Shown: positions 1 through 64,000 of the stretch, piece by piece
Layout of the letters: each line of letters opens with the position of its first letter
Numbering within the stretch: position 1 is the first letter of the stretch
Origin: Escherichia coli
GTDB lineage: Bacteria; Pseudomonadota; Gammaproteobacteria; Enterobacterales; Enterobacteriaceae
Strand: one strand, 5' to 3'
Assembly: GCF_050920415.1 (NCBI RefSeq)
Contig: NZ_CP169309.1
Length of the DNA: 64,000 bases
Notes under the pieces: generated by a model
Databases searched by the model: none
Seen by the model: the letters and a program-made list of their open reading frames with translations, nothing else
What the model was told of the DNA's origin: nothing
Translations under genes and position numbers: made by a program

Positions 1-1
1 C

Positions 2-367
2 GACACGTTCAAACGGCGTATCCGGCTCATCACCAGACGCGTTGGAGGCCAGGGCATAACCCAGATTGCCGAACAGATGCGGATATACCTTCGAGGCTGG
101 AAGTCCTACTTCCGGCTGGCACAAACCCCGAAGATATTCAAAGATCTGGATTCGTGGATACGTCACCGACTCCGGGCTATCCAGCTGAAGCACTGGCGCA
201 CGGGAACGACTGTCTATAATCGCCTCCGCAGTCTCGGGGCTACCCATGAGCAGGCCGCACTTATGGCAGGAGGCGCGGGGCACTGGTGGAGACACAGCGA
301 AGCTGGGCTGAACCGTATACTTACAGTCGACTACTTTGATGCTTTAGGTTTACCTCGACTCGCATAA
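2..367 (+). CDS. Group II intron reverse transcriptase/maturase, C-terminal fragment (5' part lies outside the window)
   Basis: Frame is open from the window edge; translation ...IRGWKSYFRLAQ...LDSWIRHRLRAIQLKHW... resembles the maturase domain of group II intron-encoded proteins; GC-rich structured tail follows (368..450). Confidence 0.55.
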   Translation, partial: DTFKRRIRLITRRVGGQGITQIAEQMRIYLRGWKSYFRLAQTPKIFKDLDSWIRHRLRAIQLKHWRTGTTVYNRLRSLGATHEQAALMAGGAGHWWRHSEAGLNRILTVDYFDALGLPRLA

Positions 368-451
368 CCTCAACTTCTCGAACCGCCCGGTGCGGACCCG
401 CATGCCGGGTGGTGTGGCAGGGGCGCCGCCTTGTGCTGCCCCCTATGCCGA

Positions 452-1123
452 TCAATAAACAGGTTGAATTAACTCCGCTCCCTGGTTTTTGACATTACCT
501 ACCGCGCGCGACACAGGGTGCCAGGTGAACTGGTTTGCTGGCACACAGCCACTGGTAGCGATTTCTGAGGCTTCTTTACCGCTAATCTCTTGCCGCATCC
601 ATTCCCGCGCAGTTTCTGGCGACAGTACCAGCGGGCGGCGGTCATGAATATCTACCAGGCCCTGGTCTGCTGCTGCAGTGACAATTAAAAATCCTTCGGC
701 CTCGTCACCGCGCTCAAACGGTGTGCTACCTATCGCGGCCATAAAAACAGGTTGTCCATCAGCGCGATAGATAAAATAAGGCTGTTTTTTGTCGCCTTCT
801 TTTTTCCACTCAAACCAGCCATCGGCAAAACAGATTGCCCGACCATGTTGCCAGAGCGGTTTAAACATACGACTGGTTGCCGCAGTTTCTACGCGGGCGT
901 TAATCAGCGGCGGTTTATCCCACCATCCGGGAGCATATCCCCAGAAAACCGGATCCAGATGAAGGTGTTCATCACGTTCACTGAGCAGAAGAACTTTGGT
1001 TCCCGGCGCGACGTTGTATCTGCCAATGGGTTCGGGATCGTAGGGAATATCGCGTTCAATATCTTCCGCGAGAAGCGCAAGGTAATCTTCACGCGTTTGG
1101 GATTGGGCAAAGCGTCCACACAT
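452..1123 (-). CDS. yedK: SOS response-associated peptidase YedK (abasic-site processing)
   Basis: 223 aa ORF starting MCGRFAQ (N-terminal Cys nucleophile); recognised sequence and synteny. Confidence 0.9.
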   Translation of the reverse strand: MCGRFAQSQTREDYLALLAEDIERDIPYDPEPIGRYNVAPGTKVLLLSERDEHLHLDPVFWGYAPGWWDKPPLINARVETAATSRMFKPLWQHGRAICFADGWFEWKKEGDKKQPYFIYRADGQPVFMAAIGSTPFERGDEAEGFLIVTAAADQGLVDIHDRRPLVLSPETAREWMRQEISGKEASEIATSGCVPANQFTWHPVSRAVGNVKNQGAELIQPVY

Positions 1124-1231
1124 AGCAACCTCCTGAGATCACCCTGAAAAGAATAGGAGAGGGGGCGGGTAAAATCTATATGATACAGAGACAACGATGT
1201 TCCCGCTGTGGGACACAGCGGGAAGGAGGGA

Positions 1232-1465
1232 TTATTTCTGAATTAAATAACGAATGGTCGGCCCGTCTTGCTGAATATCCAGCACCGTATAGCCGTGATT
1301 ACGCGCATCCAGTGGAATATTATTGATCGACTGCGGACAGTCGCTCACCACTTCCAGGATCTCACCTTTTTTTAATTGCGGCATCGCCTCAAGGGTTGCA
1401 ACTGCCGGATAAGGGCAGGGTTCACCCACCATATCAAGGCGGTAATCAGGAACGATATTTTTCAT
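1232..1465 (-). CDS. yedF: TusA-like sulfurtransferase-family protein YedF
   Basis: 77 aa ORF with CPYP motif; overlaps yedE start as in E. coli. Confidence 0.85.
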   Translation of the reverse strand: MKNIVPDYRLDMVGEPCPYPAVATLEAMPQLKKGEILEVVSDCPQSINNIPLDARNHGYTVLDIQQDGPTIRYLIQK

Positions 1466-2667
1466 GCGATCTCCTTAGCTGTCTGCGGTGCCGCATGGCG
1501 GAAGAAGCGTTTTTCCCAGCCGATAATCAACATCAGCGCAGCAAACAGCAGCAAATATGTCACCAGCAGGCCACCCATCGGGCCAAAGGTTTTCAGGAGG
1601 TTGATTTTGTCCCAGTCGGTGGCCAGCGCCGGAGCGAAATCATCCCAGTAATACGCCAGAATCGTTGAGCCGATCACATTGCCCAGACCGACCCACCAGT
1701 AGTGCACCTGGCCTTCTACCGCGCGGTACATCCAGCCGGTTTCGCAGCCGCCTGCCAGCACGATGCCAAATCCAAACAGCAAACCACCAATTACCGCGTT
1801 TGGTCCTGCCCACATGATTTTGGGTTCAACGCCTAACTGTACGTAACTTAAGATCCCGATGGCACTTACCGCCATACCGATAATGATTGCTTTCGCCATG
1901 TGGGTACGTCCGGTGATCCACATATCGCGGAACGCCGAAGTAAAGCAGATTTGCGCACGTTCAATCAGTAAACCAAAGCCGACGCCAAACAGCATTGCCA
2001 GCCCCAGTTTTGGTTGGTTCATCGCCGTCAGCAGCGCCCAGCCCAGCATGCCGAAAAAGACCAGCATCCCGAGACGAAAACGACGCCGCGCCTGATCCGG
2101 TTTTTGCGTCAGCGGTGAGGCGGCAGAAACTTTCTGCATTTTCACGGGAATACGGAAGATGGGCAGCAGGGTAAAGCGCGCGCCAAACCATGAACCAATG
2201 GCAGTGGCGATGGCAAAGAACCAGGCATGCAGCGAGAACTGAGGAATGCCGGTAAAGAACGCCGCCAGGTTACAGCCCATTGCCAGACGCGCGCCAAAAC
2301 CGGCGATAATGCCGCCAATGATGGCCTGCATAATGCGGATACGGCTGCGCGGCATGCGCAGTTTGACATTGTTGGCCCACAGCGCTGCAGCAAAGCAGCC
2401 GCCAAACATACCGAGGATCATCATTCCGTCGATGCGGGTTAATGGCGATCCTTCCAGATGAATAATTTTAAAATAACCCCACTCTTCAGCATGGACGCCA
2501 AACAGCTGCAAAAGCTGACCGCCCCAACGGGTAAATTCACCCGTGACTGCCCAAAAGGTGCCAGTGATGCCAAAATAGTAAGTGGAGAGAATACCCGCCG
2601 CGATGACCGCGGGGATGGGCGCCCAGAATTTAATCAACCAGGCGTGTTTGAATTGCTGCCATGACAT
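1462..2667 (-). CDS. yedE: Inner-membrane selenium/thiosulfate transporter-family protein YedE
   Basis: 401 aa highly hydrophobic ORF; synteny with yedF. Confidence 0.9.
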   Translation of the reverse strand: MSWQQFKHAWLIKFWAPIPAVIAAGILSTYYFGITGTFWAVTGEFTRWGGQLLQLFGVHAEEWGYFKIIHLEGSPLTRIDGMMILGMFGGCFAAALWANNVKLRMPRSRIRIMQAIIGGIIAGFGARLAMGCNLAAFFTGIPQFSLHAWFFAIATAIGSWFGARFTLLPIFRIPVKMQKVSAASPLTQKPDQARRRFRLGMLVFFGMLGWALLTAMNQPKLGLAMLFGVGFGLLIERAQICFTSAFRDMWITGRTHMAKAIIIGMAVSAIGILSYVQLGVEPKIMWAGPNAVIGGLLFGFGIVLAGGCETGWMYRAVEGQVHYWWVGLGNVIGSTILAYYWDDFAPALATDWDKINLLKTFGPMGGLLVTYLLLFAALMLIIGWEKRFFRHAAPQTAKEIA

Positions 2668-2850
2668 GAATGTAGCCTCTGAACTCAGAAGGTTTGAAAC
2701 AAGAGTCGCGAATCATACATCAAACAAATTTATTTTCGGGGTAATAATTCACAAAAATAATAGTTAGATCAAATTTCTCTCTGAACCTGGAAAGGCTGGC
2801 GACATCAGGGCTTTAATGCCACAATCCTCTTTTCTTCTCATGCAGGACGA

Positions 2851-3267
2851 ATGATGAAAAAACTCGCAATTGCAGGCGCGCTCATGTTGCTGGCGGGCTG
2901 TGCCGAAGTCGAAAACTATAACAATGTCGTTAAAACCCCCGCGCCGGACTGGCTGGCGGGCTACTGGCAGACCAAAGGGCCGCAAAGTGCGCTGGTCAGT
3001 CCGGAAGCGATAGGCAGCCTGATTGTCACTAAAGAGGGCGATACCCTCGATTGCCGTCAGTGGCAGCGGGTGATTGCTGTGCCGGGTAAGTTGACATTGA
3101 TGTCTGATGATCTCACTAACGTTACCGTAAAACGTGAGCTGTACGAGGTTGAGCGTGAAGGTAACACCATTGAGTACGATGGAATGACGATGGAGCGTGT
3201 GGATCGTCCGACGGCAGAGTGTGCCGCTGCGCTGGATAAAGCGCCGTTACCGACGCCATTGCCGTAA
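2851..3267 (+). CDS. yedD: Lipoprotein YedD
   Basis: 138 aa ORF with lipoprotein signal (LLAGC). Confidence 0.8.
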   Translation: MMKKLAIAGALMLLAGCAEVENYNNVVKTPAPDWLAGYWQTKGPQSALVSPEAIGSLIVTKEGDTLDCRQWQRVIAVPGKLTLMSDDLTNVTVKRELYEVEREGNTIEYDGMTMERVDRPTAECAAALDKAPLPTPLP

Positions 3268-3300
3268 TGAAATCTCCCCGGCTTGCCGCCGGGGATGAAT

Positions 3301-4788
3301 TTAAATCACCTCTTCGATAACCCACACGCTGACGCTGCCGCCGTTGCAAAAGAAGGTCGCTTCGCCGTTTTCGTCGGTTACTACACTTTCTTGCCGGTTC
3401 CCCAGAAAATCACGCCAGGTTTTATTGCCGTAATTCTCTCCTAAATGAATGGTTTTTTCGCCATCATCTCCGTTCGACATGACCACCACGCAGCCGGGAT
3501 ATTCGTCGGTGCCACTGCGGCTAAAGGCAATGCAGTTCGGATGGTCGAAAAATAACGTCTGTACACCGTGGGCGAAACGCTGACGGGCGAGAATTAATTC
3601 ATCAAGTTGTTCGATTATTGGCATATCTATCGGATAGGTTTGCCCGTCACCACCGACATCTTCGTAATGTGCACCGTAGAGATCCGGATAGAACACCGAA
3701 GGAACGCCATTTTCCCGCAACAAAATTAGGGCGTACGCCAGCGGTTTAAACCACGGTTCGACCGGCGCTTCGAGGGCTTGCAACGGTTGGGTGTCGTGGT
3801 TGGCAACGAGGGTTACGGCGTGAAAAGGATCGGCTTCCACAAGCGTCCCAGTGAAAATCTGCGTCATGTCGTAGTCGCGTCCCATGCGCGATGCTTCATG
3901 GAATTTCATCTGCAGCGGCGCATCGAACAGCATGGTTTTGCCTTCCACCTGATCAATATACGTTTGCAGCTTATCAACTTCATGCGACCAGTATTCCGCC
4001 ACAATAAACAGCGGCTTTGGCGCAACTTCCTGTACGTGTTCGATCCACTCTTTATAAAACCACGCCGGAATATGTTTGACCGCATCAAGACGAAAACCGT
4101 CGCATTGCGTTTGTTCCATCACCCAGCGCGCCCAGTATTTAATCTCTTCCGTCACGGCATGATTGCGAAAATCGATATTCTCGCCCATCAGGTAATCGAA
4201 ATTACCGAGTTCATCATCAACCTGATCGTTCCAGCCTTCGCCGGTGTAGTCGTTAACAATTTTAAAAATGCCATCTTCATCAGGATTTTCGATATGGTCG
4301 ATACCGCTAAAACATTTGAAATCCCAGATAAACTGTGAGTATTGCCCGGCACGGGCGGGGAAGGTGTAACGCGTCCAGCCTTCGCATTCAATGATTTCTT
4401 CATCAATTTGCGTACGGTCGTCAGCATTAACGCGCTGCACGCGAATAGCTTCTTTTTCATCCGCGCCCATTTTGTGATTGACTACCACGTCCAGCAGCAC
4501 CGCAATGTCATTACGTTTCAGGGCGTCAATGGCGGCCAGCAGTTGTGCTTTATCGCCATATTTAGTAGGGATGCTGCCTTTCTGATCAAACTCGCCTAAA
4601 TCAAATAAATCATAGGAGTCGTAGCCGACCGAATACCCGCCCGATGCGCCTTTATAGGCGGGCGGCAACCAGACCATATTGATACCAATATCATTAAAAC
4701 CGTCGGCGCGCTCGGCCAGTTCAGGCCAGAGCTTACCGCCTTCCGGGTAATACCAGTGAAAACATTGTAACAGCGTGGGATTACGCAT
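3301..4788 (-). CDS. amyA: Cytoplasmic alpha-amylase
   Basis: 495 aa ORF with glycoside hydrolase family 13 motifs; no signal peptide. Confidence 0.9.
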
Positions 4789-4865
4789 TCTTCGACTCCA
4801 TTCAAGGGGAACATTAGAAGCGTAGCCGTAATCGGATTATTCGCGAGCCATCGGCTCGTTAAGAT

Positions 4866-5231
4866 TCAAAAGAGGTTATCCTGCGGAGCCAGCACAAAGC
4901 CGCCCTGATCGCCATAGGCACTTAACACCGATTTTTGCACTGATGACTGACCGACCAGTTTCGCCAGTTCATCCATCCGAATCTGCAATAACTGCTTTAC
5001 CCTGCTTTCGTTGTCGAGAATCAGGCGCAGCATCGGGCGGAGTTGCTCCTGCATCGTGGTGGACGGATCAATCTCTTCAGTCAGATGTGCAATCTCCTGC
5101 ACCGCATTCACATACGCCATTTCGCTGGCGATGAGTTCGTCCCATTGTTCTTCCGTTGCCAGGCGTAACATGAGCTGGCTTTTTTCGACGAGTTGTTGCC
5201 AGGCGAAATACAAATGCGGTGCATGGTTCAT
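4866..5231 (-). CDS. fliT: Flagellar export chaperone / FlhDC antagonist FliT
   Basis: 121 aa ORF, last gene of fliDST. Confidence 0.85.
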
Positions 5232-5641
5232 CAGACTGGGTCCTGAATCAAAGAAGGGGAGAGTAAAGACTCTTTCCAGGCATCGGCAATATTGCGCATT
5301 AATGCTTCCACTTCTTCGACTGCGGAGACATCGTTGCGTAAATTGGCTTGCAGCAAGCGCCTGACCATATAGCTATAAAGAGCAATCAAGTTTTGGGTTA
5401 GTTCGTCTTTGCTCTCTTCATCAAGACTCACCTGCAGCCCGTTCTCAATGATGTTGATCGCTTTTGACAAAGAGACGCCTTTGCCTTGCTGATTGTTGTC
5501 CTGCATAAACAGGCGCGCTCTAACCAGTGCGCTCAGCACTCCATCAAATAGCATGGTGACCAGCTGCTGCTGGCTGGCGCTCATTACGGCGCTTTCGACG
5601 CCAATTTGTGCATAGGCCTGGGTGCCTTTTGCCGCGTACAT
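5231..5641 (-). CDS. fliS: Flagellin-specific chaperone FliS
   Basis: 136 aa ORF; synteny. Confidence 0.9.
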
Positions 5642-5656
5642 AGTTTCTCCTGAAGA

Positions 5657-7072
5657 TTATTTCGAGTTGCTATTTGAGGTGTCGAACTGCTGTGTCAGAT
5701 AGCTACTGGTGGAGTTAAGCGAGTTCATTAACACATCTAATTGGGTGAACTGGGCTTTATAGCGCGTCATTAAGGTATCGATACGCTCACTGGCTGCGTT
5801 GTACTGGTCGGTCAAATTATTCAGCGTTTTGCTGACGCCATCTTTTGCGGCCTGGATTATCCCGGTGGAAGAGAGCCAACTGGTTAGGTTGCTACTAATG
5901 CCGGTGGTTACCCCTGTACTTTTACCGTCACCTATAAACATTTCACCGATGCCAGTGGCATCTTTTTTTAGCGCCGTTTGCAGTTTGTCGGTCGCGATTT
6001 CCAGCTTGCCGGTACTGGCATCGCTGGTAATGCCAATCTGTGCCAGCGTTTTATAGTTTGAACTGCTGTGAGTATTGGCGAGCAAGGTTTTAAGCTGAGT
6101 CTGGATGGTACGCAGTGTGGAGTCACCGAGTAATGCGCCATTGCTGGAGTCCTGACTCTCTGCTCCGGCATCGACAGCGGTGTATTTGGTTAAGCTGCTG
6201 AACGTATCCTGCAATGAGTTATAGGCATCCACCCACGCTTTAACCGCATTTTCAGCTTTGGATGTGTCTTTACTGATGGTCAGTGTCTGATTACCGGTGG
6301 TGACGTCATTCAGGTTGAGGGTGATATCTTCCAGCGCGTCGCTGATAGTGTTACTACTGTTTTCAATCTCAACGTTATTGACTGTCAGTTTGGCGTTTTG
6401 CGCAGTGACGCTTTCAATCATGCCATTGCTGCTATCACCCGACGTTCCGTTGTAACCCATAAAACTTTCCAGGGCGCTGTCGCCGCTGACGCTAAGATTC
6501 ATAGCGTTATCGCTGCCCGTATCGTTAGCGGTGATGGACAGACGATATTCGCCGTTTCCCACATTGATGATACTGGCGCTGACACCAGCTTTGGCGTTGT
6601 TAATGGCATCGCGAATGCCGGAAAGTGACGAGTTACCCGCGCTGATATCAATCGTGACCGGATCTTTACCGCCGCCTTGTTGGATGGTCAGTACGCTATC
6701 GCTGGTGGCGATGGCGGCTTTACTGTCTTTTTGACTATTTTTTGTTGTCAGCGTCTGTGCCTGCGCCAGTTGGCTAACGCTAATGGTGTATTTCCCGGCA
6801 ATCGCGCTGCCCGTGGTGGTGGCGCTGAAAGCCGATGAACTGCTGGTGGTTGAGGTGGCGGTAAATAAATCGGCTTTATTCAGTGCTGTGTTGGCTGTCT
6901 GGAAACTCTCTAGTGCACTTTTCAGCGTCCCGTAGGCGCTCAGTTTCGCGGTGTAAGAGCTTTGCTGTTTTGATATCGGCGTCAGGGTAGATTTTTCTGC
7001 CGCCTCCAGACTGTCAAGGATGCTGCTTAAGTCCAGCCCCGACCCAACCCCAAGCGTTGAAATACTAGCCAT
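5657..7072 (-). CDS. fliD: Flagellar filament cap protein FliD
   Basis: 471 aa ORF with conserved FliD termini. Confidence 0.9.
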   Translation of the reverse strand: MASISTLGVGSGLDLSSILDSLEAAEKSTLTPISKQQSSYTAKLSAYGTLKSALESFQTANTALNKADLFTATSTTSSSSAFSATTTGSAIAGKYTISVSQLAQAQTLTTKNSQKDSKAAIATSDSVLTIQQGGGKDPVTIDISAGNSSLSGIRDAINNAKAGVSASIINVGNGEYRLSITANDTGSDNAMNLSVSGDSALESFMGYNGTSGDSSNGMIESVTAQNAKLTVNNVEIENSSNTISDALEDITLNLNDVTTGNQTLTISKDTSKAENAVKAWVDAYNSLQDTFSSLTKYTAVDAGAESQDSSNGALLGDSTLRTIQTQLKTLLANTHSSSNYKTLAQIGITSDASTGKLEIATDKLQTALKKDATGIGEMFIGDGKSTGVTTGISSNLTSWLSSTGIIQAAKDGVSKTLNNLTDQYNAASERIDTLMTRYKAQFTQLDVLMNSLNSTSSYLTQQFDTSNSNSK

Positions 7073-7114
7073 ATAAATTCCTTAATCATGCGACGTATAG
7101 AACGAATACCGGGG

Positions 7115-7141
7115 TTATCGGCGTAAGCGGGGCAAAGTTTA
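7115..7141 (-). promoter_or_regulatory. Sigma-28 (FliA) promoter for fliDST
   Basis: Minus strand reads TAAACTTT-N11-GCCGATAA, matching consensus TAAAGTTT-N11-GCCGATAA. Confidence 0.6.
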
Positions 7142-7214
7142 CGATTTATTTTTTGGCTTAATGACACGAACAGCAACGAGGAAGGGGAGTATTTCGACCG
7201 CTAGAAAAAAATTC

Positions 7215-7241
7215 TAAAGGTTGTGAGTGACCAGACGATAA
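7215..7241 (+). promoter_or_regulatory. Sigma-28 (FliA) promoter for fliC
   Basis: TAAAGGTT-N11-GACGATAA about 75 bp upstream of fliC start. Confidence 0.6.
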
Positions 7242-7317
7242 CAGGGTTGACGGCGACGAAGCCGAAGGGTGGAAGCCCAATACTTAAACCGTAGACTTGA
7301 AAACAGGAAAATGAATC

Positions 7318-8649
7318 ATGGCACAAGTCATTAATACCAACAGCCTCTCGCTGATCACTCAGAACAACATCAACAAAAACCAGTCTGCGCTGTCGACTTC
7401 TATCGAGCGCCTCTCTTCTGGTCTGCGCATTAACAGCGCTAAAGATGACGCTGCGGGCCAGGCGATTGCTAACCGCTTCACTTCTAACATCAAAGGTCTG
7501 ACTCAGGCCGCACGTAACGCCAACGACGGTATCTCTCTGGCGCAGACCACTGAAGGCGCACTGTCTGAAATCAACAACAACTTGCAGCGTGTTCGTGAAC
7601 TGACCGTTCAGGCCACTACCGGTACTAACTCTGATTCTGACCTATCTTCAATCCAGGACGAAATCAAATCCCGTCTCGATGAAATTGACCGCGTATCCGG
7701 TCAGACTCAGTTCAACGGCGTTAATGTTCTTTCCAAAGATGGTTCAATGAAAATTCAGGTTGGTGCGAATGATGGTCAAACTATCTCCATCGATCTGAAG
7801 AAAATTGATTCTTCAACTTTGGGGCTGAATGGCTTCTCAGTTTCTAAAAACTCTCTTAATGTCAGCAATGCTATCACATCTATCCCGCAAGACGCTGGCG
7901 ATAAACCTGTTGATGTTAACTTTGGTACTACTACTGAGTCTGCAGCAATTGCAGCTAAATTGGGTGTATCCGATACGTCAAGCCTGTCGCTGCACAACAT
8001 TCTTGATAAAGATGGTAAGGCAACAGCTGATTATGTTGTTCAGTCAGGTAAAGACTTCTATGCTGCTTCTGTTGATGCCGCTTCAGGTAAAGTAACCTTA
8101 AACACCATTAATGTTACTTATGATGATTATGCGAACGGTGTTGACGATGCCAAGCAAACAGGTCAGCTGATCAAAGTTTCAGCAGATAAAGACGGCGCAG
8201 CTCAAGGTTTCGTCACACTTCAAGGCAAAAACTATTCTGCTGGTGATGCGGCAGTCATTCTTAAGAATGGAGCAACAAGTCTTGAGTTAACTGATCTGAA
8301 TTTAAGTGATGTTACTGATACTAATGGTAAGGTAACCACAACTGCGACTGAGCAATTTGAAGGTGCTTCAACTGAGGATCCGCTGGCGCTTCTGGATAAA
8401 GCTATTGCATCAGTCGACAAATTCCGGTCTTCTCTAGGTGCCGTGCAGAACCGTCTCGATTCCGCTATCACCAACCTGAACAACACCACCACCAACCTGT
8501 CTGAAGCGCAGTCCCGTATTCAGGACGCCGACTATGCGACCGAAGTGTCCAACATGTCGAAAGCGCAGATTATTCAGCAGGCAGGCAACTCCGTGCTGTC
8601 TAAAGCGAACCAGGTACCGCAGCAAGTTCTGTCACTGTTACAAGGCTAA
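7318..8649 (+). CDS. fliC: Flagellin (short 443 aa H-antigen variant)
   Basis: Conserved flagellin N- and C-terminal domains with a divergent central region; shorter than K-12 FliC. Confidence 0.95.
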   Translation: MAQVINTNSLSLITQNNINKNQSALSTSIERLSSGLRINSAKDDAAGQAIANRFTSNIKGLTQAARNANDGISLAQTTEGALSEINNNLQRVRELTVQATTGTNSDSDLSSIQDEIKSRLDEIDRVSGQTQFNGVNVLSKDGSMKIQVGANDGQTISIDLKKIDSSTLGLNGFSVSKNSLNVSNAITSIPQDAGDKPVDVNFGTTTESAAIAAKLGVSDTSSLSLHNILDKDGKATADYVVQSGKDFYAASVDAASGKVTLNTINVTYDDYANGVDDAKQTGQLIKVSADKDGAAQGFVTLQGKNYSAGDAAVILKNGATSLELTDLNLSDVTDTNGKVTTTATEQFEGASTEDPLALLDKAIASVDKFRSSLGAVQNRLDSAITNLNNTTTNLSEAQSRIQDADYATEVSNMSKAQIIQQAGNSVLSKANQVPQQVLSLLQG

Positions 8650-8666
8650 TGGCCTTAACCTGCCTG

Positions 8667-8690
8667 ACCCCGCCACCGGCGGGGTTTTTT
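8667..8690 (+). terminator. Rho-independent terminator after fliC
   Basis: GC hairpin CCCCGCC..GGCGGGG followed by a T-run. Confidence 0.6.
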
Positions 8691-8812
8691 CTGTCCGCAA
8701 TTTACTGGTAACCCCCAAATAACCCCTCATTTCACCCACTAATCGTCCGATTAAAAACCCTGCAGAAACGGATAATCATGCCGATAACTCATATAACGCA
8801 GGGCTGTTTATC

Positions 8813-9532
8813 GTGAATTCACTCTATACCGCTGAAGGTGTAATGGATAAACACTCGCTGTGGCAGCGTTATGTCCCGCTGGTGCGTCACGAAGCATTGC
8901 GCCTGCAGGTTCGACTGCCCGCGAGCGTGGAACTTGACGATCTGCTACAGGCGGGCGGCATTGGGTTACTTAATGCCGTCGAACGCTATGACGCCCTACA
9001 AGGAACGGCATTTACAACTTACGCAGTGCAGCGTATCCGTGGCGCTATGCTGGATGAACTTCGCAGCCGTGACTGGGTGCCGCGCAGCGTGCGACGCAAC
9101 GCGCGTGAAGTGGCACAGGCAATAGGGCAACTGGAGCAGGAACTTGGCCGCAACGCCACGGAAACTGAGGTAGCGGAACGTTTAGGGATCGATATTGCCG
9201 ACTATCGCCAAATGTTGCTCGACACCAATAACAGCCAGCTCTTCTCCTACGATGAGTGGCGCGAAGAGCACGGCGATAGTATCGAACTGGTTACTGATGA
9301 TCATCAGCGAGAAAACCCGCTACAACAACTGCTGGACAGTAATCTGCGCCAGCGGGTGATGGAAGCTATCGAAACGTTGCCGGAGCGCGAAAAACTGGTA
9401 TTAACCCTCTATTACCAGGAAGAGCTGAATCTCAAAGAGATTGGTGCGGTGCTGGAGGTCGGGGAATCGCGGGTCAGTCAGTTACATAGTCAGGCCATTA
9501 AACGGTTACGCACTAAACTGGGTAAGTTATAA
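8813..9532 (+). CDS. fliA: Flagellar sigma factor sigma-28
   Basis: 239 aa ORF with sigma-70 family regions 2 and 4. Confidence 0.95.
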   Translation: MNSLYTAEGVMDKHSLWQRYVPLVRHEALRLQVRLPASVELDDLLQAGGIGLLNAVERYDALQGTAFTTYAVQRIRGAMLDELRSRDWVPRSVRRNAREVAQAIGQLEQELGRNATETEVAERLGIDIADYRQMLLDTNNSQLFSYDEWREEHGDSIELVTDDHQRENPLQQLLDSNLRQRVMEAIETLPEREKLVLTLYYQEELNLKEIGAVLEVGESRVSQLHSQAIKRLRTKLGKL

Positions 9533-9577
9533 CGTCAGTAAATGCCGCACTTTAATTTTGACTACCGGGAGTTCTTA

Positions 9578-10129
9578 ATGATGGTGCAGCACCTGAAAAG
9601 ACGGCCATTAAGCCGCTATCTTAAAGACTTTAAACACAGCCAGACCCATTGCGCGCATTGCCGTAAATTACTCGATCGCATTACCCTCGTTCGCGACGGC
9701 AAAATAGTGAATAAAATCGAGATTTCCCGCCTGGACACGCTGCTTGATGAAAATGGCTGGCAAGTGGAACAAAAATCATGGGCGGCATTGTGCCGATTCT
9801 GCGGTGATTTACATTGCAAAACACAGAGTGATTTTTTCGATATTATCGGCTTTAAGCAATTTCTTTTTGAGCAAACTGAAATGAGCCCAGGTACGGTGCG
9901 TGAATATGTCGTTCGTCTGCGCCGTTTGGGTAATCATCTTCACGAGCAAAATATTTCCCTCGATCAGCTGCAGGACGGTTTCCTTGATGAAATCCTCGCC
10001 CCGTGGCTGCCCACTACCAGCACCAACAATTACCGCATTGCGTTACGGAAGTATCAACACTATCAGCGTCAAACGTGTACCGGACTTGTGCAGAAATCCA
10101 CCAGCCTGCCTGCTTCTGATATATATTAA
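9578..10129 (+). CDS. fliZ: Regulator FliZ
   Basis: Start trimmed to MMVQHLKRR to give the 183 aa length I recall for FliZ; follows fliA. Confidence 0.8.
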   Translation: MMVQHLKRRPLSRYLKDFKHSQTHCAHCRKLLDRITLVRDGKIVNKIEISRLDTLLDENGWQVEQKSWAALCRFCGDLHCKTQSDFFDIIGFKQFLFEQTEMSPGTVREYVVRLRRLGNHLHEQNISLDQLQDGFLDEILAPWLPTTSTNNYRIALRKYQHYQRQTCTGLVQKSTSLPASDIY

Positions 10130-10216
10130 ATAAGAATAAGATGTAGCGGAGTTGTTTTTGTGTTTACAAACAATGGCTCTACACTGCAAACAGACATAAC
10201 AACATTCGGGGTGAAT

Positions 10217-12108
<1,892 letters not shown>

Positions 12109-12122
12109 CTCCGGAAACGCTC

Positions 12123-12791
12123 ATGCAAGAAAGTATACAACTGGTTATTGATTCCTTGCCGTTCCTGCTGAAAGGGGCTGGGTATACGCTGCAACTCAGT
12201 ATCGGCGGCATGTTTTTTGGCTTACTGCTAGGGTTTATTCTCGCGCTGATGCGCCTGTCGCCAATCTGGCCCGTGCGCTGGCTGGCGCGTTTTTATATCT
12301 CTATTTTTCGTGGTACGCCACTCATCGCACAATTGTTTATGATCTATTACGGCTTGCCGCAGTTTGGCATCGAACTAGATCCCATTCCGTCAGCAATGAT
12401 TGGTCTGTCGCTAAACACTGCCGCCTATGCTGCCGAAACGCTGCGCGCCGCCATTTCTTCTATTGATAAAGGTCAGTGGGAAGCTGCTGCCAGTATTGGT
12501 ATGACGCCGTGGCAGACCATGCGTCGCGCGATTTTGCCACAGGCGGCGCGGGTGGCGTTGCCGCCGCTGTCGAACAGCTTTATCAGCCTGGTAAAAGATA
12601 CATCGCTGGCCGCGACAATCCAGGTGCCGGAGCTGTTCCGTCAGGCGCAGTTGATTACCTCGCGTACGCTGGAGGTGTTCACCATGTATCTGGCGGCTTC
12701 GCTCATCTACTGGATCATGGCGACAGTGTTATCGACGTTGCAGAACCATTTTGAGAATCAACTTAATCGCCAGGAGAGAGAACCAAAATGA
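12123..12791 (+). CDS. tcyL: Cystine ABC transporter permease TcyL (YecS)
   Basis: 222 aa hydrophobic ORF with ABC permease motif. Confidence 0.9.
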   Translation: MQESIQLVIDSLPFLLKGAGYTLQLSIGGMFFGLLLGFILALMRLSPIWPVRWLARFYISIFRGTPLIAQLFMIYYGLPQFGIELDPIPSAMIGLSLNTAAYAAETLRAAISSIDKGQWEAAASIGMTPWQTMRRAILPQAARVALPPLSNSFISLVKDTSLAATIQVPELFRQAQLITSRTLEVFTMYLAASLIYWIMATVLSTLQNHFENQLNRQEREPK

Positions 12792-13540
12792 GTGCCATTG
12801 AAGTTAAGAACCTGGTGAAAAAATTCCACGGTCAGACGGTGCTGCACGGTATCGACCTTGAGGTGAAGCCTGGCGAAGTAGTGGCAATTATCGGTCCGAG
12901 TGGTTCCGGCAAAACCACGTTGCTACGCAGCATAAATCTGCTGGAACAACCGGAAGTGGGAACCATCACCGTTGGCGATATCACCATTGATACTGCACGT
13001 TCATTAAGTCAGCAAAAATCGCTGATTCGCCAGTTGCGTCAGCACGTCGGGTTTGTCTTCCAGAACTTTAATTTGTTTCCGCATCGTACGGTGCTGGAAA
13101 ACATTATTGAAGGGCCGGTGATCGTCAAAGGCGAACCGAAAGAAGAGGCCACGGCGCGTGCTCGCGAGCTGTTGGCGAAAGTTGGGCTGGCAGGTAAAGA
13201 AACCAGCTATCCACGTCGTTTGTCTGGCGGTCAACAGCAGCGTGTCGCGATTGCGCGAGCGCTGGCTATGCGTCCTGAGGTGATTTTGTTTGACGAGCCA
13301 ACGTCGGCGCTGGATCCAGAGCTGGTGGGCGAAGTCCTGAACACCATCCGTCAGCTGGCGCAGGAAAAGCGCACGATGGTGATTGTGACGCACGAAATGA
13401 GCTTTGCCCGGGATGTTGCGGACCGGGCGATCTTTATGGACCAGGGGCGGATAGTCGAGCAGGGGGCCGCAAAAGCGTTATTTGCCGATCCTCAGCAGCC
13501 TCGCACTCGCCAGTTTCTCGAGAAGTTTCTGCTGCAATAA
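12788..13540 (+). CDS. tcyN: Cystine ABC transporter ATP-binding protein TcyN (YecC)
   Basis: 250 aa ORF with Walker A GPSGSGKTT and ABC signature LSGGQQQR. Confidence 0.9.
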   Translation: MSAIEVKNLVKKFHGQTVLHGIDLEVKPGEVVAIIGPSGSGKTTLLRSINLLEQPEVGTITVGDITIDTARSLSQQKSLIRQLRQHVGFVFQNFNLFPHRTVLENIIEGPVIVKGEPKEEATARARELLAKVGLAGKETSYPRRLSGGQQQRVAIARALAMRPEVILFDEPTSALDPELVGEVLNTIRQLAQEKRTMVIVTHEMSFARDVADRAIFMDQGRIVEQGAAKALFADPQQPRTRQFLEKFLLQ

Positions 13541-13769
13541 TAAGAAAAAATCAGCCCAGACGGCGCTCTTGTCGGGGCTGAACGCCATTTCAAGTGTGAT
13601 AAAAGTGCTTAATGAATCAGCCTAACTCATTAATAACATAAGAGAATGTGATGTCTTGCAAAAGTACTTTATTACCTGAATAATATAATTTATATATAAA
13701 TCTTATTTATGTGATAGTTTGAATTATCATTATAAATGATACTCACTCTCAGGGGCGTTGCGGTTTACT

Positions 13770-14492
13770 ATGCAGGATACGGATTTTTTCAGCTGGCGTC
13801 GCACGATGCTGTTGCGTTTTCAGAGGATGGAGGCCGCAGAAGAGGTCTACCATGAAATCGAGCTTCAGGCTCAGCAGCTGGAGTACGATTACTATTCGTT
13901 ATGTGTTCGCCACCCGGTACCATTCACGCGACCTAAAGTAGCTTTCTACACCAATTACCCTGAGTCGTGGGTGAGTTATTATCAGGCAAAAAACTTTCTC
14001 GCCATTGATCCTGTGCTGAACCCTGAAAACTTTAGTCAGGGCCATTTAATGTGGAATGATGACTTATTCAGCGAAGCACAGCCGTTATGGGAAGCCGCGC
14101 GCGCACACGGTTTACGCCGTGGTGTCACCCAGTATTTAATGCTGCCAAACCGGGCGCTGGGCTTTTTGTCCTTTTCCCGTTGCAGCGCGCGCGAAATACC
14201 CATTCTTAGTGATGAACTGCAATTAAAAATGCAGTTACTGGTGCGCGAAAGTCTGATGGCTCTGATGCGTTTAAATGATGAAATAGTGATGACGCCAGAG
14301 ATGAATTTCAGCAAGCGCGAAAAAGAAATTCTGAAATGGACGGCGGAAGGGAAGACATCAGCAGAGATAGCGATGATTTTGTCAATCTCTGAGAATACGG
14401 TCAATTTCCATCAGAAAAACATGCAGAAAAAAATCAATGCACCGAATAAGACCCAGGTTGCCTGTTACGCGGCCGCTACTGGCTTAATTTGA
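13770..14492 (+). CDS. sdiA: LuxR-family quorum-sensing regulator SdiA
   Basis: Start trimmed to MQDTDFFSW (240 aa); C-terminal LuxR-type HTH. Confidence 0.9.
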   Translation: MQDTDFFSWRRTMLLRFQRMEAAEEVYHEIELQAQQLEYDYYSLCVRHPVPFTRPKVAFYTNYPESWVSYYQAKNFLAIDPVLNPENFSQGHLMWNDDLFSEAQPLWEAARAHGLRRGVTQYLMLPNRALGFLSFSRCSAREIPILSDELQLKMQLLVRESLMALMRLNDEIVMTPEMNFSKREKEILKWTAEGKTSAEIAMILSISENTVNFHQKNMQKKINAPNKTQVACYAAATGLI

Positions 14493-14520
14493 TCGCTTTT
14501 CTTTCTGCGTGCCAGATGCA

Positions 14521-14555
14521 AAAACCGGCTGAAAGGCACGCTCTCAGCCGGTTTT
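14521..14555. terminator. Bidirectional terminator between sdiA and yecF
   Basis: Hairpin AACCGGCTGA..TCAGCCGGTT flanked by A-run and T-run. Confidence 0.6.
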
Positions 14556-14558
14556 ATA

Positions 14559-14783
14559 TTACTGACGGTAGGCTTGTTTAATTTGCTTAACCGTTTTGGA
14601 AAATACAGCAGCCTGGGTTTCGTCTTCGATCAGCGCAAGCTGTTTTTCCATCTTTAACATCACGCGGCCCGCGTCAGCTTGTCCCATCGCCTGCAGCATC
14701 AGCGTCAGCATCGCTTTCAGGCAGGAGACTTCATTTGCCAGTTCTTGATTATTCTCGGCAGTAGAAAAATCAGGCGTACTCAT
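14559..14783 (-). CDS. yecF: Small protein YecF
   Basis: 74 aa ORF; synteny. Confidence 0.8.
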
Positions 14784-15241
14784 TTATTTTCCTCGTCATG
14801 TTGCAATGAAAATTTGCGGTGAAAAATGTTAAGGCGGCGGAGTATACCATAAGCTTTGCTAAAAATAGCAGTGGTTGTTTTTTGAGCGTGCCGTCAACGG
14901 TGCTATTAAATGCGTTAATATAATGACCAATAAATATTTTTATCATGAATGTTTTTTGCCCGTATTGTTCGGGTTAATTAATGTTACATATTCAGCGGGC
15001 TGATTTTCATTTTTGCTGAATAAAGGTAATTTTTGTCACATTTCGTCGCAGGGCTTACTGTGAAACGATCCGGTAAGCCGTTGGTGACGGGCGTGACCAT
15101 AACTGTGGACAATCGAATTGACAAAAACGAGAGAAAAATCGAATACCCACCATTTTTAACGTTTCAAAGTTGCAATAAAAACCGCTAATATACGAATGAC
15201 TAACTATCAGTAGCGTTATCCCTATTTCTGGAGATATTCCT

Positions 15242-15898
15242 TTGATCAACGTTCTACTTGTTGATGACCACGAACTGGTGCGCGCAGGGATACGACGCAT
15301 TCTGGAAGATATAAAGGGTATAAAAGTCGTTGGTGAGGCATCGTGCGGTGAAGACGCCGTTAAGTGGTGCCGGGCAAATGCCGTTGACGTGGTGCTAATG
15401 GACATGAGTATGCCGGGCATTGGCGGTCTTGAGGCGACGCGTAAAATCGCGCGTTCCACAGCTGATGTAAAAATCATCATGCTTACGGTCCATACAGAAA
15501 ACCCTTTACCAGCGAAAGTCATGCAGGCCGGTGCTGCTGGCTACCTCAGCAAAGGCGCGGCTCCGCAGGAAGTCGTGAGTGCGATTCGTTCTGTTTATTC
15601 TGGACAGCGTTACATTGCTTCTGACATCGCTCAACAAATGGCGTTAAGCCAGATCGAACCAGAAAAAACAGAAAGCCCATTTGCCAGTTTGTCTGAACGT
15701 GAATTGCAGATTATGCTGATGATCACCAAGGGCCAGAAGGTCAATGAGATCTCAGAACAGCTCAATCTCAGTCCGAAAACGGTGAACAGCTACCGCTATC
15801 GTATGTTCAGTAAACTAAACATTCATGGCGATGTTGAGCTGACTCACCTGGCAATTCGCCATGGTCTGTGTAATGCGGAGACATTATCAAGTCAGTGA
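15242..15898 (+). CDS. uvrY: Response regulator UvrY
   Basis: 218 aa ORF with receiver domain and LuxR-type HTH. Confidence 0.95.
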
Positions 15899-17727
15899 GT
15901 GATCAGTTTGACGCAAAAGCGTTTTTAAAAACCGTAACCAGCCAGCCAGGCGTTTATCGCATGTACGATGCTGGTGGTACGGTTATCTATGTCGGCAAAG
16001 CGAAAGACCTGAAAAAACGGCTTTCCAGCTATTTCCGTAGCAACCTCGCTTCGCGCAAAACCGAAGCGCTGGTCGCCCAGATCCAGCAAATTGATGTAAC
16101 GGTTACTCATACAGAAACCGAAGCGCTGTTGCTGGAACACAACTACATCAAACTCTATCAGCCGCGTTATAACGTTTTGCTACGCGATGATAAATCTTAT
16201 CCTTTTATCTTCCTGAGTGGCGATACCCACCCGCGTCTGGCGATGCATCGTGGTGCGAAGCATGCCAAAGGTGAATATTTCGGCCCGTTCCCGAATGGCT
16301 ATGCCGTACGTGAAACACTGGCGTTACTGCAAAAGATATTCCCCATTCGCCAGTGCGAAAATAGTGTTTATCGCAATCGCTCGCGTCCGTGTCTGCAATA
16401 TCAGATAGGGCGCTGTCTGGGACCGTGCGTTGAAGGACTGGTGAGTGAAGAAGAATACGCTCAGCAGGTCGAGTATGTGCGCCTGTTTTTGTCTGGCAAA
16501 GATGATCAGGTGCTTACGCAACTCATTAGCCGTATGGAAACTGCCAGCCAGAATCTGGAGTTTGAAGAAGCGGCACGTATTCGCGACCAAATTCAGGCGG
16601 TGCGACGCGTCACCGAAAAACAGTTTGTGTCCAATACCGGCGACGACCTTGACGTTATTGGTGTGGCGTTCGATGCGGGCATGGCTTGTGTCCACGTATT
16701 GTTCATTCGTCAGGGTAAAGTGCTCGGCAGCCGCAGCTATTTCCCGAAAGTGCCGGGCGGTACGGAACTGAGCGAGGTGGTGGAAACCTTCGTAGGTCAG
16801 TTCTATTTACAAGGCAGCCAGATGCGCACCTTACCGGGTGAGATCCTGCTCGATTTTAATCTTAGCGATAAAACGCTGCTCGCCGATTCCCTTTCAGAAC
16901 TGGCGGGACGCAAGATTAATGTTCAAACCAAACCTCGCGGCGATCGGGCGCGTTATCTGAAACTCGCGCGCACCAATGCGGCGACGGCCTTAACCAGCAA
17001 ACTTTCGCAGCAATCTACCGTTCACCAGCGACTGACCGCGCTTGCCAGCGTGTTGAAATTGCCGGAAGTGAAGCGGATGGAGTGCTTTGACATCAGCCAT
17101 ACCATGGGTGAACAAACCGTCGCCTCCTGTGTGGTATTTGATGCTAACGGCCCGCTGCGTGCGGAGTATCGGCGCTATAACATTACTGGCATTACGCCGG
17201 GCGATGATTATGCGGCGATGAATCAGGTGCTGCGTCGGCGTTATGGTAAAGCCATCGACGACAGTAAGATCCCGGATGTGATCCTTATCGACGGCGGCAA
17301 AGGCCAGCTTGCACAGGCGAAAAATGTCTTCGCCGAACTGGATGTCTCATGGGATAAAAATCATCCGCTGCTACTTGGCGTTGCCAAAGGAGCAGATAGG
17401 AAGGCTGGGTTGGAAACGCTGTTCTTTGAGCCGGAAGGTGAGGGATTCAGTTTGCCGCCAGATTCTCCCGCGCTGCATGTTATCCAACATATTCGCGACG
17501 AATCACACGATCACGCGATTGGCGGGCACCGCAAAAAACGGGCGAAGGTCAAAAATACCAGTTCCCTGGAAGCCATTGAAGGCGTCGGGCCAAAACGTCG
17601 GCAAATGTTGTTGAAATATATGGGCGGTTTGCAAGGTTTACGTAACGCCAGCGTCGAGGAAATTGCAAAAGTGCCGGGTATTTCGCAAGGTCTGGCAGAA
17701 AAGATCTTCTGGTCGTTGAAACATTGA
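15895..17727 (+). CDS. uvrC: Excinuclease ABC subunit C
   Basis: 610 aa ORF with GIY-YIG N-terminus ([13 protein letters not shown]). Confidence 0.95.
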
Positions 17728-17783
17728 TGTCTCTGTAGCAACATAGGGGTAATCTTACTGACAACAGATAGTTACCCGTCATT

Positions 17784-18332
17784 ATGCAATTTAATATCCC
17801 TACGTTGCTTACACTGTTCCGTGTCATCCTTATCCCATTCTTTGTATTGGTCTTTTATCTGCCTGTCACCTGGTCGCCGTTTGCCGCCGCGCTCATTTTC
17901 TGCGTCGCGGCGGTGACTGACTGGTTCGATGGTTTTCTGGCACGCCGCTGGAACCAGAGTACCCGGTTTGGTGCTTTCCTTGACCCTGTAGCAGATAAAG
18001 TTCTCGTGGCTATCGCCATGGTGCTGGTAACCGAGCATTATCACAGCTGGTGGGTGACATTACCGGCGGCAACGATGATCGCCCGTGAAATTATTATTTC
18101 TGCGCTACGCGAATGGATGGCAGAGTTGGGTAAACGCAGTAGCGTGGCTGTCTCCTGGATTGGGAAAGTGAAAACCACTGCCCAGATGGTAGCGCTGGCC
18201 TGGCTGCTGTGGCGTCCGAACATTTGGGTTGAGTACGCCGGTATTGCACTTTTCTTTGTGGCTGCGGTACTGACTCTGTGGTCAATGTTGCAATATTTGA
18301 GCGCTGCGCGTGCAGATTTGCTTGATCAGTGA
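17784..18332 (+). CDS. pgsA: CDP-diacylglycerol--glycerol-3-phosphate 3-phosphatidyltransferase
   Basis: 182 aa membrane ORF with CDP-alcohol phosphatidyltransferase motif. Confidence 0.95.
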
Positions 18333-18483
18333 TCGTTTCGGCGCAATTTTCAGCAAACGATCAAAAGTGGTGAAAAATATCGTTGACTCATCGCGCCAGG
18401 TAAGTAGAATGCAACGCATCGAACGGCGGCACTGATTGCCAGACGATAATAAAATCAAGTGATTAACTGATTGCTTGATGAAT

Positions 18484-18559
<76 letters not shown>

Positions 18560-18612
18560 GTTTAAAAGACATCGGCTTCAGCGGATGTCCGGCTGAAAGG
18601 CCTGAAGAATTT

Positions 18613-18686
18613 GGCGCGTTAACAAAGCGGTTATGTAGCGGATTGCAAATCCGTCTAGTCCGGTTCGACTCCGGAACGCGCCTCCA
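18613..18686 (+). tRNA. cysT: tRNA-Cys (GCA)
   Basis: 74 nt GGCGCGTTAACAAAG...CGCCTCCA, anticodon GCA. Confidence 0.95.
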
Positions 18687-18698
18687 CTTTCTTCCCGA

Positions 18699-18785
18699 GC
18701 CCGGATGGTGGAATCGGTAGACACAAGGGATTTAAAATCCCTCGGCGTTCGCGCTGTGCGGGTTCAAGTCCCGCTCCGGGTACCA
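18699..18785 (+). tRNA. leuZ: tRNA-Leu (TAA)
   Basis: 87 nt GCCCGGATGGTGGAATCGG...GGGTACCA, anticodon TAA; 3' two thirds lie in the prophage att repeat. Confidence 0.95.
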
Positions 18786-18855
18786 TGGGAAAGATAAGAA
18801 TAAAATCAAAGCAATAAGCAGTGTCGTGAAACCACCTTCGGGTGGTTTTTTTGTA
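18731..18855. repeat. attL: 125-bp direct repeat (3' 55 nt of tRNA-Leu plus the tRNA-operon terminator)
   Basis: Identical to 53671..53795. Confidence 0.9.
18829..18853 (+). terminator. glyW-cysT-leuZ operon terminator
   Basis: Hairpin ACCACC-TTCG-GGTGGT followed by TTTTTTT; duplicated at 53769..53793 inside attR. Confidence 0.7.
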
Positions 18856-18868
18856 TTTGTATTTTGTT

Positions 18869-18900
18869 AAATGGCGGTAAAGTGGCGATGGTGTGGCGAT
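18869..18900 (+). repeat. Candidate arm-type integrase-binding repeats (attL arm)
   Basis: Three tandem AAAGTGGCGAT-like copies; the same motif recurs next to int at 53564..53608. Confidence 0.4.
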
Positions 18901-18990
18901 ATGCAGAAATAATGATAGTACACGTCTGTTTAAACTCTAAGGGTGAAGCAAAACTCTCCTGCAACTCATCTGCATTTCGCATATTGAACT

Positions 18991-19092
18991 AGGGCCTTGG
19001 TTAAACCAAAGTTTTTTCTGGGATCTTCCCACTCAACTTCATTTTTCCTCCTACCATCCACCAAAAGGTGTCTGCGCTACTCTATCTTTTTT
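18991..19092 (+). repeat. Diverged ~105-bp direct repeat, copy A
   Basis: About 70% identical to 19994..20105 in the same orientation (TAGGGCCTYGGTTAAAC...CCACC...AAAGG...TCTATC...TTTTTT). Confidence 0.6.
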
Positions 19093-19325
19093 AATCTGAC
19101 AACATCCTGAGAAAAAGACAAATTCGTTAGATTTACTGTCTTTCTGCTGCCTCGAATGCTGATGTCTGCAGCACTGATAATAACTCTATCTCTTTGATAT
19201 AGATCTTTTTTTTGATGAATTGCACGGCATATTATCGTGATGGCACCTTCTTGTTAAAGGTGTTGTACTCCTCATCTCGATTTTATGATGTGGGCTATGA
19301 TTGGTTAGTAATAGAGTGTATCGGT

Positions 19326-19607
19326 ATGCGATGTGGTTTATTAATGGCAATCTGCCTTTGTTTGGTATCTTTTAGTGGGTATGCAGCAACAGGAAAGTCA
19401 GATGCTCAGATCAAGAAAGAAATAATTAAAGAGTCCATTGAATCTTATCCAGGCAATTGTGCGTGTCCGTATAATCATGCAAGGAATGGTAGTAGATGTG
19501 GTGGACGCAGTGCATATAGCCGTACTGGAGGGTATGACGTGGTATGTTATGAAAGTGATGTTACCGATGAAATGATCCGGCAATGGAAGCAGGAGAATGC
19601 TGAGTAA
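19326..19607 (+). CDS. Small Cys-rich secreted protein (prophage moron, function unknown)
   Basis: Signal-peptide-like N-terminus MRCGLLMAICLCLVSFSGYAA, then a Cys-rich mature region; low-GC islet; start uncertain (ORF track begins 19212). Confidence 0.5.
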   Translation: MRCGLLMAICLCLVSFSGYAATGKSDAQIKKEIIKESIESYPGNCACPYNHARNGSRCGGRSAYSRTGGYDVVCYESDVTDEMIRQWKQENAE

Positions 19608-19680
19608 TCTCTTTTAACTGATTTGTTGTGCGAGCATAATGTGCAGTTAACGGCTCACTAGCTAGTGAGAGTTCCAAAAA

Positions 19681-19717
19681 GAAACCCCGCAGTTTTTACG
19701 CTGCGGGGTTGTTATTC
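19681..19717 (+). terminator. Hairpin terminator after the moron gene
   Basis: AACCCCGCAG-TTTTTACG-CTGCGGGGTT followed by a T-rich stretch. Confidence 0.45.
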
Positions 19718-19993
19718 ATGCCTATGAGATAGGGTGCCTTATCGGCCTTACCCTGGCAACCGATTGACGGGGAGTTGCCTCCCCGTCGCGGTTTCCTTAC
19801 TGCTTACACTGTAAGAACGCCGCAAACTCCGCTCCCCAGAAGCTCATCCGTATTTCACACAGCGAACCGTGCAGCATCCAGATGATGAGGATTACCGTCA
19901 CGCAGAACGTGATGGCCGTAAGCGATTTTTGCGACATAGCGCTTGCTCCTTTGTTGGAGAGGCGCTAACCTATCACTTGCTAGGTTGACGGGT

Positions 19994-20105
19994 TAGGGCC
20001 TCGGTTAAACAGAAATGTTTTCCGGGGCCTTTCCACATCCGGCCTTCGGGTATTCCCTCCGACCATCAGCCGAAAGGCACCCGCACGTAATCTATCGCTT
20101 TTTTG
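19994..20105 (+). repeat. Diverged ~105-bp direct repeat, copy B
   Basis: Homologous to 18991..19092; lies immediately 3' of ogr. Confidence 0.6.
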
Positions 20106-20126
20106 TTACTCCGGCAATTCTGCCTG

Positions 20127-20387
20127 TTAATTCTGAGGTAAAGGCAAACTCATCTGATTGTTTCCCCTGTGTGAAGCTGGCAGCTCATGCCACGGGATAC
20201 CTTCTGAAGAGTGAACGCCGGAGGCGTGTTTTGATGTGAATTTATGGAAAGCTTCCAGTGTTGAGAAGCATACGCCGCATTCCAGATTGTTACACTGGTA
20301 ATACTTTTGCCGCACGGTGTTTGAATCATTTTCCGGACGACTGGTGCGGATACGGGCAGATGCGCCACAAAGCGGACAACGGAACAT
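20127..20387 (-). CDS. ogr: Ogr/Delta-type zinc-finger late-gene transcriptional activator
   Basis: MFRCPLCG...YYQCNNLECGVCF four-Cys arrangement typical of P2 Ogr; start may be downstream of the ORF-track start. Confidence 0.8.
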   Translation of the reverse strand: MFRCPLCGASARIRTSRPENDSNTVRQKYYQCNNLECGVCFSTLEAFHKFTSKHASGVHSSEGIPWHELPASHRGNNQMSLPLPQN

Positions 20388-20429
20388 AGCGACCTCCCTT
20401 AACGTGGTGCTGCCGCTATTCTAAGTTGC

Positions 20430-21539
20430 TCACTCTGTTTCCGCTATCCATTCCGGGATTTTTGCTTCAAGCTCAAGCTGCGTGGTAAAGCCGCTGTTAT
20501 CAATGGTGTGCTCGGCTTTTGCAATAATCCAGTCCTGATTGTCGATGTCACTTTTGAAGCCTGTCACCGTGCCATGCATTTCGGGATAGAGTTCTGCACG
20601 TCCACGCGCCAGCGTGATGGAGAATGATGCGGCTCCGCGTTGTAGTTGCTGCCACTTTGCCGCCGCTGCGCGTCTTGCTGCCTGCTCGTTCTGATAAGTC
20701 TTGCGTAACACAAACACATTGCCTTCCGCGCCTTCCATATAATCACCTTCACGGCTGCTGCTTTTCTCCTTTTTGGGTTTTGGCGGTTTACGGCGTTTTA
20801 CGCTGACTTTTTTCTTTTTCCCGTAATTAAGATCAAGCCAGTAGGCGCGTACCCCCGTATACGCCTCGCGGTCAGCAATACGGAACTGATGGCGATCGCC
20901 GCTGCTGCGTGTAATGGCGAACGAGGGCAACGGCTGGCCCTGTGCGTTCACGCCACCACCTGGCATGATGAATAACAGATTGCCGCTTTTTACCGTGGTG
21001 ATTGCGCCCAGCATTTCCGCCATGCGCGTAAGGAAGGACATGTCGCTTTCTTCGGTCTGGTCGGCGTGGTCGATTTCAATATCCATCAGCATTTCGCTGA
21101 TTTGCGGTTTCAGGCCGTATCGGTGAGCAATTGCAGACACCACGCGTTCAACGGTCACATCATGCCAGGATACTTCGCGCTTGACGTTAAATTCATCCCG
21201 AAAATCTGCGCTTCTGGCTGAAATGGTCAGTCTGTCGGGCGGTCCTTCATGAGCAATTTCATCAACAATGTAAGTGCCTTTTTCTGTCAGCGGTTCTCCT
21301 TTCCAGCCAATGAGAACCGTCAGGCGCGCGCCCCGTGGCGGTAGCTGCAACTGACCATCTGCATCATCCAGCGTGATGGTGAGCTGGTCCGCCTCAAATC
21401 CCCGGTTGTCGGTCAGTGACAGGCTCATCAGGCGCTCTGCCACGCCTGACAGCGTTTTACCCTCCGCGAGAATATCAAAATCCGGCATTTTCACGGGGTC
21501 TGTGCCCTGACTGAGCAATTGCATGGTGGTGTCGGTCAT
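20430..21539 (-). CDS. Tail protein gpD (late control gene D family)
   Basis: About 369 aa from MTDTTMQLLS; recalled gpD family features; ORF-track N-terminal extension to 21671 judged spurious. Confidence 0.8.
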   Translation of the reverse strand: MTDTTMQLLSQGTDPVKMPDFDILAEGKTLSGVAERLMSLSLTDNRGFEADQLTITLDDADGQLQLPPRGARLTVLIGWKGEPLTEKGTYIVDEIAHEGPPDRLTISARSADFRDEFNVKREVSWHDVTVERVVSAIAHRYGLKPQISEMLMDIEIDHADQTEESDMSFLTRMAEMLGAITTVKSGNLLFIMPGGGVNAQGQPLPSFAITRSSGDRHQFRIADREAYTGVRAYWLDLNYGKKKKVSVKRRKPPKPKKEKSSSREGDYMEGAEGNVFVLRKTYQNEQAARRAAAAKWQQLQRGAASFSITLARGRAELYPEMHGTVTGFKSDIDNQDWIIAKAEHTIDNSGFTTQLELEAKIPEWIAETE

Positions 21540-21696
21540 CTGTTCCCTCCCTGTGCGGCATGGTCGCATGTGCGTGCGGAGGGGGTTACTGCTTTTTGTT
21601 GTCGCCGTGGCGGGAGAACGGCGCAGGGGTGAGATTACGCGCGTGGTGGGTGATGATTGTTGCCGAATCATTTAACGGATACAAGGGGCTGAAGCT

Positions 21697-22881
21697 ATGA
21701 GTGAAACTCGTTTTCATGGTGCCCGTGTTACGGAAAATACCGACCTGGTAACAGCGATTAACGATGTTGATTCCAGCGTTATCGGTATCGTGGCAACGGC
21801 GGATGATGCGGACGCGGAGCTGTTCCCGCTGAACAAGCCCACATTGCTGACCCGCGTCAATGACGTGCTGGGAAAATGCGGAACAACGGGGACGCTTTAT
21901 CGTGCGCTTAAGGCCATCGCAGACCAGGTGAGCACAAAGGTGATCGTCGTTCGCGTGGCTGAACACAAAGAAGAAGACGGAAAAACGCAGGATCAACTGG
22001 TTATCGGTGGTTCTGAATCTGACGGCAGCTATACGGGGATGTATGCGCTGCTTGTTGCAGAGCAGGATGAAAGCATCGGATACCGTCCGCGTATTCTGGC
22101 CGCGCCGGAGCTGGACACGGAGGCGGTGACAAAATCCTTGTGCGTGATTGCGGGTAAACTGCGCGCGTTTGTGTATGCCACATGTCATGGTTGTAACACG
22201 ATGGCTGAGGCGATTACCTACCGCCAGAAATTCAACGAACGTGAGGTGATGCTCTTATGGCCTGACTTCATCGCCTACAACCCGAAAAGTGGCAAAAACG
22301 AAACGTTCCCCGCGCCTGCTTATGCGTGCGGCCTTCGTGCGTACATTGACCATGAGCAGGGCTGGCACAAATCGCTGTCCAACGTTCCGGTTAAAAATGT
22401 GCTGGGAATGTCCAGGCATGTGTTCTGGTCGTTGCAGGCCGAAGACAGTGATGCCAACAGCCTCAACAACAAAGAAATCACGACCATTATTCGTCGCAAC
22501 GGGTTCCGCTTCTGGGGCAACCGCACACCGGAAACGAACGCCTACATCTTTGAGGTGTATACCCGAACCGCACAGGTACTGGCTGATTCAATTGCGGAAG
22601 CGCAGTTTGAAACCATCGACAGTCCACTGACGCCTGCGAACGTGAAGGATGTTATCAGTGCCATCAGGGCAAAACTGGATTCACTGGTTACTGCCGGGAA
22701 ACTGATTGGCGCGTCGTGCTGGTATGACGTGGTGGATAACAGCACCACGGATTTACGTCAGGGGCGTGTGCGTATTCGCTACAAATATACGCCTGTTCCT
22801 CCGCTGGAAGATATGGAGCTTTACCAGACGTTTACTGATGAATACTTTGATCCCGCATTTGCGGTGTTGGGAGGTGTCTGA
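21697..22881 (+). CDS. Contractile tail sheath protein (P2 FI-like)
   Basis: 394 aa with recalled FI motifs (DADAELFPLNKP, KLRAF, QGWHKSLSNV, RRNGFRFWGNRT, YTRTAQV, YKYTPVPPLE). Confidence 0.9.
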   Translation: MSETRFHGARVTENTDLVTAINDVDSSVIGIVATADDADAELFPLNKPTLLTRVNDVLGKCGTTGTLYRALKAIADQVSTKVIVVRVAEHKEEDGKTQDQLVIGGSESDGSYTGMYALLVAEQDESIGYRPRILAAPELDTEAVTKSLCVIAGKLRAFVYATCHGCNTMAEAITYRQKFNEREVMLLWPDFIAYNPKSGKNETFPAPAYACGLRAYIDHEQGWHKSLSNVPVKNVLGMSRHVFWSLQAEDSDANSLNNKEITTIIRRNGFRFWGNRTPETNAYIFEVYTRTAQVLADSIAEAQFETIDSPLTPANVKDVISAIRAKLDSLVTAGKLIGASCWYDVVDNSTTDLRQGRVRIRYKYTPVPPLEDMELYQTFTDEYFDPAFAVLGGV

Positions 22882-23393
22882 TGGCTGTACCAAAACATCT
22901 TCGCTTTTTTACGCTGTTTGTGAATGGTGAAAACGAAGTGGGTAAGGTGACGTCCGTCACTCCACCTAAACTGACGCGCAAAACTGAAAGCTATCGTGGC
23001 GGTGGCATGATGGGGGCGGTGAGTATCGACCTCGGTCTTGATGATTCTGCGCTTGATGCGAGTTTTGTCATGGGGGGCGCAGTTCGTGAGCTGTTCCTTA
23101 AATATGGCGGCACGATTGACAGCACGTTGCTGCGTTTTGCGGGTGAATACTACACCGATGCAGAAAGTGATCTGTATGAAATCGAGATGCGCGGGCGTGT
23201 GACGGAAATTGATATGGGGGAAGCCAAACAGGGCGAAGCCACATCACACACTTACGCTGTCAAAAACACCTACTACAAGCTGAGCGTTAACGATCGTCCG
23301 CTGTGGGAAATCGACCTGCTGAACCACATCTACCGGAAGGACGGCAAGGACATCGTGCCTGATCGCATCCGTTCCGCGCTTGGGCTTGGCTGA
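22881..23393 (+). CDS. Tail tube protein (P2 FII-like)
   Basis: 170 aa ORF immediately after the sheath gene with overlapping stop/start. Confidence 0.85.
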   Translation: MAVPKHLRFFTLFVNGENEVGKVTSVTPPKLTRKTESYRGGGMMGAVSIDLGLDDSALDASFVMGGAVRELFLKYGGTIDSTLLRFAGEYYTDAESDLYEIEMRGRVTEIDMGEAKQGEATSHTYAVKNTYYKLSVNDRPLWEIDLLNHIYRKDGKDIVPDRIRSALGLG

Positions 23394-23449
23394 TAAGTAA
23401 TATGCAGGCGGCGCAGTGCGTCGCCTCTGACTGAAAAAGGAGACAACTG

Positions 23450-23824
23450 ATGCAAAACATCAATACTGAAACCCGGAATAACGCCGTGGCGGATGATGTG
23501 ACGGCAGGTGAGGATATGGCTGTCGAACGTGGCGTAAAACTGGCCCGACCAATTGAGCGCGGTGGCGAAAAAATCACGTATGTGGAAATTACCGGGGCTA
23601 TTGAGCAGGCTGGATCTCTGCGTGGTCTGTCGCTGTCTGATGTGCTGAATCTGAAAGCGGATACCATGTTCACGCTGTTGCCTCGCGTGACCTCGCCACG
23701 ACTGGATGAAGTGATGATTAAAAAAATGTCGTCACGCGATTTTATTCAGTTGTGCGCTGTGGCTGTAAATTTTATGAGCGAGCCAGACTCTGGCGCGAAG
23801 AGCGTGCAGGAGACGGCAGCGTAA
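23450..23824 (+). CDS. Tail assembly chaperone gpE-like
   Basis: Position between tube and tape measure; carries a slippery heptamer near its 3' end. Confidence 0.6.
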   Translation: MQNINTETRNNAVADDVTAGEDMAVERGVKLARPIERGGEKITYVEITGAIEQAGSLRGLSLSDVLNLKADTMFTLLPRVTSPRLDEVMIKKMSSRDFIQLCAVAVNFMSEPDSGAKSVQETAA

Positions 23825-23988
23825 TCACCCTGGTGTGCTTTGAGCACATCGAAGATCTGGTGGCGGATATTGCCGCCATTTTTAACTGGTCGCCCGCCGA
23901 AATCTTCATGATGACGCCCGGCGAAGTGGTTAGCTGGCGTGAGCGGGCGGCACTTCGCAGCGGGAATGCAGACAATGAAGACTCTTGA
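23752..23988 (+). CDS. E' extension frame of the gpE+E' frameshift fusion chaperone
   Basis: -1 frame ORF overlapping the gpE 3' end and the tape-measure 5' end; analogous to P2 E/E' and lambda G/GT. Confidence 0.55.
   Translation: MRCGCKFYERARLWREERAGDGSVITLVCFEHIEDLVADIAAIFNWSPAEIFMMTPGEVVSWRERAALRSGNADNEDS
23767..23773 (+). other. Programmed -1 ribosomal frameshift site (A_AAT_TTT)
   Basis: X_XXY_YYZ heptamer in the gpE zero frame; the -1 frame stays open to 23988 (E' extension). Confidence 0.6.
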
Positions 23989-26776
23989 TATCCGGGTCGC
24001 TTTCAGCGCCGTTGACAGACTGACCCGGCCTGCCGAAAACGCCCGCCGCCTGATGGGGCAGTTTGGTGACTCCATCCAGCGAACGCAGGGGGCGATCAAA
24101 AATCTCGAGCGTCAGGCGCGTTCATTTGAGCGCGCCCGTGACGCTGTCAGTAAAGCGGATGCGAGCATCGTGAAAGCACGACGCCAGCTTAACGCCCTTA
24201 ATCAGTTACAACGCACGGGTACAGTGCTCAGCGAAAAACAACAAAAGCTGATGCAGCAGTTAAGCACCCGGCTTGAACGCCTGAATGAATCGCGCACACG
24301 GGAAATTCAGAAAATGCGGGAGCTTGGCGGAGAGCTGAAACGCCACGGCATTTCCCTGACAGGCAGCGATAACACCATCCAGCAGGCCATCAGACGCACC
24401 GAACAGTACAACAACCAGCTTGAACGCGAACGGCAGACGCTTGCGCGTGTAACGCGGGCGCGTGAGCGGTATTCGCGCGCGCAGGAAACTGCTGGAAAAC
24501 TGAAAACAGGTGGTGCGCTGGCAATTGGTGCGGCAGCGGCTGGCGGCTATGCTGCCGGGCGTTTTTTGCAGCCTGCGATCGGGTTCGGGAAAGAGATGTC
24601 CCGCGTTCAGGCACTGACGCGAATCGACCAGAACAGCCCACAGTTTAAGGCGCTGCGTGAGCAGGCGTTAAAACTTGGCTCTGAAACGCAGTTCACCGCA
24701 GGCGATGCCGCCAGTGGACAGGCATTTCTTGCAATGGCTGGCTTCACACCGCAGGCCATTCAGGCTGCGCTTCCGGGCGTGCTGAGCATGGCAACGGCTG
24801 GCGGCATGGATCTCGGCGAGACGGCGGATATTGGCTCAAATATCCTGACGCAGTTCGGCCTTTCTGCTGACCAGATGGACCGGGTTGGTGACACACTCAC
24901 CGCAGCGTTTACCCGTACCAACACTGACCTTCGCGCACTGGGCGAAACCATGAAATATGCAGGTCCGGTGGCGGGTAAGCTGGGAATATCGCTGGAGCAG
25001 GCCGCAGCGATGGCGGGCGTGCTGGCGAATATGGGTATCAGAGGGAGTGATGCCGGGACGGCAATGCGTGCCAGCCTGGCTCGTCTGGCATCACCGCCAA
25101 AGGCAGCAGCAGAGGCGCTGAAAGAGCTTGGTGTGGCAGTTTCTGACGCGAACGGCAAAATGCGCCCGATGGAGGATGTGCTGGCCGACCTTTATAAAGC
25201 CACCCGCAAATACGGGGAAGTTGACCGGGTATCCTTCTTTAAGGACATCGCCGGGGAAGAGGCTTTCACATCATTTATGGCCCTCGTTGATGCAGCGGGT
25301 GACGGGTCCTTACCCAAACTGAGAAAAGAACTTGAAGGCGCGCGCGGTGAGGCTGAACGCACAGCAAAGGTTATGGCCAACAACCTTGACGGCGATCTGA
25401 AATCACTCGGCAGTGCATGGGAAGGGTTGCGCATCCGCATTGCAGATCTGATTGACGGTCCGCTGCGTTCTGTCACGCAGTGGCTCACGCGTGTGGTATC
25501 AAAGGTGACGGCGCTGGCGCAGGCCCATCCCGCACTGACGCGCCAGCTACTGATAGCAGGCGGTGCGTTGCTGGCAATGACTGCAACGGTTGGCTCGTTG
25601 TCGCTGGCTATTGGTGTGCTTGCTGGTCCGCTGGCAAAACTGCGTCTTGGTTTTTCCCTCCTGACCGGATCAATGAATGCTGTCAGGGTCCTGCCAGCAC
25701 TATGGGGAATGGTGACGGGTTCCGTTTCTTTGCTGGGAGGTGCTATCGGGGCGCTGTTCAGTCCGGTTGGTCTTATCGTGGCTGCGCTTGCCGGAGCTGC
25801 CATTCTTATCTGGAAATATTGGGATCCCATCAGGGCATTTTTTGCCGGGGTGTTCGGCGGGATTATGGAAAGGCTGACCCCGTTGCGCGAAACCTTTGAA
25901 CGGTTTGGCCCTGTTTTTGACGTAATCGGAAGCGGGATCAGCCAGGTGTTTAACTGGTTTAAATCGCTGCTGTCACCGATGGAGTCCAGCAAGGAAACGC
26001 TGGATAAATGTACCAGTGCTGGCGAGATATTCGGTAACGTTCTTGGCGGTGCGTTACAACTTGTTCTGACACCTGCAAAAATGTTGCTGGATACGCTGGC
26101 GTGGATACTTGAAAAGCTCGGTGTGCTTCCGGATGAAGCGGAAAGGGCGCGCAAGAAAATCGAAGACGCACAGCGTGCGGCCATTCTTCAGGACAAGGTT
26201 GCCTTGCTTCAGGGGGACCTGGCGAAAATCAATCCGCCGAAGCCTGTGGAAAATGGCACCGGAGGTGATAAACCCAAAGACAACAAACCGCTCACAGACA
26301 GCAATACCGGTACGCTACGCAGACTCAGCAAGATTGCTGATAACACAGGTAAGCTGGTTGATGAGACGAAAAAACGCATTGGCCCTGGCGATATTGTCTT
26401 TAAGAACCTGCCCCGCGCACTTGCTGTTCGTGGGGAGTGGCAGGAGCGGAAGATTGCGCAGGTCAGTAAGCCTGCTTCCGCAATCAACATCACACCTGTG
26501 GTCCCGACTCCTCTGCCTCCGGCGCTGGTCCCTGTTGTTGCGGCCAGCTCCCGCCCGGTGGCGGAGGCCATACGATCGCCAGTGGCATCAGTTCCTGCAA
26601 CTTCCCGTAACCGGGAGCCTGTTGTCTCCGGATTTGGCGGTGAAATTCATGTTCATCTGCATAACGTTGTTACGCAGAATCCCCGCGAACTGGCGAAACT
26701 GGTCGGTGAAATGGTCAGGGCAGAATTGGAACGACGCGACCGTGCCGGACGTGGCAGTTTTTACGATAAAGATTGA
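23939..26776 (+). CDS. Tail tape measure protein (gpT-like)
   Basis: 945 aa with coiled-coil-rich N-terminal part and Gly/Ala-rich hydrophobic segments; position. Confidence 0.9.
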   Translation: MSGRHFAAGMQTMKTLDIRVAFSAVDRLTRPAENARRLMGQFGDSIQRTQGAIKNLERQARSFERARDAVSKADASIVKARRQLNALNQLQRTGTVLSEKQQKLMQQLSTRLERLNESRTREIQKMRELGGELKRHGISLTGSDNTIQQAIRRTEQYNNQLERERQTLARVTRARERYSRAQETAGKLKTGGALAIGAAAAGGYAAGRFLQPAIGFGKEMSRVQALTRIDQNSPQFKALREQALKLGSETQFTAGDAASGQAFLAMAGFTPQAIQAALPGVLSMATAGGMDLGETADIGSNILTQFGLSADQMDRVGDTLTAAFTRTNTDLRALGETMKYAGPVAGKLGISLEQAAAMAGVLANMGIRGSDAGTAMRASLARLASPPKAAAEALKELGVAVSDANGKMRPMEDVLADLYKATRKYGEVDRVSFFKDIAGEEAFTSFMALVDAAGDGSLPKLRKELEGARGEAERTAKVMANNLDGDLKSLGSAWEGLRIRIADLIDGPLRSVTQWLTRVVSKVTALAQAHPALTRQLLIAGGALLAMTATVGSLSLAIGVLAGPLAKLRLGFSLLTGSMNAVRVLPALWGMVTGSVSLLGGAIGALFSPVGLIVAALAGAAILIWKYWDPIRAFFAGVFGGIMERLTPLRETFERFGPVFDVIGSGISQVFNWFKSLLSPMESSKETLDKCTSAGEIFGNVLGGALQLVLTPAKMLLDTLAWILEKLGVLPDEAERARKKIEDAQRAAILQDKVALLQGDLAKINPPKPVENGTGGDKPKDNKPLTDSNTGTLRRLSKIADNTGKLVDETKKRIGPGDIVFKNLPRALAVRGEWQERKIAQVSKPASAINITPVVPTPLPPALVPVVAASSRPVAEAIRSPVASVPATSRNREPVVSGFGGEIHVHLHNVVTQNPRELAKLVGEMVRAELERRDRAGRGSFYDKD

Positions 26777-26782
26777 GGAGTC

Positions 26783-27277
26783 ATGGCCATGATGATGATC
26801 TACGGCATGTTTGTTTTTGAGCTGCGCACATTGCCGCATCAGCAGTTACAGCAAAACAAAAGCTGGCGGCATGTGAAAAATGAACGCGTTAACCGTTCAG
26901 CAAGCTGGCAGTATATCGGGGCAGGCGATGATCGCATCGTTCTTTCTGGTGTGCTTTATCCTGAAATTACAGGTGGCGAAGTATCGCTTTCGTTGCTGAC
27001 CACGCAGGCATATACAGGACGCCCCTGGCCTCTGATTGATGGTGTCGGGCAGATTTACGGCATGTATGTCCTGACCGGAACGAATACGACCCGCTCCGAG
27101 TTTGATCGCTACGGTAAGGCGAAAAAGATAGAATTTTCACTGACCCTTGAACGCTGTGATGAGGATTTGCGGGAGCGCCTGCAATCCTCATCGTTCAGCG
27201 ATATGCTGTCCGGCTTCAAAGATAAGGTCACATCATCCCTTAACAGCGCGGCCAGCTCCGTTAAAGGGCTGTTTTGA
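26783..27277 (+). CDS. Tail protein gpU-like
   Basis: 164 aa ORF directly after the tape measure. Confidence 0.75.
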   Translation: MAMMMIYGMFVFELRTLPHQQLQQNKSWRHVKNERVNRSASWQYIGAGDDRIVLSGVLYPEITGGEVSLSLLTTQAYTGRPWPLIDGVGQIYGMYVLTGTNTTRSEFDRYGKAKKIEFSLTLERCDEDLRERLQSSSFSDMLSGFKDKVTSSLNSAASSVKGLF

Positions 27278-27284
27278 TTAACGC

Positions 27285-27314
27285 AAAACCGCTAATGGTC
27301 AGATTAGCGGTTTT
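27285..27314. terminator. Bidirectional hairpin terminator between gpU and the invertase
   Basis: Perfect 11-bp stem AAACCGCTAAT/ATTAGCGGTTT with 6-nt loop, between convergent genes. Confidence 0.6.
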
Positions 27315-27903
27315 CATTTTCCTGAGTCTGCCTGGTTGTTTCTTCAGCCTGTATATCGCCTACAGGGTGATAACGATAAATCGTCGATATGCCGATGTCG
27401 TAAATGATCGCCAGTTGTTTCCTGTCATGACCGTTTTTAATCAGCCTCGCTATTTGCTCGTGTTGTTCTTTTGTCAACTTCGGGCGACGTCCGCCAATGC
27501 GCCCCCGTGCGCGCGCTGCCGCCAGCCCGGCCAGTGTACGCTCTACAATTAATTCACGTTCCATTTCGGCTAAAGCCCCCATGACGTGAAAAAAGAAACG
27601 CCCCATGGGTGTTGATGTGTCAATGCTGTCCGTCAGACTACGGAAATTAACACCTTTTTCCCGCAATTCCTCAATAAGCGTGATCAGGTGTTTCATACTT
27701 CTGCCCAGTCTGTCCAGCTTCCAGACAACCAGCGTATCTCCTTCTGATAGCGTTCTGATCAGTTTTTTCAATCCCGGTCTGGCTGATTTCGTTCCGCTGA
27801 TTTTATCTTCAAAAATCAGTTCACATCCTGCGCACTCCAGCGCGTTACGCTGCAATTCTGTATTCTGGTCATTTGTTGATACGCGGACATAGCCAATAAG
27901 CAT
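27304..27903 (-). CDS. Serine-recombinase DNA invertase (Pin/Gin/Cin/Hin family)
   Basis: 199 aa starting MLIGYVRVSTNDQNTELQ; catalytic Ser in the VRVS motif; C-terminal HTH; closely resembles e14 Pin as recalled. Confidence 0.95.
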   Translation of the reverse strand: MLIGYVRVSTNDQNTELQRNALECAGCELIFEDKISGTKSARPGLKKLIRTLSEGDTLVVWKLDRLGRSMKHLITLIEELREKGVNFRSLTDSIDTSTPMGRFFFHVMGALAEMERELIVERTLAGLAAARARGRIGGRRPKLTKEQHEQIARLIKNGHDRKQLAIIYDIGISTIYRYHPVGDIQAEETTRQTQENENR

Positions 27904-27958
27904 GATGGATCCCCTGAATAAAAACCGGGGATGATGCCAGTTAGCCGTAATCTCTGCA

Positions 27959-27984
27959 TTTTCTTAAACGTTGGTTTGGGAGAA
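27959..27984. repeat. Invertase crossover site (gix/hix-like), right-hand copy
   Basis: TTTTCTTAAACG-TT-GGTTTGGGAGAA; the 14-mer 27971..27984 is the inverted repeat of 29777..29790; encodes VGLGE. Confidence 0.6.
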
Positions 27985-28440
27985 GGTGCTCCAGCTATTG
28001 GCGTTCCGTTCTTCTGGCCGTCCGCCGCAATGCCAGATACCGTAATCGAAAGCTGGTCCGGCATGGTGTTTTTGAAGTTCAACGGCGCGAAATTCTCTGC
28101 CACTGATTACCCTGTGCTGGCGAAAGTGTTTCCTTCGCTGGTATTACCTGAAGCCCGCGGTGATTTCATTCGTATCTGGGATGATGGCCGTGGTGTTGAT
28201 AGTGGCCGTGCGTTACTTTCCGCGCAATCAGACGATTTCAAAACGCACGAGCATAAAATTTTAGGGCTAAATGGAAGTGGCAGTAATGTAGTGTTTGGCA
28301 CCGTTTCGAATGCTTCTCCATTATATACCAGCGGCGTTAGTCAGCCGGGTGGAAGTGCTTTGCCCGCTTTTCAAAACCCAGGCGGTACTGAAACGCGTCC
28401 CCGTAACATCGCATTCAACTTTTTAGTAAGGGCTAAATAA
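27985..28440 (+). CDS. Silent alternative tail-fiber C-terminal cassette (Sv'-like)
   Basis: Open frame continuing from the crossover site with no credible own start; would fuse to the fiber constant region after inversion. Confidence 0.55.
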   Translation, partial: GAPAIGVPFFWPSAAMPDTVIESWSGMVFLKFNGAKFSATDYPVLAKVFPSLVLPEARGDFIRIWDDGRGVDSGRALLSAQSDDFKTHEHKILGLNGSGSNVVFGTVSNASPLYTSGVSQPGGSALPAFQNPGGTETRPRNIAFNFLVRAK

Positions 28441-29033
28441 TGAAACCTGTTTTTGATGAAAATGGACTGGCTACAGTGCCGGGTGATATGCGTTGTTTTT
28501 ATTATGATGCAGTAACGTATGAATATACGGGCTGGTCTGATGAATATATTAATACTGGTATAAGTATGCCCGCCTGTTCCACTGGTATTGACCCTGGCGA
28601 AAACATTCCGGGAAAAGTGGCTGTATTTACAGGTAAGGGATGGAGCCATGAAGAGGACCATCGCAATGAGACTGTTTACTCAATCGAAAATGGCGCAGCT
28701 GTTACAGTGGATTATATCGGTGCCATCAAAAACGGTTATGTCACGCTTTCACCGTTAACGCCATATGATAAATGGGATGGTGAGAAATGGGTGACAGATA
28801 CTGAGGCACAACACGGTGCCGCAGTAGAAGCGGCAGAAGCACAGCGTCAGCCACTGATTGATGCTGCAATGGCTTCCATCAGTCTGATTCAGCTGAAATT
28901 ACAGGCCGGGCGGAAGCTGACGCAGGCAGAAACCACCCGGCTTAACGCCGTGCTTGATTACATTGACGCGGTGACGGCAACAGATACGAGCACCGCTCCG
29001 GATGTCATCTGGCCTGAACTGCCGGAGGCGTAG
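28440..29033 (+). CDS. Tail fiber assembly protein, alternative copy (U'/tfa')
   Basis: 197 aa with C-terminal motif TSTAPDVIWPELP shared with the convergent tfa gene. Confidence 0.8.
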   Translation: MKPVFDENGLATVPGDMRCFYYDAVTYEYTGWSDEYINTGISMPACSTGIDPGENIPGKVAVFTGKGWSHEEDHRNETVYSIENGAAVTVDYIGAIKNGYVTLSPLTPYDKWDGEKWVTDTEAQHGAAVEAAEAQRQPLIDAAMASISLIQLKLQAGRKLTQAETTRLNAVLDYIDAVTATDTSTAPDVIWPELPEA

Positions 29034-29439
29034 GCCATTCAATATCTGGAGCACTGGAGGTATCAACCAGTTCCAGTGCGTCCAGATAATCCAGCCACAA
29101 ATTATATTGCGCCAGTTCCTCACCTTTCAGACGACCAATAGCCGCTTTACCAGGCCATTGCTTGGTATTCATATATTCGTTGGACTGATTAATCAATTGC
29201 TGTTTTTTCAATTCGGCTGCGGCAATCTGTTCCTCATGTGTTGGTGGTGGAATTTCAGACCATGCAGGAAAACCATTTTCCTCAGCGATACGGATTTTTC
29301 CTTTCGGCGGTAATCCGGAAAACTCAATATACACCTGCTCATCAACTTCAACAGCATCATCTGGCCATGAATTTACATTGATGTAGTCATCCTTAAGCGC
29401 AGGATTCACAAAAATATTTAAAGATGGACTAAAAAACAC
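29005..29439 (-). CDS. Tail fiber assembly protein (gpG/Tfa-like)
   Basis: 144 aa directly downstream of the fiber gene; 3' end overlaps the alternative copy convergently. Confidence 0.8.
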   Translation of the reverse strand: MFFSPSLNIFVNPALKDDYINVNSWPDDAVEVDEQVYIEFSGLPPKGKIRIAEENGFPAWSEIPPPTHEEQIAAAELKKQQLINQSNEYMNTKQWPGKAAIGRLKGEELAQYNLWLDYLDALELVDTSSAPDIEWPTPPAVQAR

Positions 29440-29440
29440 A

Positions 29441-30922
29441 TCACCCTCCTATAGCAACATAACAGCCCGATACAGGATTTGCGGCAGTCGCTACGCTGGA
29501 AAAACCACGAAAGCCGCTTTTTGTGATTGCGGAGGCAGATAGTATTCCGGCACCCGAAGGTGTATGCCCCACGTGGCTGGCAACCATCACGTAGCACGCC
29601 GACGGAAAAGCGAAAGGGAAATTGTTTAAATATCCCGCATCATCCCCCAGACTTCCCCCAAACTGCCCCACTCCCCACTGGATAATAAGTGGTCTCCGAA
29701 CGCCAGAAATAATTAATGGAATTGCTACATACCCATTCACCAACATAGCGCCGGTTGTTGCGCCAGCCAGAGCCAATTCCCCCAAACCAAGGTAATCAAG
29801 AACTCCCTGAGTGCTGGTTTTACCAAGAATGGCACGTCCAACACTTGTCAACGCGGTTAACGCGGCACGATCTGCCCCTGTAAAATATGGGAGTTTATCT
29901 GCTGATGTAGCAAGCTCCGCCAGCGCCGTCAGGGTGGCATCCTTCGGTTGCTTACCCGCAAGCGCGTTAGTCATGGTGGTCGCAAAATTCGGGTCATTGC
30001 CCAGCGCCGCAGCCAGTTCGTTCAGCGTGTTCAGTGCATCAGGTGACGAATCTACAAGTGCGGCAATCGCGGCCATAACGAAAGCCGTGCTTGCGATCTG
30101 GGTACTATTAGTCCCCTGTGGCGCTGTTGGTGTTGTTGGCGTTCCGGTCAGTGCCGGGCTGTTTAATGGTGCTTTCTTGCTCGTTTCATCCATTACCGCC
30201 TTAACAGCTTTTGGTGTCGCTGCCAGCGTTTCAGACGTGCTGTTCGTGGCGCTACTGAGCTGAACAATCCCTTTTTGTGTAGTGGTGGCGTTCTGGGCGG
30301 TATATTTCCCGTTAGCCAGGTCATATGCAGCCTTAACCGCTTTCGGTGTTGCGGCCAGTGTTTCTGATTCACTGTTAATTGCACTGCTTAACTGAGTAAA
30401 ACCTTTTACGGTCAGCGAGGCGTCCGGGTGACGTCGTGACTGTTCGTGCTCTGATATTTTATCATCCACATATTTGCGGGTTGCCAGAACCACAGACGGG
30501 TCGATTTTCAGCGTGATGGCTTCGGTGTTCGTGACAACCAGAATCATGCGGATAGTCTGGGTGCGTCCACTGCCTTCCTGCAACTGCGGTTTGTACGTTT
30601 CCGGGCAGTTTGCCACCGCAATGAGTACACCTTCATCATCATAAAGCCCAATCTCACGGATCCAGAATCCTCCCTCGTTTTCAGGGATGATTTGCTCCGC
30701 AATAATCTGGCTCTGATTGTTAGGGTCAACACTCAGAAGATTCAGCGGTGCAATGCGTTTCTGGTTAATCAGTTTTGTTTGTGCAGGGTCTGGTGTTGGT
30801 AACACACCATTTGCATCACCAACGGCCATTTGCGTCAGATTCAGCTTACTGCCGAGCATCGTCGCGTTAGCCAGTCGTGCCGCGCCCTGATTAGTCAGAA
30901 TGGCGTAGTATTTCACTGTCAT
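29441..30922 (-). CDS. Tail fiber protein (gpH-like), currently expressed variant
   Basis: 493 aa with conserved N-terminal region and repeat-rich shaft; C-terminal ~110 aa lie inside the invertible segment. Confidence 0.85.
   Translation of the reverse strand: MTVKYYAILTNQGAARLANATMLGSKLNLTQMAVGDANGVLPTPDPAQTKLINQKRIAPLNLLSVDPNNQSQIIAEQIIPENEGGFWIREIGLYDDEGVLIAVANCPETYKPQLQEGSGRTQTIRMILVVTNTEAITLKIDPSVVLATRKYVDDKISEHEQSRRHPDASLTVKGFTQLSSAINSESETLAATPKAVKAAYDLANGKYTAQNATTTQKGIVQLSSATNSTSETLAATPKAVKAVMDETSKKAPLNSPALTGTPTTPTAPQGTNSTQIASTAFVMAAIAALVDSSPDALNTLNELAAALGNDPNFATTMTNALAGKQPKDATLTALAELATSADKLPYFTGADRAALTALTSVGRAILGKTSTQGVLDYLGLGELALAGATTGAMLVNGYVAIPLIISGVRRPLIIQWGVGQFGGSLGDDAGYLNNFPFAFPSACYVMVASHVGHTPSGAGILSASAITKSGFRGFSSVATAANPVSGCYVAIGG
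29777..29802. repeat. Invertase crossover site (gix/hix-like), left-hand copy
   Basis: TTCCCCCAAACC-AA-GGTAATCAAGAA inside the fiber gene; encodes LGLGE on the minus strand. Confidence 0.6.
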
Positions 30923-31527
30923 GCGTTTACTCTCAGATTATCAATTAAATGAATGGCCGGGGCAGGGAAATAATCCCCTTCGACAATAATGGACTCCGGG
31001 GTGTAGGGATAAACCGTCAGGGCATCGCCGTGATAGCATCCCGTACCAACGAAAATCTTTCCGTTCACACTCAGGCTGATCGCCAGCCCCGTCAGATGGC
31101 GACTTACTGGTTTTGCATCCGCAATAAGGCGCTCAAGTTCCTGATACATTTCATCGGTGATGCCCTGATCAAGTACTCCGACAACAATGCGAAATGTTCC
31201 TGGCTCCTCGTTGAGTTGCCACCACTCCTTTACTTCAATCAGGTAGCCGAGAGGCTCCACGGCTCTTCGCAGTGCGCTGATGGTCCCTTTGTGTCGGTGT
31301 ATCAGCCATGCATCACGAATCACCTGTCGCTTTGTCTCTTCCGGCCAGTTGCGATCCCAGCGGTCAACGGAAAACGCCCAGGCGAGATAAGGCAGCAGAT
31401 GCACCGGGCAGGTGTCCGGCGACCACAGCGTGTTGAGGTCTACCGGAATGTCTGTAATGCGTGTTCCGACGGCTTCGGCACAACGCATGAAATTGCTGGC
31501 TGATGGCGGTAACAGTGAATTACTCAT
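30919..31527 (-). CDS. Baseplate assembly protein gpI-like
   Basis: Start trimmed to MSNSLLPP; position between fiber and gpJ. Confidence 0.75.
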   Translation of the reverse strand: MSNSLLPPSASNFMRCAEAVGTRITDIPVDLNTLWSPDTCPVHLLPYLAWAFSVDRWDRNWPEETKRQVIRDAWLIHRHKGTISALRRAVEPLGYLIEVKEWWQLNEEPGTFRIVVGVLDQGITDEMYQELERLIADAKPVSRHLTGLAISLSVNGKIFVGTGCYHGDALTVYPYTPESIIVEGDYFPAPAIHLIDNLRVNA

Positions 31528-32416
31528 TACGCCCACCTTCGCTGATGGTGAATGACTCACAACGCGCCGCCTGTATGTCGCTGATGGCCATATTCTGTGT
31601 GGGTTCGATTATTTCCACGCGTTGCACACCGTGCACATGCAGTGCGGCAGCAATGGCGGACAACGCCACGTCCTGACCGATAAGCCCCTGTTCAGCCAGC
31701 CACTTCCTGAATGACGATTCCGCCGCGGCCAGAATAGGTTCGGATTCCGGACCGGGGTAAAAGTACAGTTTTGCATTCAGCCGCCATGTCACGATGCTGG
31801 CGCTCTGTACGGTCAGGCGGTCGGCCACCGGGCGGGTATCCTCTGCATTCAGAACGGCGCGAACGGTATTAAGCAACGCCTCCGTTGCTGTGCCGTCGCC
31901 TTCAGTGGACAGGATGGAAACCGTCACATTTGCCGGAGACGGACTGATAGCCCGCGCATCACGCACCAGACCGCTGGCGCTGCGGGCAAAATACTCGTAT
32001 GCACCTGACGGGCCAGCAACACTCAGGCCGTCGTACGCCCGTTGCGCCCGCAGTCTCAGCGAGGTGTCGCTTTCCATCACCGCGTCGGTGGTATCCGTTG
32101 CCGGAGTGATAACCAGGCGCTTTGTGTTCATATTGCCTGCGAGGTTGTCCAGGTCTGTCCCGGCGCTGTGGCTTAACATGCAGGCGCGTGCACCCTCATT
32201 GACCCGCTGGCGTAACAGCATTTCACGAAACGACATGGTTTGAGCGATAACGTTAAGGGGTTCCGATTCCAGCTCCAGCGCGGCGGAGACGGCTTCACGC
32301 TGTTCGGCAGGATAGGACGCAATCATCATGGCCTTTGTGTCAGCCAGAATTGCCTCAAAGTCAGGCTCCGCGATGATGGCGGGTTCCGGTAACTGTGAAA
32401 GGTCAACGGCGGGCAT
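31520..32416 (-). CDS. Baseplate protein gpJ-like
   Basis: 298 aa, position and size. Confidence 0.85.
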   Translation of the reverse strand: MPAVDLSQLPEPAIIAEPDFEAILADTKAMMIASYPAEQREAVSAALELESEPLNVIAQTMSFREMLLRQRVNEGARACMLSHSAGTDLDNLAGNMNTKRLVITPATDTTDAVMESDTSLRLRAQRAYDGLSVAGPSGAYEYFARSASGLVRDARAISPSPANVTVSILSTEGDGTATEALLNTVRAVLNAEDTRPVADRLTVQSASIVTWRLNAKLYFYPGPESEPILAAAESSFRKWLAEQGLIGQDVALSAIAAALHVHGVQRVEIIEPTQNMAISDIQAARCESFTISEGGRNE

Positions 32417-32419
32417 GAT

Positions 32420-32770
32420 TTACTCCCTCAGCGTGATGGTTAATTCAACATTCTGCATGGTCTGCATGACAGTGCCCGACAGCGTCACCCCGGCGCGGCC
32501 TCCCGCTTTCCAGACAACGTCGATGGCATCCAGGGCAATGCGGGGTTCCCATCGTGTCAGCGCAATCACGGCAGCACTCATGCATTGCAGACGCGTGGTG
32601 TTATTCATGGGTTCGTCAATCAAATCAGGCACAAGGCTGCCATATTCCCGTCGCATAACCCGGCTTGCCAGCGGGGTGGTCAGGATGTCCCTGGCTGACT
32701 GTTTCAGGTGCTCCATATCGTTCAGGTTTCCCGTTCCGTCCGGGTTCATTCCTGTGTAGCGGGTTGTCAC
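32420..32770 (-). CDS. Baseplate wedge protein gpW-like
   Basis: 116 aa, position and size. Confidence 0.8.
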   Translation of the reverse strand: MTTRYTGMNPDGTGNLNDMEHLKQSARDILTTPLASRVMRREYGSLVPDLIDEPMNNTTRLQCMSAAVIALTRWEPRIALDAIDVVWKAGGRAGVTLSGTVMQTMQNVELTITLRE

Positions 32771-33348
32771 TGCGGGCCTCCTGTCGAATCGCTGCCACCT
32801 TTCACGCCACCGTGTTTATGCGTATGCACGGTAATGCCGTTTGAGGTGAAATTGCCGCCGCTGTGCGTGATATTGCCGCTCATCTTTCCCCCTTTTGTGA
32901 CGTCAAGCGTCGCCGTTCTCAGAAGGTCTGTGCATTCCACGACGGGCGTGTCCAGTGTCACGCTGACGGATGCCTGTAAAGTGGCCGTTTTCATGCCGCT
33001 GGCGCTCAGTGCGCCTGCGTCCGCGTCGTAGCGGAACACCGCGCCGTCCGGCGCGCTGATCACGATTTCTTTCAGGCTTTTGCCGGGGGCCGGATTGGCA
33101 TCACTCCACAGGCTGCCAATTATCATGGCGGTTTCCGGGTTGCCGCCAATGCAGGCAATTACCACCTGTTCGCCTGGTGATGGCGGCAGCCACACATTGA
33201 AGGCTCCCGCGCGCGTGGTGTTCCAGCGCAGCCAGCCTGTTTCCAGTTCGCCGCTGCGAACGCGCACGCGCCAGGACTTCTCATCAACTTCAGAGATGAT
33301 CCCGGTGCGGATGATATTGCTCAGCAGTCGCATGAGTTCTGCGCTCAC
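32767..33348 (-). CDS. Baseplate spike/assembly protein gpV-like
   Basis: 193 aa, position upstream of gpW. Confidence 0.8.
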   Translation of the reverse strand: MSAELMRLLSNIIRTGIISEVDEKSWRVRVRSGELETGWLRWNTTRAGAFNVWLPPSPGEQVVIACIGGNPETAMIIGSLWSDANPAPGKSLKEIVISAPDGAVFRYDADAGALSASGMKTATLQASVSVTLDTPVVECTDLLRTATLDVTKGGKMSGNITHSGGNFTSNGITVHTHKHGGVKGGSDSTGGPQ

Positions 33349-33989
33349 CGTACAGCCTCCGCAATCCGGCCCAGCACCGTGTTATAAATCAGGCGTTCAT
33401 CTGCCTGACTGATGCCCAACAGCTCACGTACCGGGTAATCGGTGAAAATGCCCGGCGCAACCTGATCGCGCTCACCGAACTGATGAACGCGTGCAATACG
33501 TGCGGCCACGCCGCTGTAACCCACCGTCACACCGGAAGCATCTGCACGGGCTTTCAGGTAGCGGGCGGTGCGCAGTTTTACGAACATGGGGACGCGCTTT
33601 GTGCTGTCCTGGTTGATGCGCCGGGTGCGTATTTCCAGAAAGCGGTCGATGTCATCCCGGTAAAACGTGCGGATGCTGTTTTTATCCTCATCCCACCCGG
33701 TGATGGTTCGCCCGTATTTCCCCGTGTCGTGATGCCAGTTTTTCAGCGTGCGTGCTTCGTTATTCCAGATAAAGCGAATGCGCTCCTGTATCCTGGTTAC
33801 GCGGCGTCTGCGTGGTGTCCATGCAGTCCCGTCCGGCGCTTTCTGTGACCGGATACGTGCCTGCTGGGCGCGACGTAAATCCTGTGCCAGCTTTCTGGCG
33901 ATGTTATTGATGGCCTGCTGATTCAGGCTGTCGCGGATAGCCTCAAAGGTTTCATCCACGCGGGTGAATGCCTTATCCATCGCTTTCAC
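33345..33989 (-). CDS. Virion morphogenesis / tail completion protein (gpS position)
   Basis: 214 aa, position between gpR and gpV; longer than I recall for P2 gpS. Confidence 0.6.
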   Translation of the reverse strand: MKAMDKAFTRVDETFEAIRDSLNQQAINNIARKLAQDLRRAQQARIRSQKAPDGTAWTPRRRRVTRIQERIRFIWNNEARTLKNWHHDTGKYGRTITGWDEDKNSIRTFYRDDIDRFLEIRTRRINQDSTKRVPMFVKLRTARYLKARADASGVTVGYSGVAARIARVHQFGERDQVAPGIFTDYPVRELLGISQADERLIYNTVLGRIAEAVR

Positions 33990-34440
33990 CCCACGTCACA
34001 TCCTGGAATACATGCGACCAGTCGCCTTCGGAAGAGGGCAGACGGGGTTTTGGCTCCGGCAGGTGTTCTGCCTGCGGTGTCCCCTGACTGCTGCGCGTGA
34101 TGCGAACGCGTTCCCGCAGAGGGAGCGTAAACAGGAGATCGGCGCTGTCATCGTCATTGATAACGGCGGAGAATTTGATGTCCTGATTACGCTCCGGATT
34201 GAGCAACAATTGCGGCTGATTTTCGGATAACCACGCCAGTAGCGGCAGCGTGAGGTCGTCCAGCTCCCCGGCGTAATCCATGACAAACATCACCATCTGA
34301 TAGCGGTAAACAAACGAGGGCGTTTCTCCGGTCGTTTCAATGTTGCCGCTCTCCACGAAAATGGTGAATTTTTCCGGGTTGGCCTGACACCATCGGCATG
34401 AACGGGTCATGGCTTCACGCAGGGAATCAGTTTTCAGCAT
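33973..34440 (-). CDS. Tail completion protein gpR-like
   Basis: 155 aa, position after the lysis genes. Confidence 0.7.
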   Translation of the reverse strand: MLKTDSLREAMTRSCRWCQANPEKFTIFVESGNIETTGETPSFVYRYQMVMFVMDYAGELDDLTLPLLAWLSENQPQLLLNPERNQDIKFSAVINDDDSADLLFTLPLRERVRITRSSQGTPQAEHLPEPKPRLPSSEGDWSHVFQDVTWGESDG

Positions 34441-34717
34441 GGTTGTTGTCCTCGTTGTTCAGTCGTTGCAGCCTGCGCTGTTCCAGTAATTCAATGGCCC
34501 GTTTATCCGCGTTACAGGTTTCCAGTGCATCCAGAAGGCGGTCGCCCCATATACCGAGATTTCCCCATGTGGGAGGGTCAGGGAAGGGGGGCGGCGTTAC
34601 CGGAATGGTCAGCGTCTGCGGTATAAGCCGGACTGACGGCGCTGGCAGTGGCGCGTTCTGCGTGCCTGCGCAGCCTGTCAGTAAAACGAGCGTCAGGCAA
34701 AGCGTGGGCGCATTCAT
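34427..34717 (-). CDS. o-spanin (Rz1/LysC-like outer-membrane lipoprotein)
   Basis: Lipobox LLTGC followed by a Pro-rich mature region; starts inside the i-spanin gene in another frame. Confidence 0.6.
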   Translation of the reverse strand: MNAPTLCLTLVLLTGCAGTQNAPLPAPSVRLIPQTLTIPVTPPPFPDPPTWGNLGIWGDRLLDALETCNADKRAIELLEQRRLQRLNNEDNNHAEN

Positions 34718-34985
34718 CTTTTGCAATATCGTTGCGTAGCTGTTCACGTCTTACCTCTCCGTCCTGATTGCGTTGCTGATTTTCCACGCGGAGTTGCGCC
34801 AGCACCTGCTGCATATCCTGTACCCCGGCGCTGATGATATTCAGGGTGTCGGCGGTACTTTTCAGGGTGCTGGCCTGCGCTTCGTTTCTGGCGTTCTCCC
34901 GGCCCAGCGACCACGACAGACGCATGGATGTTCCCCATCCGGCAATCAGAAGGAAAGCGACGCCAAGCGTGGGCCAGAGCTTCAT
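34578..34985 (-). CDS. i-spanin (Rz/LysB-like)
   Basis: N-terminal TM helix (LWPTLGVAFLLIAGW) followed by charged coiled-coil-like region; start trimmed to MKLWPT. Confidence 0.6.
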   Translation of the reverse strand: MKLWPTLGVAFLLIAGWGTSMRLSWSLGRENARNEAQASTLKSTADTLNIISAGVQDMQQVLAQLRVENQQRNQDGEVRREQLRNDIAKDECAHALPDARFTDRLRRHAERATASAVSPAYTADADHSGNAAPLP

Positions 34986-35374
34986 GCCGGATAGGCTCCG
35001 TGTGGTAACTGAAAATGCGGTCCGTCTTTCAGGGTCTTCCAGTCGCCGCCCCATTCCACCGGAATATTCAGCTCCCGGCTGGCCTGTCTGAATGCTGCTG
35101 CGATTTTTTCGTACAGCGGCCATTCCCATGACACCTGGCTGCCGACATAAGCCACAACATCCACGGCATGCCCCGTAAGGTGGCGGCTGTTCATGGTCTG
35201 GCTCTTACCTGTGGCCACAAGTTGCTTCTGGCGGTAACGGCTGCGCAACCCTTCGGTGATACCAAAATCCACTTCCGAGATTTCCAGTGCCCGTCGGGTC
35301 ACTTTCACCAGATCAGGATTTACGCCCTGCAAATTCTTTTCGCTCCGGCTGCTGAATTTAAATGTGTTGCTCAT
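34982..35374 (-). CDS. Endolysin, peptidase M15 family (T5-type L-alanyl-D-glutamate peptidase-like)
   Basis: 130 aa with zinc-peptidase motif SRHLTGHAVDV; resembles recalled T5 endolysin. Confidence 0.8.
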   Translation of the reverse strand: MSNTFKFSSRSEKNLQGVNPDLVKVTRRALEISEVDFGITEGLRSRYRQKQLVATGKSQTMNSRHLTGHAVDVVAYVGSQVSWEWPLYEKIAAAFRQASRELNIPVEWGGDWKTLKDGPHFQLPHGAYPA

Positions 35375-35694
35375 TCGTCCTTCTCCTTCACCCTGCGATT
35401 AAAGGCCGCAATAACCTTGTCGCGTGCTTTCTCTGCGCCCATAAAACCGATTGATGCGCCGATAAACGTCACGGCATCTTCAGGAAACCCGAAGAAGCGC
35501 AACGACCCGGCCACGGCCATGGCAAGAACGCCGCACGCCAGCGATCCCGTTACGGTCTGAACCAGTGTTCGTCCGTCATAAAGACTCATCAGCGCGGAAA
35601 TGCTGACTGCCGCGCCTACTGCATACACCGTTGGCAGGTGGTCAAAGAGCCACGCAATAACCTGCTCTGTGATCCCTGTTTGAATGGTGCTCAC
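35371..35694 (-). CDS. Holin (putative)
   Basis: About 107 aa with hydrophobic segments and charged C-terminus, immediately upstream of the endolysin; start uncertain. Confidence 0.55.
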   Translation of the reverse strand: MSTIQTGITEQVIAWLFDHLPTVYAVGAAVSISALMSLYDGRTLVQTVTGSLACGVLAMAVAGSLRFFGFPEDAVTFIGASIGFMGAEKARDKVIAAFNRRVKEKDE

Positions 35695-35696
35695 TG

Positions 35697-35903
35697 CTAC
35701 TCCCCCCACAACTGAATCATTTCTCGTTTCTTCTTCTCCGGCTCCGGCATCTCCACGTCCTGCCCGGCGTCCAGAAATACCTGCTGACAGAGTCCGGGGT
35801 TGGCATCCAGCACCTTTTCGGTGACGCCCTGCGTCGTGCCGTAGTACCGGAAACAGAGCGAATCCACGGTGTCGCCTTCCAGTGCCTTCACTTTCATCAG
35901 CAC
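35697..35903 (-). CDS. Tail protein gpX-like (LysM-like)
   Basis: 68 aa resembling recalled P2 gpX. Confidence 0.7.
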   Translation of the reverse strand: MLMKVKALEGDTVDSLCFRYYGTTQGVTEKVLDANPGLCQQVFLDAGQDVEMPEPEKKKREMIQLWGE

Positions 35904-36400
35904 AGCTCCGCAAAGATTCGCGGGCGGCGCAGAATGTCAGAGATGGCCCAGCTCACATCGCGCCACAAATCCGATGTCTGTATATCCAGTGCGTCCGCGC
36001 GGCGGTCGCCCTTATCCGTTGTGTCCGCATCGCGGTAACGCTCCAGAATCAGGGCGCGTGTGGCGGTATAAACGGCATTGCGCCAGTGCCAGAGATTGAC
36101 GCTTTCTCCGTTAATTACGGGTGCCGGAACATCGGCCAGCGTCTGATGGCCAGCCGCCTGTTGTTCCTGCTGCCACGCTTCCAGCTCGCGGGTAACGTGT
36201 GCCACGGCCCCGGTGGCGGTATGCAGCAGGCGGGAGGTGGTCACACGGCCCGGCAGTCGTATCGCCAGACGCAGCTCACGCAGCACAATATCCGGCCAGA
36301 ATGCGCCCGCTGAAATACGGGTATCACCATCATCGGTATCGGTGATGTCGTCCTCTGCGGGTCCGGGGTTGGTTCTGGCAACCATACTCATGGGGTTCAC
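35897..36400 (-). CDS. Head completion/stabilization protein gpL-like
   Basis: 167 aa, position after terminase small subunit. Confidence 0.75.
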   Translation of the reverse strand: MNPMSMVARTNPGPAEDDITDTDDGDTRISAGAFWPDIVLRELRLAIRLPGRVTTSRLLHTATGAVAHVTRELEAWQQEQQAAGHQTLADVPAPVINGESVNLWHWRNAVYTATRALILERYRDADTTDKGDRRADALDIQTSDLWRDVSWAISDILRRPRIFAELC

Positions 36401-36492
36401 TCCTGAAAAAATCGGGCGGTGGGTGCGCGGTGTAAACGGTCACGGAGTCAAACCGGAACACCGCGCACGCCGCCCGCTGACGGGGTCAGTCG

Positions 36493-37293
36493 TTAACCGC
36501 GCTTCGCCTTCTGCGTCGCGGTGGTTTTTCGTGTTGCAGGCTTCCGCGTTGTTTTTTTACTTTTGCTGCTTTCGTCCTGCGTCTGCGGTGTGCTGGCATC
36601 TTCTGGTGCGGCTGCGGAATCAGCTTTCTTCAGGGCGCGGGAAAGGGTTGCAATCTCGCGTTTCACACCTGCGTTCGGGTTCAGGTGCATCGCTTCGCGC
36701 AGCAGCTTCAGTGATGAGGCCATGCTGTCCGCATCACTCAGGCCACGGCGGGCAAAGGCGCACGCCTTGCATAATTTGGCGCGCACTTCGTCCGGCATAT
36801 CCTGGTTGGCGACAATTTCCCAAAGTGTGTCCAGTGGTTCGATAAAGGTGGACAAATCCGCGTCGGCATCCGTCCCGGCCTGCGTCAGTACCGGGTTGCA
36901 GATTTCTTCGGTCAGTACCGTGGCAGCAGTACGGCCAAAGTTATCCGGCATGATGAGGTTGTGACGGACCACATACGCACCAATACGCAGCGCAAGCGGA
37001 AGATCGCCGCAGTCAATCGCCCACACCATCAGCGTGGCAATCACTTCGTCCTGCTGCCCGCCGTCAGCCTCCAGCGTTCCCTCAATCCAGCCGGAAAAAT
37101 CCGGCAACAACTCTTTTTTGATGGCGGCTTTCGCGCTTCTTGCCTGTACGCCCTTAAGCCGGGCCTGTGCCAGACGCAGACGATACAGCACCTCTTCATG
37201 CGCGGTACGCGCGGCGTGGTCCACGCCTTCATTCGCCCGGCCTGCGCGCTGTGCCATCACGTTCTGCCAGTGTTGCTGTGCAGGAGTAATCAT
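36493..37293 (-). CDS. Terminase endonuclease (small) subunit gpM-like
   Basis: 266 aa with basic C-terminal tail; position between capsid and gpL. Confidence 0.8.
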   Translation of the reverse strand: MITPAQQHWQNVMAQRAGRANEGVDHAARTAHEEVLYRLRLAQARLKGVQARSAKAAIKKELLPDFSGWIEGTLEADGGQQDEVIATLMVWAIDCGDLPLALRIGAYVVRHNLIMPDNFGRTAATVLTEEICNPVLTQAGTDADADLSTFIEPLDTLWEIVANQDMPDEVRAKLCKACAFARRGLSDADSMASSLKLLREAMHLNPNAGVKREIATLSRALKKADSAAAPEDASTPQTQDESSKSKKTTRKPATRKTTATQKAKRG

Positions 37294-37338
37294 TTTTTCT
37301 CTCCGTTACAGGCGGGCATGATGCCCGCCGTGAGTTGA

Positions 37339-38391
37339 TTAGCTGTCGGCGAACTTCAGGCCAGTGACCATCGCGCACTTGCCATAGTCTTCAACGACAT
37401 AAGCGTCATTGATGGACTGGTAGGTGGCGATGCGGTTGTATTCCGGTTCGTCTTTCATCAGACGACGCATTGAACCTTTCTGCCAGTAAATCGACAGGTT
37501 GTTGAACGAGGTGATCAGCATCGTTGAATCCGGGAAGAACGGCGCAAGGAACACGCCCAGCCCGCCAATGGTGCGCGATGACAGAATGAGCTGCCCGGCG
37601 AGTAATTCCGCATTGGGATTCTGGCCGCTGATGCTGTTCAGCACGGGCAGACGCAGCGAGTTAAACAGGTTGCGCCCCATAATCACCACGAGGTCGTCAG
37701 CTTCCTTGTGCCATTCATCCAGCAGGGATGAGCGCGCGTCCTGTACCAGTGCATCAGCGTTCGCATACTTACCCGCGTGCGCCACGGTGTTGTCCATGTT
37801 ACGGGAGGTCAGCGTCACGTCATTCATAACGCGTTCGCTGGCGTCGGTTCTGATGTGCTCCAGCCAGCCCACGTTAACGTCCTGAAGCAACTTGTTGGTG
37901 CTGAAGTTAGACTCATCCGCGTGAGACGTGCCGTTGAAACCGATCATGATGCGGTCAAGTGCCACCTGTCGGGCAATCTGTGCGCTGATGCGGGACTGAA
38001 AATCAGGGTGTGCCGCCCAGGCATCAAGCTGCGGATATGAAATAAACGTGTCGTAGTTCACCTGTTCGCACTGGTATTTGCGGTTTTTCAGATCAACCAC
38101 GTTATTCGGGTTACGGCGTTTTGTGCCGTCATAACTGGTATTCGTGCGCGCAATCGGCCCGGTGGTATCCGGGAGGATTTTTTCGCCTTTCTGGTCGGTC
38201 ACGCCGATCACGTTAATTCTTTTTGTAAATTCGGTGCTTTCCTTTGAGGCGTTTTCAAAACGCTGCTGTACCGAGGGTTCCACGGTAAATCGCGATACCA
38301 GTGCGGAAACCGGGATATTGTTAAGCGACGCCTGCTGCGCCATATAGCAACCCAGCTTGTTGCGGGTAATATCTGACATCACCAGATTCAT
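37339..38391 (-). CDS. Major capsid protein gpN-like
   Basis: 350 aa, position and size. Confidence 0.9.
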   Translation of the reverse strand: MNLVMSDITRNKLGCYMAQQASLNNIPVSALVSRFTVEPSVQQRFENASKESTEFTKRINVIGVTDQKGEKILPDTTGPIARTNTSYDGTKRRNPNNVVDLKNRKYQCEQVNYDTFISYPQLDAWAAHPDFQSRISAQIARQVALDRIMIGFNGTSHADESNFSTNKLLQDVNVGWLEHIRTDASERVMNDVTLTSRNMDNTVAHAGKYANADALVQDARSSLLDEWHKEADDLVVIMGRNLFNSLRLPVLNSISGQNPNAELLAGQLILSSRTIGGLGVFLAPFFPDSTMLITSFNNLSIYWQKGSMRRLMKDEPEYNRIATYQSINDAYVVEDYGKCAMVTGLKFADS

Positions 38392-38414
38392 AAAAAATTT
38401 GCTCCTTTGTCTTA

Positions 38415-39284
38415 TCAGAAGTCAGCCAGCTGGTCGGAGGCTGCGCCCGTTGCGGTGAACCGGTTCTGCGGATCGCCGTCCTGCGTGCGCAGTTTTTCCT
38501 TCAGTGCTGCCAGCTCTGTGGTCAGTGAAGTGATTTTCTGGCTGTCCTGCTGATGGCGGGTTTCCAGTGCATTAAAACGGTCGATAATGTCGGCCTGTGA
38601 CGTTGCGACGCCTTCCACCGCTTCCTGAATGCGGGAGAAACTGGCGTCATCCGCTTTGCGGCCACGGCCAATAATCCCCATTACGCGGTTAAACCACTGG
38701 GTGCCTTCTTCCTGGCGTTGTTCTGCCATTTCGATGATTTCAGACTCGATGGCTTCGGAGATAAGCGGTGCTTCACCCTGGACACTGTTGAACGTCATCA
38801 CCGCCTGACGTTGCTGTGCCGTGAATTTCAGGCGCTCAGTGCCCAGGCTTGCCGGGGTGTCGGTCATCGCCAGCCCGACCAGATAGGCGCGCCCGTTAAC
38901 GGAGAACTGCGGGTGCAGTTCGATACTGGAATAGATTTTCTTGCCGTCAGCGACAAGCTGCTTCATGCGCTCGGTCGGTTCGATTTCTGCATACAGCGCA
39001 GTACGTCCGGCCAGCGGGCCTTCCGTAATATCTTCCGTACTCAGCGCGGTGACATCGCCCATTGCGGAAAATTCGCTTGACGGGCATGGCGAGAGATAGT
39101 GCTCAACGTTCACGCGGGCAGCGTAAACATCCGGGTTGAAGTTCTCGGCGGCTTCACGCAGATGTACCGGACTGATTTCGCGGCCATCAACAGTTGATCC
39201 GGAGACAGCCACGCGAAACTTTTTGCGGGATGTCTTTTTTTCATTAGCCATAGTTTTTGCCCCTCTGACTGGTTCTTCAGTCAT
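38415..39284 (-). CDS. Capsid scaffolding protein gpO-like
   Basis: 289 aa, position upstream of capsid gene. Confidence 0.85.
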   Translation of the reverse strand: MTEEPVRGAKTMANEKKTSRKKFRVAVSGSTVDGREISPVHLREAAENFNPDVYAARVNVEHYLSPCPSSEFSAMGDVTALSTEDITEGPLAGRTALYAEIEPTERMKQLVADGKKIYSSIELHPQFSVNGRAYLVGLAMTDTPASLGTERLKFTAQQRQAVMTFNSVQGEAPLISEAIESEIIEMAEQRQEEGTQWFNRVMGIIGRGRKADDASFSRIQEAVEGVATSQADIIDRFNALETRHQQDSQKITSLTTELAALKEKLRTQDGDPQNRFTATGAASDQLADF

Positions 39285-39405
39285 GATGGCAAAGCGTAAC
39301 AGGCTGATACAAAGGGCTTTTGTTGTAAGAAAACGGCCAGAACAGGGGGTTAAGGAGAACGGTTTCGCGCGCGGGTAATCTTCCTGTAATTACTCAGGGG
39401 GAGCA

Positions 39406-41157
39406 ATGATTCAGGACGCTTTTGTGCGCCAGCGTGCGCGGCAACTTTACTGGCAGGGTTATCCGCCCGCAGAAATATCACGTCTGATGGGAATAAACCC
39501 GAACACGATTTATGCGTGGAAAAAACGCGACCAGTGGGATGAAACGCCACCCGTGCAGCGTGTCACGCAGTCCATCGATGCGCGCCTCATCCAGCTCACT
39601 GAAAAACAGAATAAAACAGGTGGTGACTTCAAGGAAATAGACCTGCTGACCCGGCAGCTTAAAAAACTGCATGATGGCCAGCCGGATGCGACGGCCACAG
39701 GAAAGAAAGGCCGGGCGAAAAAGCTTAAAAATCATTTCACGCCGGAACAGATTGCCGCACTGCGGGAAAAAATCATCAGCAGGCTGGAGTGGCATCAGCG
39801 GGGCTGGTTTGACTCCCTGACCCTTTGCAGGGAAGCAGGGATACGTAACAGGATGATCCTGAAATCCCGACAGATTGGGGCGACCTGGTATTTTGCACAG
39901 GAAGCGCTGCTGATGGCGCTGCGTGACGATGTGGCGCAACCTTACCAGCGTAACCAGATTTTTTTGTCTGCGTCGCGTCGTCAGGCGTTCCAGTTTAAAA
40001 GCATTATTCAGAAGGCCGCGGCTGAAGTTGATGTGGAGTTGAAAGGGGGCGATAAAATCATCCTCTCCAACGGCGCAGAGCTGCATTTTCTCGGCACTTC
40101 TGCTGCGTCGGCACAGTCCTATACGGGCAATTTTTATTTTGATGAATTTTTCTGGGTCAGTCGCTTTGCTGAACTGCGCAAGGTGGCTGGCGCTATGGCA
40201 ACCCTCAGCGGACTGCGGCGCACCTACTTCTCCACGCCATCCACCGAAACGCACGAGGCATACGCCTACTGGAACGGCGACCGCTGGAACGAGAAAAAGG
40301 CCACGCATAAACGCCAGCGTTTTTCTGTGGACTGGAAAACGCTGCATAACGGGCTTATCTGCCCTGACCGGACGTGGCGGCAAATTGTCACGCTGGAAGA
40401 TGTGGTTAATCACGGCTGGAAACACACCGATATCGACGAAATTCGTGATGAAAACACCGAAGACGAGTTCCTCAATCTCTATATGTGTGAGTTTGTCCGC
40501 GAAGGGGAATCGGCATTTAACCTGAATATCCTGATTGGCTGCGGTGTTGACGGATACGACGACTGGAAAGACTGGAAACCTTTTGCTCCCCGCCCGATGG
40601 GGAATCGTCCGGTATGGATTGGGTATGACGCAAACGGCAGCAGTGGCAACGGCGACAGCGGCGCTGTGTCCGTGGTGGTTCCTCCGTCTGTTCCTGGTGG
40701 CCGTTTTCGAACGGTGGAGACGCGACGCGCTCAGGGGCTGGAGTTTGAAGAACAGGCCAGAGTCATTGAAGAGTTCACGTGTCGCTACAACGTGGAACAC
40801 ATCGGCATTGATGTGACGGGCGGGAACGGGGAGGCTGTTTATCAGATAGTGAAACGGTTTTTCCCTGCCGCTATTCCGTACACCTTCACGCTGTCATCAA
40901 AACGGTCGCTGGTACTGAAAATGCTGCAAATAATGCGTGCCGGGCGGTGGGAATACGATCGCGCCGAACGCGAGCTGGTCGCGGCCTTTAACGCCGTGCG
41001 TAAGGTGAAAACACCGGGCGGCTTTATCACTTACGAAACGGACCGCGCGAGGGGGATCAGCCACGGCGACCTTGCGTGGGCAACCATGCTTGCTGTCATT
41101 AACGAACCAATTGGCGGCGAAGGAGAAAACGAGCGTTTCACGGTTATGGAGTTCTGA
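39406..41157 (+). CDS. Terminase ATPase (large) subunit gpP-like
   Basis: 583 aa, divergent from gpO as in P2. Confidence 0.9.
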   Translation: MIQDAFVRQRARQLYWQGYPPAEISRLMGINPNTIYAWKKRDQWDETPPVQRVTQSIDARLIQLTEKQNKTGGDFKEIDLLTRQLKKLHDGQPDATATGKKGRAKKLKNHFTPEQIAALREKIISRLEWHQRGWFDSLTLCREAGIRNRMILKSRQIGATWYFAQEALLMALRDDVAQPYQRNQIFLSASRRQAFQFKSIIQKAAAEVDVELKGGDKIILSNGAELHFLGTSAASAQSYTGNFYFDEFFWVSRFAELRKVAGAMATLSGLRRTYFSTPSTETHEAYAYWNGDRWNEKKATHKRQRFSVDWKTLHNGLICPDRTWRQIVTLEDVVNHGWKHTDIDEIRDENTEDEFLNLYMCEFVREGESAFNLNILIGCGVDGYDDWKDWKPFAPRPMGNRPVWIGYDANGSSGNGDSGAVSVVVPPSVPGGRFRTVETRRAQGLEFEEQARVIEEFTCRYNVEHIGIDVTGGNGEAVYQIVKRFFPAAIPYTFTLSSKRSLVLKMLQIMRAGRWEYDRAERELVAAFNAVRKVKTPGGFITYETDRARGISHGDLAWATMLAVINEPIGGEGENERFTVMEF

Positions 41158-42203
41158 TGAGCAGAAAAAATAAAAAAGTGCGCATGAGTTCACGCATTGA
41201 TCTCGCTGATGCGCTCAGGAAAGAATCATCGCTCAGTGCATTCACATTTGATGGTCCTTATCGCCTGACCGGGCATGACCTGCTGGACAATATGTACTGT
41301 GCTGATAACGGGCGGTGGTATGAAACCCCGGTGGACTGGTACGGTCTGGCAAGAGCCGCCCGGCAAACGTCCTGGCATCAGTCTGCGCTTTACTTTAAGC
41401 GCAATGTATTGCTCGGTTGCTACATCCCGCACCCGCTGCTTTCCCGGCAGGATTTCTCGGCGCTGGCGCTGGACTGGTTTGTGTTCGGTAACGCATTCCT
41501 TGAGCTTCGAAGCAATATGCTCGGCGAACCGCTTAAATTACGGCACGCCCTGGCGAAATACATGCGACGCGGAAGCGATCTTGAATCATGGTGGTATGTG
41601 CAGGATGGCAAGGATGCGTTTCAGTTTCGCCCAGGCAAAGTGTGCCACCTGATGAATCCGGACATTAACCAGGAAATCTACGGCATGCCGGAATATCTCG
41701 GCGCATTACTCTCGGCCAGCCTGTCTCATTCGGCGGACATGTTCAGAAAACTGTATTACGACAACGGATCCCACGCCGGGTGCATCATCTACATCGGTGC
41801 AGCGCAGGTAAACCGCGAAAGCATGGACTCCCTGAAAGAAACGCTACAGGGTGCGCGTGGTGGTGGTGCGTTTAAAAACGTGCTCATTCATGCGCCCAAC
41901 GGGGGCAAAGAGGGGGTGCAAATTTTGCCGTTCCAGCAGATCACCGCAAAGGATGAGTTCATGAATGTTAAGGCGGCATCCCGTGATGATGTGCTGGCTG
42001 CGCACCGCGTTCCGCCGCAACTGATGGGGGCGATGCCGGGTGAAAAAAGTGCGTTTGGTGATGTGGAGAAGGCCGCGCGGGTTTACGCAATTAACGAGCT
42101 GATGCCCGTCATGGAGGCCATGAAGCATATCAATGACTGGCTTGGCGAAGAGGTGCTCCGCTTTAACCCTTACGCACTGCTGGACACCCAGCCCACATCC
42201 TGA
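41157..42203 (+). CDS. Portal protein gpQ-like
   Basis: 348 aa directly after the terminase gene. Confidence 0.9.
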   Translation: MSRKNKKVRMSSRIDLADALRKESSLSAFTFDGPYRLTGHDLLDNMYCADNGRWYETPVDWYGLARAARQTSWHQSALYFKRNVLLGCYIPHPLLSRQDFSALALDWFVFGNAFLELRSNMLGEPLKLRHALAKYMRRGSDLESWWYVQDGKDAFQFRPGKVCHLMNPDINQEIYGMPEYLGALLSASLSHSADMFRKLYYDNGSHAGCIIYIGAAQVNRESMDSLKETLQGARGGGAFKNVLIHAPNGGKEGVQILPFQQITAKDEFMNVKAASRDDVLAAHRVPPQLMGAMPGEKSAFGDVEKAARVYAINELMPVMEAMKHINDWLGEEVLRFNPYALLDTQPTS

Positions 42204-42656
42204 CGCGCTTCGCTTGTCTGCTGCTTCGCCGGGGCATAAAAAATTTATGCCCCGACTCTCCAGCTCCTGTATCAGTCAGATAATTTCACGACGCCTTCCA
42301 GTTTATCGCCACTATCGACAGTCAGACTCTTACGCAATCCCACTGCGCTGACTGCATGTTCTCGCCGCCTCAGTGCGATTTTGACGGCCTTATCTGCCAC
42401 CCCGTCAAATCAAAAGCCCTCACGTCTTTTTCACGCTCAGCGTGAGAAATACAGCCATTCTGTTGTGTCGCTGCGACATCGTTCAGGGGATGCTATTTAC
42501 CCCCTGAAACGCGGGCTGTTCCCCCGTCACCTGCGCGTAGAAAAAGCGCGTTTTTTTGTGCACGCACGGATCCTTGACGGATCCAGCCGCCACGCGGGCC
42601 GGAAGGGCAAAAAGTCGTTCAAAAAAATTGTGCAAATTTGTGCACTATTGTGCATT

Positions 42657-42686
42657 GAAATAAACGCCCTGGAAGAGGGCGTTTTG
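42657..42686 (-). terminator. Terminator at the end of the cargo operon
   Basis: Hairpin AACGCCCTCTTCCAGGGCGTT followed by a T-rich tail on the minus strand. Confidence 0.5.
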
Positions 42687-42694
42687 GCTCATTT

Positions 42695-42955
42695 CTATAG
42701 CTTTGATGCAGGCTGGGCTAGATGTAAGGGTTGGACATACCAGCCTTTTGATAACCAACTCTCTGCAACATCTTTACTCCTTGTTATTGCTGGTATTCCG
42801 ATGCCGTTATTTACATGCATCCATGCTACTGGCTCTGCTTCCAGCGATGCCAGTGCAATTTCATAAGCACGGCGTTCAATATTGTCTCGAACGTCCAGGC
42901 TGCCGATGCGCTCTTTGATTTCTTTAATCAGTTCTTTGTCGGTGAACGTTGTCAT
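42695..42955 (-). CDS. Hypothetical small protein (cargo operon gene 8)
   Basis: 86 aa ORF, last gene of the minus-strand operon; no recognised family. Confidence 0.45.
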   Translation of the reverse strand: MTTFTDKELIKEIKERIGSLDVRDNIERRAYEIALASLEAEPVAWMHVNNGIGIPAITRSKDVAESWLSKGWYVQPLHLAQPASKL

Positions 42956-42965
42956 GTGTTAGTCC

Positions 42966-43229
42966 TTATCCTGCTGTGCTTTCAACTGATGAGGGGAACA
43001 AAATCTTTTCATCAAATCCGGCATTCATATCATGGACAGCAACACACCAATCCATCGACGAACGATTATCAAGAGCCTCCATGATTTCATCCATGCGGCG
43101 TAGGTCATACAGGTAAATGTTTTTATCGCCAATGGTGTAAAAACCAATTTTTTTCGGTGATGGACAGCGATCAAGAACGTCCTGTAATTCGTTCAACCAT
43201 GCCTGTTCTTTTTTTGTCAACGTTGCCAT
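42966..43229 (-). CDS. Hypothetical small protein (cargo operon gene 7)
   Basis: About 87 aa from MATLTKKEQ; no recognised family. Confidence 0.45.
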   Translation of the reverse strand: MATLTKKEQAWLNELQDVLDRCPSPKKIGFYTIGDKNIYLYDLRRMDEIMEALDNRSSMDWCVAVHDMNAGFDEKILFPSSVESTAG

Positions 43230-43230
43230 A

Positions 43231-43449
43231 TCAGTTTTCCTTATACGGATTAATTTTATTGTGCAATGTGTTGAACGACGCCCATACCACGTCGTTATAC
43301 AATTCAATAACTGGCTCAATTATTTTCCCGATTGCCCAGATAAAAATTAGCGGGGATATCGGTATCATCAACACGATAAACAGAATGAGAAACAGAAATT
43401 CTATTGCTCTACTCTTTCGCGGATAGTTTTTCCTGAATAGTGTAGGCAC
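43231..43449 (-). CDS. Small single-pass membrane protein (cargo operon gene 6)
   Basis: 72 aa with one strongly hydrophobic helix (FLFLILFIVLMIPISPLIFIWAIG). Confidence 0.45.
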   Translation of the reverse strand: MPTLFRKNYPRKSRAIEFLFLILFIVLMIPISPLIFIWAIGKIIEPVIELYNDVVWASFNTLHNKINPYKEN

Positions 43450-43450
43450 C

Positions 43451-43645
43451 TCACTCTCCTTTAATGCGAAAGTGGTTTTTCCAGCGGTTTTGCGCCGCGC
43501 TGGGCTTTTTGCAAAAACCGCAATCCATCATCCCGTAATATTTCATCAACCCCATTCGTCGGTTGCTGAGTCTCACCCACTGCCATACGCCTGGATCGTT
43601 TCTGCGAACTAACAGAATCTTTGCTTTACGGTTGTTGGTTGCCAT
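43451..43645 (-). CDS. Hypothetical small basic protein (cargo operon gene 5)
   Basis: About 64 aa from MATNNRK; Cys/His-containing; start uncertain. Confidence 0.35.
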   Translation of the reverse strand: MATNNRKAKILLVRRNDPGVWQWVRLSNRRMGLMKYYGMMDCGFCKKPSAAQNRWKNHFRIKGE

Positions 43646-43961
43646 ATCCCCCTCCCTTGATACCAATATTTACAACATGGCAAGCCTCTTTGAGCACCCA
43701 GTCAACAGCGTCTTTCCATGCTCCGGTTTCGGCTGGCGGATTCTCACGCTTTACCAGTTCATAGAAACGTACTGCTCTAACCAGTCCATCTGACGGTTTT
43801 GCCTGTAGTGCAGCCTGAGCTATGCGGTATGCCTGGAGTATACGGGCGTCGTTGATATCCATTCCGAACGGAATTTCTGATGATTGTGATTCTGCATCTT
43901 CAAGCCTGGCAATTTCTTTACGTAAGAAGTATTTCAACTCTTGTTTTTGTTTTCTGTTCAT
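43626..43961 (-). CDS. Hypothetical protein (cargo operon gene 4)
   Basis: 111 aa ORF, no recognised family. Confidence 0.45.
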
Positions 43962-44290
43962 GCGTTTTTTCCCTTTTTGTCTGTCACTTCTCTCCTGATA
44001 ATTTCATTGCACAAATCCACGCACTCATTGCAGATGTAAACAGACGGTCCAGCAATCACCTTTGTGACTTCGTACTGGGATTTATTGCAGAAGCTGCAAT
44101 AAATCGTCTCCTCACCTGAAGTCCATGTTTTGCTGGTTTCGCCAGACATCAGTTGTTTGAGGTCTTTTTCACGACGAAGAACTATCTGGCCACATTCAGC
44201 TATTTTTTGGATGTTGACATTTTCTTCTTTCGCCAGCGCTTCCATCCGCTCAATCAGTCGCTGCGCTTTTTCTCTGTCAATGTGTTGCAT
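43958..44290 (-). CDS. Small protein with C-terminal ClpX-type C4 zinc-finger domain
   Basis: C-terminus [38 protein letters not shown] closely matches the recalled N-terminal zinc-binding domain of ClpX. Confidence 0.7.
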
Positions 44291-44353
44291 TGTGTCCCCC
44301 TTGTTTATGCTCCCGGGTTAAAGTCATCAGGGCGGATGCGCCCTGATGTTGTG

Positions 44354-44665
44354 TTATTCGGGAAATAACGCCCGGATATTTCCGGCCATCTGACTGGTTA
44401 TCTGTGCGGCTGATACTGGCTGTGACGCGGGGCGTTCTGTCCTGGGTTGTGTCACTGATAACGCCTCATCATCAGCCCATGCAGCCAGTCGGTAAGCCTC
44501 TGCCGGATTCATTTTCAGTAGTGCCAGCCCGGCCAGAAAAGCCACGCGTTGACCACTTTTGCGGGCTTCTGGTGTAAGGCTGTCCAGCCAGGCGCATGCT
44601 TCGCCTTCGTTCTTGACGGCGGCGGGCTTCAGATAGAAACTTATCCGTCTGGTTGGTGTCGTCAT
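44354..44665 (-). CDS. ParR-like DNA-binding adaptor
   Basis: About 103 aa from MTTPTRRISFYLKP...LDSLTPEARK...AFLAGLAL...ALFPE; resembles recalled plasmid R1 ParR. Confidence 0.65.
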   Translation of the reverse strand: MTTPTRRISFYLKPAAVKNEGEACAWLDSLTPEARKSGQRVAFLAGLALLKMNPAEAYRLAAWADDEALSVTQPRTERPASQPVSAAQITSQMAGNIRALFPE

Positions 44666-44669
44666 TGGC

Positions 44670-45629
44670 TTACTCCTTGTCCATTGCGTACAGCCCATTA
44701 ACCAGAGCAAACTGTGGCACCCCGTCCGCGATGAAAGTCGCATTAACTCCGCAGGCTTCGCGGATAGCGGGTGCCACAATCTCCGCCCCGCCACCGACAA
44801 CCATCACCCGCCCGTAACCCGAAAAACCCGCCAGCGCGCGGATCACGCGTTGTTTCAGTGTTTCTTCCTTTTCACGAATAACCGCCATCAGGCTGGCGTA
44901 ATGCGCGTCATTGTGGATGTGCTGGCGCAGCCAGGCTTCATCATGGCGATGTTCAATAATGGTATTGGCGATGTGGTGACTGGTGCGCATACCGTTAGTG
45001 GCCATCACCGACAGCACGGCATCGGCCATCAGTGAAACACCTACGTGTGGATCGCAAAACACCTGGCTGATACCTGCCAGTTGTCCCTGAACCTTTGCCA
45101 CATCCAGCGTGGTTCCGCCCAAATCCACAATCAGCAGGGATTCAAACGGACTCATGTCAGCCAGTGCCTTAAAGCCTGCCGGAATGGATTCAGGCATAAC
45201 CCGCACGTTACGGATAGTGAATGCCTCACCGTTCTGGTACTCCACCGGGCGCATAACGTTCGCTTTTTTGCGGTTGATGTTGGCCATGTCCGGCTGTGCG
45301 TTTGTGTCGAAATACTCGCTCAGTGGCAGGGTGACAACCACATCCACCTCCTGTGGCGTGATGCCTGATTTGACCAGCGCGTGATGAATGGCAATGACAT
45401 TCACATCGCTGTATTGGTATTGCGTGTCGGTCGTCTGGACAAAGCGATCGCTGACCGGATCAAAACCATAGCGCACGCCATCAAGCATGTAGTTCGCGGG
45501 CTGCGTGCCACCGAACGGCGCAGACCATTCCGACTTGAAGCTGTTCGGGCTGATGGCGTTGCGGCGTTCGCCGTTCTCAGTCCATGCCAGCTTGATGTTG
45601 GTGGAGCCGTCGTCGATACAAATTTTCAT
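44670..45629 (-). CDS. ParM/StbA-like actin-fold ATPase
   Basis: 319 aa; N-terminus MKICIDDGSTNIKLAW...ISPNSFK and ...YSDVNVIAIHHAL... closely resemble recalled plasmid R1 ParM. Confidence 0.85.
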   Translation of the reverse strand: MKICIDDGSTNIKLAWTENGERRNAISPNSFKSEWSAPFGGTQPANYMLDGVRYGFDPVSDRFVQTTDTQYQYSDVNVIAIHHALVKSGITPQEVDVVVTLPLSEYFDTNAQPDMANINRKKANVMRPVEYQNGEAFTIRNVRVMPESIPAGFKALADMSPFESLLIVDLGGTTLDVAKVQGQLAGISQVFCDPHVGVSLMADAVLSVMATNGMRTSHHIANTIIEHRHDEAWLRQHIHNDAHYASLMAVIREKEETLKQRVIRALAGFSGYGRVMVVGGGAEIVAPAIREACGVNATFIADGVPQFALVNGLYAMDKE

Positions 45630-45660
45630 GTCGCTTTTCCTTATGTTGATTAATTAATCG

Positions 45661-45756
45661 TTTACGGGATTCTGAAATCCCGTTTTTGCCTGCTTTGTGC
45701 GCGCTTCATATATCACTGCGCGTTTTTTGCTCATTTACGGGATTCGTGAGTCCCGT
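45661..45756. promoter_or_regulatory. Two 20-bp palindromes upstream of parM (candidate parC-like centromere/operator)
   Basis: ACGGGATTCTGAAATCCCGT (45664..45683) and ACGGGATTCGTGAGTCCCGT (45737..45756), each preceded by TTT; the second overlaps the last codons of gene A. Confidence 0.5.
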
Positions 45757-48528
45757 TTCTGTCTGTTTTTTGTTTCCGCTGGTCAGGCCACCCCGCAGCA
45801 GGTCTGCTTTGCGGCTGGCGCGTTCAGTGGTTTCACTGATTCTCTGTGCGTGCTCTGCGTCGCGGATGGCGCGCAGCATGTCAGAAAGCACAGTAACGGG
45901 TGTTTTCATGGTGTTCTGGTCCTGCTGAAGTGTGGATGCCAGGCGTGCGGCGGCTTCAGGGTCTGATGCCCCCAGCTGTGCCAGATAGCTGGCGACCGGG
46001 TTATGGCGGATCTCCGTGCTGCTTACGCCATGATTACGGCTCAGGCGCTGCCAGAGCTGCGTGATTCGGCTGTCCGGGCGGGTATCCGGTTTGCGTACAA
46101 TTTCAAATCCCTGCGGTGCAATGATGCTGCCGTCAACGTACAGACTGCCGCCCCGTAACAGGTGCTGCATCTGTTGTTCACCGATATGCAGGCCGAGAGA
46201 TTCAGCAGACTCCCGCCATTCTTTAGCGAGTAATTCGTGGTTATCAGGCAAAGGCCGCTGCTGTTTGCGGCTCTGTGTCCAGCTCTGCATTTCATCACTG
46301 CTGTTTTTTGCCTGTTTGTCACGAAGCGAACGCATCAGCGCCCGGCGTTCGTGCCGTTTCAGTGAGCGCATCCATTCGTTCACTTCAACGCCGTCAGGGA
46401 GCTGCGGCCACGGTGCTGGCCGTTCTTCCGGCTGTTCTGTCCCGTTGTTGTCCGTTTCCTGTGCACGGGGACAGTTATTGCCACGAGTCCAAGGGGCGGC
46501 AGGGCCGCCCTGAAGGTCAAAACCATTTTCGTGGGCGTTGTCTCCCGGTTCTGGTTTACGTCTTACCAGCTTCCAGTTATCCGGATGCGTGCACACACGG
46601 GAGGATTCCCCGATGAGTGGTGACCAGATCCCGTAAATCTGTACGCTCTGTTCGCCGTAATCGTTCAGCTCATCTGCGAGGTCGTAGGCGGTGCGAATCA
46701 GGTAGTCCTTGCGTGGAACAAGCACGCCACCCTGTTTTTCAATGTAGGTGGCAAAACACCCGGCATCGGCGGCAGCGAGTACCGCATCCATTGCATCATC
46801 TTTCAGCCGTTGCGGGCCTTCCGGATTGCGTGCCATCTGGCTGGCAAGGCGGCGCAGTTCACGCCACACCTGACGGGAGGGGATGCCAAAGAACTGGAAC
46901 TGACGGACCCGGTGAAGGCGCGCCCAGCCGATGGCGCGCTCCACGCTCTCGGCCATTGATTTTCCGGTTTCGTGGTCAACGCGTGGCTTGCCCGTTTTCG
47001 GGTCGATGCCATCCACGGCGCGGCTGTCCAGGTTCTTTCCGATGTAGGTGGCGATGTAGCTGGTTGGTGTGCCTTTTGAGCCGTCGACATACTCCGCCTT
47101 AAAACGCGGAGTTATGTCATCGCCCAGCTCGTGGCGGTCCTCCTGAATGGCAATATCGCAGACGTGGGACACGATGGTTTCAATCTCGTCCGGATGTGCA
47201 AAGACCATCATATGCCAGTGCACAGTGCCGTCATGGTGAGGCTCCACCGTGCGGATGCCATACCAGCGCAGGCCGTCGCGGTTCAGTTTTTTGCGGACCG
47301 CCGCAAAAAACGTGTTAACCAGGTAATCGCTGGAGTCGCGCATGGTGGCCCCGTTCCATTTGGGGTTCGGATGACCGTTCTCCGTTGTTGCGTGGTATTT
47401 TGACGGGCAGGTGACGGTCAGAAACACCGCTCTGTCGCCACGGGCTTCGGCCAGAAGTTCCAGTCCCTTCATGGTGGCCATCATTTCTGCCTTACGGTGA
47501 ACCGGGTTACTTACTCCCGCGTAATACACCGTCTCGAGATCAATCGTGAACCCGTCTTCATTTTCCAGCATGAAACTTTTCAGGAAATCGCGTGTTTTCT
47601 CGCGCTGTGCGCGAAACTCGCTTAACGCGTCCTGGCTCAGATAGGGGGATGTTTTTCTGGAAACCAGACAGGCGGCGCGGAGTTGTTCTTCCCGCCACTC
47701 ACAACGTAACAGCCACAGTTTGCGTTTCCACCATTCCGCACAGGTCAAGCGAAGGATTGCGCCCGGCAGCAGCTCCGTGTCCGGTTCGTTCCTCCGGTCT
47801 TTGTCTGTTGTCAGTGCGTCATAATGTGGAGGCATGGCGTGCAGGTGTAACGCCATGCGGGCCAGCATCTGATAAGCCTTCAGGGTTACATCCATGGTCA
47901 GCTCGCCATCAGTCGCGCCAAAGCCATCGCAGAGTTTTTCGAAGGTGCTGCTGAACATCGCCGCCGTCATGGTGGCCAGCGTCTGTATCTGGTGTTTGTT
48001 GAGCTGCGGCAGGTAAAGCAAATCGTCCAGGCGTTCGCGTCCGGCAAGGGAGCGATAACCCGGTGTCAGCCAGCGGTGGTCGGTGCGGTCCAGACGTTCG
48101 AATATTTTGCGCAGGGTTCCGCACGCGTAGCGTTCAGCCTGCCAGCTCTTTTTGCCTTTCCGGCGATCGGCTTCCTGTTTTTTGCGCAGGAAGGAGAGGT
48201 GGCGAATAAGCGGATCGCGCAGATAGGACGGCAGCAGGCGCAGCGAGGCCATGGCTTCATCCACCGCGCCACGTGCCTGTTTTCTGGCGTCTCCTGCCAG
48301 TGTGATGGTTTTGTCCTGTTTTTCCTGTGCGTCCAGGCTTTTATTAATCAGGTTGCCCAGCGGCGTGGCGGAGAACGCCGCATCAGCCATTTCCTGGCGG
48401 CGCTCGTTCTCTGCCCGGTAGGCATCCAGCCAGGAGGAAAGCGCGGATTCAGGAGCGGGGATCCCCGTTCCTTCACGCCCCACTGCGTGGCGCGGTTGTT
48501 GCCAGTCCCTGATGTACTCTGCCGTCAT
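45706..48528 (-). CDS. Replication initiation endonuclease (P2 gpA-like, rolling-circle)
   Basis: 940 aa at the canonical position downstream of the early operon; longer than the ~760 aa I recall for P2 A. Confidence 0.8.
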   Translation of the reverse strand: MTAEYIRDWQQPRHAVGREGTGIPAPESALSSWLDAYRAENERRQEMADAAFSATPLGNLINKSLDAQEKQDKTITLAGDARKQARGAVDEAMASLRLLPSYLRDPLIRHLSFLRKKQEADRRKGKKSWQAERYACGTLRKIFERLDRTDHRWLTPGYRSLAGRERLDDLLYLPQLNKHQIQTLATMTAAMFSSTFEKLCDGFGATDGELTMDVTLKAYQMLARMALHLHAMPPHYDALTTDKDRRNEPDTELLPGAILRLTCAEWWKRKLWLLRCEWREEQLRAACLVSRKTSPYLSQDALSEFRAQREKTRDFLKSFMLENEDGFTIDLETVYYAGVSNPVHRKAEMMATMKGLELLAEARGDRAVFLTVTCPSKYHATTENGHPNPKWNGATMRDSSDYLVNTFFAAVRKKLNRDGLRWYGIRTVEPHHDGTVHWHMMVFAHPDEIETIVSHVCDIAIQEDRHELGDDITPRFKAEYVDGSKGTPTSYIATYIGKNLDSRAVDGIDPKTGKPRVDHETGKSMAESVERAIGWARLHRVRQFQFFGIPSRQVWRELRRLASQMARNPEGPQRLKDDAMDAVLAAADAGCFATYIEKQGGVLVPRKDYLIRTAYDLADELNDYGEQSVQIYGIWSPLIGESSRVCTHPDNWKLVRRKPEPGDNAHENGFDLQGGPAAPWTRGNNCPRAQETDNNGTEQPEERPAPWPQLPDGVEVNEWMRSLKRHERRALMRSLRDKQAKNSSDEMQSWTQSRKQQRPLPDNHELLAKEWRESAESLGLHIGEQQMQHLLRGGSLYVDGSIIAPQGFEIVRKPDTRPDSRITQLWQRLSRNHGVSSTEIRHNPVASYLAQLGASDPEAAARLASTLQQDQNTMKTPVTVLSDMLRAIRDAEHAQRISETTERASRKADLLRGGLTSGNKKQTETGLTNPVNEQKTRSDI

Positions 48529-48534
48529 AGTGAT

Positions 48535-48900
48535 TTACTTCGTCATGCCATTCAGGGTGTCGCGGCAGACTGTAGCCAGCCGCTGAATTTCCAGCACGGT
48601 GTCTTCTGTGTCGGCATGGCGATGTGTGATGCGGATGCTGTCGGCAATCACATCGACGATTGCAGAGGATGGGCGCTGGTAAATGCCAATAACGGACGGG
48701 GTGCCACCTTCAATGCGGTAAAGCCTGTAATTTCCCTCGTGGCTGTCAATCATGTAGCGACCATCAATAACAATCTTTCCGTCAGCGAGCTGCGGTACAG
48801 GCAGGGATTTCAGGTACATGTCATAACGATCACGCACGCGAGCGGCAAGATCACGTTCTGTGTTGAGCAGGTATTCAAGAAAGTCGTTGGCGAGAATCAT
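48535..48900 (-). CDS. Hypothetical early protein (gpB position)
   Basis: 121 aa ORF immediately upstream of A. Confidence 0.45.
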   Translation of the reverse strand: MILANDFLEYLLNTERDLAARVRDRYDMYLKSLPVPQLADGKIVIDGRYMIDSHEGNYRLYRIEGGTPSVIGIYQRPSSAIVDVIADSIRITHRHADTEDTVLEIQRLATVCRDTLNGMTK

Positions 48901-49041
48901 TGCGGCAATCCTCTTGTTACAGATGTGCGAAGGCCTCCCGCCGCAAGGTGCAGGAAAGGCCCGGAACAGGAATTAATGGAGTTTGTTTTGCAGCCGGATG
49001 AGCTGCTGAAGCCCGACGTGGTTTCCGGCAGTTGGAGGTGC

Positions 49042-49287
49042 TCATGCTCTGATTTCCCTCAGTAGCTGGTTGAACATCTGGGTTAGTGGGTTGCTACACC
49101 CAAACGGCATCGGGTTTACCTGATAGGAAAAGCGACCGCCTGTTTTGCGCTCTTTTCTTATGACTGAACCGCTGCGCCAGAGACGGCGTAGCTCCGCATT
49201 AATGGTTGTGGTTGGTGTATTCAGTGCTGCGGCGATTTCTCCACCGCTACAACCCGGATTGGCAGCGATGTAGTCCAGAATGGTCAT
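49042..49287 (-). CDS. Small winged-helix-like DNA-binding protein
   Basis: 81 aa; GGEIAAALNTPTTTINAELRRL resembles an HTH. Confidence 0.45.
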   Translation of the reverse strand: MTILDYIAANPGCSGGEIAAALNTPTTTINAELRRLWRSGSVIRKERKTGGRFSYQVNPMPFGCSNPLTQMFNQLLREIRA

Positions 49288-49538
49288 CTGCGTGACTCCT
49301 GTACCTGTCTGATAAGATTCACCTGCACCACGTTGGTGGCGCAGAAGTAAGTGCCGTCAGTGAGATAGATGTGATGTGCATCCTTTTCTGAACGGTGTTT
49401 GTCGATTGTGGTAATCAGGCGTTCGTCAACTTCGTATTCACGTCCTCTGGAGGTGAAACGAACGACAGGAAAATGCTTAATTGCCATTACGCCTCCTTGG
49501 CGTGTGCGAATACCTCCGCGAATGCGGATTGTTTTCAC
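49284..49538 (-). CDS. Hypothetical early protein
   Basis: ORF in early operon; start uncertain. Confidence 0.35.
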   Translation of the reverse strand: MKTIRIRGGIRTRQGGVMAIKHFPVVRFTSRGREYEVDERLITTIDKHRSEKDAHHIYLTDGTYFCATNVVQVNLIRQVQESRR

Positions 49539-49683
49539 ATTTTCTTATTTAACCTGGGGTCTTATTTGCGCGGTTATTCTTCAGTGAAAAAGCGTTCAAT
49601 CTTTTTTACTGAATTAATAATTCGCATAATCCCAATGGCGCAGACCACCGAAATAATCAGAACAAGCCATGAGATAAATATAC

Positions 49684-49929
49684 TCATGCGATATTTCCCA
49701 GCTTATACGGTTCAATATGTTCCCCGCATTCTGCGGCACAGATCAGCTCGGAAAGTTCGTTAAGTGCATCCAGATCATCAGCGTAAAAAGCCACGTCATA
49801 CAGACTTCGGATTGCTCTGGTCAATGAGTCACGGGCCGCACGTTCAGCATGAGTGCCTGATGCACTTAAGCGAAAATAAAAACGCTCAAGTGCTTTGTTA
49901 ATGAGAGTTTTATATTCTTTGCCCATCAC
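49684..49929 (-). CDS. Hypothetical early protein
   Basis: 81 aa ORF in early operon. Confidence 0.4.
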   Translation of the reverse strand: MMGKEYKTLINKALERFYFRLSASGTHAERAARDSLTRAIRSLYDVAFYADDLDALNELSELICAAECGEHIEPYKLGNIA

Positions 49930-49964
49930 AACGCCCTTTAATCTGCTTTCTGTATTTCAGCTTC

Positions 49965-50228
49965 TTAATCCATACAAATAATTTCGATATAGGGTTCATC
50001 GCCATTAACCTGGCGTGCCTTTTCAGCTTCGCTAATGATTTCTCGTACGGTCTGGTACGGAAGTTCCACAAGCAGTCGCGTGCCGTTCAGATAAACGTAA
50101 GTGGCTTCGTCGGCTCCGTTTTTACCCGCCGGAGTCACTCCGTCAATAGCGGATGCACGTAATAACAGTTCACCGCGAAAATCAATAAAACGGATAAATA
50201 CACCTTGTGCATGGTCTTTGGTCATAAA
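49965..50228 (-). CDS. Hypothetical early protein
   Basis: About 87 aa from MTKDHAQG; ORF-track extension overlaps the upstream gene. Confidence 0.4.
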   Translation of the reverse strand, partial: FMTKDHAQGVFIRFIDFRGELLLRASAIDGVTPAGKNGADEATYVYLNGTRLLVELPYQTVREIISEAEKARQVNGDEPYIEIICMD

Positions 50229-50235
50229 GCACCTG

Positions 50236-50586
50236 TTATAAATCAGCCTGTTTAATAAAACTTTGCCTGCGAAGCAGACGATCAACCGTGCGAAGTGCTT
50301 CGTATAATGTGAAATCCTGCCCGAACTGATTGTCGCCACAGCTCAATGCAAAAATGCGGTTTCCGGTAAACGGATTGCGTGGGCATTTGTGGACCACGAT
50401 TCCAGCTTTCTCAATCAGCCAGGCATGCTCGCCGATTTGTTTTACAGCGTGGCCATCCGGTGTTGCGTGCGTCTCGTTCAGGTTATAGCGACTGTTACTA
50501 CGTGATGCACTGGTAGTGACGTGGTGTACATGGCGTTCTACGCCATTACGAAATTTGGAGTATGGATTATTAGCGTTTTTTTTCAT
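50236..50586 (-). CDS. Hypothetical early protein
   Basis: 116 aa ORF in early operon. Confidence 0.4.
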   Translation of the reverse strand: MKKNANNPYSKFRNGVERHVHHVTTSASRSNSRYNLNETHATPDGHAVKQIGEHAWLIEKAGIVVHKCPRNPFTGNRIFALSCGDNQFGQDFTLYEALRTVDRLLRRQSFIKQADL

Positions 50587-50607
50587 GATGGTGCTCTGTT
50601 CATTGTT

Positions 50608-50811
50608 TTAGCTGTTAGCCAAAGCGTCTTTTAACATCGCCACAAGGTTTACTTCAGGCTTTTCCATTTTGGCGCGTTTGGGGCGGATAATAATTCGACC
50701 GTCAGCCAACATCTTTTTGCATGTATTAAGAGGGATACCTGTTATCTCTGCATATTTCTGCAGGGATACATAGGGGGCATTCACATTGATATTGATGGTT
50801 ATACCTGACAT
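50608..50811 (-). CDS. Small HTH DNA-binding protein (excisionase/CII-like candidate)
   Basis: 67 aa; VSLQKYAEITGIPLNTCKKML resembles an HTH; second gene of the early operon. Confidence 0.55.
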   Translation of the reverse strand: MSGITININVNAPYVSLQKYAEITGIPLNTCKKMLADGRIIIRPKRAKMEKPEVNLVAMLKDALANS

Positions 50812-50827
50812 CCCACTAGCCTCCTGA

Positions 50828-51034
50828 TCAGGAAGATTTGTTTTGTTCTTTCTGGGTTAGCTCTAGGCCGCGAAGGAAGATCATGCGCGCCATGTTAGAG
50901 GATGAGCGTTGTTCTTTAGCTGCCATTTCATCAATGACGGCTCGCTCCTCGAGGGACAGCCGAAGTGCCAGTCTTGGACCTGTGGCGGTGTTACGCGGAA
51001 TGCGTGATCTGGTATCGTGAAGAACTTGTTTCAT
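50828..51034 (-). CDS. Cro/Cox-position ribbon-helix-helix repressor
   Basis: 68 aa; LRLSLEERAVIDEMA is RHH-like; first gene of the early operon, divergent from cI. Confidence 0.6.
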   Translation of the reverse strand: MKQVLHDTRSRIPRNTATGPRLALRLSLEERAVIDEMAAKEQRSSSNMARMIFLRGLELTQKEQNKSS

Positions 51035-51094
51035 AGTGGTATATTGTGATCATCTAATAGCTCGTGAAATCATTTTGGTATCAAAAAAGATACC
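51009..51094. promoter_or_regulatory. Genetic-switch region with GGTATC operator half-sites
   Basis: GGTAT at 51011, 51038 and palindrome GGTATC-AAAAAA-GATACC at 51077..51094; AT-rich divergent promoter region. Confidence 0.4.
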
Positions 51095-51109
51095 TGTCAA
51101 GGTTTTTGT

Positions 51110-51514
51110 ATGAAAAATGATATTGGTCAGCGGTTGCGTGAGGAAAGGGAAAGATTGGGACTTAGTCAAGTTGCCATGAGCGACATTGGTGGAGTCAAAA
51201 AGCTAACTCAGCTTAGATATGAGAAAGGAGATAGCTTTCCTGATGCTGCGTATTTGGCAGCGCTGTCTCGTTTTGGCCTTGATGTTCAGTATGTTGTGTT
51301 GGGAATTCACTCACCTGAAACTTATAACGATGATGAGCAGGAGTTGATTACTCGCTTTCGAGCAGCTTCGTTAGATGTGAAAAACGCGGTGATTGGGGCT
51401 TTAAAAGGTGCGATCAGTGAAAAGGAAACTCAGCCATCAGGACGTGAGTTAAATATTTCTGGTGGTAATAACCGTATTGCTGGTCGTGACTATAACGAAA
51501 CTAAGGGTAGGTGA
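51110..51514 (+). CDS. Immunity repressor CI (XRE-family HTH)
   Basis: 134 aa; LREERERLGLSQVAMSDIGGVKKLTQLRYEKGDSFP is a typical XRE HTH; transcribed toward int. Confidence 0.8.
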   Translation: MKNDIGQRLREERERLGLSQVAMSDIGGVKKLTQLRYEKGDSFPDAAYLAALSRFGLDVQYVVLGIHSPETYNDDEQELITRFRAASLDVKNAVIGALKGAISEKETQPSGRELNISGGNNRIAGRDYNETKGR

Positions 51515-51529
51515 TAGTAGGGAGGTGAC

Positions 51530-52180
51530 ATGGCCGTCAACTCAAACGGTTCAAACAATCGCGTTGCTGGGCGTGATTTTCACGAAAAGAATATTCAGAT
51601 AGAGCGATATGATGGTTCTCATACCGTCAATATCGCAATCCCTTCGAATAATGATGATGACGATCGCCCTTTGCTTAAGGCTCAGCGTAAGGAGCTAAAT
51701 AGTTTGGTTGCTGCTATTGCAGAAGCTAGCAATACTGAAGCGTTTATTATTTGGCAAAAAGTACATGCTGAGATTGGTGTAGCTGGTATTGATGATATGA
51801 CAGTAAATCAATATAAAACAGCGGAGAGTTTTCTGCATGCAATGCTTGAGCGATGTAAAGATCATGATGCCTGTAAGGCTCTTGTAAGTTTATTACTACG
51901 TAACAGTGAAGACTGTGGACTTCGACAAAAACTTCTGCGGTATTGCCATATCAATTTCGGTACAGGACGTTTAAACGATCTTACTCGTTCTCAGTTACAG
52001 TCTGCATTGTCGTGGTTAGAGCAACAATCGGCATCAAGCCACACAGAGAGTTCGACCTTACCAGAAGTCCGACTTCGTGCTTCAGAATTAATCCGACTTT
52101 ATCCAAAAGAAATAATATTCTTTATCTGCGTAGGGGGTTTGGTAGGCGGTGTCATTTCTAGGGTGCTTTTTAATTTGTAA
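51530..52180 (+). CDS. Tail-anchored membrane protein of unknown function (immunity-region moron)
   Basis: 216 aa with good RBS (GGAGG) and a single C-terminal TM helix; N-terminus repeats a motif from the CI C-terminus. Confidence 0.55.
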   Translation: MAVNSNGSNNRVAGRDFHEKNIQIERYDGSHTVNIAIPSNNDDDDRPLLKAQRKELNSLVAAIAEASNTEAFIIWQKVHAEIGVAGIDDMTVNQYKTAESFLHAMLERCKDHDACKALVSLLLRNSEDCGLRQKLLRYCHINFGTGRLNDLTRSQLQSALSWLEQQSASSHTESSTLPEVRLRASELIRLYPKEIIFFICVGGLVGGVISRVLFNL

Positions 52181-52209
52181 TCTTACTTGAGCTAAATTGA
52201 GGTAATGAT

Positions 52210-52557
52210 ATGAAAGTAAAAAAGGTTCAACTATTAGTTACTTTTTTATCTATGTTTTCTTTTTCCGCCGTCGCAATGCCTTTTAAAACTATTGAACGTG
52301 AGAGTTTCAATGGGGTATGGCCATTTAATACTGATGAGGTTCAATTACAGTGTCTTGATGGTAATCCTTATGTGATGAATTTTGACGATAATAAGTTATA
52401 TGCACTTACAGGTTTGGCTCGAATAAAAGGTAAAACATTTGGTGCGTTACCGTTAGATAACAATAATCCATTTTGGCTAGATAATGATGCCGCCCCAGGG
52501 TTAAAAAAGAGTCTGGGGGATGTCACTAAGGCTGCATTTGATTTATGTGATAAGTAA
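52210..52557 (+). CDS. Secreted protein of unknown function (immunity-region moron)
   Basis: 115 aa with signal peptide MKVKKVQLLVTFLSMFSFSAVA; low-GC gene. Confidence 0.55.
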   Translation: MKVKKVQLLVTFLSMFSFSAVAMPFKTIERESFNGVWPFNTDEVQLQCLDGNPYVMNFDDNKLYALTGLARIKGKTFGALPLDNNNPFWLDNDAAPGLKKSLGDVTKAAFDLCDK

Positions 52558-52562
52558 CTAAA

Positions 52563-53564
52563 ATGTCGGTTCGTAAGATTCCATCAGGTAAATGGCTTTG
52601 CGAATGTTATCCCTACGGGGCATCGGGAAAACGCATTCGTAAACAGTTTGCGACAAAAAGTGAGGCGCTCTCTTATGAGCGCCGTTTAATGAATAGTAGA
52701 GTTGGAGACGAGTTTCAAGATGGTTCTGGTCCTCGTCTTTCTGAGTTGATTGCTCGTTGGTTTGAGATGTACGGTAAAACCTTGTCCTCTGGTGCAGAGC
52801 GCAAAGTCAAACTTGAGGCGATTTGTTCCAGGCTGGGAGATCCATTTGCTTCTCAGTTTGACAAAAATATGTTTGCTACTTATCGGGAAAGAAGGCTATC
52901 AGGAGAATGGAATCCCAAGGGGAAGAAAAAACTTAGTGAAGCAACCGTTAATCGCGAGCAGTCATATCTACATGCTGTTTTTGCCGAACTGAAGCGCCTT
53001 GGGGAGTGGTCTGGTGAAAACCCCCTGACTGGTATTCGCAAGTTTCGTGAGGAAGAAAAGGAACTGGCGTTTCTGTATGTAGATGAGATTGAACGCCTTC
53101 TGATTGCGTGTGATGAGTCACGGAATAAAGATTTGGGGGTTGTTGTCCGTATTGGGCTTGCGACTGGTGCTCGGTGGAGTGAAGCAGAAGGATTAAAGCA
53201 ATCTCAAGTACTGCCCGGTCGAATCACATTTGTTAAAACTAAAGGAAAGAAGAACCGCACTGTACCGATTTCACCTCAATTGCAGGCTATGCTTCCTAAA
53301 AAACGAGGAGCGCTATTTTCACCATGTTATGAGGCTTTTGACGCTGCAATTAAGAGAGCGAAGATCGAGCTTCCTGATGGGCAATTAACTCATGTGCTAC
53401 GTCACACGTTTGCCAGTCATTTTATGATGCGGGGCGGAAATATTCTTGTGTTGCAAAAAATACTGGGGCATAGCGATATAAAAATGACTATGCGTTATGC
53501 GCATTTTGCTCCAGGTCATTTAGAGGCTGCTGTTGAATTGAACCCTTTTGACAATAGAGGGTAA
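52563..53564 (+). CDS. int: Tyrosine integrase (P2 Int-like)
   Basis: 333 aa with catalytic box HVLRHTFASHFMMRGGNILVLQKILGHSDIKMTMRYAHF; adjacent to attR. Confidence 0.9.
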   Translation: MSVRKIPSGKWLCECYPYGASGKRIRKQFATKSEALSYERRLMNSRVGDEFQDGSGPRLSELIARWFEMYGKTLSSGAERKVKLEAICSRLGDPFASQFDKNMFATYRERRLSGEWNPKGKKKLSEATVNREQSYLHAVFAELKRLGEWSGENPLTGIRKFREEEKELAFLYVDEIERLLIACDESRNKDLGVVVRIGLATGARWSEAEGLKQSQVLPGRITFVKTKGKKNRTVPISPQLQAMLPKKRGALFSPCYEAFDAAIKRAKIELPDGQLTHVLRHTFASHFMMRGGNILVLQKILGHSDIKMTMRYAHFAPGHLEAAVELNPFDNRG

Positions 53565-53608
53565 AAAGTGGCGATAAAAAGTGACAATAGATTCAAATGG
53601 CGTTGTAT
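53564..53608 (+). repeat. Candidate arm-type integrase-binding repeats (attR arm)
   Basis: AAAAGTGGCGATA, AAAAGTGACAATA and CAAATGGCGTTGTA; same motif family as 18869..18900. Confidence 0.4.
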
Positions 53609-53670
53609 AGAGCCATTTTCAAAGTTAATAAAATCATAAGGTTATGATTTATAAATGGTGGTTGATAGTT

Positions 53671-53795
53671 TTTAAAATCCCTCGGCGTTCGCGCTGTGCG
53701 GGTTCAAGTCCCGCTCCGGGTACCATGGGAAAGATAAGAATAAAATCAAAGCAATAAGCAGTGTCGTGAAACCACCTTCGGGTGGTTTTTTTGTA
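53671..53795. repeat. attR: 125-bp direct repeat (partial tRNA-Leu 3' end plus terminator)
   Basis: Identical to 18731..18855. Confidence 0.9.
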
Positions 53796-53920
53796 CCTGC
53801 AACTTGTCGTTACACCCTCCTTAATTTTTAATCACCGGCAAAGCCACTCAAAAAGTATCTCTGATACGGACCGACATGTAAGATAGGTGTTGGCGAGTTG
53901 AGATCCACAAGGAAAAGCGT

Positions 53921-54586
53921 ATGAAAACGGGACCGTTAAACGAAAGTGAGTTGGAATGGCTGGACGATATTCTGACCAAATACAACACTGACCACGCCAT
54001 TCTTGATGTGGCGGAGCTGGACGGTTTATTGACGGCGGTGTTGAGTTCTCCGCAAGAGATTGAACCGGCACAGTGGCTGGTTGCCGTATGGGGTGGGGCT
54101 GACTATGTGCCACGCTGGGCGTCAGAGAAAGAGATGACGCGCTTTATGAACCTGGCTTTTCAGCATATGGCCGATACCGCAGAGCGTCTGAACGAATTCC
54201 CGGAGCAGTTTGAGCCGTTATTCGGCTTGCGAGAAGTCGATGGCAGCGAGCTGACGATTGTTGAGGAGTGGTGCTTTGGCTATATGCGGGGCGTGGCACT
54301 TTCTGACTGGTCAACGTTGCCCGATTCGTTAAAACCGGCGCTGGAGGCGATTGCGCTGCACGGTACTGAGGAAAACTTCGAGCGGGTAGAGAAGATGTCG
54401 CCAGAAGCGTTTGAAGAGAGCGTAGATGCCATTCGACTGGCGGCGCTTGATTTACATGCATACTGGATGGCGCATCCGCAGGAAAAAGCTGTTCAGCAAC
54501 CGATCAAAGCAGAAGAGAAACCGGGTCGTAACGATCCTTGTCCGTGCGGCAGTGGTAAGAAATTTAAGCAGTGCTGCCTGCATTAA
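53921..54586 (+). CDS. yecA: SEC-C motif protein YecA
   Basis: 221 aa; C-terminal [13 protein letters not shown]. Confidence 0.9.
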
Positions 54587-54635
54587 GAGGTCAAATTGGG
54601 TGTCAGCGTTAATTCTGGCACCCAATAAGATCTAA

Positions 54636-55847
54636 TCATCCCACTTCTGGTAACAAGCCTGCCGCAATCAAAAATTGCACGCCAATCACAGCAATACCAC
54701 AGAGAAACACCACCACCAGCGCTGGACGACCACCTTTCACCCGGTAACCCGCCTGAGGATTGTGCTTTCTGCTTTGCCAGGTCAACAGCGAAGGGATAAT
54801 CAATGCCAGTACCGCCAGCGCCACACCGGCGTAACCCAGCGCCATTACAAATCCTCGTGGATAAAACAGTGCAAACGCTAACGGCGGCAGAAAGGTAATT
54901 GCACCAGTTTGCAATCGTCCACCAACGGTATTTGAACGCTGAAACAAATCTGCCAGATAATCAAATAAACCTAACGCAACGCCGAGGAATGACGTGGCGA
55001 GGGCTAAATCAGCAAATAAATGCACCGCCAGCTCAACATGCGGAGAGGCCACCATTTCGCGTAACGCCTGTAACAGCCCGTTTAATCCGGCATGATTAGC
55101 CAGCAATCCCATAAAGGTTGTTGAATCAATGCTGCCAAGCGTCGCCAGCTGCCAGAAAATATATGCCACCAGGGGGATCGCACTACCGGTTATAAACACC
55201 CAGCGTAGCTTACGAATATTGCCATCCATATAACTGACAATGCTCGGCACGCTACCGTGAAAACCAAACGACGTAAAAATCACTGGGATTGCAGACAGTG
55301 CCAGCCCCTGTTGCAACGGCAGGGTTAAAAGATTCACCTTATGAATATGCGGAAGTAGCAGTACCAGCATCACCACCAGAAAAATAATTTTGGCGCTGAA
55401 CAGAAAACGGTTAAATAAATCGACCAGCGAAGTTCCGACACAAACCACGCCACCGGCAACAAAAGTGAACAACAGCACGCCAGCGGTTGCCGACATTGAA
55501 ATACCTGTCCAGTCGCTGATGCTGGAAGCCAACAATTCACCAGCACCACTGATGTATGCCGCAGTCAGAGCATACATTAAGAACATCATACTGAAGCCCG
55601 TCAGCCACTGACCGTAGCGTCCCAGATAGCGTTTTGCCAGCGTGCCCAGACCGGTATCTGCCGGGACATGCTGGTACACCTCCAGTAGTAATAGCGCCGT
55701 GTAGCACATCAACGCCCAAAGCCCAATCAACAAGATTAACGTGACGCTAAAACCAACACCTGCCGCAGCCAGCGGCATTGCCAGCATGCCTGCGCCAATT
55801 GTGGTTCCCGCCACGATAAAAACACTTCCCAGAGTTCTGTTTTTCAC
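54636..55847 (-). CDS. tyrP: Tyrosine-specific transport protein
   Basis: 403 aa polytopic membrane ORF; synteny. Confidence 0.95.
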
Positions 55848-56036
55848 GCTTTCTTCTGTCCTGACGATCTTTATGAGTGATATCTGCGGCGCAGGTTAAG
55901 GCATAACGGCGGATTCGTCAAACCGGCGTTACATATGGTGTAAATATAAATGTACAATAAAATGCGTTCAGTCCTGCGCTGGCGCAAAGTCTTGGTAAGC
56001 GGCAATCGCTACGCTAGCCTTTTTTGAGGAGGAACG

Positions 56037-56276
56037 ATGGACTCTATTCACGGTCATGAAGTGTTAAATATGATGATTGAATCAGGCGAGCAATATACGC
56101 ATGCCAGTCTGGAAGCAGCGATTAAAGCGCGTTTTGGTGAACAGGCACATTTTCACACCTGCTCGGCAGAAGGGATGACAGCGGGAGAGCTGGTAGCGTT
56201 TCTGGCAGCAAAAGGCAAATTTATACCTTCGGAAGACGGTTTTTCAACCGATCAGAGTAAGATTTGCCGTCACTGA
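56037..56276 (+). CDS. yecH: Small protein YecH
   Basis: 79 aa ORF; synteny. Confidence 0.8.
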   Translation: MDSIHGHEVLNMMIESGEQYTHASLEAAIKARFGEQAHFHTCSAEGMTAGELVAFLAAKGKFIPSEDGFSTDQSKICRH

Positions 56277-56313
56277 TTTGAAACGGCGGCAGTAAACCTG
56301 CCGCCGGAGAACA

Positions 56314-56811
56314 TTAGTTTTGTGTGTCGAGGGTGGAGAGTTCTTTGTCGATAAAATACAAACCTTCGCCGCTTTTGCCTGCCAGGCTTAATTTATCAAT
56401 AATCGATTTGAACAGCTTCTCTTCTTCATGCTGCTCAGAAACATACCATTGCAGGAAATTAAATGTTGGGTAGTCCTGATTGGTCATTGCAGCATGAGCC
56501 AGTTCGTTAATTTTCTGCGTGATTAATTGTTCGTGTTTATAGGTTTCCTGGAATAATTCATCAAGTGAAGAATATTCAGCAAACGGAGATTCAACGGTAT
56601 TAATACGCGGTAAGTTGCCGGTATCAGTCAGATAATCAAACAGACGCTGCATATGCGTCATCTCTTCCTGGGCGTGACGGCGCAGGAACGCGGCAGCACC
56701 TTCGAAGGTATGATAGCTGCACCAGGCGCTCATTTGCTGATAAAGCAGTGAAGAGTACAGTTCCAGGTTCATCTGCTCATTAAGTTTTTCAATCATTTCT
56801 GGTTTCAGCAT
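56314..56811 (-). CDS. ftnA: Ferritin FtnA
   Basis: Start trimmed to [13 protein letters not shown] (165 aa); ferritin-like four-helix bundle. Confidence 0.9.
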
Positions 56812-56982
56812 GATAGTGCTCCACAAAGGTTATATTTGTTGCAGTGGCGTCACTATAATTTGTTATTTTATTATTTGCAAAAGGTAAAATATAAACTTCA
56901 TTTATTAAAAATACGAATGGGAATAAAACGCATTACTGATATTTATTTAATCAGCGAAGATCCCCCTCGCTGATTAAAACAT

Positions 56983-57306
56983 TTAGAGAAAGACAGGGAA
57001 GGCGGAATGATGGCACTGATATGACAAAGTGAATTCCGTATTCAAACATAAGGAACCCGCAAAGAGGCTACAGTTGCCTACTGGCTGACCAAAGGGGATA
57101 GCGTGGGTATAGCCTTCCTGCTGGCATGCGCGATCGGCGATCCCGCGACTGATATAACGATCGGTACGGGCATGCTGCAAAAAAGCCTGATCATAAACCA
57201 ACCGAACAATACCTGTTGCCGCGTCAACTTCGCCCACATGAGCCTGGCGAGTAACTGTGCACCCCGCCAGCGTTATTAATGAAAGAGTCAGAATCAGAAG
57301 TCTCAT
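56983..57306 (-). CDS. yecR: Lipoprotein YecR
   Basis: 107 aa with lipobox LTLAGC; synteny. Confidence 0.75.
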   Translation of the reverse strand: MRLLILTLSLITLAGCTVTRQAHVGEVDAATGIVRLVYDQAFLQHARTDRYISRGIADRACQQEGYTHAIPFGQPVGNCSLFAGSLCLNTEFTLSYQCHHSAFPVFL

Positions 57307-57568
57307 GGTCCAGCCAGAAGAGTAAAAGAAAGCAGTATTTTACGCGTTACAGCGCTGCGACAATGGCCGGAAAAGACGCCTGGCAGGCGCTATTTCTCGC
57401 CATCTGTATGTGTCAGAAATGGGGGGGCTGCTTTTTGATTATCATTTTTATAACATTAAAGGGGTATTTATGTGATTTGCATCACATAAAGATTGATTTT
57501 TGTGATGATTGTCATATTATAAGTGCAAAGACAATAACACCTGCATAACAAATAGTCGGAGTGCCGCG

Positions 57569-57655
57569 ATGAAACTGCGCAAGATCCTGAAAAGTATGTT
57601 CAATAACTATTGCAAGACGTTCAAAGACGTACCGCCAGGGAATATGTTCCGATAA
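57569..57655 (+). CDS. azuC: Small protein AzuC (28 aa)
   Basis: ATG...TAA encoding MKLRKILKSMFNNYCKTFKDVPPGNMFR; synteny between yecR and yecJ. Confidence 0.75.
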   Translation: MKLRKILKSMFNNYCKTFKDVPPGNMFR

Positions 57656-57769
57656 CAAAAAACCTGCTCCGGCAGGTTTTTTTGTGTCCTGATGACGGTG
57701 GTTGTGACTATCGCTGAAGAAGTGAAGCCGCTACTATAACGGCTTTCAAAATGCTATCAGGAGTTTACG

Positions 57770-58021
57770 ATGTCCCAGCCGCTGAATGCCGATCAGGAAC
57801 TGGTTTCTGACGTGGTTGCTTGCCAGTTGGTTATCAAACAAATTCTGGATGTTCTCGATGTGATCGCACCCGTTGAAGTTCGCGAAAAAATGTCCAGCCA
57901 GCTGAAGAATATCGACTTTACTCACCATCCCGCCGCCGCAGACCCGGTCACCATGCGGGCAATCCAAAAAGCTATCGCGCTGATTGACCTCAAGTTTACC
58001 CCACAAGGCGAATCCCATTAA
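57770..58021 (+). CDS. yecJ: Small protein YecJ
   Basis: 83 aa ORF; synteny. Confidence 0.8.
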
Positions 58022-58098
58022 AAAACCGCTGCTTCAAAAAGATGAGGCAGCGGTTTCTCAAAAACTTCATCGGCGCAATGCATTAGCGCCGATGATGA

Positions 58099-58602
58099 TC
58101 AATGCAGCTGATGCGACACGACATTCAGAACATGTTGGTCGGTCTGCACAGGGCACATACCAGCAAGTTTCGCACTGCGCACTTCATCAAGAATGGTTTG
58201 CAGCAACAGGCCATCATGCTGCTGCTCTTTTTCCAGATCGCGCAGGAAATTGACGGTTGAATCATCATTCAGTTCTTTAGCTTCATCGGCTAACTGTGCC
58301 AGCGTGCTTGAACGTTGCTCGTATTCTTCCATCGTTTTTTGGAAAAGTTCTTCCAGTGAGTTCAGTTTTTCACCGGGAACATCAATGGCTTTAACGATGG
58401 GAGTAGCGCCGACACTCTTCATAAAGTTAAACATGCGCATCATTTGGGTCACGTTACTCTGTGCCTGGGCGCGAAGGAAAGTGGCGGTGCCGTTCAGACT
58501 CTGTTCAGAACACCAGTTACTCAGGTGAAGGTAGAGATTGGATGCGTAAAACTCGCGGTTCATTTGAGAGTTGAGTTTGAGAAGCATTCCAGCGGTTGCC
58601 AT
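58099..58602 (-). CDS. ftnB: Ferritin-like protein FtnB
   Basis: 167 aa ferritin-like ORF. Confidence 0.85.
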
Positions 58603-59398
58603 ACCTAATATCCTTATATCCAGAAGTGGAGAGGTGCAAGATAAATCAAAACACCATAATTACTGTTTGCAGAATAATTCCTTTCTGCCGGTCCGAAATG
58701 TGATCGTGGAGTCAATTCTGACGATGATCTGAAATAAGAATAACGTCTGAACGGGTATAAGAAAATGCTTAAATCATCAAGTTTATATATTTTTACATTT
58801 CATTGATGAAATCAATGTAACTGCAATGAATTTTAATGATGATGCTTTTTGTATCTTGTTGATATTAATAGGGGGATTTGAATTCATGATGAAGCAATGA
58901 TTTTTTAAAACGTTTTTTCATTTTTGCGATAAGGCTCTCAGTATACGTGTTCTGTTAATTAATGAGCACGGTGATAATTAATGGCGAAATGAATGACGCT
59001 CATTTTCCACATCTTTGAATTGCGGTTATTACACCATTTCAAAAGCTCAACGCCAGGTAATGTGGCCAATTGACTGGTTAAAAAGAAGACGTTCCGTATG
59101 AGTACAAAACACAACAAGGATTTCCAGGCTAATCTTATGGATTAATCTGCTGTGTACTCGATGATTTGTCTGACAAATAAGCCTTTCTCTATGTCTTTTC
59201 CCGCTAAATTTATGCACGTTCTCACTGTAATTCTGCGATGTGATATTGCTCTCCTATGGAGAATTAATTTCTCGCTAAAACTATGTCAACACAGTTACTT
59301 ATCTTTTAGTTAAAAGGTAATGCTTTGTTTTCCGATTAAATTAACGAGAGTTATTCGTTTTTGCCCTACACAAAACGACACTAAAGCTGGAGAGAACC

Positions 59399-60388
59399 AT
59401 GCACAAATTTACTAAAGCCCTGGCAGCCATTGGTCTGGCAGCCGTTATGTCACAATCCGCTATGGCGGAGAACCTGAAGCTCGGTTTCCTGGTGAAGCAA
59501 CCGGAAGAGCCGTGGTTCCAGACCGAATGGAAGTTTGCCGATAAAGCCGGGAAGGATTTAGGGTTTGAAGTTATTAAGATTGCCGTGCCGGATGGCGAAA
59601 AAACATTGAACGCGATCGACAGCCTGGCTGCCAGTGGCGCGAAAGGTTTCGTTATTTGTACTCCGGACCCGAAACTCGGCTCTGCCATCGTGGCGAAAGC
59701 GCGTGGCTACGATATGAAAGTCATTGCCGTGGATGACCAGTTTGTTAACGCCAAAGGCAAGCCAATGGATACCGTTCCGCTGGTGATGATGGCAGCGACC
59801 AAAATTGGCGAACGTCAGGGCCAGGAACTGTATAAAGAGATGCAGAAACGTGGCTGGGATGTCAAAGAAAGCGCGGTGATGGCGATTACCGCCAACGAAC
59901 TGGATACGGCTCGTCGCCGTACTACGGGTTCTATGGATGCGCTGAAAGCTGCAGGATTCCCGGAAAAACAAATTTATCAGGTACCTACCAAATCTAACGA
60001 CATCCCGGGGGCATTTGACGCTGCCAACTCAATGCTGGTTCAACATCCGGAAGTTAAACATTGGCTGATCGTCGGTATGAACGACAGCACCGTGCTGGGC
60101 GGCGTACGCGCGACGGAAGGTCAGGGCTTTAAAGCGGCCGATATTATCGGTATCGGTATTAACGGTGTGGATGCGGTGAGCGAACTGTCTAAGGCACAGG
60201 CAACCGGCTTCTACGGATCACTGCTGCCAAGCCCGGATGTACATGGTTATAAGTCCAGCGAAATGCTTTACAACTGGGTCGCAAAAGGTGTCGAACCGAC
60301 CAAATTCACCGAAGTTACCGACGTGGTGCTGATCACGCGTGACAACTTTAAAGAAGAACTGGAGAAAAAAGGTTTAGGCGGTAAGTAA
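59399..60388 (+). CDS. araF: L-arabinose-binding periplasmic protein
   Basis: 329 aa with signal peptide; synteny with araG and araH. Confidence 0.95.
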   Translation: MHKFTKALAAIGLAAVMSQSAMAENLKLGFLVKQPEEPWFQTEWKFADKAGKDLGFEVIKIAVPDGEKTLNAIDSLAASGAKGFVICTPDPKLGSAIVAKARGYDMKVIAVDDQFVNAKGKPMDTVPLVMMAATKIGERQGQELYKEMQKRGWDVKESAVMAITANELDTARRRTTGSMDALKAAGFPEKQIYQVPTKSNDIPGAFDAANSMLVQHPEVKHWLIVGMNDSTVLGGVRATEGQGFKAADIIGIGINGVDAVSELSKAQATGFYGSLLPSPDVHGYKSSEMLYNWVAKGVEPTKFTEVTDVVLITRDNFKEELEKKGLGGK

Positions 60389-60457
60389 TCTGCCGAAAAA
60401 ATTCCCCTCTGCATGATGCAGAGGGGGTGTGAACGACCAGTGATTCACGGAGACGTT

Positions 60458-61972
60458 ATGCAACAGTCTACCCCGTATCTCTCATTTCGCGGCATCGGTA
60501 AAACGTTTCCCGGCGTTAAGGCGCTGACGGATATTAGTTTTGACTGCTATGCCGGTCAGGTTCATGCGTTGATGGGTGAAAATGGCGCAGGAAAATCAAC
60601 TCTCTTAAAAATCCTCAGCGGCAACTATGCGCCAACCACGGGTTCTGTAGTGATTAATGGGCAGGAAATGTCCTTTTCCGACACAACCGCAGCACTTAAC
60701 GCGGGTGTGGCGATTATTTATCAGGAACTGCATCTCGTGCCGGAAATGACCGTCGCGGAAAACATCTATCTCGGCCAGCTTCCTCATAAAGGCGGCATTG
60801 TGAATCGCTCATTGCTGAATTATGAGGCGGGTTTACAACTTAAGCATCTTGGTATGGATATTGACCCGGACACGCCGCTGAAATATCTCTCCATTGGTCA
60901 GTGGCAGATGGTTGAAATTGCCAAAGCGCTGGCGCGTAACGCCAAAATTATCGCCTTTGATGAGCCAACCAGCTCCCTCTCTGCCCGTGAAATCGACAAT
61001 CTTTTCCGCGTTATTCGTGAACTGCGAAAAGAGGGGCGGGTGATCTTATACGTTTCTCACCGTATGGAAGAAATATTTGCCCTCAGCGATGCCATCACCG
61101 TCTTTAAAGATGGGCGTTATGTCAAAACCTTTACTGATATGCAGCAGGTTGACCACGACGCCCTGGTGCAGGCGATGGTCGGGCGCGACATCGGAGATAT
61201 CTACGGTTGGCAACCGCGTAGTTATGGCGAGGAGCGGCTGCGTCTTGATGCTGTGAAAGCACCAGGCGTGCGTACGCCAATAAGTCTGGCGGTTCGCAGT
61301 GGAGAAATTGTCGGTCTGTTTGGTCTGGTCGGGGCAGGGCGTAGCGAATTAATGAAAGGCATGTTTGGCGGTACGCAAATCACCGCCGGTCAGGTTTATA
61401 TCGACCAACGGCCGATTGATATTCGTAAACCGAGCCACGCTATTGCCGCAGGCATGATGCTCTGCCCGGAAGATCGCAAAGCGGAAGGCATTATTCCTGT
61501 GCACTCCGTTCGCGACAATATCAACATCAGTGCCAGACGCAAACATGTGCTCGGCGGTTGTGTAATCAACAACGGTTGGGAAGAAAACAATGCCGATCAC
61601 CACATTCGTTCGCTCAACATCAAAACGCCGGGCGCAGAGCAACTGATCATGAATCTTTCAGGCGGAAATCAGCAAAAAGCCATTCTGGGCCGCTGGTTAT
61701 CGGAAGAGATGAAGGTCATTTTGCTGGATGAACCTACGCGCGGCATTGATGTTGGTGCTAAGCATGAAATTTACAACGTGATTTATGCGCTGGCAGCGCA
61801 GGGCGTGGCGGTGCTGTTTGCCTCCAGCGACTTACCTGAAGTCCTCGGCGTTGCCGACCGGATTGTGGTGATGCGCGAAGGCGAAATCGCCGGTGAATTG
61901 TTACACGAGCAGGCAGATGAGCGTCAGGCATTAAGCCTTGCAATGCCTAAAGTCAGCCAGGCAGTTGCCTGA
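60458..61972 (+). CDS. araG: L-arabinose ABC transporter ATP-binding protein
   Basis: Start trimmed to [10 protein letters not shown] (504 aa); two ABC domains. Confidence 0.95.
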
Positions 61973-61983
61973 GTAAGGAGAGT

Positions 61984-64000
<2,017 letters not shown>

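Follow-up and report, generated by a model that had tools for sequence, protein, structure and literature searches.

In Bacillus subtilis, the repressor SinR has an antagonist, SinI, which is encoded by an adjacent gene and shares the repressor's own multimerisation segment. Phage lambda carries a membrane protein, RexB, in its cI-rexA-rexB unit. The lambda rexA gene is transcribed together with cI, and its product binds CI and shifts the switch; RexA's effect is modulated by RexB (10.1101/2021.04.19.439022). A different kind of link between neighbouring gene products is provided by amyloid signalling motif pairs, in which a motif of 15-25 residues occurs at the C-terminal end of one protein and at the N-terminal end of the adjacent gene's product (10.1101/2020.01.06.895854). 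These motifs are about 20-25 aa long, with an excess of Q, N, G, V and I and a shortage of K, P and L, and Dyrka et al. recognise a pair operationally by a pairwise match of at least 15 aa with a score of at least 40 (10.1101/2020.01.06.895854). One experimentally studied amyloid signalling pair, Bab/Agp (BASS11), is located in an E. coli prophage (10.1101/2024.11.07.622273).

Here, we analysed a 64-kb stretch of an Escherichia coli chromosome (the window), in which a prophage repressor and the protein encoded immediately downstream carry matching peptides at their C-terminal and N-terminal ends, respectively. Across many phages the match is preserved and its two sides co-vary, an indication that the two proteins may contact each other through it, in what would be an undescribed form of repressor control.

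The prophage and its repressor-partner gene pair

The window holds a prophage of about 35 kb. Genes for tRNA-Gly, tRNA-Cys and tRNA-Leu lie at 18484-18785, and a 125-bp direct repeat (18731-18855 and 53671-53795) spans the 3′ part of tRNA-Leu and sequence beyond it, its second copy being located just beyond the integrase gene, ahead of yecA and tyrP. The prophage is P2-like, with a 940-aa gpA-type replication nickase (phrog_91, E=2e-273), a Cox-like gene and an Arc-like gene. The features around the gene pair are as follows.

50608..51034, minus strand: Arc-like (50828-51034) and Cox-like (50608-50811) early genes, divergent from the repressor gene (phrog_3431, phrog_575)
51110..51514, plus strand: prophage immunity repressor ('CI'), 134 aa (XRE-type HTH; PHROG repressor families)
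51449..51499, plus strand: tail motif of the repressor, residues 114-130, LNISGGNNRIAGRDYNE (conserved in homologues)
51512..51529, plus strand: gene junction, with the stops TGA TAG TAG at 51512-51520 and the Shine-Dalgarno sequence GGGAGGTG at 51520-51527 (direct reading)
51530..52180, plus strand: predicted tail-anchored Flk_N-domain partner protein, 216 aa (phrog_5825, E=2e-102; partial NCBIfam Flk match)
51536..51586, plus strand: head motif of the partner, residues 3-19, VNSNGSNNRVAGRDFHE (conserved in homologues)
to nt 51643, plus strand: second beta-prone unit of the partner, up to residue 38, IQIERYDGSHTVNIAIPS
51650..52042, plus strand: predicted Flk_N helical core of the partner, residues ~41-171 (AF2 pLDDT >95)
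52103..52174, plus strand: predicted C-terminal hydrophobic tail anchor of the partner, residues ~192-215 (AF2 helix; hydrophobic C-terminal end conserved in the family)
52210..52557, plus strand: variable cargo gene, a DUF2511 protein of 115 aa with a signal peptide (RefSeq annotation)
52563..53564, plus strand: tyrosine integrase, the last gene of the repressor strand (phrog_1, E=1e-76)

An earlier note on this DNA had called the first gene cI. This is a reasonable name for a protein with an XRE HTH whose best fold match is P22 C2 and whose gene, in a P2-like prophage with an adjoining int, is divergent from the Arc-like and Cox-like genes. Along the repressor, the XRE-type HTH occupies residues 1-65 and two helices residues 74-106; a flexible linker comes next, then the tail motif and finally a basic end (...LNISGGNNRIAGRDYNETKGR). 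Apart from PHROG repressor families, domain searches returned HTH hits only, including HTH_31, and PADLOC gave only weak HTH matches. No C-terminal peptidase S24 domain was found by the domain search, and AF2 models two helices followed by a disordered tail. The repressor is modular and its HTH part is freely exchanged: in 42 comparisons the HTH part was less than 35% identical, and the last 58 residues averaged 62% identity in the same comparisons.

As the earlier note had described, three consecutive in-frame stops and a ribosome-binding site separate the two genes; the Shine-Dalgarno sequence ends 2 nt ahead of the partner ATG at 51530. Neither a promoter-like nor a terminator-like site was found between the repressor and partner genes. 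Since the partner gene starts 15 nt downstream on the same strand, it is probably carried on the repressor transcript.

The partner protein begins MAVNSNGSNNRVAGRDFHEKN. The NCBIfam Flk model (NF007987 equivalog) matches its residues 37-166 in part (E=8e-16), at 58 bits against a cut-off of 353. The Pfam family PF27202 (Flk_N) is precomputed on near-identical homologues of the partner, and the installed Pfam-A scan gave no PF27202 match for the window protein itself. AF2 predicts a helical core at about residues 41-171 with pLDDT >95 (residues 205-335 of the repressor-partner fusion described below), a disordered stretch over the first 40 residues and a terminal helix with pLDDT 88-94 (fusion residues 356-379). 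Judged by sequence and model, the partner fits the PF27202 family, having a predicted Flk_N domain followed by a C-terminal tail anchor. A PDB sequence search with the partner family profile gave nothing below E=0.3, and PADLOC gave no match for either the partner or the DUF2511 protein.

Flk, a flagellar biosynthesis regulator of Salmonella and E. coli, shares with the partner the Flk_N helical domain and the C-terminal tail anchor. True Flk differs in being chromosomal and about 330 aa long, with the domain repeated, a start of MQP... and no head motif. Because Flk has been shown experimentally to be a tail-anchored inner-membrane protein (PMC6794478), most of the partner, its N-terminal motif included, would by analogy face the cytoplasm, where the repressor is.

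The terminal match and its conservation

Repressor residues 114-130 align with partner residues 3-19. A BLASTP comparison of the two proteins gave one significant segment, with 10/17 residues identical and 15/17 positive (E=2e-5 for this single comparison). The earlier note's coordinates and sequences for this shared motif were all accurate, and its estimate of about 70% identity for the underlying DNA agrees with the 28 of 39 positions (72%) that we measured for the core (51461-51499 versus 51548-51586; offset 87 nt, same frame). When all six frames of the 64-kb window were scanned, the tail and the head were the only places to match [AS]G[RK]D[FYILV].E and N[RK].[AS]G.D.

The similarity is held at the protein level, because shared codons are no more frequent than codon usage predicts. 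Among the identical tail and head residues of 16 diverse pairs, 75 of 165 used the same codon, and the codon usage of these genes predicts 73.0; for the window pair the figures are 4 of 10 and 4.3. The 72% DNA identity is thus due to the shared residues alone. Recent duplication and gene conversion left no codon-level trace in any of the 16 pairs and were rejected. Local duplication, as the earlier note had proposed it, is therefore not supported as something that happened recently in the DNA; the motif copies may go back to an ancient duplication.

The motif is conserved in both protein families. Repressor tails end in (I/V)N(V/I)SGxGNR(V/I)AGRD(Y/F)(N/H)E, then NKK, in homologues from Klebsiella, Salmonella, Yersinia, Serratia, Erwinia, Pectobacterium, Dickeya and Hafnia. 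On the partner side, S5, G7, N10, R11, D16 and E19 are invariant in 31 diverse homologues, N4, G14 and R15 are at least 90% conserved, and the same N-terminal pattern runs through the 120 listed of 194 partner homologue matches. This is the opposite of the absence from homologues that the earlier note had named as a possible refutation, and because homologues conserve the motif the match goes beyond chance.

For the close relatives, 90 loci (10 genomes of different species and 80 viral contigs) were reduced to 55 distinct pairs. Both motifs are present in all 55, one of them mutated in a degenerate symbiont copy; in this degenerating copy (L008) it is the tail motif that is mutated, and the partner is frameshifted. 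The repressor gene lies 2-18 nt upstream of the partner gene, usually 9-15 nt, except at two loci that are degenerate or duplicated. What follows the partner gene differs across the set: this slot, filled by the DUF2511 gene here and by different genes at other loci, is outside the conserved pair. The module is found in P2-like prophages and also in Mu-like prophages with a transposase, and beyond E. coli it occurs in Klebsiella, Salmonella, Yersinia, Serratia, Erwinia, Pectobacterium, Gilliamella and metagenomic phages. The repressor and the Flk_N protein immediately downstream are a conserved two-gene module of P2-like and Mu-like prophages. The module is common, a 2.9-kb region being present in 608 of 5426 complete E. 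coli genomes, with 480 of the 608 copies at least 99% identical.

A search of 1.84 billion cluster representatives yielded only 140 relatives of the partner. About 26 of these are true Flk proteins (MQP..., ~330 aa) without the head motif, and at least 68 carry it, either in NRxAGRD-like form or as other strand-prone variants such as FHGxVGQVAAGDIxNF and VNGDVGNVVSGDVTIHNY. Distant repressor homologues have tails with similar variants. When variant loci were gathered starting from either side (tail or head), each tail variant matched the head of its own neighbour, as in the following pairs.

L091: tail FHGDINGQFAGNKIVN, head FNGTAQGQFSSRDIIN
L092 and five more loci: tail QQFNGPVGTVTTGDVVN, head QQFHGAVEQVAAGDIKN
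L093: tail VSGQVSAENIYNF, head VDQVAANNIYNIY
L094: tail GEGQIAGGNIY, head TAEQIAGRDIY
L095: tail QTFHGSVGQSVAGSITNKSGVTFNV, head QDFHGEVGQAAGGDINNYGVNISFV
L096: tail HGDVLGNVIKGNVTMG, head NGEVGNVVSGDVTIHN
L099: tail APIGDIFGRDLV, head GPVGDVAGRDII

A further distant pair joins a PIGDIFGRDLV tail to a PVGDVAGRDII head, and at L093, a Gilliamella locus, the head that matches the tail belongs to a membrane protein of 151 aa outside the Flk_N type. The beta motif is not universal, because four loci (L100, L135, L139 and L140) form a helical class. There the C-terminal end of the repressor is helical (...GKILKLVVNR), and an additional helix (M..DEKLxKI..RL) precedes a strand-like segment at the N-terminal end of the partner; the rule by which the repressor C-terminal end pairs with the partner N-terminal end still seems to hold.

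Co-variation was scored as the summed local alignment scores of cognate tail-head pairs, compared with shuffled partners. For 11 pairs the cognate sum was 539 versus 329±43 after shuffling (p ≤ 1e-5), and within the non-NR class it was 322 versus 242±25, a value reached by 7 of 5040 permutations. With 32 non-redundant pairs the sums were 1633 and 1022±76 (z=8), and none of 200,000 shuffles reached the cognate value. Independent divergence from an old duplication would leave cognates no more alike than other combinations; the cognate excess therefore indicates concerted change. Taken together with the lack of a DNA-level signal, it points to selection for tail-head matching. Between motif classes the co-variation is clear, but inside a class it is loose, with a median cognate rank of 4.5 of 32. 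Two groups of loci (B and C) have near-identical heads and different, though same-pattern, tails, and no position-by-position co-variation was evident by eye within the NRxAGRD class.

Among the three readings put forward in the earlier note, a shared interaction motif is thus the one that stands, with indirect but strong support from conservation of the motif in both families and co-variation of its variants within gene pairs; the local duplication and the once-fused module (see below) find no support.

A putative contact and its alternatives

Our preferred explanation, to which we give about even odds, is that the two motifs form one co-evolving, protein-level homotypic contact, by which the repressor tail would be coupled to a co-expressed, membrane-tethered Flk_N modulator. 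On this account, the short, flexible, strand-prone peptide predicted at the repressor C-terminal end would meet the matching N-terminal peptide of the next gene's product, a probably tail-anchored and cytoplasm-facing Flk_N protein. The most likely mechanism is that tail and head pair or stack as inter-chain beta strands, so that a fraction of the repressor would be held at the inner membrane and the partner could act as a built-in modulator of repressor activity. It would probably work as an antagonist or sensor, by competing with or capturing the element that joins repressor dimers to each other. Physical binding, strand pairing and the direction of regulation are inferred, with co-variation as the sole ground for a partner that would bind and inactivate the repressor, and the direction is a guess. 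In favour of the contact are the conservation, the gene linkage, the co-variation, the lack of a DNA-level signal, the modularity, to which the missing head motif of chromosomal Flk belongs, and the precedent of lambda RexA; the looseness of the co-variation within classes and the helical class count against it.

Structure prediction with AF2 did not yield a confident model of such a contact. In an AF2 model of the repressor and partner fused through a 30-residue linker, run with a paired alignment of 30 rows, both motifs had pLDDT <50 and were unpaired; both regions are thus predicted to be flexible in the monomer context, as expected of a binding peptide. With three tails and three heads in alternation, AF2 placed strands over every motif segment at a pLDDT of about 29, which is too low to count as evidence. 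These models fit a flexible peptide that would fold only on binding or multimerisation, without showing it. Electrostatic complementarity between the basic repressor end and an acidic partner linker was also considered and was rejected, the repressor end being net positive in 21 of 25 pairs and the linker acidic in only 6 of 25.

The module might go further and work as an amyloid-like (prion-type) signalling switch for prophage induction, with the Flk_N protein as the sensor, but we regard this as unlikely. A membrane-associated signal would cause the partner to oligomerise, its N-terminal motif would take up a stacked beta fold, and this fold would template the identical motif on the repressor tail. 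The repressor would then leave the DNA for a self-propagating polymer, resulting in lytic growth or another all-or-none response. The polarity would be that of Bab/Agp and HET-S/NWD2, with the C-terminal motif on the 'effector', the N-terminal motif on the 'sensor' and the effector gene upstream, whereas the output here would be a transcription factor rather than a pore former.

Other explanations do without a contact between the two proteins. Both motifs might dock one common third factor (a protease, an adaptor or a host protein), that is, be read by the same reader rather than by each other. The motifs are terminal, flexible and short and resemble degrons or short linear motifs. ClpXP exerts control over the Mu repressor by way of its C-terminal tail, and the 'NIY' shared by two Gilliamella variants could reflect a host-specific reader. 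Such a factor, however, would have to co-vary too, across at least six motif variants among related hosts, whose proteases are conserved; the pair has no third conserved gene in its company, what follows it being variable, and the six-frame scan revealed no third motif copy in the prophage. We therefore think a common reader quite improbable. It is also conceivable that each protein uses its motif solely to associate with itself, the likeness reflecting common origin and occasional old gene conversion. Small XRE repressors need an oligomerisation element, and the motif composition is typical of strand-stacking peptides. Self-association alone nevertheless does not explain why cognate tails and heads have kept a closer likeness than non-cognate ones, conversion would have had to occur without the codon-level trace that is missing from all 16 pairs, and a homotypic peptide would be expected to bind its near-identical neighbour as well. 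An explanation without hetero-contact is accordingly one that we find decidedly improbable.

The two remaining explanations concern the origin of the match. In the window, the genes share a frame and the motif copies are 29 codons apart, as might be left by a split or once-fused gene or used in a read-through or frameshift fusion product. Against this, read-through is blocked by three stop codons in a row; the two genes keep no constant frame relation, the intergenic gaps being -4, 1, 2, 3, 9, 11, 15, 17, 31 nt and others; and neither the 120 listed of 194 homologue matches nor the 140 cluster representatives from 1.84 billion proteins include an HTH-Flk_N fusion or any HTH in a protein of the downstream family. 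A fused ancestor and read-through were both rejected on these grounds, and we rate the probability of such a remnant or product as very low. Short and rich in G and N, the motif could also be imagined to match by low-complexity chance or through a neutral recent duplication without function. This is contradicted by the motif's persistence in both families, through different genera and phage types, and by the co-variation within pairs; moreover, synonymous sites are as diverged as chance allows, and the symbiont copy in which the tail is mutated is the degenerating one with the frameshifted partner. We consider this explanation to be scarcely credible.

If the preferred account of a homotypic contact is true, the linking of a repressor to a membrane-anchored partner by matched terminal peptides that co-evolve would add a new kind of input to the choice between lysis and lysogeny. 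It is poorly understood how lysogeny is left by P2-like and Mu-like prophages whose small XRE repressors have no S24 domain, and the natural motif variant classes offer ready specificity controls. Should the contact be stacked-beta or amyloid-like, amyloid signalling would extend from cell-death effectors to the control of transcription.

The module among known systems

Like phage repressor/antirepressor modules, the locus has an HTH repressor at the lysis-lysogeny switch, divergent from early lytic genes. The antirepressor of such modules is controlled separately from the repressor (e.g., by LexA), whereas the partner gene described here follows the repressor gene by 15 nt on the same strand. 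The repressor also differs from LexA-like (S24) self-cleaving CI repressors, which have the C-terminal peptidase S24 domain that it lacks. Our literature searches on the motif strings, Flk_N, membrane antirepressors and a repressor-partner motif found no paper describing the contact.

With amyloid signalling pairs (fungal HET-S/NWD2, bacterial BASS Bell/NLR and Bab/Agp) the module has in common a motif shared between the C-terminal end of one protein and the N-terminal end of its neighbour, encoded by adjacent genes with the C-terminal carrier upstream. Its motifs, 17-25 residues in length, are rich in G, N, Q, V and I (16.6%, 12.3%, 7.9%, 11.7% and 7.5%) and poor in K, P and L (2.5%, 0.9% and 1.5%), they are closer within a pair than between pairs, and there are pseudo-repeats on one side; like Bab/Agp, the module is located in an E. 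coli prophage. The window pair, with 17 aa and a local BLOSUM62 score of 62, lies above the thresholds of Dyrka et al., our aligner not being 'matcher' and the scores being roughly comparable; the other pairs scored 34-62. The carriers, however, are different: a DNA-binding XRE HTH repressor at the C-terminal side and a predicted tail-anchored Flk_N protein at the N-terminal side, in place of an NLR/STAND/TPR sensor and a Bell/HeLo pore-forming effector, both of which are absent. The conserved R-D pair of the NRxAGRD variant is a further difference, and the literature on amyloid signalling motifs that we searched makes no mention of HTH proteins or repressors. Because the NLR-like sensor and the Bell/HeLo effector are absent and amyloid formation is putative, we do not file the module as a member of the amyloid signalling (ASM/BASS) family.

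In the lambda cI-rexA-rexB unit, as in the module, genes are co-expressed with the repressor in the lysogen, and RexA is a repressor-binding protein that biases the switch. There is no relation in sequence or domains, and CI and RexA have no shared terminal motif; in the module, a single protein would join membrane anchoring with the putative repressor contact. SinI/SinR differs in that the shared Sin element is a helix pair instead of a strand-prone, G/N-rich peptide, and SinI, unlike the partner, is small, soluble, separately controlled and not phage-borne. As analogies go, lambda RexA and SinI/SinR are the more conservative analogues of the module.

The motif pair beyond the typical loci

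In a Gilliamella Mu-like prophage (L093, 2912-3367), a 151-aa protein with multiple hydrophobic segments, in which neither a Flk_N domain nor a PHROG match was found, bears a head motif that matches the tail of the repressor. The motif can therefore be attached to a membrane protein different from the usual Flk_N-domain partner. A separate variant class was formed by four repressor-partner loci, L100 (1607-2758), L135, L139 and L140. Here the C-terminal end of the repressor is helical (...ILKLVVNR), and the Flk_N partner carries an additional N-terminal helix (M..DE(K/R)L.K...) ahead of a strand-like segment (VKGxGNxxNFGTQ). Between the repressor C-terminal helix and the partner N-terminal helix there is a weak resemblance, which may represent a helical form of the same coupling.

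Two symbiont loci are degenerate or duplicated. In Candidatus Symbiopectobacterium (L008, 3605-4631), the tail motif is mutated to AGNNFHE, and the partner gene carries a frameshift. Candidatus Arsenophonus (L010, 3069-3966) has the repressor twice, with one copy truncated and the tail motif kept in both.

Probable prophage ends, candidate operators and the cargo slot

The following features of the window are relevant here:
18731-18855, first copy of a perfect 125-bp direct repeat
51037-51042, additional TGGTAT
51077-51094, perfect inverted repeat GGTATC-N6-GATACC
52210-52557 (+), DUF2511 gene
53671-53795, second copy of the 125-bp direct repeat

The direct repeat spans the 3′ part of the tRNA-Leu gene leuZ and the terminator-like sequence downstream of it, and its two copies are probably attL and attR of the P2-like prophage of about 35 kb, with the integrase lying at the yecA-side end. 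The inverted repeat falls within the 75-bp space separating the divergent repressor and Arc-like genes; together with the additional TGGTAT, it is a candidate for the repressor operator sites on the basis of sequence.

The slot that separates the partner from the integrase was observed to hold variable cargo, in the window as well as at L003, L006, L052, L061, L089, L092 and other loci.

Table. Cargo genes downstream of the partner
Window, 52210-52557: DUF2511
Other loci: BRCT-like protein, 288 aa (weak PADLOC PDC-S48 match)
Other loci: 298-aa protein
Other loci: acidic protein, 85 aa
Other loci: membrane protein, 244 aa

At L092 the cargo gene encodes a TIR-TM defence protein (E=4e-103); it is displaced downstream by one gene relative to the usual slot and is flanked by lysis genes rather than by an integrase. 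The slot has the appearance of a hotspot for morons or defence genes.

Possible relationship of the Flk_N core to phage antirepressors

Among the weak relatives of the Flk_N core were P0349, P0376 and P0378, the N-termini of which we take, judging by eye, to resemble phage antirepressor-type proteins. Residues 49-108 of the window protein were matched by phrog_245, annotated as 'anti-repressor Ant' (E=0.004). The Flk_N fold may also occur in C-terminal domains of phage antirepressors.

Follow-up and report, generated by a model that had tools for sequence, protein, structure and literature searches.

The window, that is, the whole 64-kb stretch of DNA analysed, contains a P2-like (Xuanwuvirus-type) prophage of ~35 kb integrated at leuZ. 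The attL/attR repeat takes in the 3′ part of tRNA-Leu(taa). The lysogenic operon of this prophage consists of four genes, cI-ORF216-ORF115-int. The features of the locus are as follows.

50608–50811, − strand: Cox-like excisionase/repressor gene, a divergent early gene, named from the annotation of the 98%-identical phage 520873
50828–51034, − strand: Arc-like gene, a divergent early gene, named from the same annotation
51072–51100, − strand: promoter-like site TTGACA-17-CAAAAT, a consensus match only, facing the Arc-like and Cox-like genes
51110–51514, + strand: HTH (XRE-type) repressor gene, 134 aa, divergent from the Arc-like and Cox-like genes
51449–51499, + strand: repressor tail motif LNISGGNNRIAGRDYNE, residues 114–130, followed by the basic end TKGR
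51530–52180, + strand: ORF216 gene, 216 aa, with motif head, Flk_N helical domain and C-terminal TM helix
51536–51586, + strand: ORF216 head motif VNSNGSNNRVAGRDFHE, residues 3–19, matching the repressor tail
51662–52054, + strand: Flk_N all-alpha core of ORF216, residues 45–175
52109–52168, + strand: C-terminal transmembrane anchor of ORF216, residues about 194–213
52210–52557, + strand: ORF115 gene, 115 aa, a secreted DUF2511/YebY-family protein in a variable cargo slot
52563–53564, + strand: tyrosine integrase gene (phrog_1 integrase, E 1e-76), which ends the operon
53671–53795, + strand: attR, a 125-bp exact direct repeat of attL (18731–18855)

An earlier note on this DNA had placed two co-directional genes between the HTH repressor and the tyrosine integrase, and the positions and the shared orientation with cI and int are as it described; the genes are packed as an operon. 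The gaps between cI, ORF216, ORF115 and int are 15, 29 and 5 nt, and Shine-Dalgarno sequences precede ORF216 and ORF115. In several lineages the start and stop codons overlap. A consensus scan revealed no terminator-like site on the + strand, and the sole internal promoter-like match is a weak one inside ORF115. Co-transcription of ORF216 and ORF115 with the repressor is therefore plausible. Both genes are AT-rich relative to the prophage, with 41% GC for ORF216 and 35% for ORF115, the lowest in the operon, against 53% for the prophage. They are real genes, as had been supposed. ORF216 matches phrog_5825 (E 2.3e-102, residues 1–210 against 1–208 of the 208 profile positions) and ORF115 matches phrog_2950 (E 9e-40). 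The pair occurs at ≥95% identity in 505 of 5426 complete E. coli genomes (~9%), and RefSeq annotates both.

The HTH protein matches PHROG transcriptional repressor families in a profile search, and its RstR/DicA-like matches in NCBIfam are below cut-off. From its position and family it is taken to be the cI-like immunity repressor of the prophage. The AlphaFold2 model shows an HTH domain and helices up to residue 105 (pLDDT 77–95), followed by a tail predicted to be disordered. The tail motif is kept among repressor homologues, in many variants.

A single stretch of ORF216 is strongly hydrophobic; residues 195–213 form its best 19-residue Kyte-Doolittle window (maximum 2.29), and AlphaFold2, a structure prediction of the kind that the earlier note had proposed, places a helix at 192–215 in a model with mean pLDDT 86.9, thereby bearing out the single C-terminal TM helix. 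The position of the anchor at the extreme C-terminus is conserved among ORF216 homologues. ORF216 is thus predicted to be a tail-anchored inner-membrane protein, so that its N-terminus and Flk_N helical domain would face the cytoplasm. The head is modelled as coil, with a pLDDT of about 54.

The earlier statement that neither protein matches a recognised family fails, since both match families of unknown function, Flk_N (PF27202) for ORF216 and DUF2511/YebY for ORF115. PF27202 is precomputed on all close ORF216 homologues; a search of the local Pfam-A copy, which PF27202 postdates, returned only noise for ORF216. The NCBIfam Flk profile NF007987 gives 58.2 bits (E 8e-16), short of the curated cut-off of 353 bits, and the alignment spans just residues 37–166 against profile positions 20–149 of 339. 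No significant sequence match for ORF216 was found in the PDB, either with the single sequence or with a profile. Foldseek against AFDB50 returned only its own family and Flk. Weak matches to Mu GemA (E ≥ 0.005) in eight family members were not relied on. No PADLOC-DB 2.0 defence profile matches ORF216 or ORF115 at E ≤ 1. The families of both proteins are named but uncharacterised.

Flk (Fluke/RflH) of Salmonella and E. coli is itself a membrane-bound brake on a molecular switch. ORF216 resembles it in having a Flk_N helical domain, a cytoplasmic orientation and a C-terminal membrane anchor. However, Flk is a chromosomal protein of about 333 aa with a long low-complexity middle, which acts on flagellar export and has no N-terminal NRxAGRDY head, whereas ORF216 is shorter, prophage-borne and paired with a repressor. 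The common domain and topology raise the question of whether ORF216 is a phage-borne Flk mimic, acting on the flagellar type III export switch to cause motility conversion or to protect against flagellotropic phages. Flk is an inhibitor of the flagellar secretion-specificity switch and may work through FlhA (PMC13344023). Against such mimicry, the equivalog score of ORF216 is far below the cut-off, and the motif shared with the repressor would be left unexplained. Moreover, Klebsiella pneumoniae prophages carry the family very often, with 754 contigs for one cluster, and Klebsiella is non-flagellate. A flagellar role was rejected on the abundance of the module in Klebsiella, and the mimic is extremely unlikely.

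ORF115 carries a Sec-type signal peptide at residues 1–22 (MKVKKVQLLVTFLSMFSFSAVA, followed by MP), as the earlier note had recognised. It matches Pfam PF10709 (DUF2511) with E 2.9e-6 over residues 28–113 (model positions 2–87 of 87) and PDB entry 7n0j (YebY) with E 0.003, at low identity but over the whole YebY fold. Like YebY of the E. coli AZY operon and MlbQ of lantibiotic immunity, both of DUF2511, it has a signal peptide and Trp37; Trp37, Cys48 and Cys113 are all placed as in YebY. Cys48 and Cys113 correspond to the two strictly conserved YebY cysteines that form a disulfide (PMC8689200). Unlike YebY, ORF115 lies outside a yobA-yebZ-yebY copper operon and has ORF216 and int as neighbours, and the presence of DUF2511 prophage cargo next to int was already noted in passing in the same paper. 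ORF115 may bind a small ligand that acts on the envelope, by analogy with MlbQ of the same family, for which binding of a lantibiotic has been proposed.

Related prophages carry members of at least 10 unrelated gene families between the Flk-like gene and int, or have no gene in this slot. In one lineage a PADLOC TIR-TM defence protein is encoded among the genes that follow the Flk-like gene. A variable cargo position is a known property of P2-like prophages, as in the P2/P4 hotspots (Rousset et al. 2022; 2026 preprint 10.64898/2026.02.27.708500). The present slot differs from the main hotspots (GpA-GpO and downstream of GpL) in its location, between the repressor partner and int; most of its cargo has no known function. 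ORF115 thus appears to be periplasmic YebY-like cargo, a true moron separate from the repressor partner.

The relation of ORF216 to the repressor is different. Flk-like queries retrieved 131 loci, and all of them have an HTH gene whose end lies immediately upstream and whose product has a tail that resembles the head of the partner. Each of the 76 unique tail/head pairs was compared with 300 composition-preserving shuffles. No more than 3 of the 300 shuffles reach the observed score in 75 of the 76 pairs, with a median z of ~10. In the 64-kb window the motif occurs only twice, with no third motif-bearing ORF, and a chance motif was rejected on this ground.

The motif comprises at least four types, NRxAGRDY, QxFHGxVGQ..GxIxN, QxFN..GxFAxRDIVN and NGxNVQIGxV. 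In the sampled loci tail and head are always of the same type, and both switch together. Two loci (L128 and L129) have a clade-B body, yet a type-A head and tail. The tail-to-head distance is <150 nt in most loci; a single recombination event can therefore move both, and part of the co-variation may reflect linkage. The DNA copies of the tail and head motifs are 46–81% identical (about 60% in most loci), and in the majority of loci no more than about half of the identical motif residues use the same codon. Recent gene conversion as the source of the similarity was rejected because the codons differ. Selection on the motif acts at the protein level. A fusion of cI and ORF216 by stop-codon readthrough was also rejected; although the two share a frame here, they are separated by three stops in a row (TGA TAG TAG), and other lineages have differing frames or overlapping genes.

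The motif is kept across gamma- and beta-proteobacterial prophages, both P2-like and Mu-like, and the match persists when the gene order or the partner body changes. Ralstonia phage YO077_2 has the two genes in convergent orientation, separated by about 860 nt, and the motifs still match. In three loci (L137–L139) the partner body is a Zn-ribbon with two TM helices, and in another (L147) it is a small helical protein with no obvious TM helix; the match holds in all of them. In YO107_2, two membrane proteins bear matching heads. A partner was found with every tail-bearing repressor examined, and no motif-headed partner was found beside the tail-less repressor homologues used as negative controls (L140–142 and L148). 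Since tail-bearing repressors have the partner and tail-less ones do not, an obligate co-occurrence among the sampled loci, ORF216 looks like part of an immunity or switch module and not an insertion independent of the repressor.

These results bear on the proposal of the earlier note that ORF216 and ORF115 are two morons. It holds for ORF115, in its variable slot of low GC content; it does not hold for ORF216, which accompanies a tail-bearing repressor in all loci examined and has a co-varying terminal motif in common with it. In its full form, with two independent morons and a shared motif that is a functionless relic of an old local duplication, the proposal would fit the AT-richness of both genes, the clear cargo behaviour of ORF115 and the fact that canonical P2 needs neither gene. 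It is very unlikely, however, as the protein motif has been preserved, with differing codons, in gamma- and beta-proteobacterial prophages of P2-like and Mu-like types, tail and partner always occur together in the sampled loci, and the match is retained in the convergent arrangement.

Known pairs of proteins with a common terminal motif provide a framework for the cI/ORF216 pair. The closest systems are BASS1–10 with Bell/NLR (Dyrka et al. 2020) and BASS11 Bab/Agp (Ibarlosa et al. 2024 preprint). Bab and Agp are encoded by adjacent E. coli prophage genes and have a common C-terminal/N-terminal motif through which an amyloid templating signal passes (bioRxiv 10.1101/2024.11.07.622273). As in the BASS pairs, neighbouring genes here share a short Gly/Asn/Gln-rich, proline-poor motif, C-terminal in the upstream product and N-terminal in the downstream one, and diverse motif families are matched within each pair. 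The present motif contains 15% Gly, 12% Asn and 0.7% Pro, a composition compatible with cross-beta fibrils or prion-like foci. As for Bab/Agp, the locus is in an E. coli prophage. The differences lie in the architecture. The present pair lacks both an NLR/STAND or TPR-GreAB-PIN sensor and a Bell/HeLo pore-forming effector; an HTH repressor bears the C-terminal motif, and a tail-anchored Flk_N protein bears the N-terminal one. The cI/ORF216 motif sequences are also absent from the BASS motif descriptions compared. Judged from sequence, the pair carries the genomic signature of amyloid-signalling pairs on a new architecture.

We propose, with a probability of roughly 45%, that ORF216 is a dedicated membrane-anchored partner of the repressor, and that homotypic pairing of the motifs couples the repressor pool to the state of the membrane. 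The Gly/Asn-rich disordered head of ORF216 and the disordered tail of the repressor bear the same motif of roughly 17 residues, and we infer that tail and head pair physically, by beta-strand stacking. We consider a multimeric, templated assembly, like that of amyloid-signalling pairs, more likely than a 1:1 complex. No 1:1 repressor-ORF216 complex was predicted by AlphaFold2; in a cI-linker-ORF216 fusion modelled with a paired alignment, no tail-head contact appeared and the motifs were disordered (pLDDT 32–41). The active repressor pool would be coupled to an inner-membrane state sensed through the Flk_N domain. With signalling in this direction, the coupling would tune or trigger the lysogeny/lysis switch, and the resulting phenotype might be SOS-independent induction, buffering of free repressor, or placement of the repressor at the site of DNA entry. 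A counterpoint is that a repressor co-transcribed with its own sequestering protein is paradoxical unless the interaction is gated.

The pairing could also act as a prion-like switch, in which clustering or activation of ORF216 at the inner membrane nucleates a cross-beta assembly that recruits and inactivates the repressor, irreversibly and independently of SOS. A membrane signal would then lead to prophage induction, or to cell death. This version of the pairing seems unlikely. If true, it would be the first amyloid-signalling motif on a transcription factor that controls the lysis-lysogeny decision.

The signal might instead run from the repressor to the membrane, as an abortive-infection or exclusion system. 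The repressor tail, or its loss from DNA on superinfection, would nucleate clustering of ORF216, a membrane effector in this reading, by way of the common motif; the TM helices, once clustered, would damage the membrane and abort the infection. The location of ORF216 in a lysogen-expressed operon, the membrane anchoring conserved even where the partner body changes, and the defence-type genes downstream of the Flk-like gene in relatives, such as TIR-TM, are consistent with this. Bab/Agp, whose motif-bearing effector acts on the membrane and kills the cell, is a precedent, and an analogy can be drawn with either this pair or lambda RexA/RexB. On the other hand, PADLOC gives no match, the single tail-anchor helix comes without a pore-forming domain, and one partner (L147) shows no obvious TM helix at all. 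The polarity is also reversed, as the membrane protein has its motif at the N-terminus, where the sensors of known systems have it. Overall, a killing role is improbable.

The lambda rexA-rexB genes are repressor-operon accessory genes that include one for an inner-membrane protein, and roles in exclusion and in modulation of the CI/Cro switch have been reported. They have no sequence or fold relation to the present genes, and the Rex proteins have no terminal motif in common with CI. The antirepressors 186 Tum, P4 epsilon and VP882 Qtip inactivate phage repressors by binding or aggregation, and Qtip drives the repressor into foci. Like them, ORF216 is proposed to be a small phage protein that controls repressor availability. 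Unlike ORF216, they are soluble proteins made only in response to a signal; their genes are not co-transcribed with that of the repressor, and they have no motif in common with it.

Direct pairing would not be needed if a third factor, such as a host protease, adaptor, chaperone or another phage protein, recognised both motifs, so that the repressor and the membrane protein would be processed or degraded together. Both motifs are terminal, disordered and cytoplasmic, which would suit engagement by an AAA+ protease or a chaperone, and the failure of AlphaFold2 to pair them fits as well. A conserved host factor would be expected to fix the motif, yet it occurs in four or more types, in some cases in related hosts, and the type of the tail always changes with that of the head. 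The window, moreover, contains no third motif-bearing ORF. We regard a third factor as quite unlikely and retain the repressor-partner pairing as the preferred reading.

The module is found in E. coli including O157:H7, and is widespread in Klebsiella, Enterobacter, Serratia, Erwinia, Gilliamella and Ralstonia, as well as in IMG/VR contigs that look Pseudomonas-like. In contrast, tblastn against phage isolates detected it only in phage 520873 and distant Ralstonia phages. A scan of genome contigs for the module gave only 6 loci. Its near absence from sequenced phage isolates explains how it has escaped study; literature searches on PF27202/Flk_N and on repressors plus amyloid returned nothing on a repressor-ORF216 module.

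P2-type prophages are classically deemed non-inducible, or induced through dedicated antirepressors. The shared, co-varying end-motif suggests a connection, not described before, of the lysogeny switch to the cell membrane. With a built-in handle matched to a membrane protein, the repressor may give this switch a new input. New lysogenic-conversion or defence genes can be sought in the cargo slot that follows the partner gene. Amyloid-like pairing, if it occurs here, would extend amyloid signalling from NLR and cell-death pairs to the transcriptional control of prophages, and the family would supply many natural, orthogonal motif pairs.

The prophage in the window is about 35 kb, lies beside yecA-tyrP and is delimited by a direct repeat whose tRNA-Leu(taa) sits downstream of glyW-cysT. 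Its right end carries four plus-strand genes, with Arc-like and Cox-like genes located leftward and divergent from them.

Features of the prophage
18731–18855 and 53671–53795, attL/attR, exact direct repeat of 125 bp, taking in the 3' part of tRNA-Leu(taa) and sequence beyond it
51110–51514, + strand, XRE-type HTH gene of 134 aa (cI, taken as the immunity repressor from position and family)
51530–52180, + strand, ORF216
52210–52557, + strand, ORF115
52563–53564, + strand, tyrosine integrase (int)

Successive genes are separated by 15, 29 and 5 nt, ORF216 is preceded by a strong Shine-Dalgarno sequence (GGGAGGTG), and a consensus scan found no terminator-like site on the plus strand of the block. 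Co-transcription of the four genes is plausible from this arrangement. The ORF coordinates agree with the earlier note, which had placed both ORFs co-directionally between the HTH gene and int. ORF216 has, as the note described, a single hydrophobic helix at its extreme C-terminus (AlphaFold2, hydropathy), and ORF115 a Sec signal peptide. Genes cI and ORF216 share a reading frame, and TGA TAG TAG, followed by GGGAGGTGAC ATG, lies between them (window 51512–51532); the three consecutive stops look like insulation against readthrough. In other lineages, overlapping stop and start codons of repressor and partner take the place of the triple stop.

The DNA here shares 98% identity with Escherichia phage 520873 (Peduoviridae, Xuanwuvirus). 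The RefSeq record of this phage (NC_049344.1, locus 3515–4555) annotates nothing at ORF216/ORF115 and shows the integrase as two parts. Since tblastn finds ORF216 and ORF115 there only when each is broken into three pieces, frameshift errors in the record are probable. Of 5426 complete E. coli genomes, 510 carry the ORF216-ORF115 DNA (505 have the pair at 95% identity or more), and O157:H7 strains are numerous among them. In O157:H7 FRIK2533 (NZ_CP015842.1, 1579–2485) the same cI-ORF216-ORF115-int block has a different left side, with no Arc-like gene and a 45-aa ORF upstream of cI, adjoining a 67-aa DNA-binding protein.

Both ORFs had been thought to match no recognised family, but each has one. 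The whole length of ORF216 is covered by phrog_5825 (E 2e-102), and precomputed annotation places its homologues in Pfam PF27202 (Flk_N). In the NCBIfam Flk model, ORF216 matches the N-terminal portion with 58 bits, the cut-off being 353. ORF216 has a Flk_N domain and Flk topology, yet its score is too low for the Flk equivalog and its architecture is not that of Flk. For ORF115 the matches are phrog_2950, Pfam DUF2511 (E 3e-6) and the YebY structure 7n0j (E 0.003), and its Trp37, Cys48 and Cys113 fall at YebY positions. YebY is periplasmic and disulfide-bonded, with the fold of the lantibiotic immunity protein MlbQ, and yebY homologues between recombinase and phage CI repressor in Enterobacteriaceae have already been remarked (PMC8689200). 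ORF115 is an ordinary DUF2511 member in a prophage context already noticed. Neither ORF matched the PADLOC defence models.

Related loci were gathered by exact-protein look-ups and by IMG/VR and genome scans. Among them, the slot between the ORF216 homologue (the Flk-like gene) and int is not conserved.

Contents of the slot
DUF2511, here and in divergent Enterobacterales prophages
acidic DUF8087 protein
BRCT plus WYL-like protein, 288–294 aa
313-aa protein with BRCT at the C-terminus
assorted secreted or membrane proteins
three-gene sets
empty

The GC content of ORF115 (35%) is the lowest in the operon; its neighbours have 41–45% and the prophage 53%. Therefore ORF115 is cargo in a variable slot, and ORF216 is not. 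The earlier description of the two as morons holds for the former and fails for the latter: in 131 of 131 loci that could be scored, the Flk-like gene begins a few bases past the HTH gene or overlaps its stop, and the two gene products have a motif in common. In Klebsiella/Enterobacter prophages (L002–L006, L016, L063 and others; e.g. L002 5647–6513) the commonest cargo is the 288–294-aa protein (phrog_8498), with an N-terminal domain similar to DNA-ligase BRCT and a WYL-like middle; the 313-aa alternative is phrog_3989. In one lineage (L098, Logan SRR23882330 contig, 3597–4862) a protein after the Flk-like gene matches PADLOC TIR-TM (E 4e-103). The genes there include a lipoprotein-like ORF and this TIR-domain protein, and lysis genes, not int, come after the module.

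The motif lies at the C-terminus of the repressor (the tail, ...LNISGGNNRIAGRDYNETKGR) and at the N-terminus of ORF216 (the head, MAVNSNGSNNRVAGRDFHEKN...), and its core has just these two matches in the 64-kb window in all six frames. The likeness is present in every related locus. Local alignment scores were compared with those of 300 composition-preserving shuffles of each tail: no more than 3 shuffles scored as high as the real sequence in 75 of the 76 unique tail/head pairs (median z about 10). There are at least four motif types (NRxAGRDY; QxFHGxVGQxxxGxIxNxxGVxFNV; QxFNxxIxxGxFAxRDIVN; NGxNVQIGxV), and tail type always agrees with head type in the loci sampled. Finer variants are matched too, as in Gilliamella (EGQIAGGNIYTT with AEQIAGRDIYNIT), and in two loci (L128, L129) a partner body of the type-B clade carries a type-A head beside a type-A tail. 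In most loci the two DNA copies share about 60% of their bases (46–81% across all loci), and the same codon encodes no more than about half of the identical residues. The similarity is therefore upheld in the protein and does not stem from recent gene conversion. The motif is 15% Gly, 12% Asn and 0.7% Pro.

Besides P2-like prophages, Mu-like ones carry the module, there next to rve transposase and DUF3102 genes. Beside tail-less repressor homologues (L140–L142, E. coli P2-like prophages; L148) neither a motif-headed nor a Flk_N partner was found. In L140–L142 (2857–3632) the stretch from repressor to int codes for a Zn-ribbon-like protein of 117 aa and a coiled-coil protein of 140 aa whose C-terminus has a TM helix; homologues of both occur elsewhere as cargo after the Flk-like gene (L086, L082). 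The partner body is replaceable with the matched head kept (L137–L139, L147), the L147 partner being a small helical protein. In L137–L139 (IMG/VR contigs; e.g. L137 282–1265) the protein after a type-B-tailed repressor is not Flk_N: its 159 aa comprise a head that matches, a CxxC..CxxC zinc ribbon and, at the C-terminus, two TM helices. Its head alone is matched by phrog_6521 ('membrane protein', moron category). A Salmonella enterica contig (DBKMCB010000005.1, 1294–3685) has four HTH repressor paralogues in tandem (126, 129, 129 and 121 aa) before one Flk-like gene; three bear the type-A tail (..VNVSGNSNRVAGRDYNEK..), and that of the fourth is degraded. In Ralstonia phage YO107_2 (ON170188.1, 1156–3208) a tail-bearing repressor is followed by two successive membrane proteins with matching heads, one of 285 aa (Flk_N-like, coiled coil, TM helix, periplasmic end), the other multi-TM, about 130 aa, beginning MNRQDFHGPVGQVAGRDIINI.

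Co-variation might reflect mere tight linkage. This objection is weakened by Ralstonia phage YO077_2 (ON170130.1, 1899–3435), in which the repressor and Flk-like genes converge (minus and plus strand respectively) with about 860 nt between the motif-coding segments, and tail and head still match with NGxNVQIGxV in common (0 of 1000 shuffles). A Zn-ribbon/TM gene lies between the two, and the Flk-like ORF ends without a TM helix, a possible sequence error ('UNVERIFIED' record). A rival view takes the motif similarity as a functionless relic; the body swaps that keep the head, the convergent match and the tail-less repressors without partner argue for function.

The AlphaFold2 model of ORF216 (60-sequence alignment, mean pLDDT 86.9) predicts coil for residues 1–44 (pLDDT 54–64), a five-helix domain for 45–175 (94–98), then a short linker and the terminal TM helix. 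A cI-(GGGGS)4-ORF216 fusion (22-row paired alignment) reproduced both folded domains; it gave no tail-head pairing, both motifs remaining strandless at pLDDT 32–41. The prediction thus gives no support to a stable 1:1 beta-augmentation complex, which is weak evidence against direct pairing, and says nothing either way on higher-order templated assembly. A rival to such pairing is a common third factor that recognises both motifs.

The arrangement is operon-like, the repressor-partner association is obligate in the loci sampled, and a co-varying, Gly/Asn-rich, proline-poor, disordered motif stands at the C-terminus of the repressor and the N-terminus of its partner, both exposed to the cytoplasm. 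Homotypic recognition between tail and head is the simplest reading. The module falls among neighbour-gene pairs with terminal motifs, a signature that was the basis for discovering bacterial amyloid-signalling motifs (Dyrka et al.); in the E. coli prophage pair Bab/Agp, experiments showed that amyloid templating passes a signal on (10.1101/2024.11.07.622273). The cI-ORF216 pair has the gene positions of these systems but not their receptor and effector domains. By position, the repressor (upstream gene, C-terminal motif) would be the 'effector' and the tail-anchored Flk_N protein (N-terminal motif) the 'receptor'. Flk itself is anchored in the membrane and brakes a molecular switch (PMC13344023). 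From these positional roles and the Flk precedent, we favour a model in which ORF216 would couple a membrane-located state to the supply of active repressor. As a rival, ORF216 may be an abortive-infection effector triggered via the repressor. Flk has the domain and topology of ORF216 but not its NRxAGRDY-type head motif. A further rival, in which ORF216 mimics Flk and acts on flagella, is unlikely given how common the family is in Klebsiella prophages. Our literature searches turned up no description of the repressor/Flk_N module or its common motif, and there is a real chance that the cI-ORF216 module is mechanistically new for phage switches.
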